Source: Octopus sinensis (lineage: Eukaryota). From it: a stretch of DNA of 64,000 nucleotides. How positions within the stretch are numbered: position 1 is the stretch's first letter; every line of letters begins with the position of its first letter. Where the stretch lies: positions 173,414,001-173,478,000 of the forward strand of contig NC_042999.1 of assembly GCF_006345805.1 (NCBI RefSeq). Direction: 5' to 3'. Under the pieces are notes generated by a model. That model was not told where the DNA came from. It made no database searches and was given only the letters and a program-made list of their open reading frames with translations. The translations under genes and the position numbers were made by a program. Shown one piece after another: positions 1-64,000 of the stretch.

Positions 1-1233
1 TGAGAACAGATCAACTTGTTCGTCACCTTTCTTAACTTTTCCAACTCTACCTCCTCGTGTATCACGTATGACGTTTTTCAAGACATCTGTCTCTCTGTCG
101 ATTATTTGGTAGAAATATCTTGATTGCAGTATCCACTACTCTTGGTTCCAACATAGCTACAGCATCCGTAACCCTCCGCATCCATAAAAATTCACTTTGG
201 AGGAAAGAATGACTCAGCTTACTACACAATAAAAACTCTGTCTCGTATCGTCGACGCTACCTGCAAAAGCACTCATCTCTGCGTTCCACGTATCTCTAGG
301 GTTTGATCCTTGAACAATCGTTTTCTCTTCCTCTAATCTACCACCGCATTATTAAATCTGTCCAGCGTGCCATAATATCACAATTCCCATTTCTGAAGCG
401 TGATCCAGCTACTTCCGACCTCCTTACATAGAACTGTAATCTGATGTGACACTCTCGACCACAACACATCATCTACTCAACACAGCCAACACGGGTCTTC
501 AGTAGTCTCATTTTCACTACTTCACCCGTCCGTTCCTTTCAAAACTAATACTTTCATAATCGGACTTAGTACCTACATAGATCTCCAGAAACCTCATTTA
601 CTGCAATAAAATGCCAACTATGTTCAATGTTAAATGCATTCCAAGTTGGGTAGAAAATTTGTTAATATGTTGATCGTGTAATGTGGATATGTAACATTTA
701 TGACTCACGGATCACTCGTATCCTGTCATATATCTCTGCGCACACCCGTTTTTCGCTTCAGAGTGGATATCCCATCTTTCGAATGGAGGTGTGTAACAGA
801 CTTTCTACCAGCACCGAAAAATTCAACTTCATGTATTAAATCATTGAATCAATTTTTATAGCTATCTGGATTCATATGACTATATACACAGTGGGCCTCT
901 ATTCAATAAATGCACAGAAGCACACACAAAAATTTCAATATATCTACAGAAACACCTGAACATTGCATACACATAGTACATACACCTACGCTTATTCGAT
1001 ATGCTTATACACATATAGCAATGCACACGCGAGCGAACACACACACACACACACATATGTTGCAAACATGTGCACACATATCGCTGCACACACACATACA
1101 CACACATACCATTAAGCCCCAGCTCCCTCCACTGACGCTCGTCCATTCACTTGACATTCAACGATATTCATCTCCTAAACCGTAATTCACTATCCACAAG
1201 CACTTAGGAATTATACCATAAGAAAACATATAT

Positions 1234-1279
<46 letters not shown>

Positions 1280-1559
1280 TAGATACCAGAGCAGGTAAAC
1301 GCGCACCTATCATATGCACGTACATCATGACACACAAGAGGTTGCACGCTTATTATGTTTTGTAATGTTCACTCTTTTAACCTTAAAACCTATTTCATAC
1401 ATTCTTTACAAAACAGCAAAGACAACTCGCTCTAAAAGTAATAGTATTTTCTATTGGTATTGTTTCAGATGACGTCATTCTTAGTAACGTGACAGATTTT
1501 GTACACAGTACGGCCGACTGACAATAGTATCAATACTGATAATATAATGTGTACTCTGA

Positions 1560-2260
1560 GAATAAAGTCACCTTTTCGAAGTTAGATGTAGCATTAAAAT
1601 AGAAAGTGTCTCTTTAGCCTTGCTGTAGAAATTCTTGAGACTAAAATTCAAGAAGCATTGTGTAGTAGTGAGATGTTGGAAACATAAGTAGAGATGTTGG
1701 AAATATAAATGGAATAACAGAAAAGAAGATAGTGAAATTAAGACACAGGGACGAGGTGCAGAAGATTACAGTTAATTAAAGACAAAACAAGGCAAACAAA
1801 ATATTAAAGCCGTATCAGGTTAAAAGAAATAGATACCAATAATGAGTAAACCAATATCAGTAGAACTAGCTCTTCAGAAACAATAAAAGTAGAGTTTAGG
1901 AGCAGATGAGCAATGAGAATGAACATCAAATGCTGAAGTAGCAAGGATTTTTGGTCAGATATTTGAAGCAAAGACCTTCAAAATAACAGGGAATCTGAAT
2001 GGTTGCAGAAGTTTATCAGTGAAACAAGAAAATAAAGATTCCACATATAAAATATTGAAAAAGATTCTTCAGAGAATACCAAGTGTGAAAGCCAGCGACC
2101 AGATGGTGGAACCCCAACATGTATGACAAAAAGAAGGACAGTGCTAATATAGAAGGATAAAGAGAATCGGTGGTGGGGGTTTAAATCAGTAATTATAGAC
2201 TTATAACATTCATAGCTTTTCTCCGGAAATAAAGTGGGCGTATAGCCAGAGGAGCAAACG
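1560..2260 (+). mobile_element. Decayed R4/Dong-like (RLE-clade) non-LTR retrotransposon fragment, N-terminal part of the RT region
   Basis: Stop-ridden translation gives KRNRYQ**VNQYQ*N*LFRNNKSR (~1820-1895), FWSDI*SKDLQNNRESEWLQ (~1950-2010), PTCMTKRRTVLI*KDKE (~2115-2165) and SNYRLIT (~2188). These match the R4/Dong pattern FWSxIW...WL, PxWxTxGRTVLIxKD, SNYRPITCL. Confidence 0.7.
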
Positions 2261-2654
2261 TAATGCAAGGACAAGCCAAGAGAAAACCGATGATCTGTGA
2301 TATAACAATCGAATGATTTTTATAAGTAGCATAAGAATGAGAAAGAATTTGTCAAAATATGCTTCCCTCTCCTCTTTATGTATGCTGCAAATCTTAATAT
2401 TACTTCATATGGCGCATAACCATTGTTTGAAATTTTGACAAAGACAGGGATTTTAGAGTGAAAAGTTCATCGATCACATCAAGCCTAACACTTTAGTGGT
2501 ACTATGTTTTATTCACCCCAAGGGGAGGAAAGGAGGTTTTGACCACAGCGATTATTTAATTTAGACTGCAATGAGCCAGAAGAAATTCTACTAAGCGTTT
2601 TGTTCAACGCACTAACGAGTCAGCCGCCGCTTCAACTTATGCGGTGTTAAAAAA

Positions 2655-2842
2655 ACCCATTCCCCAAAGGCACAAGGTCTGAAATTTTGTGGGAGAGTCT
2701 TTCACTGGTTCTTAATTTATCGACCCCGAAAGGATGAAAGACAAAGTCGACCTCAGTGGAATTTGAACTCAGAACACGGAGACAGACGAAATGCCGCTAA
2801 ACATTTTGCCCGACGAGGTAACGATTCTGCCAGCCGCCTTAT
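2655..2842 (-). mobile_element. tRNA-derived SINE family A copy; an older copy lies at ~2430-2640
   Basis: Reverse complement shows the head TAAGGCGG..CTGGCAGAATCGTTA, B-box GAGTTCAAATTCC and core GTCGACTTTGTCTTTCATCCTTTCGGGGTCGATAAATTAAG, shared with 49464-49896 and 57213-57432. Confidence 0.8.
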
Positions 2843-3453
2843 GACGTGTATAATAATAACAATAAGAACTGTATGTTGAAATGAGTAAAAGATAATAATA
2901 GAAGAAGCTATATTCCCTCATTATCAGAAACAAATAAACACCTAATGGAGTTTATGTTATTGACGGTAAACCAGTAAATATATTGCCACCATATTCAGTT
3001 CCTCAATATTCATCCTATTTTATGGCTGTATACATGAGCTTGTATCTGTGTGTATGCATGGGTGTGAGTGATGGATTATCTAGCAGGTCGATAAGCTGAA
3101 TAATTTCATGAATGAGCATGCCAAATGGCAGAGTACCCCGCATTCTCCTGTACGGGCAATATAGTTTGAAGTATAATAAATGTGACACCGAGTGACAAGG
3201 GTAGATATTTGAATTACTGTTACAGTCCGCGTGGCATGTTTTTGCGGTGCTTCTCTCCACAAAGTATAACTGAAAGGCGTGTAGTATCCTGAGGTACATG
3301 CATTCGGTCAAAATGCCTCACGGTGAAATACTTGTGTGTGTGTGTGTGACTTTGTCACCTCTACCGGTGCTGGTGCGTTTACGTCCACGTAATTTCGCTC
3401 GCAGTTCGGCAAAGGAAACCCACAGAATGAGTAAGTACAGGGGTATTTTGACC

Positions 3454-3495
<42 letters not shown>

Positions 3496-3498
<3 letters not shown>

Positions 3499-3785
3499 TT
3501 GTATATATATTAACTAATGAGCGTAGAAAAAATGCTGTCAATCAATTATCATCAATTTAAACAAGTGGTCTAGCATACTTTAAAAAAATCCGAAGATTTA
3601 TAAATTATATTACAATTAATATGAGGAATGACTACTATAGTGGATTCATAATATGCTAAAGATTGCCGTCAAATCGCATTACTGAGATTGTTCCTGAGAA
3701 CAAACTCTTCGTGGTAAGGCGATTTGTTGTCTAACTTTAGCATTTTAGGAATCCAGTTTAGTGGTCATTCTCTTATTAATTCTGT
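3496..3785. mobile_element. Old fold-back element between (TA)n tracts
   Basis: Imperfect inverted repeat 3614-3682 / 3714-3781, flanked by (TA)n at ~3456-3495 and ~3786-3808. The left end resembles that of the element at 58041. Confidence 0.6.
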
Positions 3786-3829
3786 GTATATATATATATA
3801 TATATATAACTATGTACGTGTGCATACAC

Positions 3830-4255
3830 GTACATCTGCAGGTACTCTATCCAGATCACAAGTTCAGGTTTATAAATGTAATTATTGGGGCCCTGGGATA
3901 TGTAACACACGGCCTAAATACCAATCTTGTGAAATTAGCTTTCTCAAAACCAGAAAGGAGAAAGCTAATTCGAAGACTGCAGATCCAATCCATCACTGGA
4001 ACTATAAAAATCTGTAAAGCTTTCCAGAAGTTTATTATTTAAATATATGTGTGAGCATGTTTAGATACGCAAATATATGCATGAGAATACATTCATAAAG
4101 CAAAAGATACAAATCTTCACATATACATACATACATACATACAAAAACACCCTGTTGTTGATGTTGAAATTCCGATTAAGGACCCTTGAAGCTAGGTTAG
4201 AAACTGGCTCTTTCTGTATTGGCAAGAAATCTTGAAATAAAACGGAACAATGATA
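3830..4255 (+). mobile_element. 3' end (RLE C-terminus plus 3' UTR) of an R4/Dong-like non-LTR element
   Basis: ORF 3761-4042 ends YPDHKFRFINVIIGALGYV...LQIQSITGTIKICKAFQKFII*, the typical RLE C-terminal IIGALG motif. The 3' UTR (~4145-4255) recurs inverted at ~48752-48865. Confidence 0.7.
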
Positions 4256-4264
4256 TATATATGC

Positions 4265-4296
<32 letters not shown>

Positions 4297-4305
4297 TATA
4301 TATAG

Positions 4306-4338
<33 letters not shown>

Positions 4339-4398
4339 CGTAAATTATGTATATAGTTATATATACTCAGTATAGGTATATCTATGTATATATGTATG

Positions 4399-4438
<40 letters not shown>

Positions 4439-7400
4439 CCATACTTACGCACATATATATGTGTGTGTGTGTGTCAGTGTGTGTATGCATGTGTGTGTGT
4501 GTTTGTGTATATAAGCATAAATGTAGATATATTCAGCAGTATATTGGTGGAATTGTTTTATTATTTATTGCATGCAACAGGAAACTGAATTTACTATGGA
4601 AAATATAGTGTTAGACAAGTCTATTTTTCACTGGGAATATATGTTCGCTGTCTGAATAGGAATCGTCTAGTATAAATAACTTAATCATACTTTCATATGA
4701 ACTCAATACAAGATAATAGTTTGTTTCCGCTAATGCAAGAATATATTTATATTTATGATGAAACCTGATCTATTCTACGTTAATCATATAAAATCTATAT
4801 CATTTTATAAACTTGAGGTTCTTAGCAACACTTTTGTTATATCTTATTTCAAATATATCGGCCGCGATACTAATTTTTTTTCTAATTCATTTATAAACTG
4901 CCGTGAGAAAAGAGAGGGCAGCACTAATATTGATTTTTATAAATACTAACATAATTATGTATCGATAATTGTTTTAGTTATATTCTCATTTGTTTTGTTT
5001 TTCGCTTGTTTTCTTATATATACTTTCATATATAATGAGATGCTATATAGCCTCAACTTAAAGGGAATGAGGGAAAATTATAAGTACATAAGCATTGCAC
5101 ATGGCAATCGAAAAATCTTTATTGTCCATGCAATAACGGTATCTATCTCATCTCACTACAACCTAAGTGTCGTAACTCGAAGTTAAAGTAGTCAACACCA
5201 TAGCAAAAAAGTTAAGAGCAGCTAAGATTTTTTACAACGCTCTCTGTAGGCTAATAAATATAGAATTTCACCTTGACATATCTACTAACAAATGTTACTC
5301 ATCTCAAGGAAATCAGTGACTTATATAATCACAGCAAATATTATGACTTTCCGAAAACACATATTGTTTAGAAAAATATTGGAAGAGAATATTGAAGCCT
5401 CTAACTATATTGCAATTTTCTGTACACGTTGCTAGATAAATTTTCTTCATATCTCTTACTTTCAGAGATCTATATAGGAGAAAAGGCAAAACTCAGACTG
5501 TTCAATTTTATTAACAGTCTGGATGTTGTTTTTTTCTCTCTTCCTTAACTTGATCCTTTCTTGTGTGAAATGAATTCAACCATGTTTTCTCCCAAGAGCA
5601 ACGGACCAGCTCTGCCATTTTTTATAGAAATTGAAAGCAAATACCCATTCCTTTCAAGGAAACTCGTATTACTCAGTCTAATGAAGATAATATTAAAACA
5701 TAACGTAAATATATTCTCTGGGTCACGTGAAAATTCTGTAAGCCTTTTATGTGCTTTCGGTATAATCATCCAAAGTAAAAAGTTTACAGCGGAAATGTAA
5801 GGATATTTTTCAGTTATAAATAAATGTATGAATTTGTGTCGTAAATAAATATAGTAATAACGTTTTACATTTTAATACTCTCTGAAATGATAATAAATTC
5901 TACTAGGAGTTAAAGAAATTATATATTTCTTTGCAGATCTAGAGAAACATAAAAAAAAAATTATGGAAAATATATTATATTATGCGTAGATATTTCTTTC
6001 TCAAAAACCAAATACCTTAAAGTAATAAATATCATTTAACGAAAAAGGAATATAATTGCTCATAACCAAAAAGATTCTTTTTAGACAGCCGAGAAATATA
6101 ATCTCTCACAGAAATATATTTTATCTAATGTATTAATGCATACATAAATATGACGTCTTTGTGGAATAAAATATTATACATGTGATTTTGAATAGTTGAG
6201 AATGCATTTGCTCATATTCACACCAGTAGCACTAGTGAGTTTAATATCTTTAACTCATAAATTGTATGAATGTGTGTATGTGTGTGTGCGCGCGCACGCG
6301 GAGAAGATATAGTGCTCTGTCTATACTACCAAATCATATTAAGTAATGTAAAAAGATTTGTGTCTATTCCCTTATATTCTATCATTGTATTAGAAAGAGA
6401 TTTTACACATTATTTTCTTCCCTTTCTCTTATTTATTTATTCATTTGATTTGAAGTGCCCTTAATCTTGATAACCCGAAGGAGACCAGATTGAGATTAAA
6501 ATTTTATCCCTTGTTAATAAATTGCGTCTAACTTGTAATATCTACAGATATTGGCTACACGTTCTAGCTCAATATAAACTGACTAGTTCTCATCACACTG
6601 CACGAGGGCTATTAATGGCTGCAGGACATTTTCATTGTTTTCTTTTTTGTAATCAATATAGATTACTCCATAAACTGATAACTATATTTACATGTTCTGG
6701 CTTCAAATAATGACACCGAAATATGATATTCGCTCTTATTATACGAACCTCCATAAACGCAAGAAAAACATATTGTGAAAATAGAAACGCGTTTTTGTAT
6801 CAAAATCAAGTAACGAGATACAACAACTAATAACGAGAATTTCAAAGTGAAAATATGCATGTGGCTTCAACATTATATACAGAAAAAACATTGCAAATCT
6901 TTCATGCTTCACGCAAGCCATTAACAATATAATCCTTGAATAAAGAATGGAACAGCATTTTAGTAATGCTTGTGAAAGAGTAATTGATTTTTCGTCCCAC
7001 AAAATATCACTTCATATGACAAATGAAAAACAAGGACAAGCATCTTTACAAATTATTGTTAACCTGAGCAGTCAAGGATCCTTTGATATCATTATTTTTT
7101 TTCTATTCATAAAGCAGAAATCTATTATTCTTATAAGATGATTATTTTGATAAAGACGATCATATTTAGTATGTGTTTTAACATGTGGTTACATGATTCT
7201 GAGGAAAAAATGATAATGAAGAAATATTAATAATAATTGTGATAATCTTTTATTTATATACCACAAGGATAACAAAGGCATGCATACATTGCAATAAAAT
7301 ACAAAACTGTTTATTTTTTCAATAAAGAACGTTATCACAAGAATAAACATTCATGAGATATACATAAACATATGAATATAAAACACGATGTTTCACAAGT

Positions 7401-7452
7401 TTGAAGATTAAACAGATTCACATACATATTACCGCATAATACATATACATAT

Positions 7453-7494
<42 letters not shown>

Positions 7495-7532
7495 TATAGA
7501 TATATATATATATATATTATATATACATATAC

Positions 7533-7648
<116 letters not shown>

Positions 7649-8559
7649 CATATATATGAGTGTGTGTGTGTGTGTTTATGCATATGTTTGTATATATGTA
7701 TAAAAGAAGGTAGGTAGGAAGGTAGGTCGGTAGTTATGTAATTTATGCATGTATGTATGTGTGTACATCTAAGAGAAACAGAACGGGTAGCGAATTGGCA
7801 CAGACGTTAAAACATGACATATAGTTCCTTACTGCATTTGCTCGGAGTTTCTGGAATTTGAGATCAAATACCATCGAGGTCAGTATTACTTTCATTATTT
7901 CGAGGACAACAAATAAAATACAAATCTAGAGAAATGAATTTAGTGAAACTGATACAGCGTCAGATAAGATAGATTGAGGCATCTGTTTCGGATTATGTGT
8001 TCTGTGTTCGAATCCTCTACCGTACTGGAGCAACGCCTGTATTAACATCATTAGAACCGTAGAAATCTAATGCAATGCGTAAAACAGCAAAAAAGGAAGA
8101 GCTTCAACGAACTAACAAGCTGTGATCTGATTTTATACAATGACATGCATCCGGTCAGGGTGGCAGGATTTTTACAAAAAACCATACAGATACAAAAATA
8201 CACACAACACATACACACATACACACACACACACCACACACACACACACACGCACGCACGCACGCACATACACAAACACGCACGCACACACATTCATGAA
8301 ATGCCACGCTGGATTTCTCATTGATTTCTCTATTTATTGATTTCCAAATTAAACTCAAATCAATAGAAAATAAATTTTATGCTGTGAACTACATGTTGCG
8401 CAAAGACTTTCAGCAGCGTAATGCTTCTGCCATGTAGGTATTCCTATATGCATTCGTAAAACATAGACAGAAATAAAAAAAAAAAGATATTCATACATTT
8501 ATACATGCATATACATACATATCTGTCTGGGTGTATGCATAAATATGCATGTATATATA

Positions 8560-8601
<42 letters not shown>

Positions 8602-8632
8602 ATATGTATATATATATATATATGTGTATATG

Positions 8633-8675
<43 letters not shown>

Positions 8676-8949
8676 TATATATATATTTAACAATTAAGGA
8701 TAACTTCTTAATAAGGAATCTTAACAAGAAATTATCAGGTAGTTAGCGTGAAAAACCTTATAAGAGAAAAATTCGAAAATAATTTTTTCTTTAGAACATA
8801 TTAATTTATATTGTATAGAGGGCATTATTACACATAAATGCCTCACACTTAGAGGGACATAAGTCATTACTACCAAAATTTCACTAATCGTACCTAATAA
8901 ATATATATAAATGTATGTATCTATTTATGTATGTATATAACATAAAGAA

Positions 8950-10125
8950 TGTGGCTGGACTCATTTTAAAACCAAAGGTAATCAATTTACAGCCATTAAA
9001 AGTGACCAATGGTACCGTGACCACCAGCATTGCCAGAAACAGGAGTCAAAGTCTCCTTAGCCACAAAAAGTCACATGTTCTATTTGAACTGACAGGGAAG
9101 ACAACACACCCCACGGCAAGCGAGCTGCATTAGATTAGCATGCTGATTTCGTATAACAGATTAATACTCATCACTAATGCTTACTCCAGTACGGGAGATT
9201 AAATTCACGCCTTTCAGTATTATAAAAATTACCATAGAAATCAGTGATTGATTCAACAAAATGGTAATGTGCTAATTATGAAATACTAAAGGTGCTGGAC
9301 GCAATTTAAAACCAAAAACTGAGTAGGGAACCCCAACTACCAGTCTCGACTTGGAAAACTCATAGCTGCCAAACGTTCCCCTTGCAATCGTGCCGAAGGC
9401 TCCCGTGCTTAGCATGCTTCAATTCGTGAACTGATTTCACACTTCTTGTGGGTTTAATCAAGGTCATTTCTTGTTCTTTACAGACCACAGAGCCACATCT
9501 GGTCTCAGGATTTTATGGACGACCTGTGTAAACTGCAGCCTCTCTCCCCCATGTCCATTTTAACATCTTAATTGGGGTCCACGCAGCAAACTATGTGTTT
9601 TTCTGCTGCAATTACTGGTCTCTCGCCACTTTTCACGAACATAATTGCTGCTGTTGCTTCCCTCTGATGATGTTTCTTGAGCCTTTCGTGCTCCAGGGCG
9701 TGAGCGAGTGTAGCAAGCATCCTGTCATGGTGCTACTTGTATCATCCGTGAGGGAGCGCTATTCTGCGCCCTGGCAAGATGTGTGCTAGCGTGCTCCTTT
9801 CTCCACAATGTCTACACAGATGTTCGTCTCGCAAAGCCCATCTATGCAGGTTTGTTGGCGTTGAGAGTGTGTCATATACCGCCCGCAGCAAGAAGGAAAT
9901 ACAGAAAAGTTCCAGTCTCCACAGGTCTTTCCATGTGATCTTCCTCTTAAGGAGGTCCCATTTAGTTCAGGCACCCTGAGATACCAGCTCGACAGCTCTT
10001 GAATTTATTCTTTGTCCCTCCTGATTCTGCACTTCTGCCTGGGTCTTGGACCTCTCCTGCTTCATGTTTGCCTGTTTCCATTGTTGTAAGTGGTAAGAAC
10101 CGAGACTCTGGCGACTTCTGCACGT
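8950..10125 (-). mobile_element. Decayed HERO-clade (RLE) non-LTR retrotransposon, zinc knuckle and endonuclease region
   Basis: Minus translation: RAVELVSQGA*TKWDLLKRKITWKDLWRLELFCISFLLRAVYDTLSTPTNLHRWALRDEHLCRHCGERSTLAHILPGRRIALPHG*YK*HHDRMLATLAHALEHER, then LRPDVALWS and terminal FLWLRR. This is the CCHC, RHD and PD..E order typical of HERO elements. Confidence 0.8.
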
Positions 10126-10164
10126 AACTGCATATATTATATATATATATATATACATATATAC

Positions 10165-10470
10165 ACATGAGGGCACATTGTCTAGAATTCCGAGTGATGC
10201 ATTCACGATCTCAAGATCCTGGTTTCAGTCCCTGGCCCAGGTGGTGCATTCTGTTCTTGAACAAAACACTTCATCCCACGTTGCTCTGTGATGACGTCGA
10301 CACCTGACATGTAGTTCACTGTGCACCTATTCAGGCAACGTCGATTAGATGGAGTTAGTGATCTAATGTAAAGCACATTTGATCAATATACAAAAATAAT
10401 TTGAGCAGTTCTTTCAAGAACAACTGAACTACAGATCACTCATACATCGTCTTCGACTATAGGTTCCATT
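10165..10470 (+). mobile_element. Old tRNA-derived SINE with a family C-type central module
   Basis: B-box-like GGTTTCAGTCCC followed by GTTCTTGAACAAAACACTTCATCCCACGTTGCTC, a diverged version of the GTCCTTGAGCAAGACACTTTATTTCACGTTGCTC module in the family C copies. Confidence 0.55.
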
Positions 10471-12734
10471 TTATATGCATATATGTGTGTGTCTATATTT
10501 ATTGGGCTCTGGCAGTACCCTTAGCGGCATTTTGACCGCTTGTATGTTCCGAGTTGAAAATTCCGCTGAGGTCGACTTCACCTTCCATCCCTTTCGGTAA
10601 AATGACTACCAGTTCAGTACTCAGGTCGATTTATCCAATCCCTTGAAATTGCTGGAAATATTTTAATATTTTGAATTGTCATGCGCACCTCAATTGCCTT
10701 GCGGTGCACAGATGGTTTCCCCTATCAAATGGCTATGTTTTTTCACATATTACATAAGATAAAATCGAGGGTGTAATGGCGGACGAAAAGTCCAGTATAT
10801 AGAATGCTAGAAAGTGATGAACATATATCGCAACAATAACTGTCTCCGATATATAGGCATTTATCGAGAACGTTTTCCTTTTTAAATAAATATGTTTTAA
10901 TCAATAAATACGAACGGAAACTTAAAAGCAAAGTTGTACGTAATTTAATCAGCAGTTTCGCACGTAGCAGGTATTAAACTTTTGATAGTCTTATGCACTA
11001 AACTTTAGCCTTTCAGTCACGTCTTTGAAAGTGACTGATAAAGATATAATATGAAGCAGTGCATCTTCGATTCGATTGAAGTGTGTGCTTTAATAAGCCA
11101 CAATAATGGCGAAACATCGGTGCCCACCACTCTTGGATTCGATCCGAGATGAGTTGTTACATCTAGTCTATAATTTGCCTGTGTTTTAACAGTCAGAGGT
11201 ATTAGAGAGTATCCCTAAATATAATCCTGCAGCAAATATGGTGTATGAACAAGACACAGATATTTTGCATAAGCGATTCGATTGATTGTGTGTGTGTGTG
11301 TATGTGTGTGTGTGTGTGTGTGCGCGATGTGTGCATGAATTTTTGGGACTATGAAATAAACGTTAGGCTTCAATGTCCCCATTTTTTTCGGATGTTACTA
11401 ACTTGTAGGATATTTCCGTGATATTTCTAACAGATCAAACAACCGCTGTTATTTTTAATCGAGAGGATCAGAAAATTACAACACTGCCTATGGGATAACG
11501 CCATACTGACACTGCAATCCACCAACTAAGAATGCAATGCCTGTGTATTAGAAAAGATCATGTTCACACAGCTGTCATACATTTCTTAAGTCATCTAAGA
11601 ATAACATCTATTTGATGCAACTTTTGTTGTATAGAAAAGAACTTGATCTTTCAGCTTTTTCTAAAATGTTATCTTCAGCATTATCATCACAATACCTAAG
11701 ACTTTTCTTGGACATTTTATCGCATCATTTAAAAAAAACATACCTAAATAGCTTTCTGTTATTCATTTCGCAGTAGATGTTGATGATTGTCTCAGTAGAC
11801 TACTGTAAAATAAACAGTCATTTACTCTTAGATGATTTAGAAAGTCAAGTGACAGTAGATCAGTTGGAAAATGCCTTGTGTTATCAGGTTACATTTCTTT
11901 AGATTCTGGTTTCAAATTCTGCCGAGTTCTTATTTACCTTAAATAGTCGACTTTTAGATATAACAACCATATCATCCAGAAATAACATTCACCGCCATCT
12001 CAAAATAATTAAAAGCGATATTGGATGCCGTAGATGTAGAGACACAAGTTAAAACACTAATAACTGTGGGAAGGCTAGAATATTTTCCTGATTGATCTGC
12101 CGCAGATCTGAGCAGGCGAATGAAACAGAAGCAAAGCATTGGGGACAATTTAATTGACTACAGACTCGAAATGAATTTTCGTTGTATCTTTTCTATGATC
12201 CTTGCTCTGATAAAATTTGTGGTCTAGTAACAGCTGTCAAAATCTTTACATATGCCACCAGATTCTCTCCCCGGACGCATCGTTTCTGTTGAATTTCTGC
12301 TTAGTCATAAGTACTTTTATACTAACAGATTTTCTTCAAACTGTTAAATTATGGATTCCACCACCATAGTGTTTTTGTTTTGAATTTTTTTAACCCTGAT
12401 CTATGATATTTAGTCGTTTTAGCATTCTGTCAATCAAGGACTCCTTTCTTTTCTTCCTTGTAGTCCCTTATTCCACAGTAGCCTCAACTCTTGTCCGGGA
12501 CAAAACCGTTTAAGAAAAGGCCTTCATACTTGTGGCCGACTTTATTATCTCTGTTTTAAACAGTTATTTACTTGCTTCTTGTTATTTTCTGATCGGTAAA
12601 TAATGAATTATTCAAATTTTGCGGGCATTTTAATTTATTGTTCCTTACCACAAAACTTATGGCCTTATGTTAATGTAAGAAAAAATATTAACATTACTTC
12701 CGAACATATTTAGTAAAACATTATCTAGAAAAGA

Positions 12735-12930
12735 TGAGGCAGCGAGCTGGCGTAATCGTCACAGTGCCGGACAAAATACCTAGCGTTCTGAGTTCAAGTT
12801 CCCTCGAGTTAAACGTTGCTTTCATTCTTTTGGGGTCCATAAAATAAGTACCAATTCAGTACTGTGGTCAATGATATTAACTTACCCACTTCCCCGAAAT
12901 TGCTGGCCTTCTATCAAAATTTGAAATGTT
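12735..12930 (+). mobile_element. SINE family A copy (diverged); further relics at ~7790-7930(+), 10520-10670(+), 33565-33740(-), 34390-34560(-), 50730-50870(-)
   Basis: GAGGCAGCGAGCTGGCGTAATCGTC...TTCTGAGTTCAAGTTCC...TTTCATTCTTTTGGGGTCCATAAAATAAGTACC. Confidence 0.7.
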
Positions 12931-13255
12931 TATATATTAGGATACACCGATTTTCGAAGCTCTAGGGCAAGACATTAACAATTGAAATAGCATACTAAAA
13001 CAAATATCAGGTTTCCATTTTTCGTTGTATAACCCTCTAACTTTTATACAACTCTGCGTGAACGAATCGTTAATGTTTAAAGACCTCACATTTGCACGGA
13101 TGTGTTACTAAGCATTCCAAGAGAAATAGTTTAATAGAGAAATAATTATTGAAAAGTTATCTAGAAACATAACTGCATTTAATATCTGACTACTACGAAA
13201 AAATGTATATCAGCAGTCAAATTATGATGTCTAGTGGAGGGGGAAGAATTAGATG

Positions 13256-13991
13256 TATGAGGTGCCTTGAAGAAGTTTTGATACTTTTCAGGAAAGACTT
13301 TTATTAATTTCAAAAAAGTAGAAAACTCTAATTTCCTTTAAATTTGGATCCTCTGACTGTAATGCGCTTTTTAGCGCTTCAGTTACTTTAAAAAAGGCCC
13401 CATGGAAGTATTCCAAACTGAAGGCGCTCAGGACCACTGTCATATCCTTCTTCATCCTTTTAATATTTTCAAAACTGAAGCCTGGGAAACAACCAAAAGT
13501 CAAAAAAAGGATAGAGCTGTGAACAGGCACATGGTACGGGTGCAGGTACCACCGACCCGAATAAAAGAGCTCTGGCCTCTTCCGATGATATTCTCTCCTT
13601 GAACTCCCTGAAACCGCCATTGCTGGACGTCTGGCTAGAGTGGGTGTAGATGATATATTTGCTATCGAAAAATGTTATCATCATGAGCTGTCCGGTGTAC
13701 TTGCTTTGCTCGGCTTTCTTGACTCTCTTGACTCTCTTGAATAGAAACCTTCCAAGTTGTCTTCCCGTCCAGACTGCAATCTGCAAACTAGTCAGCTGTG
13801 ACAAGCAGTTTTTCGTGGGCAATGTTCGAAGTTCTGTTACAATCGTCTCCTTCAGTATGGAATAAAAAAACGTTGGCAGGTCAGCTTATATCTGATGTAA
13901 AGTAATAATATACTAGAATTAGAATAATCTAGGGCATTAATAACTGCTTCTACTAAAAAAAACTCTCAAAACCTGTGGAATGCACCTCGTA
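13256..13991 (-). mobile_element. Internally deleted Tc1/mariner element with terminal inverted repeats
   Basis: TIRs TA-TGAGGTGCCTTGAAGAAGTTTTGA (13256) and TCAAAACCTGTGGAATGCACCTCG-TA (13991). Minus frames give LMMITFFDSKYIIYTH, KRPELFYSGRWYLH and DFWLFPRL, which are mariner DD34D-region motifs. Confidence 0.85.
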
Positions 13992-14974
13992 TTAAAGTAC
14001 TTGTACATTATGAATTTAGTTACATCCAGCGAAGTTTTGATTTACATTCGTCTTGGATCTATGAATAAGTACTTCTTACTTCCTGTCATTGACAGGAGAA
14101 CAATCTTCACTTGAAGACTGGCGGTATTGCCAGAAATATATAATAGTCACAGTGGTGACTTAAAATACTTATGACCGTATTTGTCTCAGTTCTGATCATA
14201 CCTCTCATTCATCTACCTTTGAGAATTTACTAAAATGTAAACATAAATACTCTTCCAAATAGTTAATGTTAATCTAATATATTATTACTATACATTAGTT
14301 ACACTAATTGAGCCTTCCAGTGATCCTGGGGATTCCAACTATTGACTCTGGGATTTTTAGAAATATGTAGCCCTACAGCATTTAATTTGCCCTGTCCACA
14401 TATAATAAGCTGGGGTGAGATTTAAGGAAAATTTGGCTATTATCTCAAGCATGTCAAGCTTACATGTAATATTGTTGAATGATTTATTTGAATAAATACC
14501 GCTTCCTTAGATTATTGATCGATTGACTATTGAAAAGAAATCAATATTGCATTTCAACAATAGGAATACAGTTCTGGTCTCTGATGTGAGAACTGGATCA
14601 ATTGAAAACTGTTCTTAACGTCCTCTTTTATTAAACAGAGCATCTATCTCGCATTGAACGTAAAGGCAATTCCTCCCATTATGACAAAAAGGAATCCATA
14701 ATGCTATGAGAATTTCTTAGAAATTTGGGAAGATTACTTCTTAAAAAATGAATTCCTCGTGGTTTATACAATTTTAATATTCTCATTCAGATTTATTATC
14801 TACTCCGCAGTTAGGAACTATATCAAAAAGCGAAATAAATCGTTACTCGAAAATCACTTTTTTCAGCGCATTTAGTTCAAAGCAACCGAGGTGCTGTATG
14901 TTTGAAGCTTAGGTAGATCATGCGTGTTGCAAATGTGAATATATAATATACACGAACATGCTCAAAGTGACGTC

Positions 14975-15009
<35 letters not shown>

Positions 15010-15099
15010 TCACTTTAGCAATGCGCCTGTGGTCATCCTGGAGCACCACCATTATTTTGTATTTTCACATTCTTTTCTGGGTTGATTTCTCAGGGTGGT

Positions 15100-15380
15100 G
15101 CGATTTCATATCACCATTTCTGTGTGTGATTTGCCAGAGGTTGTTGACCCATTTGGTATATGAGGGTGTTTAAAACTACTCTCTTCATCTGTACCTCATG
15201 CTAGGTCGTTGGTTTATCCGGTATTGTGCAGAGGAAAATGTCCAGTTCCTTACTGGAGACATCTTTGTCTACATTCTGTAAGTTTTAATTTGTTTGGCAG
15301 GGGATTGAAGCAACGTGGGCCTTAGAACCCTAAGCTTTCGCAGTACTTGGTCTTGCCTTTAGATGGGGTGGTGATATCTT
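15100..15380 (-). mobile_element. CR1/L2-like LINE 3' ORF2 remnant
   Basis: Minus translation KTKYCESLGF*GPRCFNPLPNKL, then VDKDVSSKELDIFLCTIPDKP in a shifted frame, resembling the CR1-group GPRLFNxLP..VFKxxLDxFLxTIPDxP terminus. Confidence 0.6.
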
Positions 15381-17127
15381 TAGTACAATACAATGACGTA
15401 CAGCTCGAACAATTGTATAACACTCAATGCCAAAATTAGGTACCAACCCTTCCGGAATTTTCAATCTGTAAATATTTACATACAGGAGGGGCAGAGAGGA
15501 CGGACGATTTTGAAAATCTCAGAAGATCATTAAATATAGCTGCAAATAAATTTTATTGACATCGGTGTGTTCGTATTGCATTAGCATTTGTAAAAAGCAA
15601 GGGTGGAACTCAACATCCATCATGTGGTGCCTGTTTTCATTGATGCACCTCTGAAGGCTTCCAGTCTACTGTCTACAAAATAAATTGCTAGATACACTTA
15701 CCTGGAGTCCACTGTTTAGTAATGAGCTTGTTTATCTTTAGGGTTCCACTGTGTACATGTGTGGACGGACGACGAGTGTGTACAAGCGGCGGTGGGATTT
15801 TAACATGTTTAACATTGGAATAGAAAATTATGTGGTTTGCCTGTCGTGCGTCGAGCACATCTAATCATACGTTATATGTGTGAATAATGTATGTATGTAT
15901 GTATTTATGTATTATGTATGTATATATCTATATATGTATTTATATATGCATGCTGGCATCTTTGAAAGTATAAGCATACCTGTATTAATATTATATAACT
16001 GTAAAGATACATAAATGGCACAAGTGAGTGTGTACGTATGCGTGTATGCGTGAGTGTATATGTGTGCCTGTTTCTGCGTTTGAGTGCGTCTGTATGTGTC
16101 CATCTGTTCTTCTATTTTACCGATACGAAGCATCTGCCTTTTACACTAAATAATCATGAGATTTATAAGCTTGCTTCCCAATCACATGGTTCTGGGTTCA
16201 GTCCTAATGTATGGCACCTTTGGCAGGTGTCTTGTACTATAGCATCGGACCGACCAAAGCCTTGTGTGTAGATTTTGTAGACGGAAATCGAAATAAGCCC
16301 TTCTACCAAATATAGCCCGTGTATATATATATGGTGGACGCGCGTGCGTGTGTATGTTTGGCCCAACAGAATCACCACCGCTTGGCAATCGGGATAATTT
16401 GCATCCCCGTAACAAAGGTGTTCGGCAAAAGGCGCCAATATAAGTACCAGACTTTAAAAAGAAGTACTGGGGCCGACTCATTCAATCGACTGAATATTCA
16501 AGGCGGTGCCCTAGCATGGCCGCGGCCTAATGACAGAAACAAATAAAAGAGAAGATAATACTGGGTTATGGATTTCTGTGGGGTACTTTTAATTTTCAAT
16601 AATTTTTGTATTGCACAGTTGTTAGTAAATATAGGATTCTGGGAACGTTGTGAGCTGCAGTTATTAAGCTGGCTCTTCTGTTTTTTCGCATCGATTCAGA
16701 GGTCACAAACATCATGCATTAGAGGAATAACTCGTGGAAACATGGTGAATTGTGAATAATCTTGAGTACAACTCTGTTATATGCAGACAGATAATGAACT
16801 GTATTCTTAAACACTTCTGCACAATTGGCTGATTATTTCCTTTCCTAGACAAATGTTGGCATATTATACATGTTATATTCAGCCCCCAGTCTTGTATGCA
16901 GTATTGGTAAGAAGCAACTGATGGTGCAACTTACCGCAGATATTTAATTAAATATAAATGGTTTAAGATGTGATATTAAAATGCAGCTGGAAATTCAAGA
17001 CATAAACAGAAATAATTATAGATCATCTTTTGTCAGTTTACCCAGAATACATGTCCTCTTCTGTTGCAATATGTAATGTATAATCAAATATGTTTACACA
17101 AAGACATACAAATATATATATCATATA

Positions 17128-17515
17128 GGCGCAGGAGTGGCTGTGTGGTAAGTAGCTTGCTTACCAACCACATGGTTCTGAGTTCAGTCTCACTGCGTGG
17201 CACCTTGGGCAAGTGTTTTCTACTATGGCCTCGGGCCGACCAAATCCTTGTGAGTAGATTTGGTAGACGGAAACTGAAAGAAGTCCGTCGTATATATGTA
17301 TATATATATGTGTGTGTGTATATGTTTGTGTGTCTGTGCTTGTCCCTCCGACATCGCTTGGCAATCGATGCTGGTGTGTTCACGTCCCCGTAACTTAACG
17401 GTTCGGCAATACGAGACCGATAGAATAAGTACTAGGCTTACAAAGAATAAGTCCTGGGGTCGATTTTTCCCTACTAAAGGCGGTGCTCCAGCATGAATAT
17501 AACAAGTAAAAGAAG
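17128..17515 (+). mobile_element. tRNA-derived SINE family B with an internal (TA)n(TG)n microsatellite; other copies at 16165-16555, 32490-32797, 36231-36650, 38375-38790, 62744-63126, partials at 3300-3450 and 30783-30910(-)
   Basis: GGCGCAGGAGTGGCTGTGTGGTAAG (A-box), GAGTTCAGTCTC/GGTTCAGTCCC (B-box), body GGTAGACGGAAACTGAAAGAAG, tail GGCGGTGCTCCAGCATG. Repeated at least 6 times in the window. Confidence 0.9.
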
Positions 17516-17550
17516 AATATATGATATCAGCTGATGAAGCACAACTAGAC

Positions 17551-17773
17551 CTCATTAGGCACACAAACAGTTGCATAATCAAATACCTGTATCTTTGGAG
17601 AACTACGTTGCGTGGAAACATTTGTAGTGATTAAAATAACTGTCCAAACATACACCTTCTTCTTGTCTCCAATTTCTTCAACATATATATATGTTTGTGT
17701 GCATATATATATTAATGTAAATTTTCTCAAACATTTTATCACAGCTAGAGGATGAAAGAATTTCATGTTGCCA
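17551..17773 (-). CDS. Putative exon 3 of a minus-strand gene, possibly the C-terminal part of a UPA-like domain
   Basis: Acceptor tttttcttgctgcaatAG|T completes the phase-2 codon (AG+T = Ser) from the upstream exon. Reads SGNMKFFHPLAVIK...YVEEIGDKKKVYVWTVILI...DYATVCVPNE. The donor is either GAG|GTCTAG (17551) or CAG|GTATTT (17587), or the frame stops at 17545. Confidence 0.5.
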
Positions 17774-18687
17774 CTATTGCAGCAAGAAAAATACATTTAA
17801 ACATATATACACACACACTCTTACATACTTCCGTACGTACATACGTCCATACATATATACATACACATGCATTATACATACAATCACACATACATACATA
17901 ATACATACATACTATAAAAGGGGTGAATTATCACAATTCCAATTGTTTAAATGAATTAATGAAATATTCGGTCATCGACATCGTGGAATCTTTTTTTTCG
18001 CAAATTAATCATCAATGTTAGTAAAGAAACTGAATTAATTGATTCATTCGATACTTTAGTTGTCTTTTGTTTCTATCAAATTTGAATCTTCAAGAATATT
18101 GTCCTCCTTTACAATGGGTAGCCGCATATAGCCTTCTGTCTATATGTTAATTTAAATGGATAAATAATAGAACCAAACTGCTGGTTAATGCATATAAATT
18201 GGAGCTCATGGTAAAGGATTCTTCAAAAAATGTTTACTTTTACTACCCTGCGGATAACTGGAATGAAAGGATTTGCAAGTATTTTCGCAAGTAATTAACA
18301 TCTATTGAATGATCCAAGATGATGAAGAACATTATACGAATGCATAATGGCTTAATAACCCTCTGAGACACAATGCATATATGTGTGTGTGTTTATGTAT
18401 GTAGGTGTATATACATTTCTATTTACGTATGTATATATGTATGTATGCTTGTATGTATGCATATATGTATGATTATATTTATGTACACATCCATAATAAT
18501 TGTTGATTTGTGATTTGCAGTATCAAGGCATAAGTTTAAAACTATAATTATATGTCAGAGTTTATACGCAATTCTTCGTTGAATGCCTCGCAGAAAATGT
18601 TGACATGTAAGCAAAATTATCATTACATTGTGAACAACAATCATTCATGAAATTCCATATATTTACATAATTGACACTGTGTTTTAC

Positions 18688-18884
18688 CTTTCTTCTTTTC
18701 TAAATTCAACATTCAATTCTTTGATTTCTACTTTTGGTCCTGAACCTAATGTCAACGAACAGGCCAATTGCTTTTGACGGCGTAAACCAGGTGAAACCAT
18801 GTGATGCAAAAGGATTTTTTGGACTCCATAAGATAGATCAGATATTAATGATTGGATTTTCTCGACTTGCTTCTTTATATTTTC
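18688..18884 (-). CDS. Putative exon 2 (197 nt)
   Basis: Acceptor ttaactttccatttgtcAG, donor AAG|GTAAAA. Only one of the three frames is open: ENIKKQVEKIQSLISDLSYGVQKILLHHMVSPGLRRQKQLACSLTLGSGPKVEIKELNVEFRKEE. Confidence 0.6.
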
Positions 18885-19048
18885 CTGACAAATGGAAAGT
18901 TAACTGAAAAATTTCCAATGTTTTCATTTGATATGTTCTGTGTCAGACCATAAATTATAGAATTATGTAAAATACTGTGAATATAGAGTTTACAAACAGC
19001 GGTTGTTGCAGTGCGCATTTTCATCTATTTTATGTTACTTGAATTTGC

Positions 19049-19216
19049 CTTTACAACTGTCAGACATGAAAATTTGTAGACGACTTTAGTACCCAAATTT
19101 GTACCAGCCAGCAAATAACTCATCATGCATTCGCTATTTTCAGGAGCATGTAACACTTTAATGTCCATTCGTTTAGATGTCAGGCATGAAAATGGAAAGA
19201 AAACAAAATTGTTAAC
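19049..19216 (-). CDS. Putative exon 1 of the intact trio (168 nt)
   Basis: Acceptor ctttcatacattatgcAG. Open frame VNNFVFFPFSCLTSKRMDIKVLHAPENSECMMSYLLAGTNLGTKVVYKFSCLTVVK. A phase-0 donor (AAG|GCAAAT, GC-AG type, or GTT|GTAAAG) joins it in frame to exon 2. Confidence 0.5.
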
Positions 19217-22004
19217 CTGCATAATGTATGAAAGAGAAGGCAATAAAATAAAAGTTTATTAAATAATCGTTCGCAATAAATAACTGAATATTACTGTTGT
19301 TCTTGATATTTGATCAGAAACACAATTTAAAAAGTATTATCATTGATTAAATATTGTCTAAGTTAGAAAACGTTACAATTACAGCATCGTAATTTTTTCT
19401 TTCGCGACCGAATAATATATAATTCCATTTTAATGTACTCTTCAGATACACCATTAACACTTACAGACGATCTCCGAGACTAGCAATGCAAAATAAATGT
19501 CTAAGCATTAGACATCTGCTTAAAATATAGATCAAAACTGTTTACAATCTTTAAATTATGTATCAAATTCAACGTAACCAGAAAAGATAGTAATCACTAA
19601 GGCTAGAAAAAGAATATGATGGGCCATTCCCTTCACACGTAAATATTCTCAATAGTCACCAATGAAAGATTTTTTAAAAAGTACTCCAATGGAGTCACTA
19701 AAAAATACTCTCATTGTTAAAACAATCAGCGTAGACAGGAAGATAAAGTAATGCTATATCATAATTGAATATCGTGGAATAGTTATGCTATATAATATGC
19801 GAAGACATAATTATCAATTAAGAGGTATTAGACGCCAGGTTGTTGAATGACCCTTGGTTTAAGAGTTAAGAAAGGTGACGTTTCACTTTAATATGAGGGA
19901 CTGTTTTATTCTGCCAAATTTTGATATTCACATAGAGATTTCTATTCCTAATTTCTTCTCCAACAGGTATTTTCTCATAAACATTATTTGAAACTAGTTG
20001 GTGGTGTTAAATTCTTTACATATGATGACTGAATATCGCAAACATTATTGTAAGAAACTGAGAAACATCCCTTCTGTTTTACAAATTCAAAAATGTTATT
20101 AATGTATGGTGGAAGGGTGTGCTTAAAGCAAAACTGTTGCTTTTCTTCTACTTTATTTCAGTCAAAAATATAATCATAGCAAATGTGTTTTGTAAATGAA
20201 TTAACTCTGGCCTAAAGAGAAAGATGATGATTGATAATATCAAGCCGAATATAATTGAATATATTAAATGTAATGTTACATATTGTCAATGGACCTGTTT
20301 TCCCCTTTTTACTACTTTTATAAATTGTCAAAATTTATCCACTTGGCAACTTTATAATAAAACTCCATTGATTGGAGAAACACGTCAAAACCTTGCTTGC
20401 CATTTATGTAATACATATGCATACTATGCCAAGGAGGGTTATTTCGAAACTGACTGTTTCGTTTCAAAGTAATATTTTTGAGGCTCAATTTTCATAGAGT
20501 GGTATGTAGAGTAAGAAGTTAGCCATCGAAAGCTATTTCAACTTCCGGTTAAATTTATTGCTCGTAACTTATTTGCCACAAATAGTTTCAGGAAAGATAC
20601 AAGTTTTAGAATATCTCATTAGCAGTCATTTTGAAACTCACGTTGCAAATACAATGACAATAAATTGTGTTCAACTTCTTTTAATTTAGTATCTTTAGAA
20701 ATCAATATTTACAATTCACAGAAAGTCACACTATAAAACAAATGTTCATTACTCAATTTATAGTAATTCCCTAGCAAACTTTTCTACATCTCATTTTTTT
20801 TTAATGAAATTATATTGTTTCAATTTAATTAAATATTATTTCAATAAATTTTGTTTTGTTTACATACATTTTGTAAATTTTTTACCTTTGCTAAAATAAA
20901 AAGATTAGCTGATCATTAAATTTAATTGAAATGATTTTAATAAAATAGGAAAAAGTAATAAAATTATTTACTAAAAACAGAAAAGTCTAGCAGTTTAGTC
21001 ACAGGTCAGACAACATTTTTTATAAACAATCTAATTCCTTCCAGTCAAAGAGGAACGATTCAAGGAACTACACCTACCATTCAAAATCCCACATTTACTG
21101 AAATGTCTAAGAAATCTTGTCGTTACTAGCATTGCTCTACAGTGAAAACATTGGACGTATCTGTTATGTTTTCTATAGATCCTGTCTCTAATATACAGAT
21201 ACCATCAGACTGATAATGAACGAGTGTACTATTTGTTTCAATTGTAATAAATGTACATGCTCACAGTTTTCAACAGTTCATGATATTATAAAGTATCAAA
21301 TTGTATAACAACGCCATTACTGTGACAAAATATATAACCATGTGACATGCAGAGAATGATATGTTAATTTACTGATATGGAAAACTTATTAAGCGAAAAA
21401 CAAGTAGGCGATAACTTACCCATACACATACATGCACACACACACATACACATAGAATAGAGTGCGGATTGATAGCATGTACGATACGCTCGTAAAATGA
21501 TCTAGGTAACTAAGTTTTTTTGGGAACTACTATGCGAAGCTTGGAACAACATGAATGTATGTATATTTCTCAATGCACAGTGGAGGAATAGAACATTGAA
21601 TTTTCTGATCGTGACTCCAACAAGATATCCAAAAGTCGACGCGCTTTCACACATAAATGCACACACATATCTCCTGACTTCAGGTTTATCTATGTATCTA
21701 TGTATGTATGTATATATATATGTATGTATGTATCTATCTGTCTATCTATTTATTTATCTATGTATGTATAGATAGTTTGCTGTTCTGTTCAGGTAAAATC
21801 AACAAAGAACTACACCAGTCAGTGATAGGCAAATTTCCCTGTACTAAAATACACTGCTGCTAATAGCTTCTTGCGATTAAGAGACGCGGTTAGGGATCAT
21901 ATAAAAAACTGCCCAATCACATGTGTTAATGGCATGAAACTATTAGTTATACTTATTTTATACAACATACATTAAATGTTATATATAGATAACGAAAAGT
22001 GCAA

Positions 22005-22441
<437 letters not shown>

Positions 22442-23489
22442 TATACAAGAAAATGAGATGGCAAAGGAATAAAGGACTATCTTACGAACTTCATTAGCTT
22501 ACAACTGTTTCTGCTATGAGATGCAGTAGAATCATAGTTGTGTACGGAGTGAGTAAGGGTGTGTGTGTGTGTGTGCGTGTATGTGTGTGTGTGAGTTTGT
22601 GTGTGTATGTGTGAGTGAGTGAATGTGTTTATATATGTGTGCGCTCGTGCGCTAGAGAGAGCAGTAATCCGCTCCAGCTGGTAATATATAGAAAAATAAG
22701 TGACAACCAGTCACTAATCTTGCAACAGAGCAAAGTAGCTAGTCCAAAAATATCCACAAGAGATGAAAGTAGTTACTGAGAAGTAATGTTTATCGCCACT
22801 TCAATACGACTGTTCTGTAGGAACCATCGTTTCTACCGTTTTTAACCCCAAATAGAGCACACTCCTGCTGCTTATCGATGCAGTTTGCGCGAGATATATG
22901 TGGCAGTCAGTGGATGGAACCCCTACCATCTTCTAGAGATGGCAATGGGACCATCAGCGTCGCTAGTAAATGTATCACGTCTTTTAACAAGTTGGTGTAA
23001 TTATAATTCGTAATTTTTTCTTTGCAATTTAATTAAATTTTTAATCAATTAAAACTTGTGTAATGTTCTTTTTGATTTTATTCAATTCCTCATTAATAAG
23101 CAATGATTATTTTATCGCTTCTATATATCTTATTATTTTTATTAAGCAAACCTAATGCTATCCTTGCCTTTTTTATATATAATTCCAATTATATTTTCGG
23201 GTTCCAGGCAGTTTAAATGAATTAAAATTTTTTTATGCTTTTGTTGCTTTCGAAATGTATATTTAGTTTCTTTTGTAAATTCTGTTTTATCACAAGTACC
23301 TATGTATTATTTATTTTTGTCTTGTAATTGGCAAACAGTGTTTAAATATTTTTGACGTTGTCAACGCCGCCGGATTGATCGGTACTATTAGGTGTCAAAA
23401 CCGTTATTATGCCAATACAGTAATTATAACATGATGTCTATGCCAATTTAGATCAAAATTATTGTTGTGATATACATGAGGTTGCTTAT

Positions 23490-24135
23490 ATTTACCCTGC
23501 GCGCGTAAGTGAAAGCAAGGTATTGTAGTCGTTCGTTTTTCTCTGTGTGTTTGCAAAATTACTGGAAAACGGCTGAACAGATTTTCACCAATTTTTTTTT
23601 TTTTTTTGACAGAAATACTCATTGGGTCAGTGCCTCGAACTTATTCAATTTTGGTTCGGTGAATCAAAACGGTTTTTTCTTTGTTACATATGCATAAACG
23701 ATAGGCAGAAAATATAACACTTGATGTCATTTTGTTGAAATATGAAATCGTCTGAGATTAAATTAAATTTTATTTTATCCCTTTTGCGCGCAGTGTATGC
23801 ATCGCTACCCTGACCCTTTTGTTTTTCATTACCCTGCGCGCGTAAAGGAGAGCAAGGTATTATAGTCGTTCGTTTTAGTCTGTTTGTGTTTGCAAAATTA
23901 CTCACCTAATTTGGCAGAATTACGTATTGGGGGAGTGGCTCGAGCTCATTAAAATTTGGTTCGGTGAATCAAAATGTATTTTTTTCTTTGTTACATATGC
24001 TTAAAGGATAAGTAGGGAAATAACACTTGATGTCATTTTGTTGAAATATGAAATTGTCTGAGATTATTTATTTAGATTATATCTTATCCCTGTGTATGCG
24101 CAAAGTCTGCATCGCTACTCCGATACCTTTTTTCA
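23490..24135 (+). mobile_element. Head-to-tail dimer of a Helentron-associated (HINE/DINE-1-like) non-autonomous element
   Basis: Two units of about 310-335 bp (23490-23825, 23828-24135). Each starts with the hairpin TACCCTGC..GCAAGGTA, followed by a short GTTT/GTCT-like tract, GCAAAATTACT, and ends GCATCGCTAC(C/T)C..ACC(C)TTTT at T-rich junctions. Confidence 0.6.
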
Positions 24136-24699
24136 TTTCCTTCTGTGGTTCTTACTCATAATCTTTGTATTATTATTTGTCCTCCTGGTCATTAAGGATT
24201 TTCCTTACGGTTCCTATTAGATGGGGTTTAGTGTTACTGTTTCTGTTATCAGCTCATCATTCTGTATTAAAGGTTTATTAGATTCTTAAATTTAATCGCA
24301 TCAAGACGGAAGTTTCAATAAGTGCTCGTCATATTAGATTAAGAAATTAGCGGCATTGCAATTATAGATATTATCTGTTAATTACATTATAGCGAACTTG
24401 CGACACACCAACACGCACTCACGCGCGCACACACATAGACGCACATGCACATGCACACACACACACACTTACACACACACACACACAAACATTTACAGAC
24501 GCACACAGGCACACAGACACACACACGTATTAACTGTATCTGGTTATGGAAGTAAGAAAGAAGGAATATAAGGTAGGTGATAGATACCAAAACACGGAAA
24601 AATGAAGGTGGATGACCATTGGATATATCCTACGTATAGAGGAATAGCTGCAAAGGGAGCAAACGATATGTAGACAGGTATGTAGTTAGTTCTATCTGT

Positions 24700-25265
24700 T
24701 TGTATGTATGTATGTACGTATGTATGTAAGTATGTATGTATGTATGTATGTATGTATGTATGTATGTATGTATGAGTGTATGTATGTATTTATATATGTA
24801 TGCATGTATGTATGTATGTATGTACGTATGTATTGAATGATGGATGGTTGGGTGGAGTGATGGATGGATGGTTACAGGTATGTATGTACGAATGTATGTA
24901 TGTGGGTAAGCGAGTAGATAGCTAGGTAGATGTTAGGTTGGTTGACAGGTAGGTAGGTAGGTTGTAGGTAGCTAGGTAGGTTGGTAGGTAGGTTGGTAGG
25001 TAGGTAGGTAGGTAGGTAGGGAGTAGGTAGGTAGGTAGGTAGGTAGGTAAATATGTAGGTAGGTAGGTAGGTAGATAGGTAGGTAGGTAGGTAGGTAGGT
25101 AGGTAGATATGTAGGTAGGTAGGTAGGTAGGTAGGTAGGTAGGTAGGTAGGTAGGTAGGTAGGTAGGTAGGTAGGTAGGTAGGTAGGTAGGTAGGGAGAT
25201 GTGGAGGTAGGTAGGTATATATGGAGGTAGGTAGGTACGTACGTATGTACGTAAGTCATTAGGTA
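24700..25265. repeat. Compound tetranucleotide microsatellite (TATG)n-(TGGA)n-(TAGG)n
   Basis: Read directly from the sequence. It produces the spurious YLPT-repeat ORFs. Confidence 0.95.
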
Positions 25266-26214
25266 GGTATATTAGAGCGGGTTCTAAAAATGTGTCAAAT
25301 TCCGAAATAGTTGATAAAAGCAGGAAATAAGGGAAAAGAATGGGAAGAGAATAAAATGACTTGTCTAGAAAGATCAATGTAGAAGATAGATGCAAAAGAG
25401 AATGAGAAACTTCACAACGTAAACTTACACAAAGAAAGCGACTAAACAGCAGATAATACAGTATGAAACTAAAACAAGAAAAATAGAGATAGCAACGGTT
25501 TCTGAAATCGATAAAGGATTGAAATAAAAGGAAACAGGGATAAATAAAGAACTGTTGTAAAGGAGTGATAGAGAAATGGCTAGTTTAAAAATTGAAGTGA
25601 AATAAATATATAAATTTATAAATAGCTTGATAACAAAATAGCAGAGTGACAGGACCGAAGTAGAATTTAAAAGAGAAAAATGGAGTAAACTTGGGGAAAT
25701 AAAGTTTTATAAACACAGGAGAGTTACAGCAATATTAGTCTTTAAAGGTTAGTCAAAGATGAAGAGCAGTGCATATGACGTTTTCGGATCAAGGTCATGA
25801 TTTTGGCCAGCTCTGCCAGACGTGTGTGATTAATTGCTTTGCGTTCAGTTAGAAAATTGTTTAAATTAATGTTTGGAGGGGAAAAAAGAGCATGAGTGTG
25901 AGGATATTCCTCGGGGTTGCATTGTTGGTCAGTAACGTCCAGACGAATTTCTAACTTCGTTTTGTGAGGAGATTAAAAATAATGAATGGGATACATTTGT
26001 ATGTATGTGTGTTATATGAATGTATTTATATTGTATGTATGCATATTGTATGTACGTGTGTATGTATGTACGCATGCATGTACGTATGTATGTACGTATG
26101 TATGTATGTATACATGTATGTATGAGCCTACGTATATTTATGTATATATGTGTGTATGTATATATGTATGTATTTATGTATGTGTGCATGCATGCATATG
26201 TACGTAAGCTAATG

Positions 26215-28200
26215 GAAGTTTACCAAAGCTCCTAACACATGGGTGTGTTAACTAGATTATCCGTATTTTTTTAATTAGCTGAGGTATTTTTTACAATAAG
26301 CATAGACTGCACTCAACCTCGGCGAAACAAAGATATTGGGCCTTTTATGTTTTCACTTGATAGAAGTTTTGGTAAGAATTTTTCACCAACATTCCTTATG
26401 TTCGTATTTGTGTATGTATTCAATAACAATGGGATTCTCTTTCTTTTTATCTCAGGACAGTAGTTTTCTGGCTTATTGTATATTGTTTTAGCGACTTAAT
26501 ATTGCATTAGGAGGAAAGAAATTGATGAAAAGGTTTTCTCCAGCTGCTGGTCGCAGGTGCGACATCTTTCATGAATATGGGAAATAATTCACAATTCCGG
26601 TTGCACCTTGCGACTCCAATCGCTCCACTGTTTCTTTCTTACGTTAGATATTTAGCAGCATTCTACAGCACTAGGATTACATATGCATAGTCTTTGAATT
26701 GTGATGCGATATATTGGTAGCGATTCTAAGAAATCATGCACGTTATGTTGATATTACTGTCATTTTTGAGTCTTCGAGAAATATACACCTGCTTGGTTTT
26801 TATTTATTCATTTATTAGTATATTTTTGATATGCTGAGAGTTTTACATCTAAGTTTCTTTAAGGTATCTAGTTCAACTCTTTTGGGCTGTGTGGGTGGTC
26901 ATCAAGAAGAGAGCAGTTTCTATGGAACTCAATACTCACCTGTCGGATGTAGTTCACTTTGCTTTTCAAATCTAGGCTTATATACTCATTTTTGCAACGG
27001 TAATTTAGCAGGTGCAGTCTTTAAAATACTATACAACATTAAAAACTAATCCTCTACTCCATTCGTTTCGTTTTAGGTGATGCCTGTCGACATCAATGTT
27101 CGTATGAAAGTCTCATTGATGACAGCATTTTGCAGCTCTAATGACCATACAATGGAGTTGTTTTGCAAACTAGTTAAATCTCCCAGATACTGGTATTAAG
27201 ACTATTGCTGGAAATGCATTGTGGAATATTATATTGTTGAAAGGGGAGAGCTCTCACTGCCATACATTTTTCAGATCAGTTTAATAATCTCGTTTACCTT
27301 TTTTATTAATTGTTTTACATATGTTCACGGCACTTTCGTAAAATATATTATCATCAATGACGAATGATTTTAGCCCTCTTATTGCGGAATAGCAGAGCTA
27401 GAGAGGGCTTTGTAGCAAGTGTATTCGGTATGAAGAACTGATTTCGCTGGGTCAAATACCAACATTTCATTTCGCCAAATTTCATTCCTATGTCAGCTGA
27501 CAATATTATTAACTCCATCTGTGTTTTTGGCATTTTACCCACATTTAATAATAAGTATGGATTACATTGATATTTGAAGCAGTTGACGACCCTAACAAGC
27601 AGCCATTGGACATTTGTAACGGAAATGATAATGAATTTAGTAGCAAAATAAACAGAATTGTAGAAAAAAATTATCTCTTTAGAATATTACTTAGGAACTA
27701 TTTATAATGCTGGGTATGATTGATCCGCTTCCACTTGTAAGTATAAGGATTATTATCCTGGTGCTTGTGAGCCTCTCAGTGGCACCAACTAACGCAGCAG
27801 GTACTTTTGTCAGGTGCAAAAGCTTGAGTGGTGAACATAGCTTTCATATAAATAAGCTATACTATCTCAAGGTTATTTTTTGGCGTTTTCTTAATTCGAA
27901 GAACAGAGTTTTCTTCAACATTTGTTCGGCACATCCCCACATTCCATTTTTACACCTACCTCAAAGTAATCCAAGTGGAATTTATTGAGAACAACTAGTA
28001 AATCTGCGCATAAATTTTAGTTATGAAATGAACCTATAAATTTCTGCCAACATGATTCGTCTGTAATATAACAAGCTAGATAGATATTTCAATCTGGCCT
28101 TCCATAATTCTTTTGAGCATACACATTCTTTTGAGTATACACCGGTATCCAACTATTGTCTCCCAATAGGTAGTTTGACGACAGCTACGATGAAATATGC
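26215..28200 (-). mobile_element. Decayed R4/Dong-like non-LTR retrotransposon (RT, thumb and RLE remnants)
   Basis: QMELIILSADIGMKFGEMKCWYL (~27450-27520), WQ*ELSPFNNIIFHNAFPAIVLIP (~27190-27262), TKTSIK*KHKRP (~26340-26375), VLGAL (~26225). Confidence 0.7.
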
Positions 28201-28552
28201 AGGGTCGTTTGTGTGTACTTTAATTTCCTCGCTGTATTCATTCATCTACAAGGCATTCTCTTTGAGATTTCTCTTTTTGCTGCAGATCTTAGACTATAGG
28301 GATTTAAGTTCTTGTGAAGGAGCTTGCTTAACGGCAAAATTTATTTCTTCTTTTCGTTTTAATGCTCATCGATTCGAAGCAAACTTTGATTTATACTGAC
28401 TCGCTGGAAATACTTTCTTCTATAATATATATATATATGTATGTTTTATATATCAAGCCCAAGCGTGTTTATTTGTTTATTTGCTCAATTATATCCATAC
28501 CTGCTCACCTGGCTTCCTTTGGTTATGCATATATACATACATACATACACAC

Positions 28553-28629
<77 letters not shown>

Positions 28630-28635
<6 letters not shown>

Positions 28636-28770
28636 GAAGAACCACTATGTAGCAATTCAACAATGATATACTTAAATCATACCATATAGAAAAACATTAA
28701 AGATACGATAAAATATTTACCTATTTAAGTATACCATTGTTGAATTGCTACATGGTGGTTCTTCTCTAAT
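28630..28770. mobile_element. Miniature fold-back element inserted in (TA)n
   Basis: 48-bp inverted arms 28630-28677 / 28723-28770 with 2 mismatches and a 45-bp spacer; TA repeats on both sides. Confidence 0.8.
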
Positions 28771-28867
28771 TAATATATATATGCTATATATTGTGAAATT
28801 TGGTTTAGTACAACTAAATTTAATTTATTCCCTGTAAGTTTGGAATCATATTCCCTATTATTATTAT

Positions 28868-29280
28868 TGAGTGAGCGAGCAGAGCATGCCATCAAAGTGA
28901 CACTGGGGTAAAATATACGAAGCCCAGTATACCCATCATGACTACCCGTCTGATAAGGGTACACCAGGCACATGCATCACAACCATATGTGCGCGACATG
29001 GTGATCTCATATCAAGATAAACAGCACATGACCTTGCAGGTGGAGCCCAGTTAGAATTTTATTCAGATCGAGTAACCCATCCCGCTCAAAAGGTCCCTGA
29101 ATAAGGGTTGTTTAAGGACGTTGAACGAAACACCCATGTTTCCAGAGGTGAATTATTCAAACCCCAAAGAATCCTTCTCAACACATGGCTATGAGATGCA
29201 CATATCGTCAGCCCCTAAGGGACATGCTCAACTGGTTAAGGTCAAACAACTGACAAGCAAATCTGTGGTATTGAGCAGAA
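28868..29280. mobile_element. Unclassified interspersed repeat flanked by (TAT)n
   Basis: GC-richer ~410-bp block bounded by TAT repeats. Its start TGAGTGAGCGAGCAG recurs as TGAGTGAGAGAACAG at 29320. Confidence 0.5.
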
Positions 29281-29320
<40 letters not shown>

Positions 29321-29345
29321 GAGTGAGAGAACAGTTCAATCATCA

Positions 29346-29387
<42 letters not shown>

Positions 29388-29695
29388 GTATTATCATTAT
29401 TATTATTATTATTATGTTTTTTCCTTCTTTCTTCAAATTTTTTCAAATTTTTTTCCGTTTCTCGCCAAGTGTTTTCCATACACCTAGGGCAGAAAAGCTC
29501 ATTGTATGCATTCCAAGATTACACGCAAATTCACAGATAAAATATGTATTTAACAATTAATAAATAAATAAATTCATGAATGGATGTTGTTTTCACAGCG
29601 ATAATGCTCTTCTCAGTACATGAGTTCTAGTTAATACGATTTTTTGCACTTCCTACAGGAAGTGCAAAAAAGTGCAAAAAAATTATCATTATTTT

Positions 29696-30015
29696 TTTTT
29701 CTTTCAAATTTGCTTCCATTTCTTGCCGAGTGTCTTCCCGACTCCTAGGGCAAAGAAACTCATAGTATACATTGGTAGGCCATTAAACCAAACTCAATAG
29801 TTTGTTCATTAAAAAAATTTTTTTTATTTTTAAGTTAAACTAAAATACATGAGCAGCAACAGTTCTCACATCGACAATGCTCTTCTCAATACGTGTGATG
29901 TACCAGTTAAGGCAATCTTTTGCACTTCTTGCAGGGATAGTAAGCCAGGGATCATTCTCATATAATTTTCGGTTCCCTTCTTGATCATTCCTAGTGCTCC
30001 TACGATCACTGGTAT
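29696..30015 (-). mobile_element. 3' end of a Dong/R4-like retrotransposon in a (TAA)n tract; an older copy at ~29420-29680
   Basis: IPVIVGALGMIKKGTENYMRMIPGLLSLQEVQKIALTGTSHVLRRALSM* plus 3' UTR; nearly identical to 46690-47021. Confidence 0.85.
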
Positions 30016-30039
30016 TATTTTTATTATTAATATTATAAT

Positions 30040-30093
<54 letters not shown>

Positions 30094-30211
30094 GATTATG
30101 ATTATATACATATATGTATTTGTTTATTTATTTATTTATGTACTTATGTATGTATATATGTGTGTATGTATGTATGTATGTATGTATGTATGTATGTATG
30201 TATGTATGTAT

Positions 30212-30762
30212 GGTCACTTTCGAGTGCTACTGGTAACATGTAACCCCGCACATCCTGCTGCATGGTCGGGTCGTCGGCGACTAAACCGGCAACCCCACCA
30301 AGCATGCTTAGTGAGGAGGGTGTTTATTGCACACCCTGCGGGATGAAAAACAAAAGCCATCAAAGGGCGGAAGAACTCTGGAGAGTCAACGGCCATCCAA
30401 TAAATATCTTAAGGCTGTATCATGCACGGGGACATAGAAATAATCGGACTGAATACCCGATCGCGCGGTTAAACTATTGAGAGTGAAGGATTCCCGGCCT
30501 TTGTTAGGGCATCCTTCTAGGAGAAGGTAACTCAGGTAACAGGGTTAACTTCGACATAAAACCTGCGGCTCAGTGGTTACCGATGATATTGACTTGTTCT
30601 TCTTTTCGGATTATGGCTGCTGTTGCTTAGTGAGTGGGATTGACTCAGTGCACAGCCTTTCCTCACTTTAAAAAAAAATCTTCTTGCACAGGCATTGCAC
30701 GATAACGACATTGATTAAACTTCGTGCAATGGCCATACTCGATAACGATGGGGCAGCCACCA
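30212..30762 (+). mobile_element. Non-autonomous element resembling an RTE 5' UTR, inserted in (TATG)n
   Basis: GC-richer 550-bp block bounded by TATG repeats. It contains TAGGGCATCCTTCTAGGAGAAGGTAACTC, like RTE 5' UTR motifs, and has no coding region. Confidence 0.5.
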
Positions 30763-33700
30763 TGTATGTATATATGTATGTAGAGACGATGGTCTTACAC
30801 GTAGTTTCCGTCTACCAAGTTCGCACTCGAGGCATTCCTCATCCCTGATCTATAGTAGAAGAGACAGTTACCCGAGGCAAGTGAAACTGGACCTGAAGTT
30901 ACGTGCTTACAAAACGAGATTGTTACAGACAAGGCCATGCCTGTGCCTGTCCACTATCATTGAACAGGTCATGAATGATTTAACGTTTCCATATTTGCAT
31001 GACTCCATTCGTAGAAATTTATCCACCCGTCTAGTACACTGTGAGGTTAGGTGCATAAGCCAGACAGCTGAAGGTTTTAATGAGTGCAATGAATAAGAGT
31101 GTTTTGTTTTGCGATAGTTTATATATCGATACTTAATTACCATACTTTAGGTAATTTAATTAACACAACAGCAAACGACGGGTAATGAATTTCTATGTGA
31201 ATTAGTTAGATGAGGAATAAATCTAATAACAGAAAAAAACCTGAAGAAAGAAATATTCACCATAACCGCCATGAACATCAATAATAAGTTTATCAAACGT
31301 TTCAGCGACATAATTAATGACATGATCAACAACAAGTATAACAACATCATTTTACTTCATCAGTATTAGCAGCAACAGTATTAAATCCATCACGTTGTTA
31401 CCATCACCAGTAGCAACGACACAAACAACAATTACAACTAAGTGAAGCTAAGATACACCCCTTCACACAATGACACCTTGTAGATTGTTATTATTCTCTT
31501 CACTAATTCAGTTACCTATTTAAAATTCACCGTTCTAAACAATACTGACTTAATATGACCAAATACGTAGAAATTAATTAATTTTATAAAGAAAACACAC
31601 ACATATTTCTTCCCTATTTAATTTGATAAATCCATTTGTACGATATCTGTCACCTTAATGAAAAGAAATATTATTTCTATTATTGTAAATTCCATTTAAT
31701 GTTATATTATATTATTTTATTTTGCAGTTTCCAACTTCTCTGTCAAGAAACAAGAGTAATATAGTTTGGAAATTAATCACAATATAAGACTTCTAGTTAC
31801 GTGTTTTATCTTTACCTCTATTACGTGGAATGGCTTCCAAAATAGTTATCTGCAAATTACTTCCTCGAATCATACTGATTTGTATATATTTATTTTTATT
31901 GTTAAACTTTGCCTTTGCAGTGTTATCTTTTTCTTACCTCTAATGCTACTAATATGATTGCTGCAACTAATATTTATGTTGCTTCTACTTAAACTAATAT
32001 TATTACTCTTAGAAATACTTTGACTTCTACAGCATGTATTCTCATAGCTTACAGCGTTGATGACGTTGACATATCAGTATGACAGTAAGTATTTATGTGC
32101 GTGTCTGTGTGTGTGTGTTTGTGTATGTGTGTGAGTGAGTGTGTGTATGTGTGTCTGTGTATGTGTCTGTGTTTGTGTGTATTAACTATAAACCATGCAT
32201 ATACATGTATGTATGTATGTATGTATATGTTTACACACACACACACACACGCGCGCACGCAGACATACAGACAAATAGACACACACACGCGCACACACAA
32301 ACACACACACATATACACACGCACACACACACCCACACACAGATATATATATATATTCAAATATGCAATAGAAGCATCTATAGATTAAGGTCTTTATCTA
32401 TAACAATATACTTAACGTATGTGTGTCATTGAAATGCCAGAAGCTGGAATGTTTCCTTCGGGAGCTGGTTTAAACGAAATCGCCCAGGAATCGACCAAGA
32501 AAACAAAGGATTTTGTAGAAGGAAACTGAAAGAATCCCGTCGTATATATGTATATATGTATATATGTGTGTGTGTATGTATGTATGTGTGTCTGTGTTTG
32601 CCCCCCCCCCGCCCAACATCGCTTGACAACCGATGCTGGTGTGTTTACGCCCCCGTAAATTAGAGGTTCGGCAAAAGAGACCGATGTAGTAAGTACTAGG
32701 CTTAGAAAGAATAAGTCCTGGGGTCGATTTGCTCGACTAAAGGCGGTGCTCCCACATGGCCAAAGTCAAATGACTGAAACAAGTAAAAGAGTAAAAGTGA
32801 CTAAATGCTGCAGCCTCTGGCTTTTCGACGACGCACGTTAAGAATATGGCATAGATAAATCTGTGAGTATGTGTGTTTATACGAAACACCTTTTCAGAAT
32901 ATTGCAAATATCCTGAAATATTCTCCCGATATAGCATATGTCTGTGTGGCCTCAGTAAACAACCAGGAAGAAATGCGCTAGTGCCAGAAAGACGATGCCA
33001 TAAAATTGTTGAGCCTCCTCTTATTTTATTCTATTATCAATAATTCCCACTTTCCTAAACAGCGCATCCAGTGTGCAAACATCTGTTGTAGGATTCTATG
33101 AAATATGCAGCGAACAATTCTGGACTGTTATTCGTAGGTTAGACCGTATAGGGCTCATATTGTACCCTAAGAACAACCATTTCTTCTTCCCTGGATTCAT
33201 TCAAGACGTGATCATTAATAAAATCAATCATCCAACAAGAAATGTTAGCAAAATACCCTGACATAGGCTCAACCGTCTAAAGAAAATAGAATATATAGAT
33301 TAGCGAAATTATTGCTAATCTAGGTAAATATGTAGTCATGACAGTCCCTGGTGAAGCAACATTGATGATAAGTCTGTTCAAACATTTATAAACTGAAGTT
33401 GATCAACAATGATTACTACCTGCCCTATTGATTCCATGTGTTAACAGACTTAAACCGCTCTTCAACATAATATAATTATTGTCTAACTCGACCTTTCGGG
33501 TCCCTGACGCGTAACAGCTGTAGCCAACTACAAATGCTACTAAACCATTCTCACAATATATATTGGTTTCAAATTTTGGTTCAAGGGCAGAAATTTCGGG
33601 AATGGTAAGTCGATTACATCAACCTCAGTACTCAAATTATTTTATCGACTCCGAAACGATGAAAGGCAAAGTGAACCTAGATGGAATTTGGGCTCAAACA

Positions 33701-35926
33701 TAAACACGGACGAAACCCTGCTAAGCTTTTCGCCTAGCTCGGTGTCTTTGTCAATTTATGTGTATATATATATATATATTGATAGAAGAAAAATATCTAC
33801 TTGACTTCATGACTGGATGCTAAGTCTAATTCCAAACTTGTATACGTGGACAATCCAGGAGATAATTTATATAATTTCGTACGTACCTGAGTAATTTTGT
33901 AAACATTTTGCACTCCGTCCATCTATCTACTATTAAACATTCAGAGCGTAGATCTAATGTCAATCCAGTCCAACTCAGTACTAATTATATGGAACATTTT
34001 CAGTAACGTTTCCAGACGACGGAAACAGTTCCCCACAGACACAACTGTGGTATTAATTTTTGCAGGGCTACAAGAACACAGACCCACCTTCTGGCTCCAG
34101 AAGGATTGAGTTTGAAATCTCGAACTAGATTTTCTAGAATGAACCTAATAAAAGCCTGGACCAAGGCAAAACCTCCTGCTCTTCCGGTAAGAAGAGAAGT
34201 TCATGTAGCTCGATAATCCTGCTCTCGTTCATGGAGGATATATTATGCAGAATATTCTAACGTTGTCTAGTAAGTGTCCTTGCTCCCACCTTTATTCTAT
34301 ATGTATTTGCAATTGTTTATATAATAACGTCTCACATTAGGCCATACTGATAATGTTTTGTTTTTGTTCTTGGTTTTCTTTTATATATAGGAACCAGGCC
34401 ATGAATCTTACATTTAAGGATGCGTCACTACTCCAATGATACTAATTATATCTATGCCAGAAAGATGAAAGGCAATACAAGATCAGTATGGATTTGAATG
34501 CAGAACACAACACGGTATAATTAAGTAACGAAAGGTATTTTGCCCCGACGCTCTGCTAATTGAAAAAATAAATTGAAATATCTTTTAAAAACAACAGTAT
34601 AATTATACAAAATGTAACACACCATGCTCATCAATCATTCATGTATTTTGAATAGTACGTTATGAAATATTTGTATCTCACCTAACAATGGTGTTATAAC
34701 ATATTCTAATTGAACAAGAATTTTATTGACACTGCGCAATTCAATACACAAAATCAACGAATAACAAAATGAGAAAGTTGGCGATAGCGTCATATAAACC
34801 TTTCGTGATTGTGTTGACTAAATATTTCTTTAACAACAAGACTCAATTCTCTCTGATTCGCTGCATGTTGTCTCGTTATTGTAGCAATTTTGTATGACGT
34901 ACGCGCTGCATTGGCGTGAGAAACAATGTTTTATTTGGCTGATTTGTAATATTTTGGGATTTTTAACAAAAGGAATGTATTTCAATCCAGGCCAATGTAA
35001 TTCATAATACGTTTCATGTTTTGTTTCAGGCGTGTATTGTTTTTCCTTCAATTTAATGAATACTGATACCAGGTACTCAAACAGAATATTTGATTATATT
35101 TTCAATGATCTGAATTATTATTATTATTGAGGTGTTGTGTGTGATCCCTAGAAATTTAAGCCTTTGTTTATCAGAATGTTGTTTTAGTTAAGTATGATAT
35201 CATGACGTTCTCTAATAATGTATGTTTAATTATAAATTTGTTAAGCATTGCATTGCCTTTGTAACAATACATTGACGTTAATTTATAAATGAAATTTCCT
35301 TTCCAATTTCTATGCTGCAGAGTTTGAGACACATCAGATGCATTAGAATGCATTTTCTTGGGAATATGATAACGAGTATTCATTCAATCCCGTTTATATA
35401 CATGCTAAAGATAATATCTTGTAATTTGGAAGGGATCTAGACTTCGAGGTAGGACTACAATGATAAGAATCGAAACCAGTCAAAACCAGGCGTCATGATC
35501 AAGGATTATAGATGGGTTATCTATGCATTTATACTTTCGGTTCTATAGGAGATGTTTACCGATGTATAGCTGTTATCACCTTCGTTGTGTAGTCTACGGA
35601 AGCACTGTTTCTAAAAACCAGTGTGCTAAGTAGAGCTGTCATTTTATTCACTTCGAGAGCGATCGTCCATTTTTATTTTCTTCTGACAGACTGCTTTAAG
35701 CATTATATTCTTCAACGGGCTTTCGCGATGTAATACAGGAGACAGAAGAGTTTGAGGCATGATACGTAAGATACTGGATGATACAGAGTGGACTTGTTGC
35801 TGGTGAGACTCATTATTAGGAATAGTTTGGTAGAATATTGTGAAGCCTCAACAGACAAAGACAAAGAAATATATCACACACATATATATATATATGTATG
35901 TATGTATGTATATATATATATATATA

Positions 35927-35991
<65 letters not shown>

Positions 35992-36163
35992 CATATACAT
36001 ACATACATATATATATGTACATATATATGTGTATATATATATGTATATATATATACACATATACATTTATATATATATGCATATACATACACACATATAT
36101 AAGGAAAAGTGCATATATGTGTGTATGTGTGTATATATGTGTATATATATATGTATATATATA

Positions 36164-36209
<46 letters not shown>

Positions 36210-36804
36210 TATATATAATATATATATATAGGCGCAGGGGGCTATGTGGTAAGAAGCTTCCTTCCAACTGCATATTTCAAGCTTCAGTCCCACTGCGTGG
36301 ACTTTTTGACAAGTGTTCTCGTGACGCCCAAAGTCTTGTGTGTGAATTTGGTAGAAAAACTGAAAGACGCCTTTGTATATTAATGTGTATGCGTGCAAAT
36401 ATGTGTGTCTGCATATGTGTGTATCAGTGTGTGTGTGTGTGTGTGTCTATGTGTCTGTGATTGTCCCACACTACCGCTTGATAACAGCTGTTTACGACCC
36501 AGTAGCTAGCAGTTCGACAAAAGAGATGAATAGAATAAGTAACAGGGTTAAAATATATATATATACTGGGTTCGATTCATTTCACTATAAATTACCCAAT
36601 ACTCTCTCATACACAGCATGGCCGCAGTTAAATAACTGAAAGAACTAAAATATAAAATGAGACATTTATATGTATGTGTGTATACATTGATACATACGTG
36701 CATGTATATATTATACACACACGCTCACAAACACACAAATGCACATACACACACACACATGTATACAAATGCACACACACACACATATATATATGTGTAT
36801 ATGC

Positions 36805-36868
<64 letters not shown>

Positions 36869-36939
36869 ATATATATATATACACACACACACAAACACGC
36901 ATCAACATATTTATATACATATATATGTATTATATATAT

Positions 36940-36982
<43 letters not shown>

Positions 36983-37659
36983 TATATATGTTATAATAAA
37001 GCGTTAATTGCAACAAGTTGCTCAAAACCACATACCGAAAATATTAGAAATGGCAGCCAAATAGATTACCATTTCTCCTACTAGTAAAAAAGTATCCATA
37101 AACAATCAGAATTTGCAACCCGTATATGGAAAAGAGAAAGAAAATAACGAAATCACAGTCTGTTTGGATTAATTGTAGACGAAATTCCGTTTCTGGATTA
37201 GAACCAATGGTTCATTTCCTTGTCAATATAATATTTCCTATAAATCTAGAAATGCTAGGGGGAAAACGACTTACCCACCATACCGGCTCGATCAGGCGAC
37301 ACCGAACGATATGATGGTCTACCAGCATCCCTACATTTATATACAGACAGGCGAAATCGTATCTCCCTCCAAAATTACCACGTGAGTTGCAAAAACGTTA
37401 TCAACGAAACGAAGTTTCGCAGATTTATTGTATGGGAGTAATAGCGCACAATATACAAAAATGGTGAAATATAATTAATTTAATAAAATTAGTGGTAATT
37501 TTGTAGGGAGATACGATTTCGCCTGTCTGTATATAAATGTAGGGATGCTGGTAGACCATCATATCGTTCGGTGTCGCCTTCTCCCCCTCTTCTCCCCCTC
37601 CCCCTCTCTTCTCACTACACCACACGACTTTACACATCACATCATATATGATGTGCCAT

Positions 37660-38012
37660 ACTAATACATACACCAACTAATACATACTAATACGTACTAA
37701 TACATACTAATACATACTAATACATACTAATACATACACCACCCTATACATACACACGTCCAGACCCCTCATACGCACTTATACTCTCTCATACACACAC
37801 ACACACACACTTATACATACTAATACGTACTAATACATACTAATACATACTAATACATACACCAACCCCATACATACGCCTGTCCAGACCTATCCCACGC
37901 ACTAATACTCTCTCATACACACACACACACACACCCTTATACATACTAATACATACTAATACATACACCAACCCTATACATACACACGTCCAGACCCCTC
38001 CTACGCACTAAT
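37660..38012. repeat. Nested minisatellite: three ~120-140 bp units containing (TACATACTAA)n and (CA)n
   Basis: CATACACCA(A/C)CC..TACATAC..GTCCAGACC...ACGCACT recurs three times. Confidence 0.85.
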
Positions 38013-38181
38013 AGGTGGTCATTCAACCCTATTATCAACCCTATTATCTCCCCTTATTTCGCTCTCGCGTCTCATGTTTGATCTTTGACTTCTGGCCGAA
38101 ATCAGATCGCCATGTTGATTCGTTAGTTACTGCACGCATTTTTTTTCTCTCCTTCTTTCTGTTTTTTTTTCTCTCTGTGTA

Positions 38182-38219
38182 TCTTTCTGTTGAAGAGCGT
38201 AGGCTCGAAACGTTAAAGA
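38182..38219 (+). ncRNA. Minimal type I hammerhead-like motif (A6 to U variant)
   Basis: Stem I TCTTT/AAAGA; core CTGTTGA-A; stem II GAGC-GTAG-GCTC; GAAA; palindromic stem III A-CG-T; cleavage triplet GUU. Confidence 0.55.
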
Positions 38220-38317
38220 CTTGTTTTATTTATATTTCCTGAGCGCCATACTAATACAATTGTTTGTTTGTTTTCCACCTGCCTTCGTCTTTTGTCTATT
38301 TTCATAAAGCTTCCCGT

Positions 38318-38376
<59 letters not shown>

Positions 38377-38809
38377 CGCAGGAGTGGCTGTTTGGTAAGT
38401 AGCTTGCTAACCAACCACATGGTTCCGGGTTCAGTCCCACTGCGTGGCATCTGGGCAAGTGTCTTCTGCTATAGCCCCGGGCCGACCAATGCCTTGTGAG
38501 TGGATTTGGTAGACGGAAACTGAAAGAAACCTGTCGTATATATGTATATATATATATGTATGTGTGTGTGTGTTTGTGTGTGTTTGTCCCCCTAGCATTG
38601 CTTGACAACCGATGCTGGTGTGTTTACGTCCCCGTCACTTAGCGGTTCGGCAAAAGACACCGATAGAATAAGTACTGGGCTTACAAAGAATAAGTCCCGG
38701 GGTCGATTTGCTCGACTAAAGGCGGTGCTCCAGCATGGCCGCAGTCAACTGACTGAAACAAGTAAAAAGAGTAAAAAGAGAAAGAAAGAGTATATAGATA
38801 GATAGATAA

Positions 38810-38864
<55 letters not shown>

Positions 38865-38911
38865 CTCACTCACAAACACATATCCACTTATTTATATACA
38901 TACTTGCATAA

Positions 38912-38947
<36 letters not shown>

Positions 38948-38986
38948 ATATATATATATATTATATTATATATATATAATATATAT

Positions 38987-39925
38987 ATATAGTAAAGAAA
39001 AAATAAGATGGCTAGCAGCAGGCTCTTCGCATCATACCGAGGGATTAGAAATGGCAATCAAAGACCGTTTTTCCATTTTCTATAAGTGGAGATTCCAAAA
39101 ACGAAGGCCCTTACGGCTCACATACACAAAACCGGAGTGGCAAATATACGAAATCAGTCACTTACCGTTAATAGCGAACACGTGTTTCTGGATCGCAAAC
39201 ATAGAAAAAATTAGTTTGAATTCCGTCATCGGCGCTATATTCGATAGCTTTACCAAATGCCACTAGCCCTCACTTCTGACCCAGCGACATCAGATAGTGG
39301 GGGGAAGAGCGCAGATGTTAAAACTAAGTAGCGACTGGGAACGTAAATTTTCCCTCCAAAATTCTGCCATGCGCGCTTTCTGGGTAATCGTAATGGAATG
39401 AGGAATCCACATGGTAATGCAATAAAAATGGTAAATAATTTTCCTGTGGTTTTTCGTGTAACCAACAATTATTTACCGGTAAATTTCGGTATGTAAATAC
39501 GACAAATTAATTGTCAGGACCTTTGTAAGGTTCAGTATATAGTAAAGAAAAAATAAGATGGCTAGCAGCAGGCTGTTTCACCTCATACCGAAGGAATTAG
39601 AAATGGCAGTCAAAGACCGTTTTTCCATTTTCTATAAGTGGAGATTCCAAAAACGAAGGCTCTTACGGGTGAGCCGTAAGGGCCTTCGTTTTTGGAATCT
39701 CCACTTATAGAAAATGGAAAAACGGTCTTTGACTGCCATTTCTAATTCCTTCGGTATGAGGTGAAACAGCCTGCTGCTAGCCATCTTATTTTTTCTTTAC
39801 TATATACTGAACCTTACAAAGGTCCTGACAATTAATTTGTCGTATTTACATACCGAAATTTACCGGTAAATAATTGTTGGTTACACGAAAAACCACAGGA
39901 AAATTATTTACCATTTTTATTGCAT
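38987..39925. mobile_element. Penelope-like non-autonomous element with partial tandem and inverted pseudo-LTR arrangement
   Basis: Direct repeat 38987-39116 / 39537-39668 (550-bp period); 252-bp inverted repeat 39417-39668 / 39674-39925 with a 5-nt loop and 1 mismatch; flanked by TA and GATA repeats. Confidence 0.8.
39171..39238 (-). ncRNA. Type I hammerhead ribozyme motif
   Basis: Minus strand: ATAGCG CCGATGA CGGA..CAAAC..GTTTG..TCCA GAAA CACGTG T T CGCTAT. It has a 6-bp stem I, palindromic stem III ACACGTGT and a GUU site. Deviations are U4 to C and a C10.1/A11.1 mismatch. Confidence 0.65.
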
Positions 39926-39935
39926 ATAGATATAT

Positions 39936-40026
<91 letters not shown>

Positions 40027-42738
40027 TAGATATAGATATATAGATATATAGATATATACTCACTCACAAACACATATCCACTTATATATATACATACTTG
40101 CATAAATACATAGATATAGCAACTGAAATGAAATATTCTTTCCGCCAGTTCACGCAACGCTATTTTTGTAATACATACAAAGATAAGTACATACACTAAT
40201 GCATACATGTATACATACACGCACGCACACACAAACGCACACACGCCGCGCACGCACTTAATACAGACATACGTATATTAATACTTACATACATACTGAT
40301 ACACATACATACATACATACATATATACTTACATACATACATAATACATATAGACGTACAAACAGACATATTTGTGGATACATGTATTATGAGTGAGAGA
40401 TGAAGATTTGTGCTAGAGAGATACATTGGTGAACTCAAGGATTAGAGTCTCTTGGATATTTTAGCGTAACTTGTCTCGTAATCTTAAGAAATAGAGTTCC
40501 ATCTGTCAACATTCTGACTACAAATCTGAATTAATCTATCGCGTTTAACTTCAAATCATCTGGGTGCGGCGAAATACATGTCAAAACTATAGTGTTTTCT
40601 GTTTGATTGACTACATTCCTCACTATATTTTGTATCAAAGGAAGCTATCAGTTTTATCGACCTTGCAAAGCATAGGAAATAGTAACATCAACAGTTGACA
40701 TTTGAAATCTCACAACCGGGTGATGCTTTAAAGTATTTAGCCTAACTGCTCTTTCAGCCAGGAACTATGGCGCTATTTTTATCGAATATTTGAAATGTAA
40801 TCCACTATCCGTTGATATTAATTCAAATTTCAGCATAGATATTATATTTCATTTTCGATTCACGTTGCTTTAATAGTTTATTACCCTTTCGAACTCACAA
40901 TACAAATATTCTTTATTTTATATTTTATTCTTGGAATCCACTTTTAATTAACTTTATTAATTAAATATTACGGTGTTATAAAATACATTTTTATTCTTGT
41001 TATTCATTTTTCATTTTTTACTGGTCCTGTTCTTTTCCTTTATTTCATGATGTAATTTGCTTCATTGATAATTTGCATTATTGATTAGCTCTATTGTAAG
41101 GTCTTTCAATTTTCGAAATTTCAAATACTGTTTGCTTTTTTCACCTTTGTGTTTGCATTTTTCTTGCAAAGGTTACTTTTATTGTATAAGAGTTGGCAGC
41201 AACTGAGTGCAAAACTGTGAACTGCTAAATCTAGTGCAGTTTCAGATCTAGGTTTAGTTCATTTTATGTTACACGTTCTCCTAGTATTCCTGGATGAGAC
41301 AGGAGAACAAGTAATTACCATTTTGCCCACTTCAAACACATCGTCATTGTTGCTAAACAAAAATGCAAAATGTAAAGTAAAAGGAACATTTAAAGTTTAC
41401 TTTTTTCAACGGCCGAATGTTATATTTCTTACAGTGGAGAAAAAAGAATTAAAGAAAATCCGTCTGAGCTGATTTCAAATTATTTGATTATTTCAAGCAC
41501 AATTTTATCAATATAATTTATTTTTTTATCTTTATTTTACACTTTATATTTATTTTAATTTTATTTTGTTTATTTATTTGTTTTTTTTAGGAAAGGCTTG
41601 AGCAGAACAACTTTCTCAATGCTTAAAATATCCGGGTTTAAGGTCCAAATAATGAAATTCATTTTTTGTTTCAGCTATATATACCGTGCAAATTTTATAT
41701 TTTACTAATTTGTCATGCCTCTAGCTGGTATCATTCGATGTAACGAAAATACAATCTAGTCAAGCCCAAATATATGCGTTGATACATATACAAAGCTCAT
41801 TAGTATAACACAGTTAAACAATACGCGTGCTATATGTCAAGTGATTACAATCTCCATATTATTCCACCATTCATACTTAAAGATATTTATGGGAATTGTA
41901 GTTGCTTGACTTGATAATGTGTTGAAATAGGAAACTGATCTTCGGTTAGGTTGACGTAAAGTGTCATCTAAAATTCTTTTGTTCATGACAGGAAAATGGG
42001 TGATTTGGTTTATCTAACTATAAACACTGCATCTCATTGATATTTTGTTCTATGCAGCTTAGTAGCCATGGATTATTATTAATTTGTATGCTTGTAGCAT
42101 TGTTTCTTTCCAAGAACAAGCATTAAACATGTTAGAAATATTTGCACTTATGTCTTAGACTGACTAATTCTATGATAATAATGAGTTTATTAGAAATATT
42201 CTTTCACCAATCGAACTATTAGTAATCATATTCTAATTACATCTAAGGTTAATAAATAAATAAATAAATAAATAACAGGCATGTACATGATTAGATTCTA
42301 TCAACTAGATGACTTCCCAGTTAGCGTGTGATCTCTCTTTGATAGTGAAAGGAGAGCGAATGGAGAAATAAAGTGTGCATGCGTGCGTATGCATGTGTGT
42401 GTGTACGTGTGTGTGCGTGCGTGTGTGTGCGTGCTTGTGTGTGTATGTGTGTGCGTGTGAAAGAGTGAGAGAGAGTAAAGATGTGTGCCTGTTGGAGTCT
42501 ATGTGCGGACATGTTTTAGCGTGTCCGGAAAACACGGAAAACAGGAAATATGGCAGGGAAAGACAGTAATGAAAGAGCAAGTCAGTTTAATTGGAACTGT
42601 CACATTATAATAATCCACTTTCTTATTCTCATTTAAACCATTCTGAAGAATATAAATTGGTTACATTCGCGTAGCACCATGCGTCACATTTATGTATCAG
42701 TATTAAAATATAATATACAGGAATACATTTTTTTTTTT

Positions 42739-43062
42739 AAAAGACTCCGCCGGTTACGACGACGAGGGTCCCAGCTGATACGATCAACGGAACAGCTTGC
42801 TCGTGAAATTAACGTGCAAATGGCTGAGCATTCCACAGACACGTGTACCCTTAACGTAGTTCTCGGGGATAATCAGCGTGACACAGAGAGTGACAAGGCT
42901 GACCCTTTGAAATACAAGTACAACTCATTTTTGCCAGCTGAGTGCACTGGAGCAACATGAAATAAAGTGTCTTGCTCAAGGACACAACGCGTCGCCGGGA
43001 ATCGAACTCACAACCTTACGATCATGAGCCGAATGCCCTAACCACTAAGCCACGCGCCCTCA
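42739..43062 (-). mobile_element. Young tRNA-derived SINE family C with 12-bp TSD
   Basis: A-box TGGCTTAGTGG and B-box GAGTTCGATTCC on the minus strand; TSD AGGAATACATTT at 42719-42730 and 43063-43074; A-rich tail. Confidence 0.92.
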
Positions 43063-43781
43063 AGGAATACATTTATATAGGTGTCAAATGATGGGTATGA
43101 GTGTGTACGTATGTTTGTGTCTTTATCTATGCGTTCATGTTTCTACGAAAGTGAAATGAAGATCTAAAAATAGGAAAAACCATGTGATAAATAGTCAAAA
43201 ATATGTTTCACGCGTTTTTAAAAACAAAAACATCAAAAGAAATAGACATTCTGTGTGTAGACAAACTTGACATTCAATTCATAACAGCTCACATGGAGAT
43301 ATAGACACAGGCACATGATTTCTAACGTATATCTGATGGTTCGGTTTCAAAAAAGTTTAGGAATTATTCAGAAATTTCAATATATACGATTTGTTTATTT
43401 GCAGCAGTCGCAGCTTGCTTTCCCAGTTTAATGCTGATCAAACAGAACTATACCCAAACGCACTCTTTCAGTCATAATCCGATACAGATAGCGTTCATTC
43501 TTAGACATAACTAATGTTATACAATGCGTTACTATGTTTTAAAAGAAGGCATACTATCGATTCGAGGGTGGTTTAACTGCTGTTTTTACCCAGTCGGACA
43601 AGCACGGAAAAGTCTCCTCGTAAACTCGAGTTTTCTATTTTACGTATATGTAGAGACTAATCAAATACAATTGACAATTATACGCGATGCTAGATCAAAC
43701 TCTCTTGAGGAAAGTAAGTTGCCAAAAATATTCCAATACGTAAGTCTAGAAAATAGATTGCATATTATTTATAAATATACA

Positions 43782-43845
<64 letters not shown>

Positions 43846-43990
43846 TTGTGTGTGTGTATGTAGTGTGTATGAATACACACGTTCATACACATATATATTT
43901 GTATATAAATGTATATGTGTGTGTGAGTGTGTGTGTATATATATGTATATATGTATATATATGTATGTATATATGAATATGTGTATATAA

Positions 43991-44051
<61 letters not shown>

Positions 44052-44056
<5 letters not shown>

Positions 44057-44525
44057 TAAGGGTGGTATTTGGGAGGTTAGGTAAACGAGGTTTAATTTTG
44101 GTCACTCCAGCTTTTTTCTTGTGTTTTAGAGTCAATCTGGCCGCTACACTGGCAATGTTTACCGGAGAACAATAGATCAGTGACCCGATTTGTCTCCTCT
44201 GAAAGCCTGTCAGAGGGTGAAAGCTATCGCATAATTTAAGTAGAGAGCGGGATTGTCTTCCCCCGCGTGGTATGTTCAAGAATGTATCGAGAACATTAAA
44301 ACTAGCCGGATAAGCGTGAAGCACGAAGAGAAGGCAGGACGTCCCTCAACATCTGTCACTGAGGTAAAGATTTGATAAGCTTGAAAGACGGTTCTGGTGA
44401 ACCGACTAGTGACCAATGATGAGCTGCTATATTCTCTGCAAATTAGTCATGGATCTGAATGAGATTATCCTCGATATTCTTACCTTCCATAGAGTCTATC
44501 GTAGATGGGTTCCAAAAGAAATGAC
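44052..44525 (+). mobile_element. Mariner transposase N-terminal (HTH) remnant
   Basis: [20 protein letters not shown]...[22 protein letters not shown], matching the mariner GRPSTS..RRVT..E...LQISHGS motif. Confidence 0.75.
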
Positions 44526-44544
44526 TGAAATATGTATATATACA

Positions 44545-44607
<63 letters not shown>

Positions 44608-44661
44608 TAGATAGATAGAGAGAGAGAGAGGGGGGGGATAGATAGATTGATAGATAGATAG

Positions 44662-44709
<48 letters not shown>

Positions 44710-44714
44710 GCATG

Positions 44715-44746
<32 letters not shown>

Positions 44747-44877
44747 ATATATATCGATATATCCATACTGCATGCCCAATGAACATAATTAAAAGCTGAA
44801 GATTAATAAGTTTAGTAAAAATATTCTTTCTTTTATTCTTTTGTTCTCATATTATTCTGATCTGTAATATTCAGTCT

Positions 44878-45203
44878 TAAAAGACTCCGCCGGTTACGAC
44901 GACGAGGGTCCCAGCTGATACGATCAACGGAACAGCTTGCTCGTGAAATTAACGTGCAAATGGCTGAGCATTCCACAGACACGTGTACCCTTAACGTAGT
45001 TCTCGGGGAAAATCAGCGTGACACAGAGAGTGACAAGGCTGACCCTTTGAAATACAAGTACAACTCATTTTTGCCAGCTGAGTGGACTGGAGCAACGTGA
45101 AATAAAGTGTCTTGCTCAAGGACACAACGCGTCGCCGGGAATCGAACTCACAACCTTACGATCATGAGCCGAATGCCCTAACCACTAAGCCACGCGCCCT
45201 CAC
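44878..45203 (-). mobile_element. Second young SINE family C copy with its own 12-bp TSD
   Basis: 3 substitutions against the 42739 copy over ~320 bp; TSD AATATTCAGTCT at 44866-44877 and 45204-45215. Confidence 0.92.
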
Positions 45204-45787
45204 AATATTCAGTCTAGACAGCTTAGCAACGACGCCACAGATTTGACTCACTGTGCTCGGTAAACTATAAACAGACGTCATTTTTATTATCTCCAAATAT
45301 TTGGTAGCTTGTTTCTCAGTCTTCTTGTATTTACCTTACTACCAAACTAAACGCTATTCTTTAGCACAACGTAATGATTACTGAAGCAAATTGTTTCTAA
45401 GCTAACTTCATTTCTATTGCCTACAAAAGTTCATATTCTCTTTTACTCTTTTAGTAATATCAGCATGAGAGCTGCGGTCAAAGTGGGGAATCGTCGCTGG
45501 CGTTGCTACACTTTCAGTACTTTAATTCACCTGATATATGACATTTGGCGAATGAAGACGTTTGATGTTCCTGCTCTCACATGTATCTTCTGCGACGAGG
45601 TAGGTTTATCGGGAACTCTTGACAGGATGAGATTTAGTTTTGCTCCAACCCACTTGGACAAGTATATGAAACTCGACTAACTGTAAAGCCACCACCCAAA
45701 ATGCAAGCATACACATTTACAACGTCATTATAAATTTGGCTGTATGTCTGCATCTGTTAGCGTTAGGATTAGGGCTAGAACTGCCAG

Positions 45788-46235
45788 TCAATAGATAAGT
45801 GCTTTGCGCGTGGGTACGAGTTGCTTTGATTTTTTTATTTCTAGCCATGCTGCTGCTGACGTTCTCCTTAGTCAATTGAGTGACGGTTGTACTTACACCT
45901 TTTATTTTTAGATTTCGACTAGCTACCTTAATAATTTACTATTTTCACTGTACCATTTTACTGAACCAGCCACTGATTCCTATGATATTTTCTATAAACT
46001 GACAAGACTAGTTCAGCTTAGCCCGGGGCAACGGAATGTTACTGATGAGGGTTAATTCGATCCGAAATCATCGACGAATTGACACTCTCACTTGCTGTAG
46101 GGAGGTTGTCTCCCTTATCACTCAATAGATAAATGCTTTGCCCGTTGGTAAGAGTTGTTTTGGCTCTTATTTCTAGCAATGCTAGTGCTGATTTGCACCC
46201 TTTGTCACTTTGGCAACGATTGTACTTTTGGTTTT
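45788..46235 (+). mobile_element. Partial tandem repeat (~335-bp period) with a hammerhead-like motif
   Basis: Direct repeat ~45788-45895 / ~46122-46228; CTGATGA GGGTT-AATTC-GATCC GAAA at 46042-46067. Confidence 0.55.
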
Positions 46236-46267
46236 GGAGTTTTTAATTGGGACTAGCCACCGGAATA

Positions 46268-46318
<51 letters not shown>

Positions 46319-46332
46319 CATTATCATCATCA

Positions 46333-46385
<53 letters not shown>

Positions 46386-46552
46386 TTCTGTCGTCTTTTT
46401 TCTGTATTTTTCTGCCTTTTTTCTTTTCGCCTGTTATAAATTTGTAACTTAAAAACTGATGATGTCATTCCATCAACGTGTGGACGCTGGTTGCTCTCGT
46501 TCATACTTTACGGTTAAATTTCTGTAATTTTAAATTTTTATCACTTCTTATT

Positions 46553-46595
46553 TTGAACTTGACAAAGACGGTCGTACTGTTGAAATATCGTTCAA
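46553..46595 (+). ncRNA. Minimal type I hammerhead motif with U3-A8 covariation
   Basis: Stem I TTGAAC/GTTCAA; core TTGACAA-A; stem II GACGG-TCGTA-CTGTT; GAAA; stem III A-TA-T; site AUC. Lies in a ~250-bp insert between (TAT)n tracts. Confidence 0.65.
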
Positions 46596-46638
46596 CTAAT
46601 AAAATATCTTACAATCGAATCGTGCTCTTCGTCTTGAC

Positions 46639-46680
<42 letters not shown>

Positions 46681-46689
46681 TTTTTTTTC

Positions 46690-47021
46690 TTCTTTCAAAT
46701 TTTCTTCCATTTCTTGCCGAGTGTCTTCCCGACTCCTAGGGCAAAGAAACTCATAGTGTATATTGGTAGGCCATTAAACCAAACTCAGTAGTTCGTTCAT
46801 TTTTTTTTTTTTTTTTAAGTTAAATTAAAATACATGAGCAGCAACACTTCTCACATCGACAATGCTCTTCTCAATACGTGTGATGTACTACTTAAGACAA
46901 TCTTTTGCACTTCTTGCAGGGATGGTAAGCTAGGGATCATTCTCATATAATTTTCGGTTCCCTTCTTGATCATTCCTAGTGCTCCTACGATCACTGGTAT
47001 TGTAACCGCCTTGAGATGCCA
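46690..47021 (-). mobile_element. 3' end of a Dong/R4-like retrotransposon in (TAA)n
   Basis: WHLKAVTIPVIVGALGMIKKGTENYMRMIPSLPSLQEVQKIVLSSTSHVLRRALSM* plus 3' UTR, with TAT repeats on both sides. Confidence 0.85.
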
Positions 47022-47096
47022 CATTATTATTATTATTATTATTATTATATTATTATTATTATTATTATTATATTATTATTATTAATATTATTATTA

Positions 47097-47137
<41 letters not shown>

Positions 47138-47155
47138 TATTACTATTATTATTAC

Positions 47156-47197
<42 letters not shown>

Positions 47198-49264
47198 CAT
47201 CATTATTGCCTTTGTACAGCTTCTAACGCTTGAGATGTACTACGGTGTCAGCTTTTCATCCTCATCGTCATTATCATTATTATTATTATTATCATATATA
47301 TTTTATTGCGTGTGCTTCTGTTTGTGTGTGTGTGTGTGTGTGTGTGTCTGTCTGTCTGTCTGTGTGTCTCTGTGATAGGACCAGCAAAAAATGTACTCAA
47401 TTAGTGATATATGTCATCGAATGAATACATAAGTTTTATGTGAACTACGTGTAGTTTCATGCTCAGATAATGTAGTAATGAGACAGGCTTTTATTGCGTG
47501 CCGTGCAGAGTACGACAATCCTACAGGTTCAAAAGACATGACTATCCTACAAGGAAATGCCACGGAAGAAAATTTCAGAAAAATTATTACCAAAAACCAG
47601 AAGAAATCGTAAAGTATTTTTTTTTAAGAGAAGGGTGATAAAGTTTATGGTACTGAATTGTTAATGAATTGTTATATCTAAGATAAATAAGCCTGGTAGG
47701 GGCGGTCGCATGGAGGACACATAGAAATATGTAAGCTCGTTTTTAGGCGTAAATATATTAAGCAGTTTTAATGCAATGTTCCGTGCAAGTAAGTACAACG
47801 TTCGCTTAGGCAAATTGGTGGAGCTGCTGTAACTCGTATCATTTCTCACATAATCAATGTGAAGCCAACATAAAGTCAGAGTCTAACAGTGCTGGATTGA
47901 ATGCTTTCATCTATTTCTTCAGGTTTTCTGCACTCGGAACTGAAACCTCATCGAGGCCAACTTTCATAGCCTTACGGCTTGATAACTCTCTCTCTATCTA
48001 TCTCTCTTTCTATCTATCTCTTTATCTCTTTCTCTGTCTCCATCTATCTTTCGCTCTCTTTCTCTCTTTCTCCATCCTTCGCTCTCTATCTCTCTGTCTT
48101 ATTCAGCTACATTGAAGTAACCGAGAGAGATGAGTTCATAGCCGCTCATATCGGTTCATATCACTGCACTTGCAATGCTTTCACCACCTCTCTTTGGACA
48201 CATATACAAAGATAATATCCTTGCTTACATAAAAAAAAAACGTTAAGTTCTAATTCGGTCATTAAAAAACATATATATCTGCCGTAGGCGATGTATGTTT
48301 CTCATATTTTTATATATGTATAACGAGACGAATACATATCAACAGAAAAGTCCTATGCACTAAAATACCTTTATCATTGTCCTGCAGGTGTACTCATTTA
48401 CATTACATTCATTCTGCACGTAGGTTAATTAATGAATAATAATATTGAGGACCTCACAAATTTGCTGGAACTACAATTGTAGGAATAAGTTTCCTGGCTT
48501 TAAACTTTATATGTATCTACTAATTGGGTATATTTAGGTTTATTGTAACTGAATTATTAGTATAGTAGTACAGTGAATTTTACTGACTTTTGAGTTTAAT
48601 TGCATAATTATATTCTCGTTCTTGTAATGGAAACTTCAGGACATTTCCTATCAAGATTCATCTGAAAAGTTAGTTACTGGTTTAATAAAAAAAAATGTAT
48701 ATATAATGGTTCTGTGTGTGTGTTTATGTGTGTGGGTGTGCACGTGCATATGTCGTTATTTAGTTTTATTTCAAGATTTCATACCAATAGAGAGAAAGAG
48801 TAGGTTTCTAACCTAGATCCAAGACTCCTTCATTGGAATTTCAACATCTACAGCGTATTGTTGTATTTATGTATGTATGTATGTATGTATGTATGTATGT
48901 ATGTACGTACGTACGTATGTATGTGTGTATGTATGTATGTATGCATGTATGTACGTACGTACGTATGTATGTATGTATATATATGTATGTATGTATATAT
49001 GTATGTATGCATGTGTGTGTGTTTGTATGTATACACGCATGCATATATACATAGTTCTGTTAGTATCGTCGTGGTGTGCTGTGCGTTGATCCTGGATTTG
49101 TTAGATATTCCATTACTCCTGGCTTTTCTAGTGTTCATATGTTTGCCGCGTTTTGAATCGTTTTTCCGCCAGATAAATGGCACGCATATTACGTATGTAT
49201 TTATGTGTTAAACATCTACATACTTGCACACACACACACTCTCTCTCTATCTTTCTCTCTCTAT

Positions 49265-49313
<49 letters not shown>

Positions 49314-49463
49314 GTACACGCATACACACATGTATGTATGTAACAGTGTATATATATATATATATGTATTGGTGATTACGTATAATCCACAAAACTTGCA
49401 CACATGTTTTACGTTTAAACATTCTTAAATATAGTGATATTCGTGACATCATGAATCATATTC

Positions 49464-49896
49464 TTTTCTACTCTGAGCACAAGGCTCGAAATTTTGAGGG
49501 GAGGTGGGGGGTCAGTCGATTAGATCGACCCAAGTACGCAACTGGTACTTATTTTATCGACCCCGAAAGAATGAATGGTAAATCGACTTCGGCGGAATTT
49601 GAACTTAGGATGTAAAGACAGACGAATTAACGCTACGTATTTCGCCCGGTGTGCTAACGTTTATTATTTCTTTATTGCCCACAAGGGGCTAAATTTAGAG
49701 GAGACAAACAAGGACAGACAAACGGATTAAGTCGAGTAATTCGACCCCAGTGTGTAACTGGTCTTTAATTTACCGACCTCGAAAGGATGAAAGGCAAAGT
49801 CGACCTCGGCGGAATTTGAACCCTGAACGTAACGGCACGAAATACCTCTAAGCATTTCGCCCGGCGCGCTAACGTTCCTGGCAGCTCGGAGCCTTA
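49464..49896 (-). mobile_element. Dimeric SINE family A with 13-bp TSD
   Basis: Two tRNA-head/core monomers (49896-49661 and 49660-49464) with different tails; TSD ATGAATCATATTC at 49451-49463 and 49902-49914. Confidence 0.85.
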
Positions 49897-50280
49897 AGAT
49901 TATGAATCATATTCATGTTGTGCATGGAATGTTTTGTAATAGCTCTATATATTTCATTCACTATTGCAACCAATGATGAATGATACTTTTTACATAACCC
50001 TAATAGTCTTTCTCTTATAAATACCTAAGAAAACTTTAAGAATATCAAATTGTTCACACATTATCTGTCCACGCAAACAAAACGCCTTCCTTTATAGTTC
50101 AGAAGTATTCTCAATTAAAATACAAACGATTCTGCTTCGTTCCGAACCTGCGTTTAAAACCTGAAAGGATTTCATCCCCTCGGCGTTGAAAAATGAAGAA
50201 CCAGTCTTAGGTCAGGATTTCATCTTCAATTTCATCTTCATTATCATCTTTATCGTTATCGTCATCATCAGCATCATGGG

Positions 50281-50317
<37 letters not shown>

Positions 50318-51039
50318 GCCACCACCACCAGCATCGTCGTTGAAGCCGTTGTCGTCAATATATTTGCACTTTCTTTTCCTCCTATTTCGTCTTCTTTCTC
50401 TCCAAAAAATCGTATTTGTTGACGTTGGAGAAGGATTGGTCGTACCAATTTTAGAACTTCAAGATATGCTACTCTCAGTCATACAGTTCTTTCTTTGTAG
50501 CTTGTGTTGAGGTGCCGAGGAAAGTTCATTCTTGATTAATTATTGCCTGGCGTTGTCAAAGCACGTACAGTTATGCATATTAGCAGTGCCAGCTTAGTAA
50601 TACCAACGTTTGTGTACACTATCAAAACCGATAATCTTATTAGGAGAAAATAATTTTCTTTCCGTTGATGGTCTAAGAAGACTGCAAACTAGTTTCATTA
50701 AATTCCCTTTTTCTCTTGAATGAAGAGATACTGGTTTCAATTTTCAACACAAGGTCAACAGTTTTAGGGGAGTGGAATAATCAATTACACAACCCCAGTA
50801 TTTAGCGGGTAGCGGGTATTTATATATTCCCAAAGGATAAAAGTCAAATTCGATTTCGGCGGAATTTTCGTAAATGAAGAGATATTAATCTGTGGCTTAT
50901 CTCTTTCTATAATTTTTTGCACCGAGGTCAAAAATCTAAGTTTATCACAAGGTTTATCTGACATTACATTTCGAAATATCAAAAAAGCAGTTAATGATTT
51001 CTTGGGACACGATATGTCGTTATGTAACCATAATATACT

Positions 51040-52022
51040 ATAAAATATTAAACGTTTTTATGAGTACCGTGTTCCACTATGTTAGCAGTGCTGTTACATC
51101 ACTTGTTAAAGTTATTTCTCTCTAAATGGTTCGCCAGACGTAACGCCCTTTTTTGATTTAATACCTTTTATAATATATAAATGTTTATTCATCAATTTTT
51201 TATTGAACGCATATTTATTGCATTACTTAAAGAAACGAATAATAAACTAATGAAACAAACCGCAGAAGTTTTAGGAAATAAAAACGAAACTCCATTAGAA
51301 ACTAGAAAACTCAGATACAAAAGGGCGTTACTTCTGCCGCACAATATATTTTCTGTAAAAAATATAGCCAGCATTGATTTTGTTATAGCGTTTCATATCC
51401 GAGACGACTGACGTAAACAAGAACGCGGTCGAAGTTGAAGAAATGGTAATGAGCGTTTATGACACATTTGAGTAGTTGTTGCCCTTCATCAGCATCCATC
51501 CAATCCATTACTCAAACATGAACTTAAATAACCAGTAAATATAGCGGTGTTACATTATTGGATGTCCCAATTTTATTTATTAAATATATTCCTGGAAGCC
51601 GGTAGATATTTATCACTTGTAGAGACATGGTATTTCGCTATGCAACCATAGCATACAACAAACGTTTTTCTAAGTGTTCTACTGTGTTAGCAGTGCTATT
51701 ACTTCACTTGTTAAGATTATCTCCACGGATTTTCTATAGAAATTACAGCCAGCACTGATTTTCTTACGAATGTGTTTAATATGTAAAATTGGTATATCCA
51801 ATAACGTTCCACCGCTATATTTAGTGGTTCTTCAAGCAAAGAGTTCGTGGATGATTTATGGATTGGCTGAGTGCTGATGAAGGAGCAAAAATTCTTGGAA
51901 TATGTTATATATGCCCATTACCCATTTTGCAACTTCGATCTCGTTGTTTGCAATCCGTACTGGTTATAATTTCTATAGAAAATCTATAGACATAACTTTA
52001 ACAAGCAGCAGTGCAGTAACAT
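51040..52022. mobile_element. Old direct-plus-inverted repeat element (Penelope-like relic)
   Basis: Direct repeat ~51048-51115 / ~51660-51722; diverged inverted repeat ~51418-51575 / ~51784-51950. Each arm has CTGATGAAGG (51874 on +, ~51483-51492 on -). Confidence 0.6.
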
Positions 52023-53009
52023 TACAAATTAATTATACACAGAGAATGTGTATATGTTTGTGTGTGTCTGTGGGCGAATTTTAGTTTTAATATGTCTCTT
52101 ACCATAGTATCGAGTTGGTACAAGCCTTCTAAATAAAACTCATAAACGAAAAATGTTTAGAAGTATGTGGTATGGCAGCACACGTGACTGAAACTACAAA
52201 ACATAGTCATATACTATCATTATGATTCCCCCAAACAATTACGTTAAATACACGTGTTTGCTAAATTATCAACCAATAACATTCTAAGTTAATGAGTAGG
52301 TTCTTCAGTAATTTGACACTTGGAACACTTGTAGTCGGAGGTCTACTACTTGTGTGTGTGCATGTCGTCTGTGTCTGTGCGAGAAAGTAACTTTATCTGT
52401 GTGTGTGTGTGTGTGTCAGTATATATACTTCTCACGTGTGTATTTGCGTCTCTGTATATCCTTAAAACTATAACATACTAAGCTTTTTTGTAGAGAACGT
52501 TGATTATTATGTTATTAGTACGTACGTGTCAACCCCATAAAGACTGTAATACTTCTATAGAATTATTATTGCATTCTGAATATTGGTGAAAACGGAAAAT
52601 ACCAGCTAAGATAGTGCTGTAATTTATCGTGATTTTGCTTTTGTAACAAATCCTACAATAGCTACATGCTGGGAACTTTTTTTTAATATATATTATTTTT
52701 TGAAGATTGCTAAGTAGTAAGAATCTTAGAATGGTAAACGAAATGTATAGGAATACTTATATAAGACTCTTTATTTTAGCATTGGCTATTTTTCGTCGTT
52801 TCGCAGCTTGTAGCTTCTCAAATATAATTGGTTGTATGCGCAATAGGATACGTAATTCCCGATATTTAATATTGAAATTATAAAGCGATATAATCTATAG
52901 CTCCAAAGAGACTCTGAACCGCCCAGCGAAATTCGTTTTAAATTTATATATTTATATATATAAATATATATATATATATACACAGAATACACTGTTTTAA
53001 TTTGATATT

Positions 53010-54465
53010 GCTAGTGTTAACCGTGGATGTGCGCTACGCGACAGAGGGGGGGCAATTAAACACGCAACACAGGTAATAAGATCGGAGGAGTGGGTACTTT
53101 TGCCTTGTACTACGGCAAAGGTGTGGCCAGAGTGCGAGTAGGCCAACTACCCCCAGAACTAGAAGAAGCATGGCTGATGACAGCCATAATGTTCAATATG
53201 AAGGATGGGGCCAAGATACTGAAGGCCACAAGAACTAATAAACTTAAATTACTGGGGATATGGGATCAAACTCGCTATCCAGGCAACAGCAGAGGATTTG
53301 AATGGGATTGCTGAAGAGAGAGTACTACCAGACGCCTCGAGATTAAGAATGATGGTAGAGGGCATGCCGCCTGTAATTTTAAATGTGGAGAGAAGGGCCA
53401 CATAAAGGCATGATGCACCCAGAGAAAGCAAGAAGCAGAGCAGGTGGAGAGACAAGAGAGCATGGACCAGGTAGAACAGGTCGAGACGAAGGAAAAAGAA
53501 ACAGCGGATGATTTTACAGTGGTAAAAAAAAAGAGCGGAGGGGTGGGTTCTCCGCCAGAGAAACAGAAAAAGAAGAGAGAAGATATGAGAAAAGAAACTG
53601 TGAAGGAGGTCAACAGAAAGGAAGATAAAAGGGTGACAGAAAAAAGAAAGAGGAGTTACAAGTAAAGATACCAGTTGTTCCGATGGAAAAGGATTCGGAT
53701 ATTCAATTGACCGAAGAGGAGATGGAGAGACTATTTAGAGTGGAGGAGGAAAATAGAGAACAAAGAGTTCAAACTAAGAGAAAGAAAATACAAGGAGGAA
53801 ATGGGGTTTGGTATTATGTGACATACCCAAAGAATGTAGAAACGGAGAAGAAGATAGTCAAGATTAATCAAATATTAAGAGTGAAAGTACCATCATACAT
53901 ATATGCAGAGGATATGAAGGCGATATTGACCGAAAAGGAAAATTGCAAGAAACTGGAAGAAATGCGTGGAGATAGTATTGAACCACCAGGAGTAAGGGTG
54001 GAATTCAAAGAATTGCCACCAGTAGTGGACTTAATAGAAATTGAACCATTGATGAAGTACTATTAAAAAGAAAATAAGTATGTTAAATTGACAGGAAAAA
54101 ACTAAAGAAAAACGAAAATGGAAAAAGATGAAAATGGAGGAAAAAACAAAGAAAGAGTAAAGTGTTTTATGCTATGTTTTAAAAATATTGAAAAATAGAA
54201 CAATTGTAGAGAATGTATATAACGGTTCAATTACTTGCAATGGTAGGTAACACGATCATTAATTGTTATGAAAATACATAAAAATGGGCTGTAAAAAAAT
54301 ATTAATGGTACTGCATGTGATGAGGGACGCATGCAGCCATTCATAACCTCATTGTTATATAATCATCTCATTCATATTCGTTTTATGTTTTGTCCCCTCT
54401 GTGGTGTCGTGTCTGTTCTTGTCTGTCCCCCTCTATTCTGGGCCCTTGTGGCTAATAAGGAAACA
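53010..54465 (+). mobile_element. ORF1-only non-autonomous retroelement (frameshifted gag/ORF1-like protein with zinc knuckle, no RT)
   Basis: YYGKGVARVRVGQLPPELEEAWL; knuckle remnant (C)FKCGEKGHIKA*C (~53375-53415); E/K-rich linker; ORF 53683-54066; tail GCCCTTGTGGCTAATAAGGAAAC. Confidence 0.7.
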
Positions 54466-57212
54466 AGTTGTTTAATTGTATTTCTGTATTTGTTTTTTCT
54501 GTATAGTGTGAAAACATCCTTGTGAGATGTCCGTTTTAAAAATATGAAAAATATATCGTATTACTTGGCATGTCTCTGGATGGAATTTTTTAATTTTTGC
54601 ATTATTTTCCTATATATATTGGTTGGTTATATTCGGTTAAGAACGTAGTAGAGTACAGTATAAAGGTCGTCCACCTTTAGATTTCACCCATTGCTAACCA
54701 ACAGTAGTATGATACCTACAACCAGATTGGCGTTGGCCTTCTCTAGTGTATACAAGAAGTACAGAGGAACATTTATTTGTAATCACTAGAATTGTTTACA
54801 CGCAACACATTTTTTCAGGTTCGTAGGTATTTGGTTATGTAGCCGTTTCCCTGCATTATTGTGGCTATGCGAGGAAGTAGTAACAACTCAGTATTCCAAA
54901 ATGTATGATATGGTTGAAAGCTTGTTGATGAAACTGCTTTAAATGTATAGGGAGGATGGTTATGCTGTAGATGGTAATTATTGAGGTTCATATTAAAGGG
55001 ATCGCCAGTCTGTTTCTTTGTACTGTTAAGTTATTCTTCATGGTTGATTACGCTTGTAATTTCCATTAGTTGACTTCAAGAATTCACCGGTCATTCAGTT
55101 GACGAACTTATATCTACATATACATTAGTCTATATAGATCTACGTATATAGATACCCTTATATACACATACATGCTCTCATCTATAAATACATGCATACG
55201 TACCTGAATATAGGCCCCAAAACTTTACAAACATACGCTCATGTACGTACACATACAAATTTATATATACATACGCATACACACATATACATCTATATCC
55301 ATATTCCTGATCATACTGCAGCGAAACGGTTACATAACTAAATACCTGCGAATTTGGAGAATTACATTCCGTGGAGACAATGGTAAGGATTACAAATAAA
55401 TGTTCCTCTGAACTATTTTGTGTTGACTCCAACGTATTCAGTTATATATATATCATGAGCCAAATGATATATATATCATTGCTAGCCAAAACTTCGTCCT
55501 GATATATTTATAGAAGGATAATAACTCTGCAAATTTGCGAAACATTCGTGAAATTTAAAGTGAAGGCAATGATTAGAGTGAATTCCTTCAATCCAAATGC
55601 AAATATCTCAGCTCGTTTAACGAGGAGTTTTAAGAATTAAATATCTTGGGCCTGGGTAAAGTGTATTTCTGGTGACAAGATAAACTGCCAAATTGGGAAC
55701 CTGGTTTCTATTAATCCATTCGTTCGTTAGCTGACTGTCTAACAAAGTAAGTCTACCTCTAATCTACAATAAATTGTTTTATAGAAACAAAGTTGTAAAA
55801 ATGTGAACGAAATATAAAGAAAATAAAATATCAATTACTAACAGTTGTGTGAACAGATTTAATCAGTTTCTAGAGTCACATAATTTGGACGAGGCTACAA
55901 ATACTTTACTTCTTCTCTAAGCAATTAGAGATAAAGAAAAGAGGAAAATCACATTCCGAAAAATACGTGAAAGGATATTATTAAAGGAAATAAAATAATC
56001 TGTCGATGATAATGAATATAATTGAAGCATTGTACAAACAGTTTTTACAGTCGAATTGAAGACTATCGTTAATCATTTGTTTCCGAAATTGTGGTAAAAT
56101 GATCAAGAAATGATTACAATCTTGAAAAACTGAAATAGATGTTAAAATAAAGAAAAAAATGAAAACTGATTATTATGGAAAATAATAAATGTAATTGTGA
56201 AAATATGGAGTGAGCGCCATGGATTCTGCAAAGCTACTTTAATATTCAGCTGAAGCAAATTTGCTTCATGTGATAATGTCTTTCATAAGAAAGACACTAC
56301 TCATATTTTGTAACACTCTATTTATCGTTTATGTCTATTCAAGGTGAAAGCTATATCATTAAGCATAAAGCAATATTAAGTTTAAATTAGAGTTTCATGC
56401 CAATTAATGGTATACTGTAAATGTTCTTACGTCATTAAGGAATAATATATTATATAGTCTCTCCCAAAAGATGCATACATAACATTAATTTCTAATCAAA
56501 CTAATCATTTTTTTTAGAATGTGTGCACTTCTTGGTAAGGTACTTAATTTTGATTCTAATTCGAAGCTACGCTATTTTATACCCCAAATGTCTTTAGGAA
56601 TGACTGTGTCTCTGGATCTTTTATTTTATGCGATGAAACTCAACGAGAAAACATTCACTGTACTCCTTGACTCATACTGGTGAGCACTGCAGAGCAAAGG
56701 ATAATTTTCGTTATCTGGATTCCATATTACTAAATTTAATGGAACCCAAAGTTATAACATATGTATTACATATAATATAACGGTTAGTAACAGAAAGCAA
56801 TTAACGAGTCAACAGTTGTGGACTGAACTGTTGTGCAAGAAATAGCTGCTAAATCATTCTCACGAAACGCTATTACAATCTGTGAAAAATGAACAACTCT
56901 ATAAATAGAAATCCATTTTTACCGAACAGAAAGTCTGATCGGGATTGAAATACCGTTGAACATACTTTTTTTCCGATAAGAATTTATCTTGGATTTAAAT
57001 TGGCACAATAACAACTGACATTTTAGCCCCTACTCCAAAAATAAACATAAAATTGTGCCAAAATATTTATATGTATAAATGTAAGACATATCCGTAGCCA
57101 TACTCATCTATGTTAGCTCTCTGAAGTCGATATCAATGCCAATGATATATCAATTATCAGTATATTGACAGGGCACATTTCTGAAAGATGATTGTTATTA
57201 TGACATTGCATC

Positions 57213-57432
57213 TTAAGGCGGCGAGCTGGTAAAATCGTTAGCACAACGGCAAAACATTTAGTGGCATCTAGTCTGTCCTTATTATGTGAGTTCAAATTCC
57301 ACCGAGGTTGCTTTGCTTTTCATCCTTTCGAGTTCGATAAAAAAATGTACCATTTGAGTACTAGGGTCGATGTAATTGACTATTCTCTTCTCCTAAATAT
57401 TTCAAGCCTTGTGCCTATAGTAGAAAGGATTA
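57213..57432 (+). mobile_element. Full-length SINE family A monomer
   Basis: TAAGGCGGCGAGCTGGTAAAATCGTTAGCAC...GAGTTCAAATTCC...TTTCATCCTTTCGAGTTCGATAA...GCCTTGTGCCTATAGTAGAAAGG. Confidence 0.85.
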
Positions 57433-58330
57433 TGGAATTACGGCTTCTCAGAGGACGAGAGAAATTACAGACAAACCGCTACTCGTTTTATTATGTTTAG
57501 TTTAACCCGCTCTTCTAGTGTGAAGGTTCACATATTTGCAATAAGGGTTGATTGAGTAAGCATAATCAGTACTATGATTTTTTTAACATGGGTCACAAAT
57601 ATACCTCTCACTATTTCACAGATAATTTACTGATACTGGTAAAAGAGCACAATCAATTGCAGAAAATTTGAACACAAAACAGAAGGGGACTTCGCTACAT
57701 GCTTGCAAGGTATCTTGTCTCCCACTCAACTGAATCCGAGAACTATTGCTGTATATCTTTAAAATATTGAGGTCTATTGAAGCAGCTGTATGTATCTCGC
57801 TACAGGAAATAACATTTACATGAAGTTAATGTATATTTCTATTATAACGAGTAACTAGAAACGCAGAACATAAAACTATCATCAACATAGAAATACCATT
57901 CTGATACACAATACTTTAACATAAAATGGAAAGGAAAAGAGAAGCGAAAAATAAGTATTGTGAGGAAATGATTTCTGAACAATAAAATACCATTCAAATA
58001 CCTTTCATCCTTCTGTGATACATACATATATATATATATAATTTCAACAATTGAGGGTAAAATTAATTAATTAATTAATCAATTTCACCAAGTATTCAGT
58101 ATGCAAAGGGACCATTTAAGGCGAATTCAAATTATTACATTATATAAAAGGGCTTAGTAAAATAAATTACTTTGCCGCATACTGAACTCGTTAGAAATAG
58201 CAGCTAAAAAAACCTTTTTATAAAACTATTTCTAACACTTAAAGAAAACCTCTCTCATATAGTGTTTGCTCAATTCAACTCAAGGAAGTATGGGGGTAGA
58301 GACATTAAAAAATCAAATGCAAAGGTTATT

Positions 58331-58383
58331 TGAGTACGTACGTTTCAAGATTAGTCAAAATCGACCCTTCTCTCATCAGCTCA
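58331..58383 (-). ncRNA. Type I hammerhead ribozyme (inverted copy)
   Basis: Exact reverse complement of 58607-58659. Confidence 0.8.
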
Positions 58384-58606
58384 GAATGCCCTTCATCTCT
58401 CTCTACTTAATGTCTCGGATTTTACCGAAAAAAACATAGTGTTTGCTGATTTTAACCCACGCTGGTGGAAAGGGGAGAGCAGAAATTCTTCGCTTGCATA
58501 TTGAGTTTGTTGGCACTGTTAGTTTGGAACAGATCTTCAGAAGCGATAACAAGCCGAAAGGGTATGCTCCCATTTTCAGTGTTTTCAGATTCAAACAAGG
58601 GCATTC

Positions 58607-58659
58607 TGAGCTGATGAGAGAAGGGTCGATTTTGACTAATCTTGAAACGTACGTACTCA
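58607..58659 (+). ncRNA. Type I hammerhead ribozyme
   Basis: Stem I TGAG/CTCA; core CTGATGA (58611-58617); stem II GAGA-AG-GGTCG-ATTT-TGACT-AA-TCTT; GAAA (58644-58647); palindromic stem III ACGTACGT; cleavage after GUA (58655). Confidence 0.8.
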
Positions 58660-58875
58660 AATAACCTTTGCATTTGATTTTTTAATGTCTCTACCCCCAT
58701 ACTTCCTTGAGTTGAATTGAGCAAACACTATATGAGAGAGGTTTTCTTTAAGTGTTAGAAATAGTTTTATAAAAAGGTTTTTTTAGCTGCTATTTCTAAC
58801 GAGTTCAGTATGCGGCAAAGTAATTTATTTTACTAAGCCCTTTTATATAATATATATATATATATATATAAATAC

Positions 58876-58910
<35 letters not shown>

Positions 58911-60678
58911 CATATGGACAAGGCGTGATACTAGTTCTAAACATTTTACCTCATAAAGTTGAAAGTATATGGCAATATATTAAAGTACATGCCAGAAGTA
59001 TGGAATACATTTTTTTTATATTAAAGAAGTAAAACTGATATACTTTCTGATGAAAAGCTAAACCCTTTACATTCTGAATAGGAATTCCACTAAGATAGAC
59101 GTTGTTTTTCTCAATACACGAACCCTCCCCAATAACACTGAATAAATATTAGAAGTCATATTGTGAAGTCAATTCTATTGAATTTACGCTTTCTTTGCCT
59201 ATTTCTATTATTTGCTAAAATCTAAATACAAGTTTATGTATTTTAGCATGCTTAAGTTTTAATTAGAAATAAATACGTGATGGGGTTACACCTTTAGCTC
59301 AATGACTAATATTATTTTAAGCATTTCGGCAAATACAAGTAACCGCTCTGGACAGGTTTTGGTGTCCTTCGTAAAACTACGTTTTCACCCTACTAAGTCA
59401 AGAAGTGATAGGACACACATTATGTTACATGTGAGTCTGAAGAAAAATATGCCAGTTAAATGACTCAACAAATCATTGCGAATAATTATTCTGACATCTA
59501 TTTGCATGAAAAACAATAGCTTTTTATGTTCTGTGATAATACTTTTGAGATGTTGGTTTTTAGAAATCCATTATTGCTTCACTGAATTTTCAATTGCGAG
59601 AATATCAATATGTATTTGTGTACTTGAACTTTGTAAGTGGTTATCTCCTCAGCTTTTAAGCCAATGCTCGGAAGTTTGTGCAGAATGTTTGTAAAGTTGT
59701 GCAGAAAACTTATGACGGTTCACCAACCTCTAATGAGTTGTTGTGAGGCCATGTCAAATGATAATTGGAATATATAATAATAGAATATATGATAATTTGT
59801 GGTGAAATTAATATAGGCTACGGATTGTTTAAATTCTGTAGGAAACTACCGTAATAAAAACATATCTACCGTGTAATAAGTTGAAAGTGAGTTTGTTTTG
59901 ATTTTGCTTTTTTTTGTTTTTTGTTTCACTGTGTCAATTCCATCATCTACAATAACTCTAAGAGTTATCATCAAATCTGTAGTGAATTGGTTGACTATGC
60001 ATTGTGATGTATTTGTCTAAAATTGTTAGACTTATTCCATATTGGATCGAATTCAGTTTTCATAAATACTGACCCTTCGTTCAATCGTTTCAATATTAGT
60101 GGCCATTTTTATAGCACTCCTAGCGTTTGTGGAACTGAATTATATAGAGTGGTGTACATCCTTATGTGAACAACTTTAAGCATTGAGAGCGTGCGTCTTC
60201 AAAGTGCGGAATTCAGTGAATTGTTTTAATCGTGTATTTAAATATTTATGGAATGTAGAAATAGTTGAGCACCGTACAAAAAATACCATTCAGCATTTGG
60301 TTATCCCCTAATAAATTCCAACTTGTTTTCTCTTTCACAGAAAAACTTTCTTACCCTCTCTTTGCTTTTTCTTATTCTAGCAGCTGCTCGCACATACTCT
60401 ATATAGATTGTAGTTTGTTGCTACTTTCGTAGTTTTGCAACATAACTTCACATATTTTTACTAGTAGGTAACCTCCTTTTGATCGAAATATATATCCAAT
60501 GAATTCATATTCTTGATTATATAATATGCATATACGCACGAACACGTATAGCTATACATCCGTGCATGAATTTATGAATTCATACATGCTATGCATACTC
60601 ATGCATACACACACATATGCTATATATATATGTATGTATGTATATGTATGCATGCGTATATATGTGTGTATGATGTAC

Positions 60679-60714
<36 letters not shown>

Positions 60715-60836
60715 TTCATATACTCTATATATGTTGTATACATTCATTTATATATTCATATATGTATATATGTGTTTATATATATATATATATATATATA
60801 TCATACACATTATATATATTGTACATACACACACAT

Positions 60837-60893
<57 letters not shown>

Positions 60894-61818
60894 GCATATA
60901 TGTGTGCATGTGTGTGTGTATTTATATACATATATGTACGTACATATATATACCTACATGTATGTATTTATGTATAGTTCTGTTTATCCCTTCATTTAAG
61001 ACTATATTCATGAAATAACCGATAAATGAATGCTGCACATATAATAGAAGCACTTAAATATATTACCGCCTAAATATTTCAGATTGAAGATAATGAAGCA
61101 AGGCTAATTTTATCCTAAGTGTATGTCTTTAAGTTTTACATGAATTTAAGCAGACCTAATTCGATTCCCCCCATCTCCTACACTTGAGAAACCAACAATT
61201 TCCTAATGCTAACAATTTAAATAAATTTAAGGGCTTACTTTACAAAACAGCTATTACTCTATTCAATTGATATACATTTTCCTCATAACGGTAAAATACA
61301 TTGAACGTGATTGTAGCTGGTGGTTTCTAATGTTTTCATTTTTTTATTCTGATAACTTTCTGTGAAAATATGCCATGTCCAGGATAATTACACAGGATTT
61401 ATCATCTTTTATTCATTTCCTAAACTGTGGCATACTATTTATCTTCAGGAACATTCCTACTGTGAATTACGAGACGACGAGCAGCAAAAGCATCGGTAAT
61501 GTAAAAATGCTGAAATAAAACCGTCTCCACGGTCTCTTTCTCTCCCTCATTCCATCACTCCTTATTCCTCTGCCTCTCTCTCTCTTTCTTCCTCCCTTCC
61601 TCCTTGTAAGCTTATTCGACAAATACATATTGTTGATAATCAGAGACAGTTTTATGGTTGACAATACGATTTTAATTGGGGTGAAAATAACAGGAATTTC
61701 AACTTGCAAGATAACCAACTGATTCACTATCTATATGTATTGGCGTCCTCATTATACGTAAATAACAATTCCGATTTTCCCCAGCATTATAGGAACACAC
61801 GCGCGCATTCTCCCTTTG

Positions 61819-61860
<42 letters not shown>

Positions 61861-63124
61861 CCCTCTCTGATCATAGTGACAAATCAGGAAATATCTCCAT
61901 ATTACTAGAATATGCATGTATGATATGACAGTGACGAATCTGGAGAATAATATCTGGTTACAGTATGAACTGATAAAGGTAGTCCAACGAATTAAGGTAA
62001 CAGGCCTATGAGCTGAATCCAATGTAGGAATCTAAAGTATAGAGCGGTAAAGAATGTTTCCCACAATGTTCAGTGAAGATCAGTGATAATTTGCTTTGTA
62101 TTAACCTCCTCATCAGAGATCTGTATTTATTGTTTCGCTCTGCCCAGTAGTTATTATTGGCACGTAGACTTATTACATTTTGGAATGCATACAAAAATGA
62201 TTTATCGTTAATAGCTCTTCAACTAACATGAGGAAGCGATGTTTAAGTAATTCGATAGCTTTCATCACAAAAGTAAACGAAAAGTAATCATGGATGTAGT
62301 CTGTTTGAGGTATAACTTTACTCGATGATACGGAACAAAATTTAGTTTTTTTCGGGTTCAGTTCAAAATCTTAAATCTATGTTTATATCTCTTATTCATA
62401 GCGCATAAAACTTTAAGAAAATAGTAACAAAACCAATGTAGACTGGATCATTACTCGTAATTCTTGATCTGTTCTTCTACAATTTATTTATTTCCTTGAA
62501 AAATGTAGGATTTCTGGTGACATGAAATGCAAATTGTTAGTTGGAAGGTTTTGATATTCTGCCTTCAATTACCGGTTTAAGGGAGAGACATGATTATAAA
62601 AAGTGACCGACACTTTGATAAGTTTACTAAGATGACTGTCTGAACATATATTTGATAATAGTAATGATTACATACCAACTAATTCATAAGTTATGTGAGC
62701 AAGATAAAGTTTTATATATATATATATACACACACACACAATAGCGCAGGAGTGGCTGTGTAGTAAGTAGCTTGCTTATCAGCGACATGGTTCCGGGTTC
62801 AGTCCCACTGCGTGGCACCCAGGACAAGTGTCTGTAGCCTCAGGCCGACCAATGCCTTGTGAGTGGATCTGGTAGACGGAAACTGAAAGAAGGACGTCGT
62901 AAATATGTGTGTGTACATGTGTGTGTATGTGTTTGTGTGCGTGTATGTTTGTGTGCCTGTGTCTGTCCCCCAACATCGCTTGACAACCGATGCTGGTGTG
63001 TTTACGTCCCCTGTAACAGCGGTTCGACAAAACAAGCCAATAGAATAAATACTACGCTTACAAAAAATAAGTCCTGGTGTCGATTTGTTCGAATAAAGGC
63101 GGTGCTCCAGCATGACTGAAACAA

Positions 63125-63211
<87 letters not shown>

Positions 63212-64000
63212 ATATATCTTATGGTCATGGATTAAATAACTGTCACAGCGATTTACAATCGTAAATAGGTTTCAGATATTCATGATGAAATTTTAATCTT
63301 TGATGCACAACTAAAGCAATGATTTTCGCAGTAATGGTTTTACGCTGAAACAACGCCAGTTTTATATAGGAGAATGGGATTGATATTAATTGGTCTACTA
63401 GTATTGTAACTGTTTTATCGATTCCCGTGGACTAATAAATAACTGGGTAAATTACTCTAATTCAGTTTCTATTTTGTTTGTATATTTTGTTTTGTGGGTG
63501 TTTTTAATAAAGAAAATAAACATATTGTACTTTGTATCGTTTTAATCGCCCATTCTGAGACAGAAAAATGGTTTGACACTTTAAAGACTTGAACTCAGAG
63601 ACGAGGCAGATTAGACTATAATTTTATAGAATGTTGTTAATCAGTCTCTTACCTGACCTCTCATGCACTACTCTGCTGATCCAAAACGAAGAGCAATACT
63701 GTTTGGAAATTGCGTTTTATTTTTATCTCTCTTCCTAATGTGTTTCATATCTCGTAAATATGTTTCGCTTTCTTATCTGACATGATTATTGCGTGCTTCT
63801 TAATTATTATCTATTCAATTAGTACATGATCTTAGCACATATTACATTTTACTAAGACAATGAAAATAAACCGCTCACATTCAAATATACCAATAGCAAC
63901 CAATAATCAGCATTTTGACATTTTCCTATCGTACTGTTAATGTTTTTCTGAGTGATAAAACTTTTATCGCAGTGTATGTTCTCTTTTGTATGTCTTCTTC

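Follow-up and report, generated by a model that had tools for sequence, protein, structure and literature searches.

The window, the whole 64,000-nucleotide stretch of Octopus sinensis contig NC_042999.1 that was analysed, was AT-rich (27-38% GC per 2 kb), with dense TA, GATA and CA microsatellites. It contained a non-coding repeat with a palindromic, hammerhead-bearing structure, termed element A (38987-39925), which was flanked by a duplicated segment, and two relatives of this element, termed B and C. The features were located as follows, in window positions:

36991..37579, no strand: relative B, with the same 3' motif as A and a TA end; inverted arms 37294-37381 and 37492-37579 (87/88), spacer 110
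38790..38919, plus strand: left copy of the flank duplication, (GATA)n and a 57-nt segment (56/57 identical to 40056-40112); candidate long target-site duplication
38908..38991, no strand: (TA)n microsatellite of 43.5 AT copies, adjoining the long arm at its 3' end
38987..39536, minus strand: complete non-coding unit of 550 nt with the minus strand as sense, its 3' end reading TATATA into the microsatellite
39171..39238, minus strand: hammerhead-shaped motif of type I; its core has U4C, 10.1/11.1 is C·A, stem III is palindromic and the triplet is GUU; cut predicted at 190 nt from the 3' end
39417..39668, minus strand: left arm of the palindrome, within the 682-nt long arm; 251/252 match to 39674-39925
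39537..39668, minus strand: 5'-truncated second unit (the final 132 nt of the unit, in partial tandem); 8/132 differences to 38987-39116
39669..39925, plus strand (sense): inverted copy of 257 nt, whose start in the unit precedes that of the direct arm by 5 nt; it crosses the unit junction and ends 120 nt into the next unit at TTGCAT
39926..40113, plus strand: right-hand flank copy, with unique sequence after it
58136..58854, no strand: relative C, with head-to-head arms 58136-58393 and 58597-58854 (257/258), spacer 203, and (TA)n on the right side only

Several other repeats were observed in the window. At 37580-38317, CTCCCC and (CATACTAATA)n repeats were followed by a minimal hammerhead-like motif (38178-38222, plus strand) with a CUGUUGA core; it was about 100 nt before a (TA)n end and had no BLAST similarity to A, B or C. 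A SINE-like dispersed repeat that started after (TA)n was present in at least six copies in the window; the copy at 38354-38790 was directly upstream of the flank duplication, and further copies were located at 16168-16548, 17106-17495, 32508-32796, 36203-36559 and 62710-63216. Two 326-bp copies of a young short interspersed repeat (42737-43062 and 44877-45202) were 2.1 kb apart and had 99% identity and differing flanks. A repeat of about 430 bp (29682-30099 and 46673-47100, 88.5%) occurred in association with arrays of (TAT)n. At 53249-54066, open frames of 126-161 codons were non-repetitive, and one of them (53629-54066, plus strand) was lysine- and glutamate-rich; they are possibly the remnant of a mobile-element ORF.

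The two arms of A (39417-39668 and 39674-39925) were identical at 251 of 252 bases, with the sole mismatch at 39661, and were separated by a 5-nt loop that reads GTGAG on the plus strand. This agreed with a first-pass annotation of the DNA, which had described a near-perfect 252-bp palindrome with a 5-nt loop. Its count of about 1.2 tandem units of 550 bp also held, as the long arm was 682 nt or 1.24 units in length (a 550-nt unit plus a 132-nt partial unit). The direct copies (38987-39116 and 39537-39668) had a spacing of 550-552 nt and 8 differences in 132 columns. When the hammerhead strand was taken as sense, A consisted of the inverted 257-nt copy, the 132-nt 5'-truncated unit, the full 550-nt unit and (TA)n, in that order. 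The inverted copy began 137 nt before the unit end and the direct copy 132 nt before it, showing that the loop bases are the extra template bases of the inverted copy. The native continuation from these loop bases, as in the first copy, was found in six contigs from three runs. Both outer ends of A were on TA-like motifs of the unit, and both arms had cDNA polarity pointing inward from the flanks. The anatomy of A and the polarity of its arms are established.

The 550-nt unit had 40% GC, and its longest stop-free stretch in the sense direction was 72 codons. It folded better than 100 of 100 shuffles as a linear molecule (z -3.4); when it was folded as a circle, 1 of 100 shuffles was as good (z -2.8). 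An ORF with RT and GIY-YIG was absent from element A, and an autonomous Penelope-like element was rejected for this reason. A MITE or other DNA transposon was also rejected, because the outer ends at 38987 and 39925 correspond to different unit positions, the inverted repeat is internal and there are no outer TIRs.

At position 39661, T was found only in the direct arm of A, and the family contigs had the C form. The first-pass annotation had quoted the letters at the loop correctly and had read the inverted arm as a mosaic produced by switching between the direct copies. However, the inverted arm was the same as the adjacent copy except at 39661 and in the five extra template bases; the single private T and the five native bases suffice, and a template switch between direct copies was rejected. 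The two arms had in common five letters at which the sequencing runs mostly differed, for example G at 39456, where the other letter made up 74405 of a depth of 74526 in run X1. Such near-private letters indicate one template for both arms, or later homogenisation. The direct copies were more diverged than the arms (8/132 vs 1/252, Fisher p=0.001), and seven of their eight differences were clustered inside 35 nt (P=0.006).

The palindrome of A exists in the assembly. Its centre was bridged by none of the 32 listed contigs (of 44 at 97% likeness in four runs), and depth was zero at 39661-39668 in all four runs examined for it; these runs may come from other individuals and contigs drop rare variants, and the zero-depth centre neither supports nor refutes the junction.

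A minus-strand hammerhead with a 6-bp stem I and a palindromic stem III had been annotated at 39171-39238, and as a motif it was confirmed. Stem I had 6 bp, stem II had 3 bp and stem III lay in the palindrome ACACGUGU; the strands were in type I order, and when the 682-nt sense strand was shuffled 300 times, no shuffle reached the same score. The stems had been described accurately, but the CCGAUGA core (U4C), the C·A at 10.1/11.1 and the GUU triplet had been overlooked. With U4C and C·A, the motif departed from the strict consensus given in PMC3088659 (C3 U4 G5 A6 N7 G8 A9 core plus the 10.1-11.1 pair). Rfam returned no match at gathering scores anywhere in the window, and at E up to 10 in 36900-40200 it returned generic hairpin matches only, with no hammerhead family. 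The catalytic fold of the 68-mer was -1.9 kcal/mol, compared with -10.1 for the minimum-energy fold. One complete hammerhead was found in the A copy, and there were no permuted or split-core hammerheads in A, B or a sequence labelled D. According to the same source, a hammerhead with U4C has far lower activity in vitro and still sustains a viroid (PMC3088659). Self-cleavage of A RNA is a predicted activity, based on the sequence.

The duplicated flank, the relatives B and C and the Penelope-like footprint had all been overlooked in the earlier annotation. The two flank copies aligned over 146 columns (38779-38924 with 39974-40118) at 91%, and the non-microsatellite part was identical at 56 of 57 positions; their GATA arrays were unequal (75 vs 133 nt). 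The left copy was followed by (TA)n and element A, and the right copy by unique DNA. A short target-site duplication at A could be hidden in TA, and the 130-190-bp flank duplication was present. Target-site duplication over 130-190 bp, together with addition of TA at the first nick, is one possible origin of the two copies; another is an older local duplication in which element A landed later.

Relative B contained a hammerhead-shaped motif with a UUGACAA core of the U3-A8 type and a near-palindromic 12-nt stem III, about 187 nt from its end as counted by hand from the sequence. U3-A8 is a natural swap in hammerheads according to section 8 of PMC3088659, and the description of this core as decayed was dropped. 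The short arm of B ended without TA and continued into other repeats. In relative C, each arm contained a consensus type I hammerhead (CUGAUGA...GAAAC GUAC GUA) at a distance of 199 nt from the end, and both arms ended at one site; one SCG-order hammerhead alternative in the right copy used spacer sequence that was missing from the left arm. Relative C is the better candidate for a cleavage test.

Elements A, B and C had in common the 3' motif TGCYATTTCTAA...TCRGTATG, the TA end, a hammerhead-shaped motif 187-199 nt from the end (190 in A) and a head-to-head inverted 5'-truncated copy next to the 5' end. The local score of A vs B was above all of 200 shuffles (z 8.3), as was that of B vs C (z 6.9); the direct comparison of A with C was weak (z 2.1), with 9 of 200 shuffles as good. 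No significant overall similarity was found between the upstream halves of the three elements (z -1.5 to 0.6), and a profile built from A, B and C matched only their own copies in the 64-kb window. Stem III was self-complementary or nearly so in all three, with differing letters, as expected if the ribozyme works as a dimer. Dimer action has been described for axolotl hammerhead motifs (PMC7229834). The first-pass annotation had called the insertion probably recent, on the ground that such palindromes are normally unstable, and A is probably fairly young, given the 251/252 arms and the 56/57 flank duplication. However, near-identical arms were found in three of three elements in the window, indicating that such palindromes are not rare in this genome.

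Part of the stretch was contained in 20 of the 24 listed sequencing runs, from five organisms and 11 studies. Five runs from two organisms were examined. On the unit stretch 39100-39715 (616 nt) at 85% likeness, the three genome-sized runs (X1-X3) had 578, 590 and 441 contigs; the share that continued into unlike sequence was 0, 0 and 0.01, respectively, and the listed contigs crossed the unit junction. Hundreds of contigs with almost no exit into unlike sequence and with the junction crossed showed that the unit is abundant and closed on itself. High copy number is established in this sense; the contig depth on the unit is not a copy number. Nineteen contigs of one run presumed to be RNA matched the unit, which is no proof of expression.

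Many family contigs had ACATATGT instead of ACACGTGT in stem III (81% of depth in X2 and about 60% in X3), which was again palindromic. No variant was found at the U4C and C·A positions in the listed variants of the family contigs, and this absence from the variant table suggests that both are family traits. The layout also recurred, with other inversion points in the family (opposite-strand joints 39199/39585 and 39356/39656, one contig each), another head-to-head junction with a 4-nt filler (one contig) and another copy with TA at the same unit end as A (one contig). Loose contig ends at 39237 in runs X1-X3 represented subfamilies with UUGAUAA or UUGACGA cores beside the CCGAUGA of A, and the listed loose contig ends resembled diverged subfamilies. 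A pattern scan of metagenome contigs gave 0 matches. Two loci from a pattern scan of viral contigs showed no similarity by BLAST to any of A, B, C and D and were taken as chance.

Taken together, A is probably one insertion of a retrozyme-type non-autonomous repeat, formed by a Penelope-like enzyme from two target-primed cDNAs that were copied from one template region and joined head-to-head. The inward cDNA polarity of both arms is expected of target priming that occurs twice, at staggered nicks, and from this layout we infer the enzyme and the two priming events. On this reading the 550-nt repeat, which is non-coding and has a type I hammerhead by prediction, would be mobilised in trans by a Penelope-like (GIY-YIG + RT) enzyme. 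That enzyme would nick each strand of a target rich in TA and start two cDNAs from one and the same region of the RNA. The first cDNA would start at the TATATA end of the unit and extend for 682 nt; the second would start 120 nt further downstream in the RNA and extend for 257 nt. Both would stop within 5 nt of each other before head-to-head joining, and two cDNAs that stop no more than 5 nt apart and are joined in this way give a nearly loop-less palindrome. Nicks 130-190 nt apart would leave the duplicated flank, which would then be a target-site duplication. Against this explanation, no autonomous partner was found, and the extension of A was 120 nt, an offset observed in this copy, compared with the published 30-40-nt tail. 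The arms of C ended at the same site and the short arm of B had no TA. A target-site duplication of 130-190 bp would be unusual, and the duplication may predate the insertion. The hammerhead of A also departs from the strict consensus, and its catalytic fold is not the one of minimum energy. A more specific version can be put forward only tentatively, as possible but doubtful. It holds that A is a full record of two-ended priming, with TA nicks 130-190 bp apart and two co-terminating cDNAs from one template, and that its subfamily as a whole has retained a hammerhead with U4C, an N·A mismatch and a palindromic stem III that covaries; this hammerhead would work only as a dimer or when assisted by the enzyme.

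The first-pass annotation had proposed a retrozyme-like RNA repeat bearing a hammerhead that was reverse-transcribed, and this part was upheld; its circular monomer template was not. In that scenario, a 550-nt RNA that has cleaved itself and become circular serves as template for cDNA synthesis round the circle, and the cDNA folds back to prime its own second strand, leaving a palindrome. The unit was indeed closed on itself in the family and self-paired (linear z -3.4, circular z -2.8), and the long arm passed through an uncut hammerhead site. However, a circle read 1.24 times is expected to give identical direct copies, and these differed at 8/132 positions vs 1/252 between the arms (p=0.001), although the clustered differences (P=0.006) could be a later conversion patch or derive from a second RNA molecule. 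Fold-back of the long cDNA, the simple hairpin proposed earlier, predicts CTCAC in the plus-strand loop, where GTGAG was found. Fold-back of a short cDNA would leave the native CTCAC that the minus-strand loop contains, but the 430 nt beyond the arm would then still require a second cDNA. With only one hammerhead in the A copy, that one with an atypical core, and with the arms of B and C 110 and 203 nt apart, which hairpin fold-back does not explain, we consider this origin unlikely.

An origin at the DNA level after insertion, in which the inverted arm and the flank duplication were made by template switching of a replication fork or by repair of a break in an older copy, or in which conversion later homogenised the arms, appears quite unlikely. 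It would account for the near-private letters common to the arms of A, for arms 99% alike in all three window elements and for a flank duplication that is atypically long for Penelope-like elements. The fragility of TA and GATA arrays also favours it. However, the inverted arms were pure element sequence without flank in three of three elements, those of A and C ended at TA-like element motifs, and the right flank copy was followed by unique DNA and not by the element again, so a third switch would be required; the layout has moreover been published as part of the Penelope cycle (PMC8557442 and PMC3846280). The unit might instead be a mere pseudo-LTR stump of an autonomous Penelope-like element and not a self-contained non-coding repeat, since the architecture is that of 5'-truncated Penelope insertions and hammerheads are located in pLTRs. 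We regard this as very unlikely, because the sequence upstream of the full 550 nt was the unit's own 3' end and not the end of an ORF, almost no contig of the three genome-sized runs continued into unlike sequence, and there was no sense frame of more than 72 codons. An assembly artefact, from a fold-back read or from two haplotypes joined at the microsatellite, is the most improbable account. Arms 99.6% alike, a long flank duplication with unequal GATA arrays and a centre unseen in contigs of four runs are what an artefact could produce, but the inverted arm contained five native bases and the family-type C that were missing from the direct arm, and is therefore no mirror image of the adjacent read. 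In addition, the forward orientation resumed after 257 nt, and differing inversion junctions of the family were found in three public runs.

Element A was compared with known systems. The architecture of A is already published for Penelope-like elements. Insertions of these elements contain a partial tandem next to which lies a 5'-truncated copy in inverted orientation, they carry a tail on one side and they favour (TA)n (PMC8557442), and their head-to-head palindromes have been interpreted as self-priming (PMC3846280). Compared with the EN+ Penelope-like insertions in these two sources, A had the same 5'-truncated upstream copy in partial tandem, adjacent head-to-head inverted 5'-truncated copy, palindrome at the inverted junction, extension at one end, (TA)n target and hammerhead in the repeat. 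It differed in having no RT-EN ORF, an extension of 120 nt vs 30-40 nt, 252-bp arms just 5 nt apart and a flank duplication of 130-190 bp vs the 8-10 bp of the target-site duplications reported there. Purified Penelope protein (PAc, Poseidon of Anolis) cleaved and extended both strands at AT-rich DNA with internal RNA starts (PMC11167929). A agreed with this in vitro mechanism in its AT-rich target and, on the proposed model, would also agree in the cleavage and extension of both strands and in two internal starts, which would explain the unequal ends. However, the PAc starts were not homologous to the cut DNA and were 30-40 nt apart, whereas both ends of A were on TA-like unit motifs 120 nt apart.

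Element A also resembled animal non-LTR retrozymes (PMC7229834, 10.64898/2026.07.22.740005), being a non-coding, low-GC (<50%), multi-copy tandem unit without an LTR, with a type I hammerhead (predicted in A), a self-paired fold and a proposed dependence on Penelope-like elements. Animal retrozymes have been argued to be non-autonomous Penelope derivatives, and cleavage was observed in 1 of 9 dimers tested (10.64898/2026.07.22.740005). By contrast, A had a unit of 550 nt vs the reported 150-450, one hammerhead in the copy and an atypical core. Head-to-head arms, which A has, are not described in the available parts of these two retrozyme sources. An 'active' retrozyme was defined by Li et al. 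as two consecutive units with complete hammerheads, and their pipeline had a period limit of 1000 bp, inside which the 550-nt unit of A falls. A search of the open-access literature returned no description of cephalopod retrozymes with head-to-head arms. In L1 twin priming, primers from both target strands give an inversion within the target-site duplication. The two segments barely overlap in that case, whereas the second copy in A duplicates 252 nt of the first.

A single copy adds little, because the architecture is already published. The way in which tandem and inverted Penelope-like insertions arise is described as an open question in PMC8557442 and PMC11167929. Short non-coding copies such as A record both priming points, both stops and the nick spacing, and a unit of 550 nt lends itself to in vitro tests. 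What A adds to the published layout is an extension that is one-sided and unusually long, a hammerhead core of variant sequence and a flank duplication that may be a very long target-site duplication.

Follow-up and report, generated by a model that had tools for sequence, protein, structure and literature searches.

The fold-back element in the window (the whole 64-kb stretch of DNA that was analysed, which is AT-rich and holds many microsatellites) is best explained as one insertion of a multi-copy, non-coding repeat with a head-to-tail unit of ~563 bp and one type I hammerhead motif per unit. The enzymes that brought it into (TA)n were likely a reverse transcriptase and endonuclease supplied in trans by a Penelope-like element (PLE), and the inverted half was likely made during insertion. 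We give this reading as a whole a probability of about 0.7. Mobilisation by PLE enzymes is what we infer from the footprint of the insertion, an inverted 5'-truncated copy with a one-sided tail and a bias for (TA)n being the insertion pattern described for PLEs (PMC8557442; PMC3846280).

The left arm (58139-58393) is complementary to the right arm (58597-58851) at 255/255 bases, and the complementarity stretches to 258 bases with one mismatch. A spacer of 203 bp (58394-58596) separates the arms, exactly as the first-pass annotation of this DNA had described them. The arms differ at 0 bases (divergence <1.2% at 95%), in agreement with the earlier claim that the copy is young, and identical arms set against a varied family fit one recent event. 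That annotation had also placed (TA)n on both sides. TA runs do flank both ends, but the layout is asymmetric, with 97-102 unpaired bases on the left only (58037/58042-58138), which separate the left arm from a short left (TA) run (58026-58040). Bases 58037-58138 form a 10-bp helix with the arm (region z -3.99), and this tail is therefore part of the element; family contigs cover it from 58089 on. Written in unit coordinates, the locus runs from (TA)n through inverted 562-206 and direct 1-460 to (TA)n, and in the test for a target-site duplication of >4 bp, which retrozymes may have, both element ends proved to lie in (TA)n. The features are as follows.

58026..58040, no strand: left (TA) run, likely target (sequence)
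58037-58041, no strand: overlap of the end of the left (TA) run with the TATA-like 3' end of the inverted copy (contig loose ends)
58037..58138, minus strand: 'tail', the final ~100 bases of the monomer, unit 461-562, in the inverted copy only (contigs, helix with arm)
58139..58393, minus strand: left arm, an inverted 5'-truncated copy, unit 206-460 (sequence, folding)
58331..58383, minus strand: hammerhead motif (type I) in the inverted copy, with cleavage predicted between 58335 and 58334 (pattern, folding)
58392..58393, no strand: head-to-head joint, a 2-base overlap common to both copies (contig loose ends before 58392)
58392..58596, plus strand: 'spacer', the 5' part of the direct copy, unit 1-205, normally upstream of the hammerhead in the family (contigs, helices)
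58597..58851, plus strand: right arm, the 3' part of the direct copy, unit 206-460, with an internal TATA-like end and without tail (sequence, contigs)
58607..58659, plus strand: hammerhead motif (type I) in the direct copy, with its palindrome at 58647-58654 and cleavage predicted after 58655 (pattern, folding)
58852..58892, no strand: right (TA)n run, likely target (repeat scan gives 58844-58892)

Directly left of the element lies a decayed tRNA-type SINE copy (57214-57400), which we take to resemble octopus SINEs.

The pattern CTGATGA-N8-38-GAAACGTACGT matched twice in the 64-kb window, at 58611-58654 on the plus strand and 58379-58336 on the minus strand, and the core pattern was found in 0/100 shuffles of the window. 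No window site besides these two combines the core with stems I and II. Stem I measures 4 bp, stem II consists of 4+4 bp around a 2x2 loop, and stem III has 2 bp closed by GUAC within the palindrome ACGUACGU; cleavage of the direct copy is predicted after 58655. CUGANGA, GAAA, an NUH site and stems I-III able to pair are thus all present, and the proposal of two type I hammerheads with a palindromic stem III holds for both arms. A minimal motif lacking helix III was considered and rejected, since helix III exists. The pair closing stem II is G-U (G10.1-U11.1), not the G10.1-C11.1 that is called highly conserved in PLE hammerheads (PMC4209133), and no variants at >=5% were found at this position in the 4 runs described below.

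Two of the checks proposed with the motif gave negative results. Rfam did not detect the hammerhead at the gathering score or at E up to 10, and the isolated motif folded no better than shuffles in 4/4 stretches (z -0.08 to +1.13). The dimer topology formed through the palindrome is predicted at -26.0 kcal/mol, versus 2 x -5.7 for the monomers. Hammerheads whose stem III has 2 bp reportedly require a second one, be it on the same RNA molecule or on a different one (PMC4209133), and PMC6765202 likewise describes such a need for a partner; 8/9 dimers of Xenopus retrozymes gave no cleavage in vitro (bioRxiv 2026.07.22.740005).

Hammerheads were also sought in metagenomes, where a family-specific 21-mer gave 0 matches and the generic core gave 50, plus 1 in viral contigs. 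None of these is kin to the unit, their only likeness to it being short low-complexity stretches in 2 loci, and only 1/51 bare core matches also has stems I and II of >=4 bp. Within the metagenome and viral contigs, the hammerhead matches offer no route to an autonomous partner. One AT-rich metagenome contig (L015) carries at 275-312 the same hammerhead core and a palindromic stem III, with a stem I of 4 bp and a stem II of 6 bp; it is unrelated to the ~563-bp unit. A search confined to the metadata-sheet supplement of PMC8557442 did not find the motif.

Contigs from four public runs (4/23 listed; three organisms) were placed on 57721-58620, with the stretch 58012-58088 left out as repeat. The three large runs contributed 2081, 7342 and 1393 placed contigs. 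Summed contig depth on the element was 1e4-1e6, versus 8-58 on the unique flank, in 3/3 large runs; this comparison does not give a copy number. Even under the largest correction for overlap, element depth was still 440-815 times that of the flank, and one 79-nt contig alone reached ~490 times flank depth. The family has hundreds of copies at the least.

In 4/4 runs, the loose ends before 58392 match the left tail's end with one further base, and the natural unit is therefore a head-to-tail monomer. The tail-to-spacer junction is supported by 12, 10, 2 and 1 contigs per run, with an agreement of 1.0. The unit of ~563 bp is made up of the spacer (1-205), the arm (206-460) and the tail (461-562/563), and it contains one hammerhead. 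Family depth is as high over the spacer as over the arm, and in one run (X4) the spacer runs on into the hammerhead. What had been described as the mobile element, the fold-back, is accordingly not the unit of the family. The broader claim of a non-coding, hammerhead-bearing, multi-copy, TA-associated retroelement in the orbit of Penelope fared better, and the contigs and TA ends agree with it. We also considered a MITE or fold-back DNA transposon and rejected it, since the left arm is not terminal and the joint differs between loci.

By its sequence, the family is to be classed as a non-LTR retrozyme-type repeat, non-coding and very abundant. Its head-to-tail arrangement is known here from tandem junctions, not from array lengths; it has no coding capacity, and its GC content of 34% lies below 50%. 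The modelled unit, treated as a circle, folds better than 40/40 shuffles (z -6.0 sense, -4.0 antisense), as is expected of a retrozyme with a stable self-paired monomer, and in the folding model long helices connect the start of the spacer with the region behind the hammerhead. When 26 listed variants were laid on this fold, 16 fell on unpaired bases, 6 kept their pair and 4 broke it (P 0.023 for the unpaired share). The hammerhead stretch 58326-58393 holds 0/25 variable places (P 0.03; core alone 0.07), the sole listed change within it being a 1-base deletion in loop II. The variant pattern gives modest signs of selection on RNA.

At ~8 places, this locus carries letters that are in the minority in the large DNA runs and in the majority in X4. 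The share of this copy's letters at the 8 diagnostic places is 0.64-1.0 in X4 and 0.02-0.52 in X3, a DNA run of the same organism. None of the listed runs that carry the sequence is recorded as RNA. X4 is without unique flank, and that it represents RNA is a guess; a young subfamily may be transcribed, and we do not count this as evidence. A separate subfamily has a different stretch just upstream of stem I (58583-58610) and keeps stem I; its contigs break off at 58583 (X3) and at 58386 (X2). No reports of this family or of cephalopod retrozymes were found in a literature search that omits most subscription papers and Repbase/Dfam.

The inverted, 5'-truncated, head-to-head form of this locus recurs elsewhere in the family. 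Eleven other arm-to-spacer joints and one further joint, 12 in all, are among those listed, which are a selection. They come from contigs of three runs, three of them occurring in two runs each, and 8 distinct joints were found in run X2 alone. Their depth of 10-104 is about that of a single locus. At the joint, 6/11 share 1-4 bases and 5 carry 1-7 extra bases; 10/11 have <30 bases on the short side, which is a flagged class. We read these joints as other loci in which the head-to-head form is kept while the break points differ. The 3' ends are likewise recurrent. Both of the alternative ends seen here, unit 460 and unit 562, are TATA-like and abut TA runs, and together they leave the one-sided tail of ~100 bp. 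In X4, another copy ends at unit 460 (loose end at 58139) against a different TA run, and the TA-run loose ends of X4 number three (58125, 58139 and 58146). The TA targeting that had been proposed is supported by these ends together with the (TA)n at both ends of this locus.

These observations suggest a mechanism of insertion. Tandem copies would be transcribed, and neighbouring hammerheads would pair via the palindromic stem III and cut slowly, perhaps yielding circles. Synthesis would then start on an uncut multimer or a circle, with each nicked strand of a (TA)n target serving as a primer. The first, at unit ~460, would be extended back to the second primer at ~562 of the preceding unit, and the second would be extended as far as unit 206, after which the ends of the two cDNAs would join by the 2-base overlap. 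In such twin priming, both sides of the break reportedly prime on one RNA, and the inverted segment is said to end where the direct segment starts. Twin priming was proposed for L1 inversions (Ostertag and Kazazian 2001, summarised in PMC2246262). In PLEs, the tail results from the use of two sites at which reverse transcription begins, cutting and extension affect both strands of the target, and RNA that has not been cleaved serves as the main substrate (PMC11167929). Retrozyme units span 51-972 bp and are related to pLTRs (bioRxiv 2026.07.22.740005). We found no reports of twin priming in PLEs in a literature search that omits most subscription papers.

If the two halves were primed in this way, they should be contiguous in the template, since the first cDNA stops at the second primer. 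The inverted copy ends at unit 562 and the direct copy starts at unit 1-3. Because the direct start lies 1-3 bases past the inverted end, the two halves would be consecutive pieces (206-562, then 1-460; about 817 bases) of a tandem or circular RNA, and because both cross the cut site without a seam, that template would have been uncut or religated. That the halves are consecutive pieces of one longer-than-unit or circular retrozyme RNA, twin-primed at (TA)n, is a tentative proposal which we would sooner bet against than for, and it comes from a single locus.

The closest competitor shares the family assignment and the PLE machinery and differs only in the joining step. In this alternative, the halves are two independent cDNAs, made from two RNAs on a dimeric enzyme or from one monomer used twice, and the start at unit 1 arose by chance or reflects a transcript start. 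Cutting and extension of both strands have been described for the PAc protein, which is a predicted dimer (PMC11167929), inverted pLTRs in the literature have an overlap with the direct copy (PMC3846280), and the direct-copy starts of the other 12 joints scatter over unit 22-160, all of which would suit independent cDNAs. A start <=3 bases from the end of the other copy would then have a chance of about 1% (about 0.012-0.015 under a uniform distribution), a figure that refers to one locus and to a signature noticed after the fact. Moreover, every loose end listed shows tail, not varied flanks, upstream of unit 1. The junction contig of X4 has a depth of 91 against 70-133 for the body, which would speak against an RNA 5' end at unit 1 on the guess that X4 is RNA. 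We hold independent cDNAs to be somewhat less probable than the consecutive halves of twin priming, and assign them roughly two-fifths of the weight within the shared family assignment.

A second alternative dispenses with a separate non-autonomous family and takes the locus as the pLTR end of an autonomous PLE, that is, as two heavily 5'-truncated copies head to head. Hammerhead pairs on opposite strands, 100-700 bp from each other, and solitary motifs left by truncated PLEs have been described (PMC4209133), the helix sizes match those of PLE hammerheads, and an octopus genome is reported to hold Penelope families with recent activity (PMC13282606, in an excerpt that does not mention hammerheads). 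What precedes the spacer in other copies, however, is the tail and not the end of an ORF, and neither the tail nor the surroundings of the hammerhead contain an ORF start such as those of PAc or Pen2a. The longest stop-free frames of the element are 74 aa sense and 92 aa antisense, no Pfam family reached the cut-off in 6/6 element frames, and no sense frame across the tail-to-spacer junction exceeds 74 aa; the first-pass annotation was right to see no credible ORF. A coding role for the 74-aa frame was rejected, since 1-base insertions at 58498-58505, which are common in the family, break this longest frame. No ORF for a telomerase-like RT with GIY-YIG, as an autonomous PLE would carry, was found at this locus, nor was any RT or GIY-YIG frame found linked to the unit in the DNA analysed here. 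We therefore regard a pLTR end as improbable. Elsewhere in the window, a 145-aa acidic/basic open frame (53629-54066, plus strand) has no Pfam family at the cut-off.

It had further been suggested that the fold-back is itself the selected unit and acts as a built-in switch, its inverted arms turning the ribozymes off in read-through RNA. Folding agrees with the structural part of this idea. In read-through RNA of either strand P(stem I) is 0.0, so that the ribozyme is buried as claimed, and in RNA starting in the spacer stem I (0.96-0.97) and stem II (0.66) are released. That such a spacer-started RNA would cleave freely is more doubtful, since the freed stems I and II leave a 2-bp stem III in need of a partner. 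Burial of this kind follows from any inverted repeat, and a hammerhead-free repeat in the window, described below, makes the same kind of fold-back. A second hammerhead is kept whole in 0/12 other listed joints (these joints being a selection, on a placed stretch that cannot show every joint type), and the position of the joint moves between loci. Selection for a switch is thus very unlikely. Two ribozymes on opposite strands cannot dimerise in one RNA, and because of this arrangement the product of insertion is predicted to seed new copies poorly. We think it likelier that the locus is a dead end than that it has a regulatory role; putative dsRNA from it could feed silencing.

An assembly or chimeric-read artefact is the least probable explanation of all, for although the joint of this locus is spanned by no contig among the matches listed and assemblies have difficulty with structures of this kind (PMC8557442), the flanks differ and are unmirrored (only 10-12-base chance matches), the copies end at two different natural TATA-like sites, and short-read contigs from three runs show analogous joints, of which three occur in two runs each.

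The window holds other inverted repeats. A second fold-back, 19 kb from the hammerhead fold-back and unrelated to it in sequence, occupies 38986-39925, with arms at 39417-39668 and 39674-39925 (252 nt, 5 nt apart). Its stretch 38986-39116 directly repeats 39536-39668 (94%, period 550), and its outer ends lie 119 nt apart in its unit. It looks like another ~550-bp tandem unit, present as a partial tandem and an inverted copy between (TA)n and (ATAG)n. No hammerhead was found in it, Rfam giving only hairpin-type matches below the gathering score, and its 91-aa frame has no Pfam or Atlas match. A direct duplication of ~146 nt (91%; (ATAG)n and ~55 unique bases) flanks this fold-back at 38779-38924 and 39974-40118 and is possibly an unusually long target duplication. 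A third inverted repeat (37294-37579) has 88-nt arms that are 99% complementary and 110 nt apart, and a 35-nt patch at 37027-37061 is 86% like 39580-39614. This repeat is perhaps a relative of the second fold-back's family.

How retrozymes are mobilised has been named as a question to solve (bioRxiv 2026.07.22.740005), and for the inverted repeats of PLEs self-priming on an antisense template was proposed and tests were called for (PMC3846280). Both questions could be tested by counting in this family, which is short, non-coding, very abundant and rich in distinct joints. If twin priming on a multimer or circle is general, it would explain the inverted pLTRs and tails of PLEs, it would mean that PLE enzymes mobilise animal retrozymes, starting from multimeric or circular RNA, and a family with hundreds to thousands of joints would be a ready data set.

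Compared with L1 twin priming (PMC2246262), the locus is alike in that an inverted upstream segment ends where the direct segment starts. It differs in having no poly(A), the primers pairing instead with internal TATA-like sites under the proposed mechanism, and in a template that would be a multimer or circle. The motif resembles PLE hammerheads (Cervera and de la Pena 2014, PMC4209133) in its helix I of 4 bp, its helix II of about 8 bp, and a 2-bp helix III with a palindromic loop and a predicted dimer, but it has G10.1-U11.1 rather than G-C and is without the unpaired base between 9 and 10.1. The two motifs are ~230 bp apart, within the 100-700 bp class of paired opposite-strand min-HHRs in the same paper; in having helix III, the motif is not minimal as those are.

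Animal retrozymes of the non-LTR type (Cervera and de la Pena 2020; Li, Clavereau and Pollet 2026; PMC7229834; bioRxiv 10.64898/2026.07.22.740005) share with this family the non-coding head-to-tail unit with one type I hammerhead, the GC content of 34%, the compact predicted circular fold and the high copy number. At 563 bp the unit is larger than the 150-450 bp of PMC7229834 and falls inside the range of 51-972 bp given in the 2026 preprint. Here helix I has only 4 bp, without evident loop 1-loop 2 contact, the locus is an inverted partial insertion and not a tandem, and the circular fold is known here from prediction; the word 'inverted' is absent from the main text of PMC7229834. Endonuclease-bearing PLEs (Arkhipova et al. 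2013, PMC3846280; Craig et al. 2021, PMC8557442; Frangieh et al. 2024, PMC11167929) share the inverted 5'-truncated head-to-head copy, the one-sided tail, the two alternative 3' ends, the (TA)n target and a hammerhead near the 3' end. In contrast to them, the element has no ORF, its tail is ~100 bp versus the published 30-40 bp, and there is no palindrome at the joint, the direct copy beginning just where the inverted one ends. The locus itself is ordinary, an inverted, tailed insertion such as PLEs make, and the family is a fresh example of a retrozyme-type tandem repeat with PLE-type inverted insertion.
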